A program made the translations under genes and the position numbers. A DNA stretch of 64,000 bases, from the NCBI RefSeq assembly GCF_963921235.1, contig NC_086097.1, positions 89,840,001-89,904,000 of the forward strand. The letters are read 5' to 3'. Numbering within the stretch: the first letter of the stretch is position 1; every line of letters begins with the position of its first letter. Positions 1 to 64,000 of the stretch are shown here, piece by piece. The notes beneath the pieces were generated by a model. The model searched no databases and was not told the origin of the DNA. It saw only the letters and a list, made by a program, of their open reading frames with translations. The DNA is from Mobula hypostoma (lineage: Eukaryota).

Positions 1-100
1 ACACTACCTCACCATTTGTTGTTCTTTTCTGCACTACCTATTTGATGTTCATAATATATAGTTCTTATTGTAAGTTATAGTATATTCTATGTATTGCATT

Positions 101-401
101 TTTGGGCAGACAGGGCTTCTCAGCCATGGTTAGCAGATCATCTGGTAGAAGGAAAACTCTGATCTCAAACCTCTTCTGCCTTGCAGCTGTACCCGCTCAT
201 GGGGAAGGCTTCAAAGTAAACCCCGAGGAAAAGTCCAGAGTCAGAGTCCCTGTATTGGTCTCTGCCATTCTTTTGGATTCATCAGCAGTGGGGAGAGGGG
301 GAGCTTGCTGCATGGGCAACAGCTTACTCTCCATATTGTGCTGAACTGGCTTGCGTATGACAGAGACAGACAGGGCACAAGATCCACGGTCGCCCTCGCA
401 G
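101..401 (+). mobile_element. Non-autonomous RTE-like retroelement fragment inserted in a LINE 3' tail
   Basis: 10-bp TSD GTATTGCATT at 91-100 and 402-411; similar to 24760-24915 (GAAAACTCT...AAACCTC...GGGAAGG...GTAAACC); family assignment inferred. Confidence 0.65.
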
Positions 402-519
402 GTATTGCATTGCCTTATGTATTGCAGTGCTGCTGCAAAACAACACATTTCACGACACGTCCGTAATAATCAAACTGATTTGGATTCTAACAAGCCGCTT
501 ATCATGCTTTGAATTATGT

Positions 520-1040
520 ATTTTTTGGAATGTAAACTTCACTACCAAGGCCAGCATTTATTGCTTACCCATTTCTACTATTAATGTGGCTTACCACCAT
601 CTTGAGCTGCTGCAGCTCTTTGTGGTGAAGGTACTTTCTTGGTGCTAATGGGGAGGGGGTGACACTTGGACACAGAGATCCAGGTCAGTGCCAAGTGACC
701 CATTGGTTCTTTTTTCACTGATGCTGTTTTCATGTCGAGGAGGATCCCACAGCATAGCTGGCTGGGGCAACTTCAAAGTCAATCATATTGGTGCAGCCCT
801 GGAGTCACTTATATGATGCCAAATTTGCCTCCATGAAGGAAATTTGTGCACCAGATGGGCCTTTACTGTAATCTAGTAGTTTGTGGTTACAGTTACTGAG
901 GCCAACTTTTACGTAAACTTAATTCCTGCCATAATTAACTTAAGTTGCAGAGGTACTGTTGTGGGATTTCAACCCAGGTTGCTGGATTGTATGTCCAGGA
1001 CCCTTGGTTAAAGATCGATTAATTCCACTGTACATGTTAC
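520..1040 (-). mobile_element. Old degraded LINE/SINE remnant
   Basis: GGCCAGCATTTATTGC...CTGCTGCAG motif and tRNA-like GGATTTCAACCC; recognised by eye only. Confidence 0.35.
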
Positions 1041-1544
1041 CAATGAACAAGAAAGGTTTTGGAATAGACCAACAAGTGATTTGTCTTTACCACACAGTGT
1101 GTTCTAATTCTGACTAACACACTGACCCTCCCCCACACACCCGTCCTCCTCCACTCCCTCCTTTCCCCAGCTCCACTACTTCCTGCTGATTCAGGCACTC
1201 AAAGCCTGGCGTGCATCCAAGCTGAAGCACAAAGAACACACTTAATCACGAAGATGCTTTAGATTGGCCCTCAAGGACTACTTGTTGTTTTGTGCACTGT
1301 GGAGAATTTTACTGAAGTTTTCTGCTGCAGTAGAGAAGGAGAGCTTAACCCTTTAATATCCATCTAACACCAAGATATGTGCTCAGGACGCTTGGGCCTG
1401 TTTCAAAAGGAGGCTTATGAGCTGATTTAAGTCAGGGCATATTTGCCCTTGTCAGCTTTCCTCTCCCTCTACCACCTTTCTAGGTTGGATCTTATCCAAA
1501 AGCTGCTACCAATGTCTAGACTGACTGCAAGTGCCCTTAGTCAC

Positions 1545-1930
1545 TGACCACACTGATTGTTCCCGTCCACATTGGCAGCAAGTGCCCTTTACTCATCACT
1601 GGCCACACTCAATGCCCATGTCAACATTGGTGGCGAGTATCCGTGGGCCATCACTGGCCACACTGGTCACATGTATCTTTGGACCATCACTGGCCATACT
1701 CACTGTCTTACCGCACTGGTTGCATGTATCCTTAGGCCATCGCTGGTTACCCTCCCTGCTCCTGTCCACAGTGGTGGAAAATGTCCTTGGGCCATCATTG
1801 GCCACAATTACTGCCCTGACGACACTGGTGACAAGTATGCTTGGCCCATCACTGGCTGTGCTCACTGACCTCCATTGGTTTCTTGTCCGCTACAACCCAA
1901 GTTGCACAGCTTTACTCACTGCCCTGGTCA
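1545..1930. repeat. Degenerate tandem repeat (TGGGCCATCACTGGCCACACT-like unit)
   Basis: Motif recurs at about 1590, 1644, 1680, 1735, 1788 and 1842 with 35-55 bp period. Confidence 0.7.
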
Positions 1931-2544
1931 ACTCTTCGAGCTGTACACTCCTCCTGTTCTGACCTCCCATCTGCTTCATTCGTTGCCCTCCACTGGCCAA
2001 ACTCTACCTTCTGAAACTGCCTCTTAAGACCCACCAGCCTCTACCTGCTTCTCAAGGCACCAGAATTCCTTGAGACAATTCGCTACCATCAAATGTCTGT
2101 ATCCTAATATCTCCTTCAGTGAACCATTCTGTCTCTTCAGAGTATATTGCGGTTGTGCTGAAATGGAGAAATCAACCTTAAACTAACTTCCTGTCATGGT
2201 CCGGTCCATGAAGTCCGTATTCCGGTTCACAGTCCGGTCCATCGACCCTTGCTCCAGGTTTTCCTGTCTACCCTGGTTCTGTTCTTGTTGAGCTCTAATT
2301 GAGGCAGCTGATGCTCGTTGGGGCTGGCTGCATAAATACCTTCAGAGACCAGGGTGTGGCTGCTGGATTGTTCTTGTCCTTACTCCTTGTATCCCTTGCT
2401 CTGTCTTCTGTTTCCTCGCCTGAAGCCTTGCCGGTAACTCTCGCCTCGCCTGAAGTTCTCATTTCGCCTTGCATTGCCTGAAGCCTTGCCTTGCCTTGCC
2501 TTGTCTTGCTGTCTTGTCCTGGAGCCACCCCATACTTAGCTCCC

Positions 2545-2830
2545 TTCCTGTCCCTTGCCTCCGTCGGGTAAGCCAGGCCGTCTTGCTGTTACCTGCAGTT
2601 GGTTCTGTCCCTGCCTGTCCTCTGCCTCCGTCGGGTAAGCCAGGCCGTCTTGCCGTTACCTGCGGTTGGTTCTGTCCCTTCCTGTCCCTTGCCTCCATCG
2701 AGTAAGTCAGGCCATATTGCCGTTACCGGCAGTTGGTTCTGTCCCTTGCCTCCGTCGGGTAAGCCAGGCCATATTGCTGTTACCTGCAGTTGGTTCTGTC
2801 CCTTCCTGTCCCATGCCTCCATCGGGTAAT
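2545..2830 (+). repeat. Minisatellite inside the LTR (~55-75 bp unit GCCTCCGTCGGGTAAGCCAGGCC...GGTTCTGTCCCT)
   Basis: About 4-5 directly visible copies. Confidence 0.9.
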
Positions 2831-2869
2831 GATCCGTGCCCTGCCCAGGAGTACCGTGCCCTGCCCAGG

Positions 2870-3180
2870 AGGAGCCTGCCTAGCCTCAAGCCTGAAGACT
2901 CCAGCCTCCTGCCTAGCCTCAAGCCTGAAGACTCCAGCCTCCTGCCAAGCCTCACCTCAAGTCTCTAGCCTCAAGCCTGAAGACTCCAGCCTCCAGCTTC
3001 CTGCCAAGTCCTGCCTCAAGCCTGAAGACTCCAGCTTCCTGCCAAGCCTTGACTCTAGCCTCAAGCCTGAAGATTCCAGCCTCTGCCTCTAAGCCTCAAG
3101 CCTGAAGATTCCAGCCTCTGCCTCTAAGCCTCAAGCCTGAAGACTCCAGCCTCATCCTGCCTGCCTGCCAAGCCTCATCC
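2870..3180 (+). repeat. Minisatellite inside the LTR (GCCTCAAGCCTGAAGACTCCAGCCT unit)
   Basis: About 8 visible copies. Confidence 0.9.
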
Positions 3181-3694
3181 TCGCCTAGTTCTGGGGTCCG
3201 AGCCAGAGGCAAGACCCAGGTACTGGGTCCATGTCCAGTCTCTGGCTCAGAGTCCAAGACCAGGCTCCTAGCTCTCTTGTCCAGTCCTGTTCCGGGTTCC
3301 CGGTTCTCCTGTCCATGTGCTTGCCCTCGCCCTGTATCCTAGTCCTGTCCCTAGTACTTCAGTGTCTGTGTCTTGCACTTGGGTCCATTCCTAGCCACCT
3401 CCTTATGACACTTCCTTATCGTTATTCAGTTACCACTGTGGTAAAATGTGAAATTAAGTCTGTGTTGATATCAGGAGAGGGTGGCACATGCTTTGTCATA
3501 ACACTGGATTAGGTTGAGTAGCAATTGTTACCATAACTAGGTTCAGGCTTGAAGCATAACTGTTAACCAGGTTAGTGAAGCTGTCACTGGGCACAGGGCA
3601 GGAGAGGAAGTGTCATAAACATAGGGTAAAAGAGATAAACACTCAACAGAGAGACAAAGAAGAAACAAATAAGATAGTTTCATGTGCTGTATAT

Positions 3695-4140
3695 CAATCA
3701 GAATCAGGTTTAATATCACTGGCATAGGTCATGAAATCTGTTGTTTAATAATGCTTAATAATAAAAACTGTGAATTACAATGAGTATATATGTAAAATAG
3801 TTAAATTTAATAAGTAGTGAGGTAGTGTTCATGGGTTCATTGTCCATTCAGAAATCAAATGGTAGAGGGGAAGTATCTGTTTCTGAATCGTTGAGAGTGT
3901 GCCTTCAGGCTCCTATACCTCCTTCCTGATGGTAGCAATGAGAAGAGGGCATGTCCTGGGTGATGGGGAGCCTTAATGTTGGATGACTCCTTTTTGAGGC
4001 ATTGCTCCTTGAAGGTGTCCTGAATGCTGAGGAAGCCAGTGCCCGGGATGGAGCTGACTGAGTTTACAACTTTGTGCAGCTTATTTTGATCCTGTGCAGT
4101 GTCACACCCCCATGCCAGATGGTGATGCAGCCAGTTAGAA
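3695..4140 (-). mobile_element. Rex1/Babar-like LINE 3' fragment
   Basis: Tail ATCAGAATCAGGTTTAATATCA; matches 22905-23190 and 36900-37200. Confidence 0.7.
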
Positions 4141-5356
4141 AGTTAGAATCAATAACAGTCTTTAAAGAAGCAGTCTTAAAACTGAAAGGTCCGTCAACAA
4201 AAGTCGAAAAAACTAATGTTGCTGTCAATCTGAGAAGAAACCAGAGAATAGTAGATACACTCATCACTTTTGGCAGTATCTGTGGAGAGAGAAATAGAGT
4301 TAATGTCCTGGGTCAAGGCTTTCACCTGATGAAGTTATCTGATAAATCACCTGATAGGAGGTTATGGGACTGACAATGCTGCTGCATTGTCACCCACCTC
4401 TATTCCCATCCACAGGTGTTCTCTGACTTGCATCACTATTTCCAGCATTTTCTGTTTTTATTTCCCACTTCAAAGGAGGCATTTCTCAAAGTGAGAAGAG
4501 CTTGCACCAGCCTCCTTCAAACAGTGAAACGCATGTCTCACAGTGCAGAGCTCTTCACTGCAAGGCATCCTGCTGTGTCCGAACTCCCAGCAAAAAAAAT
4601 GTGAGACTGTTCTTAACCTTCACCCTCTTTGATCAGTTCTGAACATTTTCTCAAATACTTAGAAGTGGTAGGTGAATGACGTGCTAGAAGGCACCAATCC
4701 AAGCAACTGGGAAAAGAATATGAGAGGAATTATTTTCACGCATTTCCTACACCTGCAATCGGCGCAAGTTTGATAGCAAACCTTCTATATCTAAAGGGGA
4801 TTCAAGAAATATTTGAGGTAAGAGGTAAAATTACAGTGAGGTAAAATTTGAGGTAAAATTACAGTGCTGTGAATAAACAGGAGGGCCAAGGATGGCTGAG
4901 TAGAGTGTTAACTGGCTATTAGTTTTGAAATGTTGGCACAGCTATGATTAGACTGAATGGCTCCTTTTAGTGCATTATGTCTCAGTAATACATAATTCTG
5001 AACACTGATAAATAGTAACCTCCCTCCCTTTCTACACACAGTTCGAAATGCTCATCTCGCCGTCTCCCACTTCGCTGGCTCCTCTCCAGGGTCCACATTC
5101 AGTCACCACTCTCAGGGTCACTCACCTACTGATTAAATGTTAATGATCATCATTTCCTGGCCCCCTCATTTCATTTCGGTCATGCTGGTTTTTGAAATTT
5201 ATTGAGGGCCTTTCATTTAATAAATCAAATCTTTTGGGATTTGACAGGCTTATGGAGTACAGCAACGTGGGCCAGTGTGTCTTTCTCTTAGTGAATGAGA
5301 GATGAAGCCTGGCAAAGGAAATAATGGCTTTAGGAAAAGAGAAAGAGGGAGAGGGG

Positions 5357-5391
<35 letters not shown>
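5357..5391. repeat. (CA)n microsatellite
   Basis: Direct. Confidence 0.95.
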
Positions 5392-5393
<2 letters not shown>

Positions 5394-5394
5394 C

Positions 5395-6130
5395 AATAAG
5401 ACATAGGAGCAGAATTAAGTCATTCGTCCCATTGATTCTACCTTGCCATTCCAACATGGTTGATTCATTATCCCTCTCAACCCTATTTTTCTGTCGTCTT
5501 CCCGTATCCTTTGTCGCCCTTACTAATCAAGAATCTATCAACCTATGCTTTAAGTATACCCAATGACTTGGCTTCCTCAGCCATCTGCGGCATGAATTCC
5601 AGAATCACCATTCTGTCTGAAGAAATTCCTCCTCATTTCTGTTCTAAAGAACGTATTTTTAGGCGGTGCTCTCTGGTCCCACCAGAGGTATCTCCACCAA
5701 TATAGGAAACATCCTCTCCATAGCAGCACAAACAAAATGCTGGAGAAACTCAGGCAGCATCTATGGAAAGGAATAAACAATCAACAGTCAGTTTGGGGCC
5801 GAGATCCTTCTTCAGGACTGGAAAGGAAAGGGGAAGACGCCGAAATAAAAAAGAATAAAAATAAGAGAAATTTAAAGGAAGGTGATAGGTGAAACCAGGT
5901 GGGTAGAAAAGGTAAAAGAGTGAAGATGAAGGTATCTGATGGGAAAGGAGAGTGAACCATAGGAGAAAGGGAAGGAGAGAAACCAGGGGTAGGTGATAGG
6001 CAGGTAAGAAGAGACAGGAAGCCAGAATGGGGAATAGAAGAAGAGGGGAGGGCAAGGAATTTTTTTTTCTCCATGTCCACTCTATCTAGGCCCCTAAGTA
6101 TTTGTGGGATTCAATGAGATCCCCCCTCAG
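5395..6130 (-). mobile_element. CR1 LINE 3' fragment interrupted by a PLE tail (about 5722-6062)
   Basis: ATAAGACATAGGAGCAGAATTA tail; homology to 36180-36545; the PLE part matches the reverse complement of 18700-19030. Confidence 0.75.
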
Positions 6131-6367
6131 AAACACACATGGACTGGTCATAAGATACATCCATTTACAGGGAGATTTAGTCTTAGAAATAGAAACACAA
6201 TAAGAGTGAGGGACAGAAAGACACATAAAGCCACAGAGAGAGGTAGAGATAGAAATAGGCACACTGAAATTGAGAGATGGATGCAGAAATAGAGAGACAG
6301 CAAGACCCTGGGTCCCAGGGAGACATGAAATTAGTAACACAATGAAAATGAGAGGCAGAGACTGTAA

Positions 6368-8350
6368 AAGATTCATCGAGTCGTACAGCATAGAAACAAG
6401 CCCTTCAGCCCAATTGGTCCATGTTGACCAAGATTCCTCATTCAGTATTTGGCCCATAATCATCCAAACCTTTTCAAATCTATGTACCTGTCCAAGTAAC
6501 TTTTAAAAGTTGTTACTGTTCCTGCTTCAACCACTTCCTCTGGCAGCTCAGTACACCTGCATTCCATACTTCATGTAAAAAAAAAAGTTGCCCCTCAAGT
6601 TCCTACTAAATCTTTCTCTTATCACCTTAAACTTGTGCCCTCCAGTTCTTGTTTCCCCAACTCTTGGAAAAAGACTGAATGCATTCACCCTATCTGTGAC
6701 CCTCATGATTTTATGCACCTCTATAAAATCACCTCTCAGTTTCTCACAAAGAAATAAAGTCTTAGCCTGTCCAATTTCTCCCTAGAACTCAGTCTCTCAA
6801 GTCCTGCCAGTATACTTGTAAAACCTTTTCTGTACATTATCCAGTTTAATAACATCTTTCCAGTAGGGCAACCCAAACTGAAAACACTACTCCAAACGCA
6901 GCCTCACCAGCATCCAGTACCACTGTACTATGCTCTCACAACTTTTATACTCAACGCCCTGACTTGTGTCTACCTGTGACTCCACTTTTAGGGAACTATG
7001 TATTTGTACTCCAAGATTCCTCTGTTTTGCAACACTCTCCAGGGTCCTGCTGTTCACTGTGAAAGTCCTATCTGGATTTGACTTTCCATAATGCAACACT
7101 TTGCATTTATCTGAATTAAACTGCATTTGCTATTCCTTGGCCCACTTACTCAGCTGATCAAGAAACCCCTGTAATTTTGGATAACGTTCTTCATTGTTCA
7201 CTACCACTTATCTTAGTGTAATTTGCAAACCTACTAACTGAACACTGTACATTCTTACCATTGATATAGCATTAACCCCTGAGACACACCACTGAAGTTG
7301 CAGGCCTTCAGTCTCAGAAACAACCTTCTAACATCAAGCTAATGGAGCCAATTCTACTTTCTACCATCAAGCTAATTGTGTATCCAATTACCCAACTCAT
7401 TCCTGGATTCCATGCGATCTAACCTTTCAAAGCAGTGGAACCTTATCAAAGTCCTTGCAGAAGTCCGTATAAACAACATCTGCTGCCCTACACAGATCAT
7501 CTTTCTTGGTCATCTCATCAAAAAACTCCATCGGGTTCATAAGATGTGATCTCCCAAGTACAAAGCCATGCTGACTATCCCTATTCAACCTTGCCTTTCC
7601 AGATGCACATATATCTTATCCCTCAGAATCCTCTCCAGTAACTTACCTACCACAGATGTTAGATTTGCTGGCCTATAGTTTCCAGGTTTTTCTTTGCTGC
7701 TTTTCTTCAATAAAGCCATTAAATTCACTACTCTGCAGTCCTGTGGCACATCTCCTGTGGCTAATAATGATACAAGTATCTCAGCTAAGGCTCCCACAAT
7801 TTCCCCTCTTGCCACCCACATTGTTCTTAGATAAACCTGGTCAGGCCCTGGAGATATGTCTACCATCATAGCTGTTAAGAAATCCAGCAACTTCTCTACT
7901 GTAATACGGACTATCCCCAAGATCTTCTTATTTACATTTCCTAGTTCTGAAGTCTTCATATCTGTTCCTATGGTAAAGACAAAGGAGAAATATTCATTAA
8001 GGACCTTGCACATCTACTGCAGCTCCACATAAAGGTGTGCCTTTGGTCTTAGAGGGGCCCTGACTAGAGGCTCAATGTCTCTCATTATTTAAGGTTTGCT
8101 ACTGCTACCAGCCATGCCTTCACTCTAACAGGAACATGCAGACCTTCAGACTCCCGCATGCCTGTGGTCCTTTGCCCACAAATAACTTATTCTAATCAAC
8201 CCTTGAAAGCTCTTGTCTCATACCGTCAAAATCCATCCTGCCACAATTTAAAATTTGAGCTTGTAGATCAGTTCTATCCCTTTCAAAACCTGTCTTAAAA
8301 GTAGTATGATTATGGCCACTGGTCTCAAAGTGCTCCCCACTGCTTCCCTC
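6368..8350 (-). mobile_element. Degraded CR1 LINE (ORF2 remnants)
   Basis: ORF pieces MQFNSDKCKVLHYG and PGPDQVY...KEKPGNYRPANLTSVVGKLLE. Confidence 0.9.
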
Positions 8351-8472
8351 CCCCCCCCCATCACCTCAGTCACTGAGGTGAAGAGAAACATGGAAACCAA
8401 TGAAAACACACAGACAGGTATGCGTGCACGCCTACTCTCTCTGTCTTCCATATGCCCATGCACAGTTACACA

Positions 8473-8475
<3 letters not shown>

Positions 8476-8514
<39 letters not shown>
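8476..8514. repeat. (CA)n microsatellite
   Basis: Direct. Confidence 0.95.
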
Positions 8515-8518
<4 letters not shown>

Positions 8519-8609
8519 CCCAGTTGATGCAAAAAAAAAACACCTCTGCTGTGACAATCCTATTACACAACTCTGCACAATATCCCTGCGTATTTGTTTT
8601 TCTAATTCC

Positions 8610-9100
8610 CAGTGACCACTTGGGGCCTATAATACCACCCCACAAGATAATCATCACTTTCTTATTTCTCAGCTCCACCCATAAAGCCTCACTAATCCTT
8701 CAGTAATTTCAGCTCTGACTACTACTGTGACATTACCCTGAATCAAAAATGCAACTCCCCATCCCTCTTTCCTGTGCCACCGAAAGCACCTGTATGCTGG
8801 AACAGTAAGCTGCCTGACCCATCCCTCCTTCAGCCATGTTTCCATAATGGCAGTAATATGCCAGTGCCATGTGGCTATCCTACCCATAATGTGAAATAAA
8901 TGCAGTTTAATCAGACAGGCTTTCCTCTCCCTTAACCATTCCCCTGCCTGTCATGCCTGTTCAAATTGCTATCACTTCCCAATTTCTCACTCACCTCCCT
9001 GATGATTGGGATCCTGCCCCCTGCCCTCCCAACTACTAGTTTAAACCTACCCGAGTAGCACTAACAAACTTGCCTGTCTGAATATTGATTGCTGTCCAGA
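8610..9100 (-). mobile_element. CR1 5' ORF2 (APE endonuclease) remnant
   Basis: ORF 8669-8887 AIMETWLKEG...YRCFR...GVAFLI. Confidence 0.75.
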
Positions 9101-9287
9101 AGAGACACAGGGGTACACACACACACACACACACACACAAAACACATATGCACATAAACACACACACACACACACACAATGCAACATACAGAGGTGCCCA
9201 CGTACACACATACATATTGAGATAGGTAATGAAGAGAAACATGAAGACTCAGGCAGCCACACAGAGATAAAGGAACAAACAGAGAAA

Positions 9288-9331
<44 letters not shown>

Positions 9332-9400
9332 AAATAAGCTAACCAGCAATCACAGGAGACAGAGATAGACACAGAGTGTAAGAGACAGAGACGGATTAAC
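9100..9400. repeat. Cluster of (CA)n microsatellites and GA-rich low complexity
   Basis: Direct. Confidence 0.9.
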
Positions 9401-11220
9401 AGAAAATAAAAACATTAAAAGCAGAACAAAAATCAGAAAACTTTCACACAAGTAGGAGGAAACAATAGAAGATTGGCAGAGAGAGGTTGATGAGCAAATC
9501 CAAGACAAAAATTAAGCAGAATTGCTGAAAATAACATACATGGAACAAGCATAATAAAACCCACAACACTTTGAACCACAACAGGACAGCATGTGCCAAC
9601 AAAACCCACAGACACCTAGCAGTTTTAACACTTAGGAGGCTGCAGCTGCATATCTGCACTGTGGTTCTAAGCTGTTTTGATGATCCACTACCGAGCGTTT
9701 GTGCAGAACCGGATTCCTGGGGGATTTCCGGATCTGTCCTCGCTTACAGTTAGGTGTCTCTAAAAGTAGTCACTGTTACCCTCCCTCACCCACACCAGCC
9801 TCAGGGAGGCTGACTCTTAATTTCCTCAGATGCACCAACCTCACTCAGGACTGTAGCATACCAAAGATTCAAATCTATCCAGAAAGGAAGCTGACTTAAC
9901 CAGGATAAAATCATATTTGAAGAGATTTCTTACATTCTGTTCCTCTGTTAAATAATGTTTTATAGTTTTGTTTTGTTATAATTTCCTCTTTTGTGCTCGC
10001 CAGTGTTCTCCCCGATGAGAAAACAAAACAGGATGGGTCAGGGCTAAACACCGTTACAAGCCGGTCTGCTGAACTGTCCACCAGATTTTCACACTGAATC
10101 TACATCTGCTCACACACAACATTGCCTGGACAGCATCACCATCGGTGCAACCTTAGATCATGAGGTACAAACCAGTGACCAAGAAGTTACGGTCTGTTTT
10201 CTTCTTTTGGGCAGTCCTTGGAGGTAGAGGATGAGCTGATTTGCTTCTTATTCAGAGATGAGGGACCTGTCAGCTCTGCATCAGGTGGAGAGGTTGGGTG
10301 GGTTCTCCATCTCCTGCTTCTGGAGGACTCAAGTTTCCTGATGCCTCTTCATTGGACTGTCCAGGGCCAGGGATTCCCAACTGGTAACTGGGTCTAGGTA
10401 CAGGGAAAAACTTAATTTTGCATGCCATCCCTACCGATCATTTCATGCTTCTTTGCTCACTATCTTGAATGTTGCTCTCTATTTAGAATGTGCTTTTTTA
10501 TATGTTTTGCACCTTGGCCCCAGAGGAACATTGTCACATTCGGCTGTATCTATGTATGGTTGAATGATAATTGAACTTGATTTGATATGAGAAAGTGTGG
10601 TGCAAGGAGAAAAATAAGGTGCAAAAAATAACAAGATTTACTGGAGAATGCAGCCTAACAGGTGTCTGTAACAAGAACTCAAGAGACAGTCCTATTGAAC
10701 AAGAGGTCCATTCAATAATCATTTAACAGCAGAATAGAAGCTGTGCTTGAGCCTGGTGCCACATACTTTCAGGATTTTGTATCTTCTGCCTGATGGAACA
10801 AGCAACCACAACCTTGGACTCAACTTCACCGGGACCAAAGAACTTGCTGTGGATTTCAGGAAGGGGAAGCCCAAAGAGCACACATCAACCCTGATTGAGT
10901 GGTGAGTGGTGGAAAAGGTCACAGAGTCATAGTACATTTCAGCATGGAAACAGGCCTTTTGGCCCATCTAGTCTGTGCCAAATCACTAATCTGCCTGGTC
11001 CCATCAACATGTACTCAGACCATAGCCCTCTGTACCTCTCACATCCATGTACCTATTCAAATATCTCTTAAACGTTGAAATCCACCTCACATCCACTACT
11101 CACTCATTCTCACCACCCTCTGAGTGAAGAAGATCCCCCTCATGTTGCTCTTAAATACTTTGCCTTTCACCCTTAACCAATGACTTCTAGTTGTAGTCCC
11201 ATGCAACCTCAGTGGAAAAA

Positions 11221-11433
11221 CACACACAAAATGCTGGAGGAACTCAGCTGGCAGGCAGCATCTATGGAAAAAAGTAGAGTCAACGTTTCGGGCCGAGACC
11301 ATTCAGCAGGACTTTCCTGCCCAAAACGTCGACTGTACCCTTTTCCACAGATGCCGCCTGGCCTGCTGAGTTGCCCCAGCATTTTATGTGTGTTGCTTGG
11401 ATTTCCAGCATCTGCAGACTTGCTCTTATTTCC
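11221..11433. mobile_element. Short head-to-head (inverted) PLE terminal derivative
   Basis: Inverted arms about 11221-11295 and 11318-11395; flanked by CAGTGGAAAAA (11210-11220) and CAGTGGTAAAA (11434-11444) inside CR1. Confidence 0.8.
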
Positions 11434-12695
11434 CAGTGGTAAAAGCCTGTTTGGATTTACTCTGTCTATATCCCTCATAAGTTTGTATACCTCTATCAAA
11501 TCTCCCCTCAGTCTTTATGTTCTAGGGAATGCAGTCCTATTCAACTTTTCCCTATAACTCAGTTCCTCACGTCCCAGAACCATCCTTGCAAAGTCTCTCT
11601 CATTCTTCCATCTTATTTACATCTTTACTGCAGGTAGGTGACCAATACTGCACAACATACTCCAAATACAGCCTCACCAACGTCTTATACAATTTCAACA
11701 TAACTATCTAACTCCTGTGCTCAATACATTGATTTATGAAGGCCAATGTACCAAAACCGTTCCTTATGACCCTATCTACCTGCGATACCACTTTCAAGGA
11801 ATTGTGGATCAGTACTCTAAGGTCCCTCCGTTCTATCACACTCCTCAACGCCCTACCACTCACAGTGTCAAACCTACCCTGGTTGGTCCTCCCAAAGTGC
11901 AACACCTCAGACTTGGTTTGCATTAAATTCCATCTGCCATTTATAAGCCCATTTTTCTAGCTGGTCCAGATCCTGCTGCAAGCTTTGATAGGCTGCCATG
12001 GTTTCCACAATACCCACAATCTTGGTGTCATCTGAAAATTTACCACATTATCATCCAGATTGTTGATATAGATGGTAACAACAATGGATCCAGTATGGAT
12101 CCCTGAGGCACACCACTAGCCATAGGCCTCCAGTCAGAGAGGCAACTAATTACCACTGCTTTCTGGCTTCTCCCACAAAGCCAATGTCCAATCCAAGTTA
12201 ATACCCCATTTTGAGTGTCCAGCAACTGAACCTTCTTGACCAAGCTTCCCTGAGGGACCTTGTCAAATGCCTTGCTAAAGTCCACGTTGACAACATCCAC
12301 TGCCTTGCCTTCATCAACTTTTCTGGTAACTTCCTCGAAAAACTCTATAAAATTGTTTAGACCAATTGGTTAGCTACGACCCACAAAGCCATGTTGACAA
12401 TCGCTAATCAGTCCCTGCCTATCCAAGTACTTATTTATCCAGAACCTTTGAATGCCTTCCAATAACTTTCCCACTACTGACATCAGGCTCACTGGTCTAT
12501 AATTTCTCGGTTTATTTTTAGAGACTTTCTTAAACAGTGGAACAACTTGAGCTATCCTCCAGTCCTCCAGTACCTCACCTGTTGCTAAGGATGATTTAAA
12601 TATCCCTGCTAGGGCACTTGTCTCCCACAGGGTCCAAGTGAACACCTTGTTAGTCCCTGGGGATGTGTAAACCCTAATTTGCATCAAGACAGTTA

Positions 12696-14158
12696 AACAG
12701 TCAACATTTCAGTCCAAGACCCTTCTTCAGGACTGGAAAAAAAGACAAGAAATCTAAACAAGAAGGTGGGGGAGGGGAGGAAGAAGTACAAGGTGGTAGG
12801 TGATGGGTGAAAGTGGGAGGGTGGGAGTGGTGAAGTAAAGAGCTGGGCAGTTGATTGGTGAAAGAAATAAAGGGCTGGAGATGGGTGAATCTGTAAGGAG
12901 AAGGTAGAAGACCATGGAAGAAAGGAAAAGGGGAGGAGCACCAGTGGGATGTGATGGACAAGTCAGGAGGTAAGCTGAGAGAGGGAAGTTTGAGAAATCA
13001 ATGTTCATGCCATCAGTTTGGAGGCTACCTAGATGGAATATAAGGTGTTGCTCCTCCAGCCTGAGTGTGGCCTCATCACGGTAGTAGAGGAGGCCATGGA
13101 CTAACATGTCAGAATGGGAATGGGAAGTAGAATTTAAATGGGTAGCCACCGGGAGATCCCGCTTTTTCTGGTAGTTGGAGTGTTGGTACTCGGTGAAGTG
13201 GTCTCCCAATCTAAGTCAGGACTCATCAATATACAGGAGGCCACACTGGGAGCTCCGGATATAGTAGATGACCCCAATAGATTCACAGGTGAAGTGTCAC
13301 TTCACCTGGAAGACTATTTGGGGCCCTGAATGGTAGTGAGAGAGGAGGTTTGGGGGCAGGTATGGTACTTGTTCCGCTTGCAAGGATAAGTACCAGGAGG
13401 GAGATCAGTGGGGAGGGACGAATGAACAAGGGAGTCCCATAGGGAGCGATCCCTGTGGAAGCTGAAAGTAGGGTGAGGGAAAGATATGCTTGGTGGTGGG
13501 ATCCCATTGGAGATTGCAGAAGTTATGGAGAATTATGCGCTGAATGCAGAGGCTAACGGTGTGGTAGGTGAGGACAAGAGGAACCCTCTATCCCTTGTGG
13601 GGTGGTGGGAGGATGGGGTGAGGCAGACATGCGCGAAATGGAAGAGATGCGGGTGAGGACAGCATTGATGGTGGAGGAAGGAAAGCCCTTTCTTTGAAGA
13701 AGGAGGACAATTCATTAGTTCTGGAATGAAAAAGCCTCCTCCTGAGAGCAGATGCAACAGAGACAGAGGAATTGAGAGAAAAGGGGTTGGCATTTTTACA
13801 AGTAACAGGGTGAGAAAAGGTATAGTCCAGGTAGCTGTGGGAACCAGTGGGTTTATAAAAGATAGCAGTAGATAAACTGTCTCCAGAGATTAAGACAAAG
13901 AGATCGAGAAAGGGGAGGGTGGTGTCAGAAATGGACCAGCTAAATTTGAGGGCGGGGGGGAAGTTGGGGGCAAAGTTGATAAAACCAACGAGCTCTGCAT
14001 GGGTGTAGGAAGCAGCACTAATACAGTCGTCGGTGTAGCAGAGGAAAATTTGGGGAGTGATACCGGCATATGCTTGGAACGTAGACTGTTCCACGAAGCC
14101 GACAAAGAGGCCGGCATAGCTGGGACCCAAGCAAATGCCTACGGATACACCTTTGGTT
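12696..14158 (-). mobile_element. Degraded Penelope-like element (RT C-terminus, GIY-YIG, tail)
   Basis: ORFs 13588-14130 (MGPSYAGLFVGFVEQ...YTDDC) and 12754-13209 (LEEQHLIFHLGSLQTDGMNIDFSNF) are homologous to 16595-18643. Confidence 0.92.
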
Positions 14159-15904
14159 TGATAATCCCATTAATGTGGTCATACCTTTTTTATTCATCAG
14201 TTCTACCCACAAAGCCTCACTAGATGAGCTCTCTAGTGTGTCCTGACAGAGTACTACTGTGACGTTTTCCCTGACTGGTAATGCCAGCCCTTCCCTCTCT
14301 GTCACGTCTGAAACAATGGAACCCCAGAACACTGAGCTGCCGTTCCTAACCCTCCTGCAACCAAGTCTCATTACTGGCTACAATATCATAATTCCATTTG
14401 CTGATCCATGCCCTAAGCTCATCCGCCTACCTTACAATACCTTTTGTATTGAAATAGACACAGCTCAAAACATTAGTCCCACCATGTTCAACCTTTTCAT
14501 TCCTGACCTTGTATGTAGACTTGACAAAGTCTTTCTCCACAACCTCTCCACTATCTGTTCTGGAACTCCGGTTTCCACACCCCTGCAACTCTAGTATAAA
14601 CCCTGACCACCCCCCCCCCCCATTCAGCACTAGCAAAATTTCCTGCTAGGATGTTAGTTCCCATTCCACCACCCCACTGCCCCCCCCCCCCAGTTCAGGT
14701 GCAAAATGTCCATTCTGTGCAGGTCCCTGGAAGAGAGCCCAATGATTCAAAACTTTGAAGTACTACCCCCGCACCAAATCTTTAGCCATGTGTTAAACTG
14801 TATGATCTTCCTATTTCTGGCTTCACTAGCATGCGGCCCAAGTAGCAATCCTGAGATCACAACCCTGGAGGTTCCGTCCTCTAACTTAGCACCTAACTCC
14901 TTGAACTCACTTTGTAGGACCTTGTTACCCATTCAACCCACACCATTGGTCCTGACGTAGACCGCATTTGGTTGCTCACCCTCCCACCTAAGAATGCTGT
15001 GGATTCGAACCGTGATGTCCCTGACCCTACCAGCCGGGAATCATGTTCTTATCCACAGAACCTCCTTTTAGTTCCCCTAACCAATAAATCCCCTTTCACT
15101 ACAGCTCACCTCAGATCCCTCCTTCCCTTCTGAGTCACAGAGCCAGACTCAGTGCCAGAGGCCTGACTGCTGATGCTTTCCTCTGCCAGGTCATCCCACT
15201 CCAATGGTATCAAGAGTGGCATACCTGCTATTATGGGAAATGGCCACAGGGGTAGTCTGCACTGGCTGTCTATCCCCTTTCCCCCTCCTGACAATCATGT
15301 AGTTACCTGTGTCCAACACCATGGGTGTAACTACCTCCCTGTATATCCTGTCAATCAATCCCTCAGCCTCCCGAATGATTTGGAGCTCATCCAGTTCCCG
15401 CTCCGTCTCCTCAACATGGTCTGGTAAAAGCTGCCTCTGAATGCACTTTTTGCAGGCATAGTCATCAGGGATACTGGAGATCTCCTTGCCTTCCCACATC
15501 CCACAAAGGGAACATTCCAGTATCCTGTCTGGCATCCCCACTGCTCTAAATGTGCAATAAGAAAGAAAGAAGAAATAATCAGAAAACGTTTACCTACGGC
15601 CTATGGCTCTCTTCACTGAAGCCTCAATGAGCCAAAGACTCAACACCCCACTCCAACACTGATCCACTCATGCAATGACCACTCCCAAAATGGCCATTAA
15701 CTTCTTTTGGTTGGCCTTTGCCAAGTGCCTAATTATGCACAATCCAATACCTCCTCAGAAACTCTGGTGTGCAAAATGTATCAACTGCCCACACCTTTTT
15801 TAAAAACGCTCTCTCTCGACATAATCCCATGACTTCTCGGGATTGTGCCATATAAAATGCGCTAACTGCCCCCGTTCACTCCTTAGTAAGCAGCTTCAAG
15901 TTTT

Positions 15905-16080
15905 ATTTTATTTAGAGACACAGCACAGAGTAGACCCTTCTGCCCCTTTGACCCAACAACCCCGATTTAACCCTAACCTACCAGCGGAACAATTTACAAT
16001 GACCAATTAGCCCACCCGATATGGCTTTGGACTGTAGGAGGAAACCGGAGGACCTGGAGAAAACCCACACATTCCACTTT
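15905..16080 (-). mobile_element. HE1/V-SINE-like SINE fragment
   Basis: V-domain-like GGACTGTAGGAGGAAACCGGAG; CR1-like tail. Confidence 0.65.
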
Positions 16081-16195
16081 CTGGACATCAACACCTCAGA
16101 GGCTCTATCCTGGCTCCAGCACTTTGGTGTGATAGTGAAGAAGGCATGTCATTAGGAGTTTGGGGAGATTTGGTACGTCACCGAAGACTCTCGCA

Positions 16196-16608
16196 TACAC
16201 TCAGTGGCTACTTTATTAGGTATACCTATATACCTGCTTGTTAATGCAAATCAGCCAAAGACATGGCAGAAACTCAATGCATAAAAACGTGTGGACGTGG
16301 TTAAAAGGTTCAGTTGTTGTTCAAATTAAACAACAGAATAGGGAAGAAATGTGATCTAAAGTGACTTTGACTGTTGGTGAACGCAGCAGGCCAGGCAGCA
16401 TCTATAGGAAGAGGTACAGTAGAAGATGTACCTCTTCCTATAGATGCTGCCTGGCCTGCTGTGTTCACCAGCAATTTTTGTGTGTGTTGCTTAAATTTCC
16501 AGCATCTGCAGATTTCCTCATGTCTGCGTTTGACTGTTGGTGCCTGAAGGGGTGGTTTGACTATCTCAGAAACTGTTGATCTCCTAGGATTTTCATGCAC
16601 AACAGTGA
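16196..16608 (+). mobile_element. Tc1-like transposon 5' fragment
   Basis: TACACTCAGTGGCTACTTTATTAGG terminus; degenerate HTH region (GKKCDL...SETVDLLGFSCTTV); homologous to 42163-42610. Confidence 0.8.
16380..16528. mobile_element. Short PLE hairpin derivative with 14-bp duplication
   Basis: TTTGACTGTTGGTG at 16366-16379 and 16529-16542; 44-bp inverted arms 16375-16418 and 16427-16470. Confidence 0.88.
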
Positions 16609-16656
16609 ACTTATCTGTGATTGTGGTTTTCTTTATACTAACATCTTGTTTTTCAG

Positions 16657-18643
16657 TCTTCAACCCTCCTCTTCTTCATGGACACCCCGCTCTGGTCTTC
16701 TGCCTGCTCTGGATCTCTTTATTGCTAACTGCCGACGGGACATCAACCGTCTGGACTTCACCGCACCTTGTCCCCATTCCAACCTCACTCCTTCGGAACG
16801 CTCTGCTCTCCACTCCCTCCGCACTAATCCTAACCTTATTATTAAACCCGCCGATAAGGGGGGTGCTGTTGTAGTCTGGCGTACTGACCTCTACCTTGCC
16901 GAGGCACAGCGACAACTCACGGATACCTCCTCTTATTTACCCCTCGATCGTGACCCCACTAAGGAGCACCAGGCCATTGTCTCCCACACCATCACTGACT
17001 TTATCCGCTCAGGGGATCTCCCATCCACTGCTACCAACCTTATAGTTCCCACACCCCACACTTCCCGTTTCTACCTCCTACCCAAGATCCACAAACCTCC
17101 CTGTCCTGGCCGACCTATTGTCTCAGCTTGCTCCTGCCCCACCGAACTCATTTCTGCATACCTCGACACTGTTTTATCACCCCTTGTTCAATCCCTTCCG
17201 ACCTATGTTCGTGACACTTCTCACGCTCTTAAACTTTTCGATGATTTTAAGTTCCCTGGCCCCCACCGCTTTATTTTCACCGTGGATGTCCAGTCCTTAT
17301 ATACTTCCATCCCCCATCAGGAAGGTCTCAAAGCTCTACGCTTCTTTTTGGATTCCAGACCTAATCAGTTCCCCTCTACCACCACTCTGCTCCGTCTAGC
17401 GGAATTAGTCCTTACTCTTAATAATTTCTCCTTTGGCTCCTCCCACTTCCTCCAAACTAAAGGTGTAGCTATGGGCACCCGTATGAGTCCTAGCTATGCC
17501 TGCCTTTTTGTTGGATTTGTGGAACAATCTATGTTCCGTGCCTATTCTGGTATCTGTCCCCCACTTTTCCTTCGCTACATCGACGACTGCATTGGCGCTG
17601 CTTCCTGCACGCATGCAGAACTCGTTGACTTTATTAACTTTGCCTCCAACTTTCACCCTGCCCTCAAGTTTACCTGGTCCATTTCCGACACCTACCTCCC
17701 CTTTCTAGATCTTTCTGTCTCTGTCTCTGGAGACAGCTTATCCACTGATGTCTACTATAAGCCTACTGACTCTCACAGCTACCTGGACTATTCCTCTTCT
17801 CACCCTGTCTCTTGCAAAAACACCATCTCCTTCTCGCAATTCCTCCGTCTCCGCCGCATCTGCTCTCAGGATGAGGCTTTTCATTCTAGGACGAGGGAGA
17901 TGTCTTCCTTTTTTAAAGAAAGGGGCTTCCCTTCCTCCACTATCAACTCTGCTCTTAAACGCATCTCCCCCATTTCACGTACATCTGCTCTCACTCCATC
18001 CTCCCACCACCCCACTAGGAATAGGGTTCCCCTGGTCCTCACCTACCACCCCACCAGCCTCCGGGTCCAGCATATTATTCTTCGTAACTTCCGCCACCTC
18101 CAACGGGATCCCACCACTAAGCACATCTTTCCCTCCCCGCCTCTCTCTGCATTCCGCAGGGATCGCTCCCTACACAACTCCCTTGTCCATTCGTCCCCCC
18201 CATCCCTCCCCACTGATCTCCCTCCTGGCACTTATCCATGTAAGCGGAACAAGTGCTACACATGCCCTTACACTTCCTCCCTTACCACCATTCAGGGCCC
18301 CAAACAGTCTTTCCAGGTGAGGCATCACTTCACCTGTGAGTCGACTGGGGTGATATACTGCGTCCGATGCTCCCGATGTGGCCTTTTATATATTGTCGAG
18401 ACCCGACGCAGACTGGGAGATCGTTTTGCTGAACATCCACGCTCTGTCCGCCAGAGAAAGCAGGATCTCCCAGTGGCCACACACTTTAATTCCACATCCC
18501 ATTCCCATTCTGACATGTCTATCCATGGCCTCCTCCACTGTAAAGATGAAGCCACACTCAGGTTGGAGGAACAACACCTTATATTCCGTCTGGGTAGCCT
18601 CCAACCTGATGGCATGAACATCGACTTCTCTAACTTCCGCTAA
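16657..18643 (+). CDS. PLE polyprotein, 5'-truncated: reverse transcriptase, Cys linker, GIY-YIG endonuclease
   Basis: DKGGAVVVW, LLPKIHK, PGRPIVS, DVQSLYTSIP, GVAMG, RYIDD, FLD, CKRNKCYTC, GVIYCVRCSRCGLLYIVET (YIG changed to YIV); the ATG at 16595 lies outside the TSD. Confidence 0.92.
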
Positions 18644-18937
18644 GGCCCCACCTCCCCCTCGTACCCCATCCGTTACTCATTTTTATGCACACATTCTTTC
18701 TCTCACTCTCCTTTTTCTCCCTCTGTCCCTCTGAATATACCTCTTGCCCATCCTCTGGGTCCCCCCCCCCCCGTCTTTCTTCCCGGACCTCCTGTCCCAT
18801 GATCCTCTCGTATCCCCTTTTGCCTATCACCTGTCCAGCTCTTGGCTCTATCCCTCCCCCTCCTGTCTTCTCCTATCATTTTGGATCTCCCCTTCCCCCT
18901 CCAACTTTCAAATTCCTTACTCACTCTTCCTTCAGTT

Positions 18938-18973
18938 AGTCCTGACGAAGGGTCTCGGCCTGAAACGTCGACT
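18938..18973 (+). ncRNA. Minimal type I hammerhead ribozyme in the PLE tail
   Basis: AGUC-CUGACGA-A-GGGU(CUCG)GCCU-GAAAC-GUC^-GACU: stem I AGUC/GACU, intact core, palindromic ACGU stem III. Confidence 0.85.
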
Positions 18974-19149
18974 GCACCTCTTCCTACAGATGCTGCTTGG
19001 CCTGCTGCGTTCACCAGCAACTTTGATGTATGTTGCTTGAATTTCCAGCATCTGCAGCATTCCTGTTGTTCTTGTTTTTCAGGTTTTTTTTCCTTCACTT
19101 CAAATAATTTATGTCCATTTTATGATCTGTGTGTTACCTGAATCTCTGT

Positions 19150-19455
19150 GCTGCAAGTTCTCCATTCCACCTGGAACTCAGTCTGCACGTGACACCAGAC
19201 TCGGTTTGACTCTCCCTGTAACTGCATGGGCTTCCTCTGGGTGATCTGGTTTCCCCACCGCATCCCAAAGGTGTGCGGACCAGAAGGTAAATGGACTCTG
19301 CCAGTTGCCGCCTCCGTGTAGGCTCTAGAGGGGTAGACAGGAATGTGGAGAGAGCAGATATATGATCAGCAAAAATGGGCACTTGACGGCTGGCAGGGAA
19401 CCGAGAGACCTGTTTGTGTACTGTGACTAGATGGGCCGATTGGTCTGTCTCTGAG
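19150..19455 (+). mobile_element. HE1/V-SINE-like SINE (degraded)
   Basis: CTCCCTGTAACTGCATGGGCTTCCTCTGGGTG...GGTTTCCCC core; CR1-like tail ATGGGCCGATTGGTCTGT. Confidence 0.65.
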
Positions 19456-20063
19456 TCACTGTTACCTCCTAGTGCCCTCAACCCCCAACAGAAAGGGCTT
19501 GAGAGCACGAGGGGCCAGTGGAATATCTGGTGAGTGCAGAACCACACCAGGAGGCCCTCCACAGTTGCGAAAGCATTAAATAAGGAAGAGTTAACTGCGC
19601 ACATCAACAACACTAAGAAGGCAGGGAGTGAGGGTGCAGTGTGGAACAGAATAAGGAGAGTAACACTGTCTAAAACGAAAACAAATAACTACCCAGAGAG
19701 GGAAAAAAAAGCTGAAGGCCTCCACAAAGGAGAGATCTTAAACAAAGAGGTTTATATTTCTGGATTCTGCTGACTGCACAGAACAGAGAGCACCAATGCC
19801 TCACCTCCCCCAACCTACTGGAATAACTACCAACCGTAACATCGATGACTCAAGAAAGCAGTGAGGGACGCTCTCAGACTTGGCATCAGAGAAGGCTGAT
19901 TAAAGTTAACATTAGAATCCCTGGGGGAGAGCCCCCTTTAAATATTGTAGTAATTATCTGTTCAATTCTCTTTATGTCTCTTGCTCTCCCTTTCTGAGTC
20001 CCCCTCCTCATGACATGTACACAACAAGACAGACAGGGCGCAACTGCATTACCCAGAGAGCCG

Positions 20064-20102
20064 TGCCTGAGTCAGCACTTCTCCCAGGGCTGGATAAAAA
20101 TA
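20064..20102 (+). promoter_or_regulatory. Candidate promoter: MARE/ARE/AP-1 site followed by a TATA-like box
   Basis: TGCCTGAGTCAGCA at 20064-20077 and GATAAAAATA at 20093-20102 in apparently non-repetitive, mildly CpG-containing sequence. Confidence 0.3.
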
Positions 20103-20529
20103 GTCGACCTGCCGCCCTTTCTCTTGCCTCTCGCTTCGTGATTAATTCTGCAGCTCAAGCCAAACAAAGCCAGCAGACAACACTGAACATAAATCTCCCT
20201 TGTACGGATGTCTGTCGGATCCCTGATGTGTGCCTGCAGTCCCTCACTGAAACCGAGCACTGGCTTTTGTTTTGTGAGAGTACGGACGATTAGCCAACTT
20301 GGAGCAAAACTGGATTTTGCAAGCTCGCAGCCTCCTCCCCCTCTTTGTGGCTGAGTGATTAAATCAACAACCTGGATTTATATTGTGCCCTTAGCACAGT
20401 TAAATGTTTCAATGGACCGCAGGAGAGTTTATCAAACAAAATTTGACACCCCAAGTCACAAAAGGGGTTGCTTTGGACAGATGAACAAAACCATTTCAAA
20501 GATGTTGGCTTTAAGAAGCATTTCAGAGA

Positions 20530-21190
20530 AGGGAGAGAGGCCAGAGTTTGTAGTAAATTGGTAAATTAGTTTATTGTTATCACGTGTAGTAAGGTACAGT
20601 GATAATCTTTGTTTTGCGTGCCATTCATACAGATCATTTCACCCCATCAGTACATTGAGACAATCCAAGGGAAAACAATAATAGACTGTCTCCAGACTAA
20701 CTGCTATCCAGCCACCAGTCCGAAACCTCATCCATAACATCAACCAGCTACTGAACACTTGTAATTCCCTCCACAGTCCCCTCTGATTTGCCAGTCTCCT
20801 CCCCTCCTGTGGAATCGTTCCAATAGATTTGATGATGGCGGTGTGCAAAGAGACCTGGCAATTGTCATTTATTAGTGTGATGTGCCGTGGGATGTGTTGG
20901 TTTATTGCCACCTGCACTGAAATACAATGAAAAGCACGTCACCCAGACAGAGCAATCCTTGCATAAGTACATTGGGGTAAGTAAGAAGCTAGCAGAATGC
21001 AGAATATAGTGTTGCAATTACAGAGAAGGTGCAGTGCAGGTGGACAAATGACGTGCAAAGACCATGGTAAGGCAGACTGGGAGATCAAGAGTTCACATTT
21101 TAGTGTATGAGAAGTCCATTCAAGAGCCTGATAACAGAGGGATAGAAAGTGTTCTTGACTCTCACCAGCATTCAAATGCTTTTCAAAACA
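20530..21190 (-). mobile_element. Rex1-like LINE 3' tail fragments
   Basis: TTTATT...CAC...TACAGTGA tails; CCATTCAAGAGCCTGATAACAG as at 36895. Confidence 0.55.
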
Positions 21191-22690
21191 GTGCAAGCTG
21201 GCTCTGGATTGTTTACTGACTGCCCTTCAGTCGTGTCAAAGATCTTTTGTTCACCATCTTAAAAACTTTCGAAAGGGGAAAATACAGGAAGGCTAACCGA
21301 AAACACTACATCATCATACAAAAACACAAAACGGTAGGATCAGGAGTCGGCCACTTCAGTCCCTCAAGCCTTCCCTGTCTTTGAAAATGATCATGGCCCA
21401 TCTACCCCATGTCTCATTTCTCTTTCTGTGACTGTTACCACAACCCTCAACCCCCAGCCCTTCCAAAATGTACTGTATAAATGTGCTCTCTGAGTACCCT
21501 TGATGATCTGGCCTCCACAATTCTCTGTGGCAGATGCACCATCCTCCTCTGAGAATAAACTCGTATGCACTTCAATTTTAAATGACGTCTTCCACCCGCC
21601 CCATCACTAAAAGAACAAAACACCACTTTACAACTGAGGCCATAATATATTTTAGATTATGATTTCTTGGACTTCATGCTGCAAATATCTCGTGGCATTT
21701 CTCAGAAAAGAAATAGGAGAGGACAGAGTTTAGAAGACTCGAGGGAAATACTGTAACCCTGGTTGAATTGGCTGAGGTAAATTGTTATGAGAAATAAGCC
21801 ATAACTCAATCAGCAACACTCTTGTCTCCACATTTGAGGCCCGTGTTCAACTCTATTGAAATTAGCCCCAAAACCACGTTGACAGCATATTAAAGTACTA
21901 AACCAGAGGTTTCTGGATAAGACCTTAAAACTGAGGTTGTGTGTACCTGTACAGGTAGACATTAAAATCCCATTGTTGTTATTTCAATAAGAAGCAGGGT
22001 AGTTGTCCATGGTCAAAACATTGTAGATACTGGGAGAATGAAATTCTGGAAACATTCAGCAGGTCAGGCAGCATCTAAGGAAAGAGAAACACAGTTAATG
22101 TTCAGGTCAAAGACCCATCGTCAGCAATGGGAAGGAGAGAAAATAAGTTCTCCATCGTGTTCTGGTAAATTGTTATTCCTTAACTTTAGTCCTAAAACAG
22201 ATCGTCTGATCATTTAGTTGGGTGGGTTAGTAAGTTCATAGATATACAAACTTGGTGGTGCAGTGGATTGTGTAGAAGGTTGCTAAAGGACACTGCAGGA
22301 TGCACTTTAGATCGGTTGCAGGTATGGATGGAGAATGGCAGATAGAGCTTAATCTGGCCAAATGCGAGGTATTGCACTTAGGAAGATCAAACAAAAGAGA
22401 CGGTACAGTGATAATGGCAGGACCTTGAACAGTGGCCTACATCCCTCTATGGCCTACATCCATAGCTCCCTGAAAATGGCTCCACAGGTTATTACACTAC
22501 TAAGGAAACTATCTAGTACACTTGCCTTCATTGGTCAAGGCAATGAGTTCAAGAGTCGATAAGTTATACTGTAGCTTTATAAAACTTTAATTTGGGGTAT
22601 TGCGTTCATTTCTGGTCGTCCCATCATAGGAAGGTAATGGAAGCTATGGAGAGGGTGCAGAAGCTGTTCACCAGGATGCTGTCTGGATTA

Positions 22691-23716
22691 ACACAACAAA
22701 AAGTTGGAGGAACTCAGCAGGTCAGGCAGCACACTTGGAAATGGATACGTGGTCGTTGTTTCAGGTCAAGACCCTTCTTCAGGACTGGGAAGGAAGGGGA
22801 AGATGCCAGAATGAAAAGGTGGGGTGAGGGGGAGGAAGCTAACTAACTGGAAGGTGATAGGTGACGACAGGTGGGTGGGAAAAGTCGAGGGCTGGAGAAA
22901 AAGGAATCAGAATCAGGTTTAATATCATCGGCATACCGTATGTCGTGAAATTTGTTAATTTAGCGACAGCAGTACAATGCAATACATGATATAAAATACA
23001 GAAAAAATGAATTACAGTAAGTATACATGTGTTAAATTAAGAGTAGCAGTGCAAAAACAGAAATAATAAAAAAGTGAGGTAGTATTCATAGGTTCAATGT
23101 CCACTTAGAAATTGGATGGCAGAAGGGGAAAAGCTGTTCCTGAATCATTGAGTGTGTGCCTTCAGGCTACTGTACCTCCTTCCTTCCTGATCTCAAGGGA
23201 GAGGAGAGTGGACCAAAGGAGAAAGGGAAGGAGGAGGGCACCCAGGGGAAGTAATAGGTAGGTGAGAGGTGGGGTAAAAGGTCAGAGTAGGAAATAGAGG
23301 AGGGGGCAGAAATTAGTTTTGCAGATGGAGAAATCAATATTCGTGTCATTAGGTTGGAGGTTACACAAAGTAAAGGCGTCCGTTAGTCTTGCGAGACCAT
23401 GGCCTGGGCAAGGTTGTATGGAAGACCAGCAGTTGCCCATGCTGCAAGTCTCCCCTCTCCATGACACCAATGTTGTCCAAGGGAAGGGCATTAGGACCCA
23501 TACAGCTTGGCACCAGTGTCGTCACAGAGCAATGTGTGACTAAGTGCCTTGCTCAAGGACACAACACGTTCCCACGACCTTCAGATCGCTAGTTCAATGC
23601 CTTAACCACTTGGCCACGTACCCAGACACTTGCCCAGGAGGTTACACAAACAGAATATAAAGTGTTGCTCCTTCACCCAGATGGTGGCCTCATCTTGGCA
23701 TAAGAGTAGGCCATGG
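22691..23716 (-). mobile_element. PLE 3' fragment, interrupted by a Rex1 tail (22905-23190) and a SINE
   Basis: Matches the reverse complement of 18520-19030; encodes QDEATIWVKEQHFIF and QPNDTNIDFS. Confidence 0.85.
23370..23636 (-). mobile_element. tRNA-derived SINE with RTE-like tail
   Basis: 14-bp TSD GGAGGTTACACAAA at 23356-23369 and 23637-23650; A box TGGCCAAGTGG; tail shares ACACTGGTGCCAAGCTGTAT with 24960. Confidence 0.85.
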
Positions 23717-24542
23717 ATTACAGGGCACGTTCTACCAGAAGAGGTTGGACAAACTTGCATTGATTTCTTTGGAGAGGGGGAGGCTGAGGAGAGATCTGAT
23801 AGAGGTGTAAGAGAATGAGAAGAATAGATGGAAAAGATAGTTGGTATCTTTATTCCAGGGTCAAAACTAGAGGGCATGCATTTAAAGTGAAAGTGGGTGA
23901 GTTCAAAGGAGACGTGCGAGGGAAGTTTTTTTATGCGGAGAGTGTTGGTTGCCTGGTTCGCGCTGTCAGGATTGGTGGTGGAGGCAGCACGGCAGTCTAG
24001 GGGTCAGTGTAACACTTTACAGCAACGGCGATTGGGGTTCGATTTCCACTGCTGGGGTTTATATCTTCTCCCTGTTTTCTCAGGTTGCTCCCGTTTCCTC
24101 CCACATACCTTCCAAAGGCATACGGGAGTAAACTGTGAGCTTGCTATTTTGGCACCGGACACATGGCAACACTTGCAGGCCGCCCCCAGCACATCCTCGA
24201 ACTGTGTTGATTGTTGACACAAACAACACATTTTTCTGTCTGTTTCAATGTTTCAACATACATGTGACAAATAAGGCTAATTTTCAAAATGTAATCTTTT
24301 ATGATACAGGTTTTCAACAGGCTCTTATATAGGTAAAAGACCCTGCAGAGAATGGAGGGATCTGGGCGTTGTATCAGTGGAAGGGATAGGTTTAGTTTGG
24401 TATTTCAGTACTAGTTTATTTAGTTTGGTGTAACATCGTAGGCTGAATGGTCTGTTCCTGAGCTATACAGTTCTTTGTTCCATTATTATGAACAGTGGCA
24501 GGTTATTGTGTATCCCTGTCAATGTAATAATCACTGGGAACT

Positions 24543-25081
24543 AAGGTTGTCATAGCTGGGGATGGCAGTGGGGATAAGCTCCCACTACCTAAGCAGTGCT
24601 CCAAATGATGTGCGACGCTAAAGGCCTCTGACAACCAAGTCCAATCCTTGGCCTACAAGTGTGGCTTAGTTACTAGGCCCGGCGGAACTGTTTCCACTGA
24701 CAAGAGAAGGGGCAAAGGTGGACTTGAAGGGGCAAAGAACTGGCGCCTCAAATCCAGCCGCTTTGGGCAGGTGAGGCTCGTCAGCCTCGGACGACAGCCT
24801 GCCTAGGAGAAGAAAACTCTCATTTTAAACCTCCGTTGCCTTGCGGCCATACCCACCCGTGGGAAGGGCTTTGGGAGTAAACCTCGGGGAAGAAACTCAG
24901 AGCCGGGGTCCCTAAGGCAGTTGGTTGTTGTTTAGAACTTCATTCTGGCAACCTCTGACAACACTGGTGCCAAGCTGTATCAGTGCTTGCCCTTCCCTTG
25001 GACTATATCAGTGAAATGGAGAGGGGGAACCCACTGCAGAGGTGCAAACCCATGATCCCCTGGGATCGATGGCTGCCTACT
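24543..25081 (+). mobile_element. Non-autonomous RTE-like element
   Basis: 10-bp TSD ACTGGGAACT at 24533-24542 and 25082-25091; short (TAC)n tail; related to 101-401. Confidence 0.75.
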
Positions 25082-25343
25082 ACTGGGAACTTGCAATGTG
25101 CAAACTGGTTGCCACATTTCTTACAATAAAGTAGGAAAAATAGTTTAGAAATTACATATATTTTTTGGCTATAAAGTGCTTTGGACTTTATTGGTCACAA
25201 TAGGTGCTTTGAAATACAGTAGAACCAGAAGAGGAAACTCTTTCTTTAATGCAGCGAGGTTTTATGATTTGGAGATCTGCAAGGTTCTCTTCTACAAAGA
25301 CTCATTCAAACTCATTCATTGAAGTGTGATATTCTAAAAGGGA

Positions 25344-27823
25344 TAGAAACATAGAAACATAGAAAATAGGTGCAGGAGTAGGCCATTCGGCCCTTCGAGC
25401 CTGCACCGCCATTTATTATGATCATGGCTGATCATCCAACTCAGAACCCAGCCTTCCCTCCATACCCCCTGACCCCTGTAGCCACAAGGGCCATATCTAA
25501 CTTCCTTTTAAACATAGCTAATGAACTGGCCTCAACAGTTTGCTGTGGCAGAGAATTCCACAGATTCACCACTCTCTGTGTGAAGAAGTTTTTCCTAACC
25601 TCGGTCCTAAAAGGCTTCCCCTCTATCTTCAAACTGTGACCCCTCGTTCTAGACCTCCCCAACATCGGGAACAATCTTCCCGCATCTAGCCTGTCCAATC
25701 CCTTTAGGATCTTATACGTTTCAATCAGATCCCCCCTCAATCTTCTAAATTCCAACGAGTACAAGCCCAGTTCATCCAGTCTTTCTTCATATGAAAGACC
25801 TGCCATCCCAGGAATCAATCTGGTGAACCTTCTTTGTACTCCCTCTATGGCAAAGATGTCTTTCCTCAGATTAGGGGACCAAAACTGCACACAATACTCC
25901 AGGTGTGGTCTCACCAAGGCCTTGTACAACTGCAGTAGTACCTCCCTGCTCCTGTACTCGAATCCTCTCGCTATAAATGCCAGCATACCGTTCGCCTTTT
26001 TCACCGCCTGCTGTACCTGCATGCCCACTTTCAATGACTGGTGTATAATGACACCCAGGTCTCGTTGCACCTCCCCTTTTCCTAATCGGCCACCATTCAG
26101 ATAATAATCTGTTTTCCTATTTTTGCCACCAAAGTGGATAACTTCACATTTATCCACATTAAATTGCATCTGCCATGAGTTTGCCCACTCACCCAACCTA
26201 TCCAAGTCACCCTGCATCCTCTTAGCATCCTCCTCACTGCTAACACTGCCACCCAGCTTCGTGTCATCTGCAAACTTGGAGATGCTGCATTTAATTCCCT
26301 CATCCAAGTCATTAATATATATTGTAAACAACTGGGGTCCCAGCACTGAGCCTTGCGGTACCCCACTAGTCACCGCCTGCCATTCTGAAAAGGTCCCGTT
26401 TATTCCCACTCTTTGCTTCCTGTCTGCTAACCAATTCTCCACCCACACCAATACCTTATCCCCAATACCGTGTGCTTTAAGTTTGCACACTAATCTCGTG
26501 TGTGGGACCTTGTCAAAAGCCTTTTGAAAATCCAAATATACCACATCCACTGGTTCTCCCCTATCCACTCTACTAGTTACATCCTCAAAAAATTCTATGA
26601 GATTCGTCAGACATGATTTTCCTTTCACAAATCCATGCTGACTTTGTCCGATCATTTCACCGCTTTCCAAATGTGCTGTTATCACATACTTGATAACTGA
26701 CTCCAGCAGTTTCCCCACCACCGACGTTAGGCTAACCGGCCTATAATTCCCCGGTTTCTCTCTCCCTCCTTTTTTAAAAAGTGGAGTTACATTAGCCACC
26801 CTCCAATCCTCAGGAACTAGTCCAGAATCTAACGAGTTTTGAAAAATTATCACTAATGCATCCACTATTTCTTGGGCCACTTCCTTAAGCACTCTGGGAT
26901 GCAGACCATCTGGCCCTGGGGATTTATCTGCCTTCAATCCCTTCAATTTACCTAACACCACTTCCCTACTAACATGTATTTCGCTCAGTTCCTCCATCTC
27001 ACTGGACCCTCTGTCCCTTACTATTTCTGGAAGATTATTTATGTCCTCCTTAGTGAAGACAGAACCAAAGTAATTATTCAATTGGTCTGCCATGTCCTTG
27101 CTCCCCATAATCAATTCACCTGTTTCTGTTTGCAGGGGACCTACATTTGTCTTTATCAGTCTTTTCCTTTTTACATATCTATAAAAGCTTTTACAGTCCG
27201 TTTTTATGTTCTCTGCCAGTTTTCTCTCATAATCTTTTTTCCCCTTCCTAATTAAGCCCTTTGTCCTCCTCTGCTGAACTCTGAATTCCTCCCAGTCCTC
27301 AGGTGAGCCACTTTCTCTGGCTAATTTGTATGCTACTTCTTTGGAATTGATACTATCCCTAGTTTCTCTTGTCAGCCACGGGTGCACTACCTTCCTTGAT
27401 TTATTCTTTTGCCAAACTGGGATGAACAATTGTTGTAGTTCATCCATGCAACCTTTAAATGCCTGCCATTGCATATCCACCGTCAATCCTTGAAGTGTCA
27501 TTTGCCAGTCTATCTTAGCTAATTCACGTCTCATACCTTCAAAGTTACCCCTCTTTAAGTTCAGAACCTTTGTTTCTGAATTAACTACGTCACTCTCCAT
27601 GTTAATGAAGAATTCCACCATATTATGGTCACTCTTACCCAAGGGGCCTCTCACGACAAGATCGCTGATTAACCCTTCCTCATTGCTCAAAACCCAGTCC
27701 AGAATAGCCTGCTCTCTAGTCGGTTCCTCGACATGTTGGTTCAAAAAACCATCCCGCATACATTCCAAGAAATCCTCTTCCTCAGCACCTTTACCAATTT
27801 GGTTCACCCAGTCTACATGTAGA
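25344..27823 (-). mobile_element. Young 5'-truncated CR1 LINE
   Basis: Terminal (TTTCTATG)n repeat at 25344-25367; open 788-aa ORF2. Confidence 0.96.
25441..27822 (-). CDS. CR1 ORF2, 5'-truncated: C-terminal part of APE endonuclease plus reverse transcriptase
   Basis: ILDWVL...GKSDHNMV, NYRPVSLTS, YLDFQKAFDKVPH, GVPQGSVLGP, KFADDTKL, YCVQFWSP; no stops. Confidence 0.95.
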   Translation of the reverse strand, partial: LHVDWVNQIGKGAEEEDFLECMRDGFLNQHVEEPTREQAILDWVLSNEEGLISDLVVRGPLGKSDHNMVEFFINMESDVVNSETKVLNLKRGNFEGMRRELAKIDWQMTLQGLTVDMQWQAFKGCMDELQQLFIPVWQKNKSRKVVHPWLTRETRDSINSKEVAYKLARESGSPEDWEEFRVQQRRTKGLIRKGKKDYERKLAENIKTDCKSFYRYVKRKRLIKTNVGPLQTETGELIMGSKDMADQLNNYFGSVFTKEDINNLPEIVRDRGSSEMEELSEIHVSREVVLGKLKGLKADKSPGPDGLHPRVLKEVAQEIVDALVIIFQNSLDSGLVPEDWRVANVTPLFKKGGREKPGNYRPVSLTSVVGKLLESVIKYVITAHLESGEMIGQSQHGFVKGKSCLTNLIEFFEDVTSRVDRGEPVDVVYLDFQKAFDKVPHTRLVCKLKAHGIGDKVLVWVENWLADRKQRVGINGTFSEWQAVTSGVPQGSVLGPQLFTIYINDLDEGIKCSISKFADDTKLGGSVSSEEDAKRMQGDLDRLGEWANSWQMQFNVDKCEVIHFGGKNRKTDYYLNGGRLGKGEVQRDLGVIIHQSLKVGMQVQQAVKKANGMLAFIARGFEYRSREVLLQLYKALVRPHLEYCVQFWSPNLRKDIFAIEGVQRRFTRLIPGMAGLSYEERLDELGLYSLEFRRLRGDLIETYKILKGLDRLDAGRLFPMLGRSRTRGHSLKIEGKPFRTEVRKNFFTQRVVNLWNSLPQQTVEASSLAMFKRKLDMALVATGVRGYGGKAGF

Positions 27824-29282
27824 AGGATCTGGATGAATTCTCAATGAAAGTTATAAGGATGGGGAAAGACTGGGAATAATTGGAGAGACCTTTCGAGGAG
27901 GAAACATTTCGCTGTGCTGCATCATTTCATGAGGCCAAACTCTTTAGCGAGAAATGGATGGAATATTCAACATCGTAAAAGGCCATGATGAAAGGTCAGA
28001 GTTCGAGCTTCTCACTATGCTGATGCCACAGTTATAACCTTCCATTCCTTTCCCTGTGTGTTCATCTTGTTTTCCCTTAAATACCTTCAAGAAACTTTCT
28101 TGAATGACTCCATGAAGCATTAGTTTTGCTACTCTGTGGATGAAGGAGATTCTCCTGAAATTGTTGATTTTCCAATGACTTTCTGGTATTGAAGGTCTTT
28201 CAGCTGGATTGACCACTTGTACTGAAGAGAAATTAGATAGAAGCTGATAACAGTAAGAGAGGAGATGAAAGAAAATGGCTTACAGAATTATAGAAAACTC
28301 TAAGATGTTTCACAAATATGTAAAGTGAGAAGTAATGTAATATGTAAAGTGTAAAGTACAAGTTGGGCCAGTTAGAGACCAAGTTATAATCTGGGTGTGG
28401 AAGCATATGAAGGGTTTCGAGTGAATACTTTGCATCAATCGCCATTAAAGAGGGGATTGATGCAGACATTTATATTAGAATATTATGCTCCTAGGGTCTG
28501 TTAATATTGCTGTCCACTATGGCAATTGACAAGGATAGAATGACCAACAAAATCTCCTTTATTGAAGGCAGTTAGTACTTATCCCACGAGTGTGACTGCT
28601 ACAACATGGGATCAAAAGTTATACCCCATGTTACACATCCTTCTTAAAGGTACACACAGACATTCATATAAAATACATTAGTAAAATGAGTAACATACCC
28701 ATTCAAATGACCAGCGATCTATAATACAGGTTGGAACTCTCTGCTCTGGCAACTCCTGTGGTCCAACATGTAGTACTAATTAACTAACCCTAACTAAGCT
28801 CTAATCAAGATAAAAATTACAAATGCCTGTAAAAATCAGTACCTAATTTATCGACCAGTGAATGTTTGGTGATCTCAGTTGACAGCAATCTTAGCCAGCA
28901 GTGATTTGGAGTTATTGAAACTTTGGGTTACTGCAAGTTCTTGGGAATAGAGCAATCACTAGCTCATGGAGTGTCCTGTACATCTGAAATGTCCCTCTGC
29001 TCAGAAGTAGCCGATCAGGTCAGCTTCTGTAGTGCAGCATTTTCTGCCGTGTGGCACCAGTCACGTCCCAAAGTCAACAGGCGAGTGTTTCAACCTTTGT
29101 GTCTTTAATAATGATTTATACATCGGTAATTATGATCCAGGGTGAATAGTTACATTTAAAGGACAGTAACCAACTGTAAATTAAATGAACCTTCAGACTT
29201 TCCAAACTTGTGATATCCCCTTATCTATAAAGGTCATAGGCTGGTTTTACTAAACGTGGCAGATTGGCAAAGGCACATATTA

Positions 29283-30943
29283 CAGTGCCTATAAAAAGTA
29301 TTCATCCCCCTCCACCCTGGAAGTTTTCATGTTTTATTGTTTTACAACATTGAATCACAGTGCATTTAGTTTGTTTTTTTTACACTTTTCATCAGAAAAG
29401 ACTCTTACAGGTCGAAGTGAAAACACATTTCTACAAACTGGTCTAAATTTATTACAGCAACACACACCAAAGTTGCTGGTGAACGCAGCAGGCCAAGCAG
29501 CATCTCCAGGAAGAGGCGCAGTCGACGCTCCAGGCCGAGACCCTTCGTCAGGACTAACTAACTAAATTTATTACAATGATTAAACACAAAATAATTGATT
29601 GCATAATTATTCACCTTCAAGTCAGTATTTAGTAGATGCACCTTTGGCAGCAATTATAGTCTTGAGTCTGTGTGGATAGATCTCTGCCAGCTTTGCACAT
29701 CTGGATACTACAATTTTTCCTCATTCCTCTTTACAAAACTGCTCAAGCTCTGTCAGATTACGTGGAGACTGAGAGTGAACAGCCCTTTTCAAGTCCAACC
29801 ACAAATTTTCAATTGGATTGAGGTCTGGACTCTAACTTGGCCACTCCAGGACATTAATTTTGTTGTTTTTAAGCCATTCCTGTGTAGCTTTGGCTTTATG
29901 CTTGGGGTCATTATCTTGCTGGAAAACAAATCTTCTCGCAAGTTACAGTTCTCTTGCAGACTGCATCAGGTTTTCCTCCAGGATTTCCCTGTATTTTGCT
30001 GTATTCATTTTACCCTCTGCCTTCACAAGCCTTCCAGGGCCTGCTGCAGTGAAGCATCCCCACAGCATGATATAACCACCACCATGCTTCATGGTAGGGA
30101 TGGTGTGTTTTCGATGATGCCATACATAGCTTACACCAAACATAGTGCTTAGTCTGATAGCCAAAAAGCTCAATTTTGACTTCATCAGACCACAGAACCT
30201 TCTTCCAGCTGACTTCAGAGTTTCCCACATGCCTTCTGGCAAACTCTAGCCAAGATTTCATGTGAGTGTTTTGCAGCTGTGGCTTTCTCTTTGCCACTCT
30301 CCCATAAAGTTGCCACTGGCATAGCACCCAGGCAACAGTAGTACGCAGAGTCTCTCCCATCTCAGCCACTGAATCTTGTAACTCCTTCGGAGTTGTCACA
30401 GGACTCTTAGTGGCCTCCCTCACTAGTCCCCTTCTTGCACGGTCACTCAGTTTTTGAGGTCGGCCTGCCCTAGGCAGATTTACAACTGTGCCATATTCTT
30501 TCCATTTCTTGATGATTGACTTAACTGTACTCCAAGGGATATTTAGAGACTTGAAAATTTCCTGTATCTATCTCTTGAACTGTGCTTTTCAATGACCTTT
30601 TTGCGGAGATGCCTGGAGTGTTCTTTTGTCATCATGGTGTAGCTTTTTGCCAGGATATTAACTCACCAGTAGCTGGACCTTCCAGATACAGGTGTATTTT
30701 TACCACAATCAGTTGCAACACCTGGACTGCACAAAGGTCTCCAAAAACATATCTCCATTTAAAGAATTATGTAACTTCTAAAATCAATTGGCAGCACCAC
30801 CGATAATTTGGTGTATCATATTAAAGGGTGTGTTAATTATGTAATCAATTATTTTGTGTTTTATATTTGTAATTAATTTAGATTACTTTGTAGAGATTTG
30901 TGTTCACTTTGACACGCAAGAGTCTTTCGCGTTGATCAATGTC
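29283..30943 (-). mobile_element. Decayed Tc1/mariner (DD34E-type) transposon
   Basis: TA|CAGTGCCTATAAAAAGTATTCA end; inner inverted repeat 29385-29615 vs 30826-30940; transposase pieces [44 protein letters not shown]; frameshifted, outer right end missing. Confidence 0.92.
29457..29561 (-). mobile_element. 105-bp PLE tail insertion (hammerhead region) inside the Tc1 TIR
   Basis: 14-bp TSD CTAAATTTATTACA at 29443-29456 and 29562-29575; aligns to the reverse complement of 18934-19036. Confidence 0.92.
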
Positions 30944-31185
30944 ACCTCCCACCATGCTGATCTTCCCCACACTCTGGGCTCTCAGTGTCTAAGCATTTCC
31001 CACTGGTATCTGTGAGCCCCTGAAAGTATACTATGGCAAAGGAGGAAAGGCAGATTCAGCAATGGCAGTGGGGTCCAGGCCCAAGGTGTGTTGATGTGAT
31101 GGGGCCCGGGTCCTGGTGTGAGGAACGGCCCGATCTTTGGACGCTTTAAATGCTGGGCCAGATGGACTGGAAAGACAGGGTGTAG

Positions 31186-31830
31186 ATTAGAATGGATTAG
31201 ATTATGAGGACATGCAGTCCTCTTTTATTGTCATTTAGTAATGCATGCATTAAGAAATGATACAATATTCCTCCGGTGTGATATCACAGAAACACAGGAC
31301 AGACCAAGACTGAAAAACTAACAAAAACCATATAATTATAACATATAGTTACAACAGTGCAACAATACCATAACTTGATGAAGAACAGACCATGGGCACA
31401 GTAAAAAAGTTCAAAGTCTCTTGAAAGTCCTACATCTCACGCAGACGGGAAAAGGAAGAAAACTCTCTCTACTATGCCCGACCACAGTTCGACTCTGAGT
31501 CGTCCGAAAACTTTGAGCTCCGATCAGCCCTCCGACACTGAGTACTGAGCACCATCTCTGCCGAACGCTTCGACCCCAGCCTCGGTCGCCAGCAGCAGGC
31601 AAAGCTGGGGATTGTGGGGCCTTCCCTCCGGAGATTCTCGATTGCACAGTAGCAGCGGCAGTGAACTGGGCATTACAGAAGTTTTCTCCAGATGTTCCTC
31701 TGTGCCTTCTTAACGTCTGTCTCCATCAAATCAGAATTGTCCACGGCATCCTACTTACAAATACGATATCATTTCACCGGAGAGCTGCGCGCGCTGTGTC
31801 ACGCTGCCATCTTCTCCTTCTGCCTCTTTT
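31186..31830 (-). mobile_element. Young non-autonomous LINE-derived element (Rex1/L2-type tail)
   Basis: 7-bp TSD GGTGTAG at 31179-31185 and 31831-31837; 5' AAGATGGC (YY1-like); (TCTAA)n tail after AATAAA. Confidence 0.75.
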
Positions 31831-32000
31831 GGTGTAGGGACCAAAGACAAGAGTTGGGCTGGTTCTGCTCGCTGCTCTACAACACTTACTCTGATTTTTG
31901 CGGCACTGAGGCTGACAGTCTGCTCCAGCTGTTCTGGGCTTTGTGTCTGAGGACTCACTTTCCTTCTACATGCTATTTGCTTATTTTTATTGTTTGCATG

Positions 32001-32579
32001 TGTAACGCGCTATAAGGATTCACTGCTAATGTAATGGCTTCTCTGTAATGTTCACTGCTGAGGTAACGGTTTCTCTGTAGCTGCAATGTTTGGGCTATGG
32101 CTGGAGATAACAGGACTTTGGTTTATGCATGTTCGCCAATCAGTGATTGTTGCTCTGTCTTGTGAATCGGAAGGATATTGTTTTCATGGTCTTTTGTCGA
32201 GGAGAGAGGAAGAGGGAAGACGTGTGTGGAGAGAGCAGGTAGACCACTGGATGGAGTGGACTGGGATCTGAGGGTCTGAAGTTCGGCAACGGTTGGAGGA
32301 GACCGACGGTGGAAGAATGACGACTGAGTGAGCTCCAACATGAACTTTTGACTTTTCCTTGAATTGGGCCCCTTTTTTAAAATTTTCATTACTAACCCTA
32401 TATTTAGATTAAGATTCATAAAGTTCAATCATTTAATTGCATATGGTGTACTGTCTGATATATTGTGTTGTGGGTTTGTAACATTACACGGCATCCACAC
32501 AACATGAATTCTCAGTGTGGCGGGGCCAAAGGCTGTTTTCCCCTAGGCAAACACGAACTGGGCGAGCCTGAAGGTTACA
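32001..32579 (+). mobile_element. Solo LTR, 579 bp
   Basis: TGTAAC...GTTACA termini; 4-bp TSD CATG at 31997-32000 and 32580-32583; inserted in a LINE tail. Confidence 0.85.
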
Positions 32580-34184
32580 CATGGTTTTTTCCCTTGCTCT
32601 AACATTTGGTGTTTGTCGGTCATTTTTTAATGGGATCTTTTGGATTTCTTGTTTTGTGGCTGCCTGTAAGGAGGTGAATCTCAAGGTTGTGTAATATATA
32701 CATACTTTGATAATGAATGTACTTTGAACCTTTGAACTTTGAACTTTCTGTTTTCTTCATGTCATCAGTGGCCTCACTCCTCCCCAAATGAAACTGCATT
32801 GCGTTCCTGATTAACTTCTCCATGGCAAAGCCAATCCTGTATGTAGAGAGCGTTGCCAGGGTTCTCTCATCCAAGAGTTCAGGTATCAAAGGATCCCCAA
32901 TGCGCATGTTAAAGTCTTCACTTTGCACTATCTTGTCAATGCCCTTAGCCTGACCATCTACTCACCAGCCATTCCATCTGGCTCTGGGCTACACGTCATA
33001 TTGCAGTTTTTGGAGCATAATGACCTGCAATGCCCTGCAATGCCCTGCAAGGATTTTACATCATCAGAAGACATTTCAGAAATGGATTAGGGTTTTAGCA
33101 AGCTCATCAACATCTCATATGCCTTAGGCCCACTATCGAGAGTAATATCACATTCCCCTTCTCCCAGGTGGCACCATTCTGATTGGTTCTGTGAATGACA
33201 CCCAGTGACCCCCTGGGTCCGTGAATCAGTGAGACTGGCATTCAGGATCCCACTATGAGTGAATCTGGAGGTCAAGGCCTGGAGTTCAGTGATCGGTGGG
33301 TCCTGTGGGCGATGGTAGGAACTGAAGCCCAGGGATCGAATTGGACCTCTGAATGTCAAGGCCCATTGAACGGAACGCTGGATCTGCAAACCTCTGTGTG
33401 TCCCTGTCTGCTGGAGGCTGAAGAATACTGACTGTCTGGGGGTTAGAGGACTGTGTACGTGGGTGGGAGGGAGGAACCGGCTTGGTTTGCTGTTGCTGTT
33501 TTGTTGTTTGTTGTGTTTTGTGTTGTCCTGTTGAGCATTGTGCACCAGCTGTGTTGGTGCTCGAATATACTGACCCTTGTGTGTGGTGGCTGTTAAAACA
33601 AATAAGGTATTTCACAGTATGTTTTGAGGTACATGTGAAAAATAAACTTGAATCTAGAATCTTGATGATATCAGTTGTGCTCAGGAACATCTCCAACTGT
33701 TCCATGTCGAGGACAAAAGGTTGAGTCTGATCATTACTCTTGGTAATCTATTCACCTCATCTACTGCCTGTAATCATCACAGCTCTGGCTTGAGAAACCT
33801 TTATTATCTCGCACTTTACACCACCCACTTCCAGTAGCAAACCCAAATTCATCCCCAATGAAGTGTGCGTAAGAACTTTTAAATTGACATTCACATTAAT
33901 CAAGGATGGAGCTCTCAACAAAACACCCTTTACTGAAGAAAGTCTATACTCAGCTGAGACCAATAGATGGTACAGCAATGTATCAAGAGTTGTATTATGT
34001 GATACTCATCCTTCTTAAGACTATACTCATCTTTACTACTGGGAGGAAGAATATGCAAAGACAGATATGATTTATGTGGGGAGAGAGGGCATATCAAAGG
34101 CTCTACAATTCTTAAAAGGAGAATAAATTGCTCAGCCCAAATAAAAGGAATCCCTATTTCCGAACCTGCAAGAGGACCATAGAC

Positions 34185-35865
34185 TTGTTGTAGGGTTCAG
34201 AGGCTTGTGTGCCTCAGTGATCAGAGAGCTATGCTGGCCGGCATCGAGGCATTATGGGTTGGCTCTTGGTAGGGTCACCCATATCAAACAGGTCAAAGGG
34301 TAGAGGACAGACTTAAGGCTGATTTATACTTGTGCGTACAGGCTACGCCGTAGGCCTGATTTATACTTTTGCGTAGCCCTACGCCATAGTGCGTCTGCGT
34401 CGCTCTGCAATTCTTCGCCAAAACGCTAGTTGGCGGTGGGGTTTCTATGCCACTGTGTTGAGTTTCTTCGTGAGAGACATGGACAAGGAAATGCATTTCA
34501 AATATTTTCGGATGTCGGCAGGTAGATTTGACGATTTGGTTCATCGTCTCCAACCATTTATTTTGCATCAGTGTACAGACATGGCGAAGAAAAGCAACCG
34601 GAAATGCGTAAGAGGAAATTCGATGCTACCAAGCGGACCAATCACAGTTGCTGCGGTCTGCGTCGCCGCGACGCATGAGTTACATTTTTGGGAAGGTGCA
34701 CGTCACCCTATGGCGTAGGGTACGCGGTACCTGCGGCGCACATTTCACGCAGAAGTATAAATCAGGCTTAAGAGTGGTTGGCTGGTCCTCCACCTTTGGG
34801 GGTTCAGCTCAGGGCTAACAACTCTGACTAGTAAAATAAAATTGTTATGGAAACAGCAGTGAAGAATCTTTTAAGATTTAAGAGGGCCCTGGTGAAGCTC
34901 AGCGGCTGCTTGCTGGTGGCAAATAAAACAAAGAAAAGAACTAAATACTTCACTATACGATCACTATAAACAGTAGTCTATAACTTCCCTGTAGGAGTTG
35001 AGCTTTTGAACCGCCTGTACAACCTAGCATTTTTGCAGTGGGAACTAAAGGCTCGAAGATGCAGGAGGGCTGCAGCGTGGTGTGTACGGCCAAATCAAAG
35101 TGGTGCGGTCCAGGACGGAGTGCGGGGAATGAGCCAACGTTTGGCCGTTCCTGGAGCGAACTTGGAGGCAATTCAATTCCGCAGAACCGAGGGAAGGAGT
35201 GGAGCCGGCAGGGGGTCTGGACCTGGGCCTGAGAGTGAGGAAAGATCCGAGTTTTCATCGATTAAAGTACCGAGCCATATTGGAAATGTTGGGTACGGGC
35301 CCAGGAGCAAGGTCTGGCCAATTTAAGCCTCCAGTCATATTGAAAGGACAGGGTGGTGGGGCCAGAGGCGAGGCACGCCCGGTTCAAATCACTGCCCGCG
35401 AAGCTTACTCGTCTCTGCGCTAGACTTTGACTTGTTACTCCACGACGTTTACTCATTTTTGCACCGAACTGTGGCTGTGGCCTGCAAATATCACAGTGTG
35501 AACTCGCATTTGTGAACTTCAGCTCTGAATGCTACTTGCTTACTTGTATTGTTTGCAGTTTTTTCTTTCTCTGTCATTTGGGTGTTGACAATTTTCTTTG
35601 GTTTAAATGGGTTCTATTGTTTTTTTTTGTTTTGCGGCTGCCGGTAAGGAATCTCAAGATTGTATAAAGTATACATACTTTGATAATAAATGACTTTCCA
35701 CGTCTGAGTGCGACGGCATTCCTGGGTCTGCACCCGGGTCTTGCATGACTGACAGTGATGAAAACGGAGGAAGTGACCGGCACGATGATGAAGGAAGCCC
35801 TGAACGCAGACAGAGACGGGAGACCTTCATTGCTGCCCTAAATGCCAGTGGCGTAACGGGCAGTC
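34185..35865 (+). mobile_element. RTE-like non-autonomous element hosting the Harbinger derivative and a LINE-derived element (about 34880-35693)
   Basis: GGTCAAAGGGTAGAGG...GGGCTAACAACTCTGAC 5' motif; 3' TTGCTGCCCTAAATGCCAGTGGCGTAACGGGCAGT. Confidence 0.5.
34317..34767 (+). mobile_element. Non-autonomous PIF/Harbinger derivative
   Basis: TIRs GGCTGATTTATACTT / AAGTATAAATCAGGC flanked by TTAA (TWA-type site); residual transposase motif [23 protein letters not shown]. Confidence 0.8.
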
Positions 35866-36177
35866 ACAACACTAATTCTGAAGAGGAGAAATAGCCAGGC
35901 AAAGATTGTTAGCAAATTATTAGAGTATTTATCTGTGCATCTATATAAATCATCATTTTAAAAGATGCATGTTTATCCAATCAGCAGGGACCTGATAAAG
36001 AAAGGTTAAGTTAAATTAGTTGGGGATGACTCTATGAGTAATGATTTGTTTTTCACAGAGATAGGAAGGAGTGTGACGCATTTGATGTCATCTTACCCAG
36101 ATATTAGGAATGCTTTGCAAAGTGCTTGATGATGGACTGAATGGGAAAAGCTCATGGAATCCAAGGGAAATTGGCAA

Positions 36178-36545
36178 GACCATAAGACATAGGAGTAGAA
36201 TTAGGCCATTCAGCCCATCGAGTCTGATCTGCCATTTAATCATGGCTGATCCCGGACCCCACTTAACCCCCATACACCTGCCTTCTTGTCATATCCTTTG
36301 ATTCCCTGACCGATCAGGAAACTATCAACTTCCGCTTTAAGTATACCCATGGACTTAGCCTCTGCATTCCATGACAGAGAATTCCACAGATTCACCACCC
36401 TCTGGCTAAAAAAAGTTCTCCTTACTTCTGTTCTAAAAGGTCGCCCCTCAATTTTGAGGCTCTGCCCTCTAGTTCTGAATACCCCCACCATTGGAAACAT
36501 CCTCTCCACATCCACCTTAGCTAGTCCTTTCAACATTTGGTAGGT
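36178..36545 (-). mobile_element. CR1 3' end
   Basis: ORF 36240-36536 LKGLAKVDVERMFP...FFSQRVVNLWNSL; CATAAGA tail. Confidence 0.9.
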
Positions 36546-36589
36546 TAAGATGGATTAAAATCTGGCTCAGTGGGAGGAAACAAATGAAG

Positions 36590-37760
36590 TTCACAGCTCT
36601 AAGTAAATTTATTATCAAAGTACATATATGTCACCATATACAACCCTGAGATTCAATTTCTAAATCCATAGAATAATAACCATAACAGAGCCAATGGAAG
36701 GCCAACTTGGGTGTTTAACCAGTGTGCAGAAGTCAACAAACTGAGCAAATGCAAAAAGAAAGCAATCACAATAGCAAATAAATCAGCAATAAATATCAAG
36801 AACATGAGATGAAAAGTCCTTGAAAGTGAGTCCATAGGTTGTGGGAACATTTCAGTGATGGGGCAAGTGAAGTTGAGTGAAGTTATCCCCTTTGGTTCAA
36901 GAGCCTGATGGTTGAGGGATAGTAACGGTTCCTGAACCTGGTGGTGTGAGTCCTGAGACTCCTGTACCTTCTTTCTGATGGCAGCAGTGTGAAAAGAGCA
37001 TGTCCTGGGTGGTGGGAGTCACTGATGATGGATACTGCTTTCCTGTGACAGCGTTGCATGCAGATATGGTCAATTGTGGGGAGGGTTTTACCTGTGTTGG
37101 ACTGGGCTGTATCCACTACATTTTGTAGGATTTTCCGTTGAAGGGCATTAGTGCTTCCGTATCAGGCTGTGATGCAGCCAGTCAATATACTCTCCACTAC
37201 ATATCTATAGAAGTTTGTCAAATTTTAGATGTCATGATGAATCTTTGCAAACTCCTAAGGAAGTAGAGGCGCTGTTGTGCTTTCTTTGTAATTGCACTTT
37301 CATGCTGGGCCCAGGACAGATCCTCTGAAATAATACACAGAGGAATTTAAAGTTGCAGACCCTCTCCACCTCTGATCCTCTGATGAGGACTAACTCACGG
37401 TCCTCTGGTTTCTTTCTCCTGAAGTCAATAATCAGCTCCTTGGTCTTACTGACAAGAGACTTTTGTTGTGGCACCACTCAGCCAGATTTTCAATCTCCCT
37501 CCTAAACGCTGAGTCGTCACCACCTTTGATTAGGCCTACGACAGTGGTGTCAGCAAACTTGAATACGGCGTTGGGGCTGTGCTTAGCCTCACAGTTATAA
37601 GTGTAAAGTGAGTAGAGCAGGGGGCTAAGCACACAGCCTTGTGGTGTACCTGTGCTGATGGAGGTTGTGGAGGAGATGTTGTTGCCAATCCAAATTGACT
37701 GGGGTTTGCAAGCAAGGAAATCCAGGATCCAATTGCACAAGGAGGTATAGAGGCCAAGGT
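36590..37760 (-). mobile_element. Rex1/Babar-like LINE, 3' part
   Basis: CNWILDFL...[19 protein letters not shown]...[35 protein letters not shown]. Confidence 0.9.
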
Positions 37761-37764
37761 CTAG

Positions 37765-38780
37765 AATTAAAGAAGTATATGGTTAACTGCCTGAAGAGTA
37801 GTATTTTGTGGGAGATTTGGCCATTCCAGAGCTACATGAACTGTAGTTTTGGTTGGTTCAGTTTTAGCCCCCTTGCTTTAATGATTTAAACAATGGGGAC
37901 CATGATTAAAAGATTTGCCTGATGAAACCAAAATTGGCAGTATGACAGTGAAGTTGAAAGGTTGTAGATGGCAAGTAGCAGTGGTCTGACCTGGGCACAG
38001 AGGGGCCAATTTGTACTCAGTTTAGAGAAGTGTGACGAATGGATTTGGGGAGAGTAAGCAAACAGTGGAAAACAATGGTGGGATGCTAAACACTGTACAG
38101 GATCAGAGTGCCGGCTCACATATCTGTGGAGCAAAAGGACAGTGGCATAAGATAGTGAAGTTAGATGCAATTCCTTGATTAAACGGTCAAAGCATTAAAC
38201 ACAAATATGGGCAGATCATGCTGGAACTGTATAAAGCACCAGTTGGGCCACAGCTGGAGCTTTGTCTACAGTTCTGGTCACCTCATCACAGGAAGGATGT
38301 GGTAAAACTGAAGGGGGTGCAGAGGGGATTTACAAGGGTGTTACCAGGATGCAGAATTAGAAAAAATAAATTTCAGCATTGGCAGTATTTTCTTAGCAAG
38401 TACTGAAGAATTATATGAATCAGTCAGGGAATGGGGAAAAAAAGAGATTGAAAGGAGATTTAATAGAGGCCTAGGCACATAAAGTGAAAGTATCTATTTT
38501 TCTTAGCAGACATGCCAATAACTAGCAGGCATAAATTGAAAGATAATTGGTAGAATTGTGGAAAATCTGCAGAAAGTTTTATTCATTATAAGACTGGTTG
38601 GTGTCAGTATTTTATTGGCTGAAGGAGTGGTGGAGGCAGAAACCCCAGCAAGTCCATAAGTGCCTGGAGAATCACACAAAGAGCCTCACCCTGCAAGGCT
38701 ACTGACAAAGAGATGAGAAGAATGAGTAACTTAATTTGCTCCTTTCTTTCCCATAGGGACACAATTGGCCAACTGCCCAC
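37765..38780 (+). mobile_element. Highly degraded CR1
   Basis: LELYKAPVGPQLELCLQFWSPHHRKDV (38218-38406). Confidence 0.7.
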
Positions 38781-39205
38781 ACTTCTGTCCGATTAATTTT
38801 TTAAATTACGATTCCACATGAGTTGTTTGCTATTTACACGTCTATTCTGTAAGTTTGTTGGTATTTATTTTGTCACAGTTCTAGCTTCCATTAACTAATC
38901 CCCCCTCAACCTGATGTCTTCTGCAGTTGTTGAAACTGTAATTCCAAATCTTGGATGATGAACCACAGATCTGATCCCAGTGCAATGTTCCCACCTGTTT
39001 CCAATCTGAGCAACTACTTTTAAGAACTATTCTTTGGTCTTGAAACCCTTTGAAACAGTGCAGTGATCTGTGCATCACCCAGCGGAATTCGGTATAAAAC
39101 CAAACCTACTGCAGTCCTATGCGTCATGCAGATTTTACAATGTTAAATTGTATACACATGCAAACCACTAGACATACAATACATTGGGCAGCTAGTATAT
39201 AACAC

Positions 39206-39484
39206 TTTTTTTTGGCGTGTGCGTGCGCTTGCGTCCGTGCATGTAAAATGTTGGCGGGACGATGTCTTTTTCATGCCTTCACAAGGCGCGGAGCGAAAGA
39301 GAGAGACTTCCTCACACAGACTTTTCGCAGTATTCTTCCCTTTATTTTACGAGGTCGAGTAGCGATCTTGACACTCAACCCGGCACAGATGGAAAGCGTG
39401 CTCGGGAGCGGACCCGACTGGGTTCAAACCTGGGAACCTCTGTTCCAGAGTCCGGCACTGATGTCATTGCACCACCAGCCGGCC
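39206..39484 (-). mobile_element. Young tRNA-derived SINE with A-tail
   Basis: Minus strand starts GGCCGGCTGGTGGTGCAATG (A box), has GGTTTGAACCC (B box), and ends GCACACGCC-A8; CpG-rich. Confidence 0.8.
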
Positions 39485-39759
39485 CGTACAACATTCTTTT
39501 TAATGTTATCGATGATCTCAAACAGGACAGGTCACCCTGTCCATAACAAATCATATGCGACCTAATTCTGTATCAGTAAAAGAGGACCAGTCCCACCCAG
39601 AGCCTGTGGCCTTGATCTCCAATGCTTGGACCCTCTGGAAATTGACATGTTTAGTCATTGCTTGTTCCCAGCACACTTGCCCTTCCCACAATACTCCTCT
39701 TCATTCCCTCCTCACACATACCCCACCCACATCCCTCTTGAACCTGGGTCTTTGGCGCT

Positions 39760-40450
39760 CTGCGGCAGTGGAACAATGAACTAAGCCACTGCCTCCCAGT
39801 GCCAGAGAACTCTGTTAAATCCTGACCTTGGGTACTGTTTGTGTGGAATTTGCACACTCTCCCTGCAACTGCGCTACTTTCATCCAGTTGCTCTGGTTTC
39901 CCATCACGAACCAGAGGCCTACTGGTAGGTTAATTTTAGTCACCTCTTTGTAGGAAGGATGTGAAAACTTTAGAGAGGGTGCAGAGGAGATTTACTAGGA
40001 TGTTGCATGGATTAGAGAGCATGCCTTATGAGGAAACATTATGTGAACTAGGGCTTTTCTTTTTGGAGCAAAAGGAAGTTGAGAGGTGAATTGAAAGTGG
40101 TGTTTAAGATGGTGAGAGGCATAGATAGAGTGGATAGTCAACGTCTCTTTCCCAAGGCAGAATGGCAAATACAAGAAGGCATAATTTTAAGGTGATTGGA
40201 GGAAAGTATAGGAGGGACATCAGAGGTAGGATTTTTCCACAGAGTGGTGGGTATTTGGATCACACTGCCTGGGGTGGTGGCAGAAGCAGATACATTAGGG
40301 TACAGTTAAGAGACTCATAGATAGGCCCTTGGAAGAATGGAATAGAGGCCTGTGTGGGTGGTAAGTGTTTGATCAATCTTGGAACAGGTTAAAAGGTTGC
40401 CACAACATCACGGACTGAATGGCCTGCACTTTGCTGTGATGTTCTCTGTT
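39760..40450 (+). mobile_element. HE1/V-SINE-like SINE followed by a CR1 3' fragment
   Basis: GTGTGGAATTTGCACACTCTCCCTG core; GAGAGGGTGCAGAGGAGATTTACTAGGATG CR1 motif. Confidence 0.7.
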
Positions 40451-40677
40451 CTCTGTCCATTGGCAAAAAGCAAGCTGAGTGATGGGTATGTGTGAGAGGG
40501 AATAAGTTGGATAGGTTGAGGGATGTGGGGAGTGGCAATATAGGGGCCAGCATGCACTTAATGGGATGAATGTCCTGCTTCTGTGGTTTATTAACTATAA
40601 GCCCACTTTCTGAATGATTTTGAAAATAGCTATAAAAGTTTGCTGGGTATATGCAGTCTGATCACTAGACGTTTTTT

Positions 40678-41575
40678 TGTTTATGACACCATTCTCCTTA
40701 AATCTAGAAACTGTTCTGCAGGAGATCAGCAGTTTCTGAGATACCTAAACCACCCCATCTGGCACCAACAATCATTCCACAATCAAAGTCACTTAGATCA
40801 CATTACCTCCTCATCCTAATGTCTGGTCTGAACAACAACTGAACCTTTTGATCATGTCTGCATGCTTTCATGCGTTGAGTTGCTGCCTCATGATTGGCTA
40901 ATTGGATATTTGCATTAACACCAGCGCCTTTACTTCCTGAGGAAGCTGAAGAAATTTGGCCTGTCCCCTAAAACCCTCACTAATTTTTATAGATGCACTG
41001 TAGAAAGCATTCTTCTAGGGCGCATCACAACCTGGTATGGAAGTTGTCCTGTCCAAGACTGGAAGAAGCTGCAGAAGATCGTGAACACGGCGCAGCACAT
41101 CACACAAACCAATCTTCCATCCATGGACTCACCTTACACCGCACGCTGTCGGGGCAGCGCTGCCAGGATAGTCAAGGACACGACCCACCCAGCCAACACA
41201 CTTTTCTTCCCTCTTCCCTCCAGGAGAAGGCTCAGGAGCTTGAAGACTCGTACGGCCAGATTTGGGAACAGCTTCTTTCCAACTGTGATAAGACTGCTGA
41301 ATGGATCCTGACCCGGATCTGGGCCGTACCCTCCAAATATCCGGACCTGCCTCTCGGTTTTTTTGCACTACCTTACTTTCCCTTTTCTATTTTCTATTTA
41401 TGATTTATAATTTAAATTTTTAATATTGACTATCAATTTTGTACTCCAGGGAGAATGAAGTACAGAAGCAAATATCGCTGGGATGATTGTATGCTCTAGT
41501 ATCAATTGTTTGGTAACAACAAAGTATAAAGTATAAACAAGCAGAAGCACAAGTGTACCTAATAAAGTGGCCATT
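40678..41575 (-). mobile_element. Tc1-like 5' fragment interrupted by a Rex1 insertion
   Basis: Reverse complement of 42168-42439; terminus CCTAATAAAGTGGCCA at about 41560-41575. Confidence 0.85.
40921..41535 (+). mobile_element. Young Rex1-like LINE 3' fragment
   Basis: QRLYFLRKLKKFGL...THPANTLFFPLPSRRRLRSLKTRTARFGNSFFP; (TATAAAG)n tail. Confidence 0.85.
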
Positions 41576-42162
41576 TCATGGCAATTATTTACCCTACTCT
41601 CCACTGTACTGTTAATACTGATGAGTTGTATCATTTGTAACAGTTATCCTCTTCCTGAGATTTGCTTTGTTATATATATGTCTGTACAAGACATAGTTGT
41701 TTCATTTTATATTCTTGAATAAAGTTTTGAATCTATCCAGAAACATCTGCTGGAAAGGATGTCTTGATATTCAGCACCAGACTCTCATTGCCAAACAGGA
41801 GAGGCTGCTGGCATCCATCATCATATATAAAGGCTCTCTCAGGAGCTAGGTCCAAAGGTCGGTTGGCATATGGAAGTAGCCTTCAGCCATGCTTCTGCGA
41901 GGCAATAGAGGAGAGAAAACCAAAGGAAAGGGTCACTGCCACCAGTAGACAGGAGATACAGAAGCCTGAAGTCCTACACCAACAGGTTCAGGAACAATAA
42001 CCTTCTGCAACCATCAACTTTAACCCTACCTGGGCAATGGAATATTACAGACCATCTTTTGCTTGCCTTTGATTTTTTTTTGTACTTTAAGGCTTGATTT
42101 TTTCCATTCCACTTCATTGACTTAAGTCTATAATTTATATTCTGCATGTTTTCTGAATCTGC

Positions 42163-42615
42163 ACTTAGTGGCCACTTTATTAGGTACACCTGTGCTTCTG
42201 GTTGTTAATGTCCAATCAGCCAATCATGTGGGAGCAACTCAATGCATGAAAGCATGCAGACATGATCAAAAGGTTCAGTTGTTGTTCAGACCAGACATTA
42301 GGATGAGGAGGTAATGTGATCTAAGTGACTTTGATTGTGGAATGATTGTTGGTGCCAGATGGGGTGGTTTGGGTATCTCAGAAACTGCTGATCTCCTGCA
42401 GAACAGTTTCTAGATTTAAGGAGAATGGCGTGATAAACAACAGAACAACCAGGGAGTGGCGGTTCTGTGGGTGAAAATGCTTTGTTAATGAGAGAGGTCA
42501 GAGGAGAATGGCCAGACTGGTTCAAGCTGACAGGAAGGTGACAGTAACTCAAATAACAACGTATCACCAGAGTGGTGTGTAGAAGAGCAACTCTGAAAGC
42601 ACAATACTCGGATGG
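42163..42615 (+). mobile_element. Tc1-like transposon 5' fragment
   Basis: CACTTAGTGGCCACTTTATTAGG terminus; DLSDFDCGMIVGAR...ISETADLL...ERGQRRMARLVQADRK. Confidence 0.85.
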
Positions 42616-42799
42616 GCTGTACATTTTGTATAGGATACTATGCTAAGAACTGGAGTTTATTGAGTTCCAGAGAAAGCTCACAGAGAGAATGTACAAACTC
42701 CACACACAGACAGGATTGGAGTTTGGGATCAAACTCTCAGGCAGCAGCTTAACTTGATGCTTCTCAATCACAAAGCCAAAAAGGACAAGTGAAACTCAC

Positions 42800-44145
42800 T
42801 GGCCAAAGGAGTGGCACCAGATAATTGAAGGGTGGTAAATATTACTCCTTTTATTTTTCAAGAAAGAGAGCAGGGATAACCCTGGGAATTCTAGAGACTT
42901 CAGTGGTGGACAATTAAATTATCGGAGAAGATTCTTACAGGACTTATGAGCTTTGAGGAAGCATAATCTGATTAGGGGTAGTCAGCGTGGCTTTGTGATG
43001 GGCTGTTCATGTCTCACGAGCCTGACGGAAGTATTTGAGGATATGACAAAGCACGTTGATGAAGTTAGGGCAATGGATGTGGGATAAATGGATTTTAGTA
43101 AGGCATTTTATAGGATTCCCCATGATAGGCTCATTCAGAAAATCAGTAGGCATGGGATCCAGGGAAACTTGGCATGTGGATTCAGAATTGGCTTGCCCCT
43201 AGAAGGTTGTAGATGGAGGTCAATGACCAGTGGTGTTCTACAGGAATCTGTTCTGGGATCCCTATTCTCTATGATTTTTATAAATAACTTGGATGAGGAA
43301 GTGGAAGAGTGGGATAATGTAGAAATTTATCATAGGTTTCAATGGACACTGACAGCATGCAGAGCTGGACTGAGAAGGGGCAGATGGCGTTCAAACGAAG
43401 AAATGAGAAGTGATTCACCTTGGAAGGGCGAATTTGAAGGCAGAATGCAGGGAAATGGCAGGATTCTTAGCAATGTGGGGGAACAGCGTGAACTCGTGAT
43501 CCATGTCCATAGAACCCCCAAAGTTGCCACACAAGTTGATAGGGTGGTTGAGAAGGCGTATGGTGTGATGGTCTTCATTAGTCGGGTGACTGAGTTCAAG
43601 AGTTGAGGTAATGTTGCAGCTCTATAAAATGCTGGTTAGACCACACTTGGAATATTGGTCAGCTCAGGGGCTTTAGAGAGGGTGCAGAGATTTACCAGGA
43701 TGCTGCCTGGATTAGAGAGCATGTCTTCTCAGGATAGGTTGGGCAAAGTAGGGCTTTTTTTCTTTGGAGCCAAGGAGGATGCAGGGTGACTTAATAGATT
43801 TTTACAAGATGATAGGAGGCATATATCGAGTTGATAGCCCGAGAACTTTTCCCAGGATAGAAATAGCTAATACCAGAGGGCATAATTTTAAGGTGATTGT
43901 AGGGAAGTATAGGGAGGTGTCAAGAATTTTTTTTATATAGAGTGGTGAGTGCATGGAATATTCTCATGGGGTAGTGGTAGAGGCAAATACATGAAGGGCA
44001 TTTTAGAAACTCTTAGATACAGGGATGATAGAAGAAGTAGAAGGCTATGTAAGAGGGAAGGATTAGATTGATCTCAGAGTAGGTAAACATATTGGCACAG
44101 TGTTGAGGTCCAAAGGACCTGAACTATGCTGTAATGTTCTATGAA
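42800..44145 (+). mobile_element. Degraded CR1 ORF2 and 3' end
   Basis: MDFSKAFYRIPHDRL...SGVLQESVLG; ends TGTTCTATG. Confidence 0.88.
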
Positions 44146-44331
44146 ACACAGCAAAGAAAAGAAAATGCTGGGGTAGGAATAGCAAGGATGAAAATTTGGA
44201 ACTTGTAAAAAAACTGAAGAAAGCTCAACTTAAAGCTCATCTTCACCATTCATAGGCATTGTTAGAAACTGTCCCCATGGTGATTGGGGCTTATGTCAAG
44301 ACAAAGACATCAACATTGTACTTCAACTGAT

Positions 44332-44337
44332 TTTATT
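44332..44337 (-). terminator. Polyadenylation signal AATAAA
   Basis: Canonical hexamer with downstream GU-rich element; Pumilio motifs TGTAAATA (44455-44462) and TGTACATA (44616-44623) upstream. Confidence 0.5.
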
Positions 44338-47184
44338 AGAAATGATAGTTTACAAATATCTTACATAAACCTAAACCCATAGCATATGAAAGAGGTCCCA
44401 AGCATCAATACAGCACTATATTGCACAGTGGAAAAAACAGCTCTCATTTTCAGCTATTTACAGTAAGTGAGTGCATTTCCCCTTGTCTTAATAACACACA
44501 CAATACCCAATGTGTTTGTTCTGAACTATGCTACATGATCACTGGGTCTCCTGTCCATTGTTTACTGGGATTGTGCGGCTTTTAAGACAATGATGTTATT
44601 TTCAAGGGGAAAACATATGTACAAAACAAATATCAAAAAAGGAGTAGCTTCAAGCAGTTCCAGCAGTGAATGGAATGTTAGCTGGGAAACACAAGAATCA
44701 AATTAATGAAAGCACACGTACCCCTATGTCCAACTGCCTGTTACAGCTGAATAGCTTGCATGGGGTCATGTTTCATTATGTCTTCTAAGTCTCCCAGTGC
44801 TCTGAGGCAGGAGTCTGCAATGCTTTATTTACTAGATGGTTATTTATTAACACCCATTTACTGCCTGGAATAAAATCAGTCTTTAATGTATCATACACGT
44901 GCTTCTGTTCCCAAACTCTCACTCCTAGTAACAACTTTGAGTTTTATCTTCAGTTTTAATTTCAAAATATTAACCCTGGGGCTCCTTTGAAAATTTCAAA
45001 ACAGAGTTCCCTATGTTGTTATTGGGCAACAGCATTAGGGTTATGCAACCAAGATGGACCTTCAATACCAATCTCAACAAGTGGAAGATTCACTCAACTG
45101 CATGGTCTCCTGCTGTCCTGATGTTCCTAACCCTACTTCCTGCATGACACACACTAAAGTTTTTCCATTTATAAAGATCTAGCACAGGGAGACCTAATGA
45201 ACAGGGCACTTGCTTCACGTGGTTGCAAAGACAATCTGAATTAGTCCAGTGCCATCACTAGCAGAGAAATGTTGACTCCACCCACCCCCCCCCCCCACCG
45301 GCTACCCAACGGGCTAGCTCCAGATTTGTTACAAGTTAAATCTGGACCCGGGCAGGTGTAAAATCTTGAAACCCACTTCTGTAGATTGTGAAGCAAATGC
45401 CCATGGAGTTATTTTCTCAAGCTGGGCCCATCTACGGGATGTTTCCATTAGGTGGAGCTTTCTACTGGAGCTGTGTCGGGTCAGTGTGAGACTGGGAGAC
45501 AAGATGATTGTGACCAGCAGATACAAGAAATCTGAGGATATTTAAATCAAGAGAACATCTCCTTAGTAGTCATAGATTTCATTGGACACACAAAGCAAAC
45601 AAGCTAAAAACCCACAAAGCACAAAATACTCTGTACAGCCACATTTCTTATGAAAGGCCAAAGGGGTACAAAGCCCTTCAGCACACAAGAGAATATTATA
45701 CAGTAATAATACAAAAATAACATTCCAGTGCGAGTTTGTTTGTTCCTGGTTCCTCCATCTGTCCCAGTACAGTCTGTAACCTTTGCAATTGTGTTGGAGA
45801 AAGTTGAAACCAATGTTAAGCCAACTGCCTCAAGGGAGCCATTTCACTTAAAGATCACGTACAAAGATCTCAACCATGCCAGCAAGGGGATAGATCCTGG
45901 AGGTTGTTTTCTTCTACGTTGGTCACAATATTAGAACAACAGACCTGTCCTTTTTAGTCTGACAGTTCTATTCTGTCTGTCAGGTAAGATTTGCCCCTCT
46001 CCCCCACAATGATTACTAGAACAGTGAATCAACACAGTAATTAAAAGACAGCTTGAGACTAACAGATCGGCTGGAATGTTGGCTCGATGTCCTGTGATGC
46101 TGTTTTAAATTGGGAACAAGTGGTAAAGTAAGTGGGATCAGGGCAAGTTGGCTCCTTCTTACTGAGAACCATCACAGTGCTGAGGACTCAGGTGCCACTT
46201 GTTCTTCAGTGACCTCTGCTCAAGGATGATATCTGAATAATGTTGACTTTAATGAAGAACAAATTGGGTACTCAGGGCTGGGAGAAGTCCTGAAACTTTA
46301 AAGGGGGGTCAAAAGTCTTGAAACATCCGAGCACCAAAGGGTAAGAACTGATAACATGTATCAAAAACGAGAGGATAAAATGTGTTTTAAACAAGATTTG
46401 AGGGGAAGTTTTTACACGTTGATGTCTGAAATCATTGCCAGAGGAGGTGGTGGATTCAGATACAAATACGGTACTATTTTGAAAGGCATTTAGACAGGCA
46501 CTGTTTAGACGTGGGAGGATATGGCCCTAATGTAGGCAAATTGTATTGCTATATATGTGCAAAATGATTAATATTGACTGATGCAAAAGGGCCAGATTCC
46601 GTGCTGTATTTATCTGTACCTCCATGGAGTATCTGAACTGGACACATATCCGGGTTAAACCATGGCCAACAGTTAATGATGGTCTGTCAATTGATTTTTC
46701 AAGATAAGCTAAATAGTGACTTTGCCAATAGACCATGTTTTGAGTACTAAATATTGAACAAAAATTCATAATCGGGACGTTCATCACAACGCATGTCACA
46801 CAGGAGGCCTTCTTACTGACAAGATGATGCCATGTTGTTCAGTGCATGAAACAAATACTGGTGATAATCTTTTGTTTATGATGTGATGTACAGCTCCAGG
46901 AGGGGTGTGGTAGAAGTCCAAAGTCTTCAGCTAATCTTACTGTAGCCAATCCAAATGAATTTTATTCCCATCATGTCACGTGAGTACCTCCTCATCCATA
47001 ACCTTTTAAACTACCTCACTAGATTCTGAGAAATGGGCTATCTTTCTCTGCTGTTAAATTCACAACCCACTGTTTATGATACCCCTACTAACATGGGTGA
47101 TATTCTTAATAAATGACTTTTAAACTCATCCAATTTGTTGTGTGTTTCATATAGATGTTTGTTTTTAACAGTCGCCATCTAAAC

Positions 47185-47264
47185 CAGAGGCTCCCAACTT
47201 TTTTATGCCATGGACCCCTACCATTAACCAAGGGGCCAGGGGTTCCCCAGATTGGGAACTCCTA
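47185..47264. mobile_element. 80-bp hAT-type MITE
   Basis: TIRs CAGAGGCTCCCAA / TTGGGAACTCCTA; 8-bp TSD ATCTAAAC/ATCTAAAT. Confidence 0.7.
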
Positions 47265-49899
47265 ATCTAAATACTGTTTAGTAGGTGCAGTAGTTGTACG
47301 CTTTCCCCAACTGCCCACCCCTCCCTGCTTAACATTACTGATTATAATTCCCCTGAGAGCGGTTCTGAATAAGGTGCACTTCCATGCTGAGGATCTATGG
47401 AGATTGGGAGAAGGCCTCAACGACAAGTCTTATCTGTGTTGGCTATCCTGGCCGGCTTTTGAACAGCAGTCATTAAGTGGTCAATGTGTAAGTAGCCCGA
47501 GGAAGTCCCAATTGGAAGAGAAGTGGATTGGCAAAGATACAGGTCAGAAACAAAAGCACCCAAGGAGCTCAGAATGTAACGGTCCTCTCGTATGTAATGT
47601 GAGTTGTCTGCCATTCTAAAACCATGCGGATATAAATATGTAATGATGATGATTAATGTTCTGGAGATGGTTTTGCACTACCTTGCAGCTCAGATGGCTA
47701 CTGAGCACACTGTTGATTATAAGGTCACGTACAATCTGCCACTCAGTGGGGGAAAGAATGGACTGTGCAGTAGTACATATTTTGTCTGATTGTAGTCGAT
47801 ACGCAAGTACCTTGTTGAACTATGCATTCTTTATCCCTTGTTTCCACTTGGCTCTGGCCCTTGATACAAGTCAGTCCTTCAGATTTAACTTCATTCCTCT
47901 TGAAGCTTTGCAAGTAAAGGATGACTAAGTGGGATGGGGAAGGGGCTTGCTACCAAGAATCGTACATTTCTCTTTTTCCCTCCTGCAGACCAACTCGAAC
48001 TTCTCAAACCAACAATAAAAACGTCTCGCTGCTCGGCTAGGAAAGACACCAAACACCTGCGCTGAGGTTATTGCTCCCCCACCCCCACCCCCCGCACACA
48101 CACACTGAGCAAGCAATTGAGTGGCCTTCGCTGAACGAGGCCATGCTGCCAAGAGGACAGTGAGCTGAGTGGAGGACAGTGATGACTTGGCTGGGAGGGC
48201 TTTACCGCACTCAACAAAGGCAGTTCCTTTTAACTGATGCTACAGGGAGCTGTCCCAACGTCGGGGAGAAAGCATCACTCTTCCTACATAAGATCGCTAT
48301 GTCCACTTCACCAGTGGTTGGTTTCAACTGCACCAGCACTGTCTTTCTCTCTCTCAGTACCAACCTTGGGGTGCCCGCTTCAGGATGTGATTGTACAGGG
48401 CCACTCCATTCGAGCTGGTGTTGCCGCCCCAACGAATTGCAGAGAAATTGCACACCAGAAAAAAATTAACTAGACCACTAATACACAAAATAAATTATAT
48501 AGAATAAATTAGAGCAAAAAAAAAGGACTTTCCTTGCACTTCTTACAAGGCTGATGTCAGCAGTCAGTGATCAACATCTGTGTAGTTTCTTAATCATTTG
48601 TCCATTCCCTAGGCAATTCTTTTGCGTTAACTGGCTCAGTGTTCAATGATTGCAGGAAACATTTGTTCACTTTTGTAAAATGACTGCATCCATAAAACCT
48701 GCCTGAACAGTATAACTGCAAGCATTTGATCTCATTCCTCCTGAGCAAATGTTCCAACTCTTCATCGGCGTGGTGCGAGTGGTGGATTGCCAATAAATGA
48801 AGAATCAAGGGAGGAGGAGGGTGCTTAAAAGTGGCTCTCTACCCCTGACAAGTCACTTGTAAAGGAAGAACCATGAAACAATCCACTAAAAGAGCGGCCC
48901 CATGAAGATGATCCTATGTACATGTGCATTAACGTGTTTGTTCATGCATTGTTTATCCTCTGGAGGGCTAAGACACAAAAGCCTGAAGATTGAAGCCAAT
49001 TGCATCAATTCCTTAATCACGAGTTGAGTCACACTGGAGATTTTTGCCAGATGAAGTCACACCCATTAGGAAAATGGCCTGCAGAATTTTGGGTGTTGAT
49101 CCGCGCAGTGTGTCCTGTTGTTTTGAAGACGTCAGTCACACTGCTAATGATGTCACCAGTTGCCTACCACATTGCTGCAGAAGTTGGAGGTTCTGGGTAT
49201 AGGTCATAAGCTGTAGGATCGGGACTAGTGTCAAATGGGTGATTGATGGTCAGTGCCCGCTTCCATGCTAACTCTTTCTAAGATTCCATGGTGTCTCACT
49301 CACATGAAACACAGCAGTGATGCAACAATTGAGAAACTTACATGCTGTCACCCAACTCTCTGCCCCATCCCATCTCCAGAACTGCACTGGTCCCATTTTA
49401 GTGCAACGTCACCACAGAGCCCTTTCTAATATATGTTTGGCCAACCTTGCAAAACTGCAAAGGCATTGGTGTCATGGGCAATATGGTTAGAGAACTAAAA
49501 GAGGATGACCTCCAATGTCTTGGCAGATGACTGTTGGAGTTTCCACATGCTCCCCTCACGTACTCTGCCTGTGACTCCCTCCAGCCTCGCTGCTACTCGA
49601 TCTGTCATCAGACTCCAAGTATAGATTGCTTATCTCCGGTTGACAATCCCTTCAAAGCTGAAGCTCAGCTCCCTTTAATCACAAGGCAACTTGCGTGATC
49701 TTCTGTTGCCAAATCTACAGTGTACCCAATGCATCCTGGGAGCCTGCAAGAATTAAAGACTGTTCTCCAGGAGACTGCTGCAAGCATATCTGAGGGGAAA
49801 TTCAGAGAAAAGAGGGTTGTTATGTGGAATATTGATAATAGTGATACTATTAATGAACCAAGGAAATGATGTTTGATGAACATTAAGTTTATTGCAGAG

Positions 49900-50990
49900 G
49901 AAAAGGATAGCGTGCCAGATGGGCCAACAATTAAATCAGGAATAAATAACTATAAACAAAAGTAATCAAATAATGACACTAAAAAGAATGAAAATCCCCC
50001 AGCACCAGATGGCTTGCTGAGCAAAGATTTAAAAGAAATGGGTGTGAAGTGCCCTTTGTTAATTCTCCAAAATTAGTTTGACTTAGAAACTGTAACTGCT
50101 AGAAAAATGGTAGGTATGACAATAATGGACAGGGGAATTTCTGTGCATGTTTTTTTATACAGATCCAGGAAGCATTTGACAATAGACTGTTAGTGAATGC
50201 AGGTCACTGAGTGGAAGGCAAGTTATGCACTAGTTCAGGATATGAGAGGGCAATAGGAATCTATTCACTTTGGCTAAAGTGGACCACTAGAATCTGTATT
50301 AGGCTCTCTACTATTCACAATATTTATTATTGACTTTGATGAAAGCAGCATACTTGAGTTTAGCAAGATCACAAATATATGTGGCATGGTTCTAATCTAA
50401 AATCATTGATCTAAGCACTAATTCTGCATTGACATAGTCTCAGTGCCCGAGCAACTTCCAGCTAGAAGCCCACCGTTCTACCTTGACTAAGAAGAACTGT
50501 GAGCAGGAATGGGCATCACATCATCGGAGAGATGTACTCTCAGAGAGTTAATCTGTGAAGAAATGTGACATAAACTAGGGTTATACGCCGTGGAATCTAA
50601 AAGCTGAAGGGTTAATTTGAATGGAAGTTTTCCATATACAGGAAAAGTGGAAGGAGGGGAGTATAGGACTAGAAAGTGTAAAAAAAGCAGGAGCAAGATC
50701 ATTTAGGAGTGAAATTCGGAAACACTTCTATATTCTAAAGGTGAAAGCAGTTTGGAACATTTCCACACATGAGAGGTTGTGGGGCTATTTGGTCATTTTA
50801 AATCTGAGATTGATATGATTATTGTTAAACGCAGGTATTAGGATGTTAAAAGATAGTATAATGCCTTGGTAAAGGTTTTACTGCTAATGTAATGGTCTTT
50901 ACGTAGTTAGATCACAGATCTGCCACCTCACAATGAATCGTAGGAAAGGCTTGAGCAGATAAGTGGTCAGTGCTCCTATAGTCTTTGCCC
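49900..50990 (+). mobile_element. Very old CR1 remnant
   Basis: AAATCCCCAGCACCAGATGGCTTG, GAAGCATTTGACAA, CTATTCACAATATTTATT motifs. Confidence 0.6.
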
Positions 50991-51879
50991 AAATCTAAGT
51001 GGGCAGCCTTTGACACATTCCTAAAACCTGCTCCAATGCATGTATCATCCTTCAACAACAGAGCACAACTGATGCCTACTTCTTACAGATCATGGAGAGA
51101 ATGGGAAAGGAGAGAGAAATTGAATAGGCAGAGAGTGAGAAATAATAAAGGGAGGAAGAGCAGAGGGGAAGGCATGAGGAATGAAGTGGAGAGAAAAATG
51201 CACATTTAAAGAAAGGTGTTAAGAAATGGAGAGAATGAGATAGCAAAAGAGGTGGAAAGCCTCAGGAGGGAAAGGAAAAGATGAAAGATGGAACCATCAT
51301 AAAAAGATGGGGAATGTTTAACTGAAAAGATAGCGTGAGATTAAACATTTTGGATGAAGCATTAATTGCAACTGGCAGGCCATGATGACAGGATCAGATA
51401 AGGACTAAAGCTTCCTGCACACCAACCCACATCCCACTAATTAAAATGTCTGGAGCCTTTCATTAGCCCTTTCCTCCTTTTACTTCTCTAGAAAACATTG
51501 TGATCTATTTGGAAAAAAAACAATAGGCAGATATTATTTAAGTATAACAGAGAGGGAGAGACTGCAAGGAGCAAAAAGCCTGTACAGTTTACCTGAACCT
51601 GAAATGAGGCCAGAAAAATTATACCAAATACAGATTTCATTTCACTTGGCTGATCATAGAACCAGTCATCTATCTAAGCAATAGGTTAACAATGCAAACA
51701 TGACAGAAAGGAATGACCTATTGTAGGTATCTGGGATTAGCTGTGATGGGTCTAACTCCTGGTATGGGTGTGGTGAGCAGTATAGCTCCATGATTTTTCT
51801 GTTTGATTACAAACCAAGGCCTGGTCATCACTTGGCACATTTGTAGAGACTGGTATTACTATTAGGAACGAGCTTCCAG

Positions 51880-52370
51880 TATTATTGAAGTAATATATTG
51901 GCCCAATTGGTGTTGTGATTTAAAAAATAATGTAGCCAATTTGTAAACCATAGATTCCACAAAACAGGAGAGCAACAGTGGCTTGAAACTCTGGTTTTCA
52001 TTGATGTTTTCAGAAGGATAATGTGTATTGTAGCCATGATATCAGGTGTATGTATATATTTACTGCGGTTGGATAGATTTTTTGCATAGTAGGGGAATTA
52101 AGGGCTATGGGGAAAAGGCAGGTAGGTGGAGATGAGTCCATGGCCAGATCAGCCATGATCTTATTGAATGGCGGAGCAGGACTGATGGGCCAGATAGTCT
52201 ACTCCTGCTCCTATTTCATGTTCTTATGTATACCTCCTCCAAAAGTGTCATGGGATCTCTTCAGTCCCAGAGAGTAAGCATGGGCCCAGTTTAAGACTTC
52301 ATCTGAAAGGTGGTTCCTCTGCCAGCTGTCCCATAGTATTGTACTGGCATTCTGAGTGCAGTTTCTCTGA
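51880..52370 (-). mobile_element. Ancient Deu-domain SINE interrupted by a young CR1 3' end (about 52060-52230, +)
   Basis: GTAGCCAATTTG..., AAAGTGTCATGGGATCT, GTTTAAGACTTCATCTGAAAG; CR1 tail TACTCCTGCTCCTATTTCATGTTCTTATG. Confidence 0.6.
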
Positions 52371-55300
52371 AGTAGATCCAGACTGACCATCTTTACTGGA
52401 CGTTGTTATTGTTTTACATTGCTCTACCTTAAGGAACTGTGCAGTGATCTGATCTGTACAAACAGTATGGAGGGAAAGCTTTTCACTGTGTCTTGGTACA
52501 TGTCAATAATAAACCAATTCCAGTCCCGCAATCTGACTATAAAGCCATCGAGATCGTCTGGCTGTGCAGAAGTGCTGAGCATCCTGGAGCCTTATTTAGT
52601 GAGGTATTCATGATTATTAAGAAACATTTTTTCCTTAAACCTCATACTAAAATAAGCAAATTGATGCTTTTCTCATGTGAAAGTGTCGCAAAAGCAGAAT
52701 GGCAGAAGGACTGAAAAGACAGTAAAAGAGAAACAACGATGAGAGAAAATATGGGTGGAATGGGGTCCATCATAAACTCAGCCGTCTTTCTTCCAAATTC
52801 GCTTGTAAGCTGTCTCAATTTAGAAATTCTTTTGTGTAGCACAGCTTCATTTTTGTGGGTTCATCTTGAAGGGATATGGTCAAAATTCTGGGGAGTGTTG
52901 ACTTAATATTTGGCTCTGGTAGGATGTCAGTGGTTTTTGGTCCTCATGTGTATAACGTGCCCAATAGTGTTACAACTTCTACCTTTCCTGTGATGCAGAA
53001 ACCTGTCCAAGACGCAGCCCTCTCACGCAGAAGCAGGCAGTTGCAATTACAGTGTGACCATAATAGGAATATGCTTGCTAACTCTGTAACTGTGGGCTTT
53101 AGTGTGTGGATCCCCTTAAAAATAGATTACCTTTCAGATTTGTACCTACCCTTCATTCCCAGCCAACACTCCCTCACTGCTAGTTCTCCTTCATGATCAG
53201 GTTACAACTTCCCCTTAGGAAATCCACAACTTCCACTCCCAGTGTCCAACTCTTCCCAGCAGATGCCTCAACATGTCCCTCAAGATCAGTCCCCACATAA
53301 CTGCAACTCCCACAATCCCAATTACTAATTACGTATCCTTGGGCATCTCTTACCCGAAACCCCCCTCCCACCCTGCGACCCACCTTTATTACGTGACCAG
53401 CACCACAACAGAGCTAATGGTGTGCATGTGCAGCCCCAGACTGATTTTCTTGTACACGTTGCTCTGGCCTTGGGCTTGATAGGACATTGTAGAGGGCAGG
53501 TCCACAGGCAGGTGTCACTGGTGTGGAAGTATTTTCAGGATTTTATGTCTTAGCTTCTCCATTGATGCTTTTGAGACTAACTTTTGTACAAATCCAACTG
53601 TGTATATTTGATCTCATTTCAGTCTGTGCATGTAAAGTTTTGCACAAGGACTAGAAGGTGAAAGGATTGCTCCAAACTGTACATCCATTTACCAGAGAAT
53701 ACTGCTCACTGCGCGCTTTGTTTTTTAAGTGCGGGTGCCATTGCTGGTTTCAGCAAACTGCGGTCTTACATCAAATGCTTGAATATCATTATATGTTCTT
53801 ACACAAATATATATTTTGAAAATATGGTACATCATGGAGCCACCTTTTAGCAAAACATTCTTGCCAGCGCTTTTCCCCGTTCTAGCTCATAAGAGAAAAC
53901 CAACCTTGTCACTTGATCTTTACCTTCCTGGGAGTTAACAGTGCCCCAGGAGGCTGCAATCAAATCCTTAACTATTAAGGTCTAGCTCTGCTAACATGTA
54001 GAAACATACTAAAGGACTCACTGCATAAAGCCTGTAGATTCTTAATGCTGTGATGCAGGGAGAGTCCGCATGGGTAAACTCTACATTAGTGACTGGGTGT
54101 AATTGAACACACCAGATTGATTGGCACAACATATATGTTTACCATCATGTGTGGTATCGGTCTGAAAATGGTCAAACCAAATCGGGAAAGGTTGGATAGC
54201 CAGAATTTCCAAGCTGCAACAGCATTTGCTGTGCCATCTGTACTCTAACTGTTTACAACCTAGGTATCTGATCCCAGAATTTGGAAACAAGATTGATCTA
54301 TGAACCTGGTGTAGTCATACTCAGCTCAGAGTGTAAGCTTACATGGAGAATGGGATCATGGCTATACTGGATGTGATAAAGAGGGCCAGCTACATCAAAT
54401 GGGAACAAGTCCATGATCACTCACACTACCTATATTTGCCCACTGGGTCCAGTACTTATATGAGTCATTGAGTGTCACTCTACACTCTCCTTTCAAAAGA
54501 GCACCTAAACGTGGTCACTGGCATTGGCCAGACGTTGGTGGGCTGCTATTAGAAATGGGATGCTTAAGGTTGCTATGCTGTTGGTAATCTGGGCCCATTT
54601 AAAGGAGTGGTCACAAAGATGGCTGGGATGTCAAGATATGCACGGATCAAACCAAAAGACAGAAAATATGTCATGCATGTCGTGTGACTCTAACCCAGGG
54701 CAGAACCCAAATCATTGTTGAAGATTCCAATTATTCCTGCAGTGATGGGCAAGTTCAGAGCTTGTGCATTATTGACTTCTTCAAGTGTCATGCAAAGACT
54801 GCCTTGAGCATAACCTCATTTCAGTAAACAACTTCTGATCAGTTTTCAATAGTTATTGGGAATGGGCAAAGCCTTGCAGTGTTGGGTTTCATCTCCAAGA
54901 ATCAGGATTACTGTGGGTGTAGAAATGACCACCATTCAAGATTTTGTAAGAAGTGGAGTGATTAGAGGAGCTATGGCTCTAAGTGCTCCAGACTTTTCTC
55001 AACAACTTTAAAAATTAATCAAGTGGGTCATGATTTTGTGTTGCTGATCTTAGCTGTAAAATGCCTTGGCCAGGGAGGAAAGCTTCAAAACTTTAAGCTC
55101 CCAGCAGTTCTAACACAATGGTCTCCAGAAGTGACTGATGAATGAGGCTTGTTTATGATGTCATATCTAACCATATCGAAGACCCATTGGAAAAATTGGC
55201 CAAAACATCTATCCCTAATAATAAAAAAAACATTCAGCAAAGAAGAGAACCCGATGCAAAGAGGAAACATCTCTTAATGAAGACTTTGAACTGAGAGTTA

Positions 55301-56494
55301 GTCAAACCAGAATCTCCCTGGAAGCTACACTTGAGATTAGTGACAGGGTTTGATTGTTCTGGCAATCAGATTCCAACTCTGTGATGAATGAAAGTTGATA
55401 GGTTCACTCTTTAACCCAAATACTTGCAGCCAGATACATTCTGTAGCACCATCAAACCCAACAAGGGAGAGGGTGAACAACCAGGGAAGAATGCGCAATT
55501 CCTGACTGTTCAGTCCTTGAAGGAACCTTTGATTATCATTCTTTCTCTTCTGTCCATCAAACATGATTAAAACAAATTTTAATAAAACAATTATTGCTGT
55601 GCAATATTTTTCATTTCCATCCAGAAGCTAATTAAGTTTTCAAGGGAAAAAGAGAGGAAAGCTCTCAATAATGGAGATTCTGTTCTGGACAGTCTATGAC
55701 TACTGGCCTGCCAGAATGAGGATGCTTCAGGTTTGAATGTCAAGAGAGCTTTAACTTCAAAAGTGACCATAACACAGAATCCTAAATTAACCATTGACAA
55801 GTGAAGTTTTCAGCAGGATCAGAGGAGACGGTGGTGTCTGTGTACCAGTGGGCAGTAACATTTAAGCACTGCATCCTTAACCCCTTTAGTGAGAACAGTT
55901 CTCAAGGACATTTCCTTTGTTAGGTCTTACAAGATGGTGAGTTGGAGGGTGCTGGTGATGGTGGGTGTGGGCCCTGGAACTGGAGGTGGGTGGGGGGGAA
56001 GATGGTGGAGAACAGAAACAAAACATAGATTAAGCCTCAAAGGGATTACACATCAGTGAATCCAGCTGCTTCACCGAAGAACTAAAAACTCTTTGGTACG
56101 ACTTTGATGGATTGGTGTAAGGCGCCTCGAAAATTTGTTCCTCACTGTCACGCTTGTTGGTGCTTTCTATTGTCGATGTTAAAACTGAGGCTGGGAAGGA
56201 ACTGAGAGAACGGAGCACAATGTTCTTTGCCACCCTCAGAGGCATCTCATCAGGAGCCCGGCTCTTGAAGGAAGAGGCACTGCTGGCAGGTGAAGAGCAC
56301 GTATTGCTGAACAGTGCTTAGTGGAGATCAGTGGTAAATAATGCAGTATTTCCACACTATGTTTATATATAATATAAAGAAACACCATCCGACCAGCGGT
56401 GTGCATCTTCAAACCCGTGCTTTTTGTTCTCTTGTTTAGTGCCATTCGCAGTACGTTCCAACAGTTGGTTTCTTCAGCGGAGGGGGAATGCCGT

Positions 56495-56614
56495 TCAACC
56501 TCGCCGTTGACCTGCAGCCTCCACGTTCTCGTCTGGATCAAAGATTAAGGCAAAGATGAGAACCAGGAGCCTCCACCAGAATGGCTGGTCAGCACGATTT
56601 TCATTTCTGTTCCT
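56495..56614 (-). CDS. Possible coding start of the terminal exon (frame unknown)
   Basis: After the acceptor, the three frames give RNRNENRADQPFWWRLLVLIFALIFDPDENVEAAGQRRG*, GTEMKIVLTSHSGGGSWFSSLP* or EQK*; none recognised. Confidence 0.2.
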   Translation of the reverse strand, partial: RNRNENRADQPFWWRLLVLIFALIFDPDENVEAAGQRRG

Positions 56615-56699
56615 CTGTGGAAGAAGAAGAGACCTCTTTATGAGAAAGTTTAGAACATTTCACAAGACTAAATAGTTCAACGTATAATAACATAAGCAG

Positions 56700-57520
56700 A
56701 CTGATGAAAAAGGCTTTTGCAGTGCTGGCCTTGATCAGTCATGGAATTGGGTATAGAACTTGGGATGTTATGTTGCAGTTTTACAAGACGGTGTTAAGGC
56801 CACATTTGCAATATTGTGTTCCAGTTTTTAAGGAAGATGTCATTATGCTGGAAAAAGTTCAGAGAAAATTTATGAAGATGTTGCTGGGAGGCAGGTGAGT
56901 GAGTTATGGAGCAGGTTACGACTGTTTTCATCGGAGCGTGGTGATAATCTTATCGAAGTGTATAAAATCCTGAGGATCATAGGCAGAGTGAATGCACACT
57001 GCCTTTTTCTCAGGGTTGAGAATCAGGAACTAGAGGTCCTAGGTTAATGGGAGAAGGAAGAGATTTAACAGGAGCCCGAGGAGTAAGTTTTCACCCACAA
57101 GGTGCTCTCTATATGGAATGAACTGCCAGACGAAGTGGCTGAGGTAGGTACAATAATAACATTTAAAATGTACAAGGACAGGTGGATAATATGGGAGGTT
57201 TAGATTAGAGTCAAATGCGAACAAATGGGACTAGCTTAACTGGGGATCTTGGTTATCACAGACTTGTTGGGCTGAAGGGCCTTATCCTGTGTATGACTCT
57301 ATTAACAAAAATAGGAGCAGGAGTAGACCATTCATCCCCTCAGACCTACCTCACTATTCAAATGGTCATGCTGATCTGCCCCAGGTATCCTATGCCAATT
57401 CTCCACAGTCCCCATTTCCCTGAACTTCTAAAAAATCATCTATTTCCCCTTTAATTAATGCCTTGATTAGCTTTCATGATCTTCTGGAGTAGAAAATTTC
57501 AGAGGCTCTCTGTGCTCTGT
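56700..57520. mobile_element. Two tail-to-tail CR1 3' fragments
   Basis: KKAFAVLALISHGIGYRTWDVMLQFYK (+) to about 57300; ATAGGAGCAGGAGTAGACCATT (-) from 57310. Confidence 0.75.
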
Positions 57521-58169
57521 GCGAATTTGCCGGGGTTTTAAAGTGTTCACATATGCTTGAAAGCAACATGGCATTTTGGATTTTTGACACTGCTTCAGTT
57601 TAAGAAAAACCCAATTACGAGAGGCATCTGATGACCTAGGGGTAGGATTGAGGAGGAGATGGTCATAGGAAGGTCGGAATGGACATTAGTTGATGATCTT
57701 TCACCATATGGCACAGCTGATCCTCGGCTTGCAAGGAGCACTGATGTCTAAACCCTATTTCTGCATGCACCTATAGCTTACGCATCTCTAGTCACACACA
57801 TATACACCCACACACACAGACACCACACCCATAATATCCAGATTTATATTTCCACACCTCACATCCATATAACCATGCTCCTCCATCCATCTCAATCTCC
57901 ATGTACTCTCCTTATTCCACCTACAATTGGATAGAGTCCAAGTTTATCCAATGCTTCAAGTCCACCTTACACCTATGAATTGCTACCACCCTTCATCCCT
58001 CATTCACACCAAATGACCATACCTCAATGTCTACTCCACACACATCTACAACCATAACCCAACTGCCATGTGCATCTCACTGCCCTTCATCCTTCTGACT
58101 CAAGCCTTTACTTCCTCGCCTACATGTACCCACCCTACCTACACCCAGGTATACATTCAGAAGTAGGTA

Positions 58170-58500
58170 AAGCTGCTTCCGCAGAGCTTCAGTGACCCGA
58201 GTCCATTTCTGACCTCCGGTGCCGTCAGTGTGTGGAGTTAGCAAGTTCTCCCTGAGACCATGGGGGGTCCACCACCCCCCACCCTCCCCACCAAGTGCTC
58301 TGTTTTCTTCCATGTCCTAGAGAGATGCAGATTGTAAGATAAATAACCACTGTTAAATTGCCCCTAATGTGTGGGTGGCTCATGGAATCTGGGCGGGGCA
58401 TGGGAATTTGGGGGCAATAAAATGGGATTAGTGTAAATGGGTGGTTGATGGTCAGCACGGACTTGATGGGTTGAAGGGCCTTGTTCCCTGCTAGACCACT
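58170..58500 (+). mobile_element. HE1/V-SINE-like SINE
   Basis: GTGTGTGGAGTTAGCAAGTTCTCCC core, TAAATTGCCCCTAATGTG, tail GATGGGTTGAAGGGCC; an inverted relative lies at 59320-59630. Confidence 0.7.
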
Positions 58501-59689
58501 TTACATAGACACCCCATCCCCTAAAAGGCATATGAACAGGCATCCATGCAAGTGTTTGAACCTACACCCCTTCATACAAGCACTGTCGTGAAAAATTACA
58601 ATCATGCATCAATTTGCCAACAGCTTAGCTACCTGGAGAGACATTAGAACCTGTAAGTTCATAAATGTTAAAGAGCATACTCTTGGATGTTTACAAAATT
58701 ATAAGGAATTAAAGAGAAAGGAGAAGCTCTTGCCACATGCGCAAGTGGCAATAATCAGAGGGCCTGGATTTAAGTTGAATCGCAAAGGAAGCGGTGTGAA
58801 TGTGAGGAGATTTTTATCTTGTTTTGCCTCCTATTGTTGTGAGCTGGAATCCACCATCACAATCATATTCAGCAATGACTTCGAAAGTGCATTTGGAAAG
58901 GAAAAGGAAAGTTTAGGTGGGCCGTGGAGCATGAGCAGTGGAGAAAAACTGATCAGGAAACTCTTTTCAAACAGTAACGCAGTGCTAAGCAACCACCTCT
59001 ACACTTTATCACTCTGCGTTAATTCTTGTTCGCACAGCACTTGGACTGTGGCTGAGCATTCCCCAGAGTTAAACCATGATAGTGTTACAAAACATTCACT
59101 AGTCAAAACAAACTTCAGCATTGTTCATATCCACAGGAAAAACACTCTGGAGAGCGTGGCCCTGTTAAGACCAAGTCGCAGCTGAGCTGGTGTTGTTGGC
59201 ACTGGGCTACAAAGACTCAGTGCTTCAACTGAGGTTAGGTGCACGCTTGAGATCTGATCACATGACTTCCTGGGAAACTTTGCTGCCATTGGTCCATTCT
59301 CACCAGATTCTCCGTCACTCACAGAGTCATACAGTATGGAAACAAGTTTTTCAGCCCACTGAGTCCAGGGCAACTATCAATCTCCCATTTACATTAACAC
59401 CATCGTTAGTACTATCTGTTATTCGTACCCATCAACTCACCCCTCCACCCACTGATAACGCCAGTCACCTACACAGTAGGGGCAACTTACATTTGGCAAT
59501 TAGTCTCCCAACTTGCACAGCTTTGTGATGTGGAAGGATACCTAGAAGAAACCTACACAATCACAGGGAGAACATGCACACTCCACACAGGCAGCACCAG
59601 GGGTCAGATTTGAATATAGTTGCTGTAGGTTTCACTACATCATTCCCATCCCCACCATTACTGTACTGTTACATATTTCAATGGACAGG

Positions 59690-62250
59690 ATTATGGGGTA
59701 AATATTGGAAGCTCGAAACAAATCTCTTGGTCTTTCCCTACATGAGTATCGACAGGTTTGTGATTTTCGGGTGTCTGCTCTTGTTTGCAAAATTGCCACG
59801 TGTGCTGATAGATGGAGTCCAGAGAGGGAATATAGAGTTCAACACATTCTATGTGGCATTGGATGAACTATCCTGGGTCTCAATTCCTCTTTTGTGTCAG
59901 TACCCAGAGACCTTTAATAACTCCCACAGCCTATGATGACCCTATGATTTCAATCTCTGAGACCATCTTTCAGGAGGGTGAACGCACAGAAAGCATGCAG
60001 TCCAGATGGGGCACCTGGCCAAAACTTGTCCTGATCAACTGTCTGGAGTGTTCACCGACATCTTTAACCTCTCGCTTCAGCAGTCTGACAGATACACCTG
60101 CTTCAAGCAGGCTGTAATTATACCAGTGTTTGAGAAAAACATGGTGACCTGCCTCAGTGACTATCATCCAGTAGCAATTACACCCACTGTGATCAAGTGC
60201 TCTGAGAGGTTGGTGATGAAATGTATTGACTCTTGCCTGAAAAGAGACTTGAATCTGCTCCAATTTGCCTACCGGTGCAACAGATCCACACCAAACGCCC
60301 TTTCATTGGCTCTTCACTCAACCCTGGAACATCTGGACAGCAAAGATGAATAGTTCAGAATGCTCTTTATCGACTACAGCTCAGTATTCAACACTCGTCC
60401 TCTCAAAGATAATCAATAAGCTCCAAGACCGTGGCCTCAATACCTCCCAATGCAATTAGGTCCTCAATTTCCTCACTTGTAGACCTCAGTCACTTTGGAT
60501 TCGTAACAAGATCTCTACAATCTCCATCAGCACAGGTGCACCACAAGGCTGTGTGCTTAGCACCAAGCTCTACTCACTTTATACTTATGACTGTGAGGCT
60601 AAGCACAGCTCCAATGCCATATTCATAGAACCATAGAAACTACAGCACAGAAACAGGTCCTTTGGCCCTTCTTGGCTGTGCTGAACCATTTTCTGCCTAG
60701 TCCCACTGACCTGCACACGGACCATATCCCTCCATACACCTCCCATCCATGTATCTGTCCAATTTATTCTTAAATGTTAAAAAAGAACCCGCATTTACCA
60801 CCTCGTCTGGCAGCTCATTCCATACTCCCACCACTCTCTGTGTGAAGAAGCCCCCCCTAATGTTCCCTTTAAACTTTTCCCCCCTCACCCTTAACCCATG
60901 TCCTCTGGTTTTTTTCTCCCCTTGCCTCAGTGGAAAAAGCCTGCTTGCATTCACTCTATCTATACCCATCAAAATTTTATATACCTCTATCAAATCTCCC
61001 CTCATTCTTCTACGCTCCAGGGAATAAAGTCCTAACCTATTCAACATTTCTCTGTAACTGAGTTTCTCAAGTCCCAACAACATCCTTGTAAACCTTCTCT
61101 GCACTCTTTCAACCTTATTTATATCCTTCCTGTAATTTGGTGACCAAAACTGAACACAATACTCCAGATTCGGCCTCACCAATGCCTTATACAACCTCAT
61201 CATAACATTCCAGCTCTTATACTCAATACTTCGATTAATAAAGGCCAATGTACCAAAAGCTCTCTTTACGACCCTATCTACCTGTGACGACACTTTTAGG
61301 GAATTCTGTATCTGTATTCCCAGATCCCTCTGTTCCACTGCACTCCTCAGTGCCTTACCATTAACCCTGTATGTTCTATGTTGGTTTGTCCTTCCAACGT
61401 GCAATACCTCACACTTGTCAGTATTAAACTTCATCTGTCATTTTTCAGCCCATTTTTCCAGCTGGTCCAAGTCCCTCTGCAGGCTCTGAAAACCTTCCTC
61501 ACTGTCTACTACTCCTCCAATCTTTGTATCATCAACAAACTTGCTGATCCAATTTACCACATTATCATCCAGATCATTGATATAGATAACAAATAACAAT
61601 GGACCCAGCACTGATCCCTGTGGCACACCACTAGTCACAGGCCTCCACTCAGAGAAGCAATTCTCTACCACCACTCTCTGGCTTCTTCCATCGAGCCAAT
61701 GTCTAATCCAATTTACCACCTCTCCATGTATACCTAGCGACTGAATTTTCCTAACTAACCTCCCATGCGGGACCTTGTCAAAGGCCTTACTGAAGTCCAT
61801 GTAGACAATATCCACTGCCTTCCCTTCATCCACTTTCCTGGTAACCTCCTCGAAAAACTCCAACAGATTGGTCAAACATGACCTACCACGCACAAAGCCA
61901 TGTTGACTCTCCCTAATAAGCCTGATATTTGCTGATATCACCACTGTCAATGACACCCCATCACTGACCTGCTCCCACAACCTATGGTCTCACTTTCAAG
62001 TATTCTTCATCTCATGTTCTCAATATTTATTGTTTATTTATTTATTTATTATTATTTCCTTTTTTTTTATTTGTATTTGCACAAATTTTGTTGTCTCTTG
62101 TACTGTCGTTGTTTGCCCTGTTGGGTACGGTCTTTCATTGATTCCATTATGTTTCTCGGATTTACTAAGTATGCACACAAGAAAGTGAACCTCAGTGTTG
62201 TATATGGTGACATATATGTACTTTTATAATAAATTTACTTTGAACCTCAA
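59690..62250 (+). mobile_element. Rex1/Babar-like LINE fragment split by a CR1
   Basis: QLSGVFTDIFNLSL...DYHPVAITP...LQFAYR; GAPQGCVL; resumes TTTGCTGATATCACCACTGT at 61928; tail AATAAATTTACTTTGAAC at 62228. Confidence 0.85.
60626..61924 (-). pseudogene. Young CR1 ORF2 3' fragment with a single in-frame stop
   Basis: ORFs 61438-61980 and 60697-61434 are in frame, separated by TGA where W is expected (LEKWAEK*QMKFN); FVDD replaces FADD. Confidence 0.92.
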
Positions 62251-63247
62251 TTCCCTGAACTTTCAGAAACGTGTCCACTTCCTCTTTAAATACCTCAGAT
62301 GAACTAGCATCCATAATCCTCTGGAGCAGGAACTTCCAAAGAATCACTGGCATCTCTTTACCATTGTCAGTGCCCCCTCCCGAGCCAACATACCCAGCAA
62401 TGAGGCCCTTAGTTATACTAGGTCAGTTACAATGGGAGGCCATACCATTCCCAGGTCCAACACGAGCCTTCCAAAACGGCTGTAACATCACAAGCTCTTC
62501 CACAGCTGGACAGGGGAAAAGATTCAAGGACGTGGTCAAAATGCCCTTGAAAAAATGCAGCCTCCCTAGTAGGTATGACCAACCCAAAGTTGCTCAAAGT
62601 GAAACACGATTATTAGGGATGGTATTGAGAATGAGAACATCAGAGCAAGGAGAGGGCCTGGATAAGCAGCAAATGAATGCCCCATCTGGATCTATCCCTT
62701 CACTTTATTTGTTTGCCTGCACTACACCTTCTCTGTAGCTGCTTCACAAAACTAGGCATTCTCATTTCTTTTGCCTTCAACAATGTACCTATGTATGATG
62801 ATGATCTGCCTGGACAAATCAAGGTTTCTCGCTGTCTTAGCACACGTGACCATAATAAATCAAATCTTCCACAAATAACAATTACATCTGGGGAAAGGGC
62901 TGTGATTCATACATTGGCCCAATTAATCTCCTCAGATCACATGAAACAGTAGTGGAAATGAGTCATCCTCAATCTCAAAAGTCTAAGATTATATCTAGCA
63001 AACAAAAATAAATAACTTTTAAAAATGTTATGCTAATTACTATTTATCCTCTTGCCAAAAAGAACTCAAATAATCTTTACAATTTCCCAAAGGACTCAAT
63101 TAGTGAAGGCTCCAGGATGATTAAGTACGTAGTCCTGCTGAATTCCAAGTTCTGCTCGAATTTCCGTTTTTCTGAAGTTGAAAGAACCAATGCAACTGAT
63201 CAAAAAGTCAGAATTCTGATTGCTTTAGGCGGTCTTATATCACCAGC

Positions 63248-63285
63248 TCAGTTCAGAGGTAATTCATTTAATGAATCGCTATTTA
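63248..63285 (-). CDS. Possible stop-containing exon start (..NSDSLNELPLN*)
   Basis: Acceptor CTTCTCTTTCTGCACAG at 63286-63302 in unique sequence; only a weak donor at 63128; no recognised homology. Confidence 0.2.
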
Positions 63286-63319
63286 CTGTGCAGAAAGAGA
63301 AGCTTGGATTCCTATCACA

Positions 63320-64000
63320 AACAAGAGAAATCTGCAGCTACTGGAAATCCCAGCAGCACACACAAAATGTTGGAGGAATTCAGCAGGCCAGGCAGCATCT
63401 AAGGAAAAGAGTAAACAGCCAATGTTTCGGACTAAGATACTTCATTGGGACTGCAGGAAGAAGATGAGGCCGGAGTAATAGGTGGAACTGGGAGAGGGGG
63501 AGGGGTTTGTAAAGAGCTAAGAAATTGATTTATGAAAGAGATAAAGGGCTGGAGAATGGGGCAATCTGATAAGGAAGGAACAGAAGGCTATGGAAGCAAG
63601 GGAAGGGGCAGGAGCACCAGAGGGAAGAAGATAAGATGAGAGGGAAATGGGAATGGAGGGGAGGGAGAGAGCAGCATTACCGGAAGTTCGAGAAATTGAT
63701 GTTCATGCCATCAGGTTGGAGGCTACCCAAATGGAATATAAGGTGTTGCCCCTTTGACCTGAGTGTGGCCTCATTGCAGCAGTAGAGGAGGCCACGGACT
63801 GACATGTTGGAATGGGAATGGGAAGTAGAATTAAAATGGGTGGTCACTGGGAGATCCCGCTTTATCTGGACTATAAATCTTCCCACCCTGTTACTCGTAA
63901 AAATGCCACTCCCTTCTCCCAATTCCTCCATCTTCGGTGCATTTACTCTCAGGATGAGGCTTTTCATTCCAGAACTAAGGAGATGTCATCCTTCTTCCAA
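63320..64000 (-). mobile_element. PLE 3' fragment with an inverted internal segment
   Basis: 63320-63872 is antisense to the tail and GIY-YIG C-terminus; 63878-64000 is sense and matches 17795-17915. Confidence 0.88.

Follow-up and report, generated by a model that had tools for sequence, protein, structure and literature searches.

Adenosine-to-guanosine changes fixed in DNA by reverse transcription have been described in avian retroviruses. In Rous-associated virus as well as in avian leukosis virus (Felder 1994; Hajjar & Linial 1995, both as covered in the consulted part of the review PMC12925331), A-to-G hypermutation reached nearly 50% of the As and was tied to an inverted-repeat region. 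In retrotransposons edited by APOBEC, strand-biased clusters of one mismatch type were judged against the subfamily consensus (Knisbacher & Levanon, PMC4866542); the sections of that survey of LTR elements used here report G>A clusters, with other types, C>T aside, very rare. Hyper-edited RNA carries dense A>G clusters that dominate other mismatches, with a depletion of G on the 5' side of edited As and an enrichment of G on the 3' side (Porath et al. 2014, PMC4365171, in excerpt). According to excerpts of other reports, de novo Alu inserts in cell culture had no editing in 52 kb (PMC3415434), L1 RNA in cells was unedited by ADAR1 or ADAR2 (PMC5224506, PMC8677026), a mouse provirus had an A>G excess lacking the ADAR context (PMC12548423), and editing was named as one possible cause of retrozyme heterogeneity (PMC7229834). 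In the full texts searched, which include few subscription papers, we found no account of genomic PLE copies that had been edited, and the available parts of PMC2873906 and of a bioRxiv preprint (10.64898/2026.07.22.740005) held nothing bearing on edited copies in DNA. The precedent for A-to-G changes fixed by reverse transcription appears to lie with retroviruses, with none found for PLEs.

We compared a short PLE insertion with these systems. The insertion lies in a 64,000-nucleotide stretch of Mobula hypostoma DNA (the window), and was originally predicted to be a copy of A-to-I-edited RNA. Alignment and BLAST within the window place a 105-nt, 5'-truncated PLE pseudo-LTR/tail at 29457-29561 on the minus strand. 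Its reference is a young PLE on the plus strand (16580-19070), with a reverse transcriptase reading frame at 16580-18643 and a 3' pseudo-LTR at 18934-19036 that holds a minimal hammerhead whose GAAA box is intact. The young element's sense frame is on the plus strand, so the sense strand of the insert is minus. The reading frame has 687 codons and a match to RVT_1 (E=3.5e-6) that falls under the curated Pfam cut-off; Pfam gave no GIY-YIG match in this frame, in which a GIY-YIG-like motif is visible by eye. Positions 29457-29559 align with 19036-18934 of the young copy at 96 of 103 positions (93.2%), and homology at this level (93%) to a pseudo-LTR behind a reverse transcriptase element identifies the insert as PLE-derived. 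Two extra letters (29560-29561) are present at the 5' junction, and the young copy has a different letter at one of them. The 3' extension found after the young copy (19037-19070) is missing from the insert.

The insertion is flanked by a perfect 14-bp target-site duplication, as had been predicted: 29443-29456, which is AT-rich Tc1 sequence, is identical to 29562-29575. The host is a decayed Tc1/mariner transposon on the minus strand (29280-30567; Pfam HTH_Tnp_Tc3_2, E=7e-13), the right-hand limit of which is the end of the transposase reading frame remnant (30010-30567) and not a mapped element end. On its left side, multi-copy depth in assembled contigs starts in the 29276-29294 bin. In three of the four contig runs compared (X5, X9, X15), contigs join 29442 directly to 29562 and skip 119 letters (29443-29561), with 12-14 letters that fit either side. 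Since these contigs skip exactly the insert and one repeat, they confirm the empty state of Tc1; they probably come from paralogous Tc1 copies. An AT-rich target with an exact 14-bp duplication is what a truncated PLE insertion leaves. The parts of Frangieh et al. 2024 (PMC11167929) available to us describe similar PLE insertions in an AT-rich target with ATT, in which the hammerhead site is uncleaved and the 30-40 nt tail extension, absent here, is optional; that system is a Poseidon-clade element studied in vitro, and edited templates go unmentioned in those parts. On the sense strand, one 4-mer occurs three times in tandem across the junction of the duplication and the insert (29552-29565), which suggests microhomology and slippage during second-strand priming. 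The Tc1 insertion point (29200-29304) is common to organism B, where a contig has 2 differences in 105 nt, and the orthologous locus could therefore date the PLE insertion.

Over the 103 nt there are seven differences from the young copy, at the positions originally predicted. Six are A>G on the sense strand (plus-strand T>C at 29463, 29467, 29507, 29517, 29528 and 29530) and one is sense C>G (plus-strand G>C at 29506). Thus, 6 of the 19 As were changed and none of the 29 Ts, with no T>C on the sense strand. There was also no sense G>A, the direction that APOBEC editing of DNA leaves, and we rejected APOBEC as the cause. The cluster resembles the APOBEC-edited retrotransposons of PMC4866542, as far as described there, in being a strand-biased group of one type in an element copy; it differs in consisting of A>G, for which the editing would act on RNA. 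It resembles the retroviral cases of PMC12925331, to the extent that the review was available, in its clustered sense A>G, which reverse transcription would have fixed, and in a possible association with inverted repeats. Unlike them, it is found in a single copy of a germline non-LTR PLE fragment, involves 6 of 19 As and lacks the ADAR motif.

Older family copies in the window were used to decide which changes are derived. As predicted for 29463, they indicate that G is probably ancestral there, since all five older copies carry it; at the equivalent of 29467, three of five do. The other four sites also behave as predicted: the older copies keep A at 29517, five of six keep A at 29507 (one has T), and all five copies, old and young, that cover 29528 and 29530 keep A at both. 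Because older copies carry G at 29463 and 29467, only 29507, 29517, 29528 and 29530 are derived relative to old and young copies alike. On these comparisons, derived status seems secure for four sites, likely for 29467 and doubtful for 29463, and the Gs at 29463 and 29467 may have been inherited from older copies. A>G still dominates on the transcript strand when these two sites are left out (4 of 5 changes, compared to 6 of 7). Against the young copy, none of the nine other family matches in the window has a comparable A>G spectrum.

The older copies raise the possibility that a minor source lineage gained the Gs stepwise, through ordinary mutation or because old and young subfamilies recombined, and was then copied faithfully without editing. 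The Gs at 29463 and 29467 of the older copies favor such a lineage, as does polymorphism at 29506; the As kept at 29528 and 29530 speak against it, and stepwise drift would have to yield four of four or four of five changes of one type (P ~1e-3 to 1e-2). Scans for the family tail's DNA pattern recovered no loci in metagenome, genome or viral contigs, so we turned to translated copies of the family. Predicted ray proteins contain the tail's antisense frame as exonized sequence, in which four of the changed sites alter a residue. With the insert's own peptide as the query, 13 proteins from Mobula hypostoma and M. birostris were found among 52 candidates. A search of a representative protein library gave four matches and added one further relative; P0017 from this search is unrelated and was left out. 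The resulting set has 14 peptides from 13 genes (P0008 and P0010 are from the same gene, as are P0002 and P0015). A near-length protein search gave no match.

None of the 14 peptides has the residues of the insert (P4, P17, A24, P25) at the readable sites 29467, 29507, 29528 and 29530. Residue 4 (29467) is S in all 13 peptides that cover it, P0014 lacking residues 1-4; residue 17 (29507) is I, V or L in all 14 (I in 5, V in 6 and L in 3, which reflects the polymorphism at 29506); residue 24 is V in all 14; and residue 25 is S in 13, with L in the remaining peptide. A search in a second frame found one match, a peptide with A-type letters at 29463, 29467, 29517 and 29530, and the A state at 29463 and 29517 is read from that one peptide together with the window copies. 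The Gs are therefore not the family consensus. A subfamily consensus already carrying them had been named in advance as the observation that would overturn the editing claim, and by this peptide proxy the claim was not overturned. The absence of G-type peptides from a search that was biased toward them also counts against a minor lineage; zero of 13 genes puts a 95% upper bound of ~21% on the share of G-bearing copies, which leaves room for a possible lineage below ~20%. There are only three private residue changes over ~460 residues of the family peptides, which marks the family as young and makes the insert an outlier. The young copy's own tail peptide, in the antisense frame, is identical to the V-type Mobula peptides, making it a valid consensus-type reference.

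The exonized frame itself spans 29458-29562 on the plus strand, where the antisense tail is open for ~35 codons, and it is present in isoforms predicted for at least 12 named ray genes that are unrelated to one another (P0002-P0016). These include Tim8A, mago nashi, AK8 and an arsenite methyltransferase, often entered through the same upstream residues, a pattern that suggests Alu-like antisense exonization.

Public contig depths were compared for 4 of 24 runs, all consisting of assembled contigs. Summed depth on the tail reached millions in organisms A and B, compared to ~6 for unique DNA; in organism C, most of the tail had a much lower depth. The sole variant listed inside the insert is at 29518, with 762k depth units of G in X1 and 75k in X5; for this G subtype, organism A has ~10-fold the depth of organism B at similar total tail depth. 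Together with the near absence of the young tail from organism C, this points to a burst that was very recent and lineage-specific. No variants were listed at the six A>G sites. We rejected this as proof of a high-copy subfamily with the Gs: all 24 listed variants have at least 31 contig letters on each side, which suggests a filter that short tail contigs would rarely pass, and the missing entries are therefore unusable. We also simulated depth profiles with mismatch masks, under aligner settings that had to be guessed. When contigs were 31 nt long and seeds at least 12, a model in which the Gs are shared had an error of 0.27-0.63, compared to 0.74-2.24 otherwise; short seeds, or contigs of 36-41 nt, made the models nearly equal. 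Depth at 29518 fits a high-copy type with C29517, or an insert-like one, better in most parameter sets. These depths are compatible with an abundant type in organism A that shares C29517 or more, and to that extent they weigh against the editing reading, but the fit depends on the model. We consider a minor source lineage unlikely. This and the other probabilities that we attach to readings are judgements, not computed values.

The flanking DNA provides a control for mutations after insertion. In the 3' flank of Tc1, the filtered table lists eight locus-specific changes on the plus strand: four C>T, one G>A, two T>C and one A>G. Only the segment made by reverse transcription carries the bias, given that T>C makes up two of eight flank changes and C>T or G>A five of eight. 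Because the T>C excess ends at the edges of the insert, the bias entered with the template.

Ordinary point mutations after insertion could by chance all have been A>G, the copy then being picked out in a large scan. There are only four to six events, no ADAR motif accompanies them, and the insert is a single copy chosen from a scan of some 250,000 windows. The probability that at least six of seven changes are A>G is 2.4e-5 if each is A>G with p=0.125, and 1.3e-3 with p=0.25; for four of five changes the values are 1.1e-3 and 1.6e-2. Per copy, the probability of five or more A>G accompanied by no more than one other change is 1e-6 at 1% divergence and 2e-5 at 2%; for four or more A>G, with other changes limited in the same way, it is 3e-4 to 1e-3 at 2-4% divergence. 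A chance cluster is thus unlikely in the sampled windows of one genome but not negligible across ~250,000 windows. In addition to the first of these per-copy values, the youth of the family, the intact state of both copies of the target-site duplication (28 nt) and the lack of C>T and G>A in the insert, which dominate in the flank, weigh against chance, and we regard it as rather unlikely.

Two further alternatives were considered. GC-biased gene conversion, or a mutational bias of the local region, would account for six transitions that are all weak-to-strong. However, all six hit one of the 19 As, and not one of the 29 Ts was changed, a strand asymmetry (P=0.004-0.025) that largely refutes this explanation, and the flanks are AT-biased; we find it highly improbable. 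An error of the assembly or of its consensus, at a repeat that was collapsed, would be in keeping with the observation that none of the contig pieces listed, most pieces not being shown, bridges a junction of the insert. But mis-polishing would pull letters toward the family consensus and not away from it, the unique flank has no differences from an organism-A contig over 92 nt, and the target-site duplication is exact. We consider an error of this kind very unlikely.

The neighbors of the changed As were compared with the ADAR preference. A 5' G precedes two of the six changed As, in agreement with the caveat that came with the original prediction, and 4 of the 13 unchanged As; a 3' G follows none of the six changed As and 5 of the 13 unchanged (P=0.11, low power). 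There are three UA sites, of which two carry a change (P=0.22). Neither the 5'-G depletion nor the 3'-G enrichment is seen in the insert. The direction, density (6 of 19 As) and confinement of the cluster fit ADAR, whereas the neighbor preference does not. It resembles the hyper-edited clusters excerpted from PMC4365171 in the dominance of dense A>G over other mismatches, and differs from those clusters, which are in RNA, in lacking the neighbor motif.

Copying errors without inosine would account for the missing ADAR motif as well as for the confinement and the strand bias. Under this explanation, either the PLE reverse transcriptase would have misincorporated with a bias, or an error-prone polymerase would have placed dG opposite T during second-strand fill-in. 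Three of the six sites follow A or T, and polymerase eta prefers WA sites. Against such errors, error-prone polymerases usually leave mixed substitutions, and integration is normally accurate, given that the family peptides are near-invariant. We view this explanation as quite unlikely.

The best reading of the insert is an A-to-I-edited RNA template fixed by reverse transcription, and our confidence in it lies a little above the midpoint. The cluster of A>G changes is real, non-random and entered at the level of the template, and editing is the leading but unproven cause. The editing claim of the original prediction thus holds in that the Gs are not the consensus and the bias is confined to the insert, and falls short in that the ADAR neighbor signature is absent; the lack of editing in the Alu and L1 studies cited above also weighs against it. 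A single 105-nt copy with four to six events and no ADAR motif is a lead and not a demonstration.

Editing inside the tail's own fold was rejected as a sufficient cause. Four of the six sites are unpaired in loops of the predicted fold, so that an antisense partner is needed. The family does supply arrangements of a dsRNA-forming kind, a point in favor of editing, and in the nearest of them, an inverted pair of family tails at 16372-16473 (47-nt arms, 96% complementary, 8-nt spacer), the arm matches only two of the six sites (29507 and 29517). This fold-back pair (16372-16518) lies just upstream of the young reading frame; the first of its arms is able to pair with the 3' tail of the young element as well (90% over 52 nt). 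The hairpin at 16376-16469 is a mir-641 look-alike in Rfam, with a score (54.5 bits) below the gathering score. An older inverted pair of tails is present at 11219-11430, and an older PLE copy on the minus strand, ~80% identical to the young reading frame, at 12984-14160.

Under the editing reading, a family transcript would pair with an antisense tail, supplied by an inverted insertion or an opposite transcript, and ADAR would deaminate about a quarter to a third of its As. Inosines would thus have been present at 4-6 of the 19 adenosines of the RNA template, or of the RNA of a recent low-copy source element. The PLE endonuclease would then nick the AT-rich site in the old Tc1 element, and the reverse transcriptase would copy ~105 nt, reading inosine as G. 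For this step the product and the 14-bp duplication are observed, and the chemistry is modeled on the excerpted account in PMC11167929. The copy would then go to fixation in the germline bearing A>G alone on its sense strand, the pattern seen here, and apart from its edited bases the insert would be an ordinary endonuclease-primed, 5'-truncated PLE tail.

Two of the changes fall in a minimal hammerhead motif at 29520-29555 on the minus strand. The CUGANGA box (CUGACGA, 29551-29545) and stems I and II are present in the insert (29555-29520). The changes at 29530 and 29528 convert the GAAA box to GGAG (29531-29528), as originally described, and the insert hammerhead therefore fails the core definition. 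We take the changed As to be positions A13 and A15.1, presumably important for the core. The insert continues past the presumed site of cleavage, close to 29524, and an Rfam search of the whole window matched no hammerhead family. As in the metazoan PLE pseudo-LTR hammerheads described by Cervera & De la Pena (2014, PMC4209133, in excerpt), there is a CUGANGA box with stem II, positions 15.2-16.2 are palindromic with no helix III, and solo truncated copies occur; unlike those hammerheads, the insert has GGAG in place of the GAAA box. The original prediction that editing inactivated the ribozyme is true of the motif but is probably without consequence. In the portions of these sources that we draw on, no cleavage was seen for a solo minimal hammerhead (PMC4209133), and catalytic mutants of the hammerhead did not reduce insertion in vitro (PMC11167929). 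Hammerhead cleavage is not needed for insertion in vitro, and loss of the GAAA box is therefore no obstacle. Ribozyme loss was probably incidental, and under the editing reading it would be a by-product.

If real, the insert would be a fossil, in DNA laid down by a non-LTR element, of A-to-I editing in the germline, and its route one that was not detected when Alu and L1 were studied in cell culture. With its very many, almost identical copies and its often inverted insertions, such a family could be used to measure the rate at which edited RNA retrotransposes, and could show whether editing reshapes an embedded ribozyme. A broader and more speculative possibility, which we also think unlikely, is that germline ADAR editing of PLE RNA recurs in this hugely amplified ray family. 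Head-to-head insertions would give dsRNA, and edited tails would be reverse-transcribed to form a class of copies with strand-specific A>G, perhaps whole edited sublineages; editing of the GAAA box may switch off the hammerhead and keep templates uncut. Were such recurrence true, part of the variability of PLE hammerheads would be explained without RNA-to-RNA replication.

Several other features were observed in the window. An uninterrupted reverse transcriptase reading frame of 799 codons occupies 25441-27840 on the minus strand, which we take to be a CR1/L2-like LINE. Inverted repeats of 249 nt at 40662-40910 and 42207-42455 (94% complementary, 1296 nt apart) are probably, from their arrangement, a young DNA transposon. 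Tandem repeat arrays are located at 1563-1867 (unit of ~54 nt), 2548-2829 (57-67 nt) and 2882-3165 (14-52 nt).
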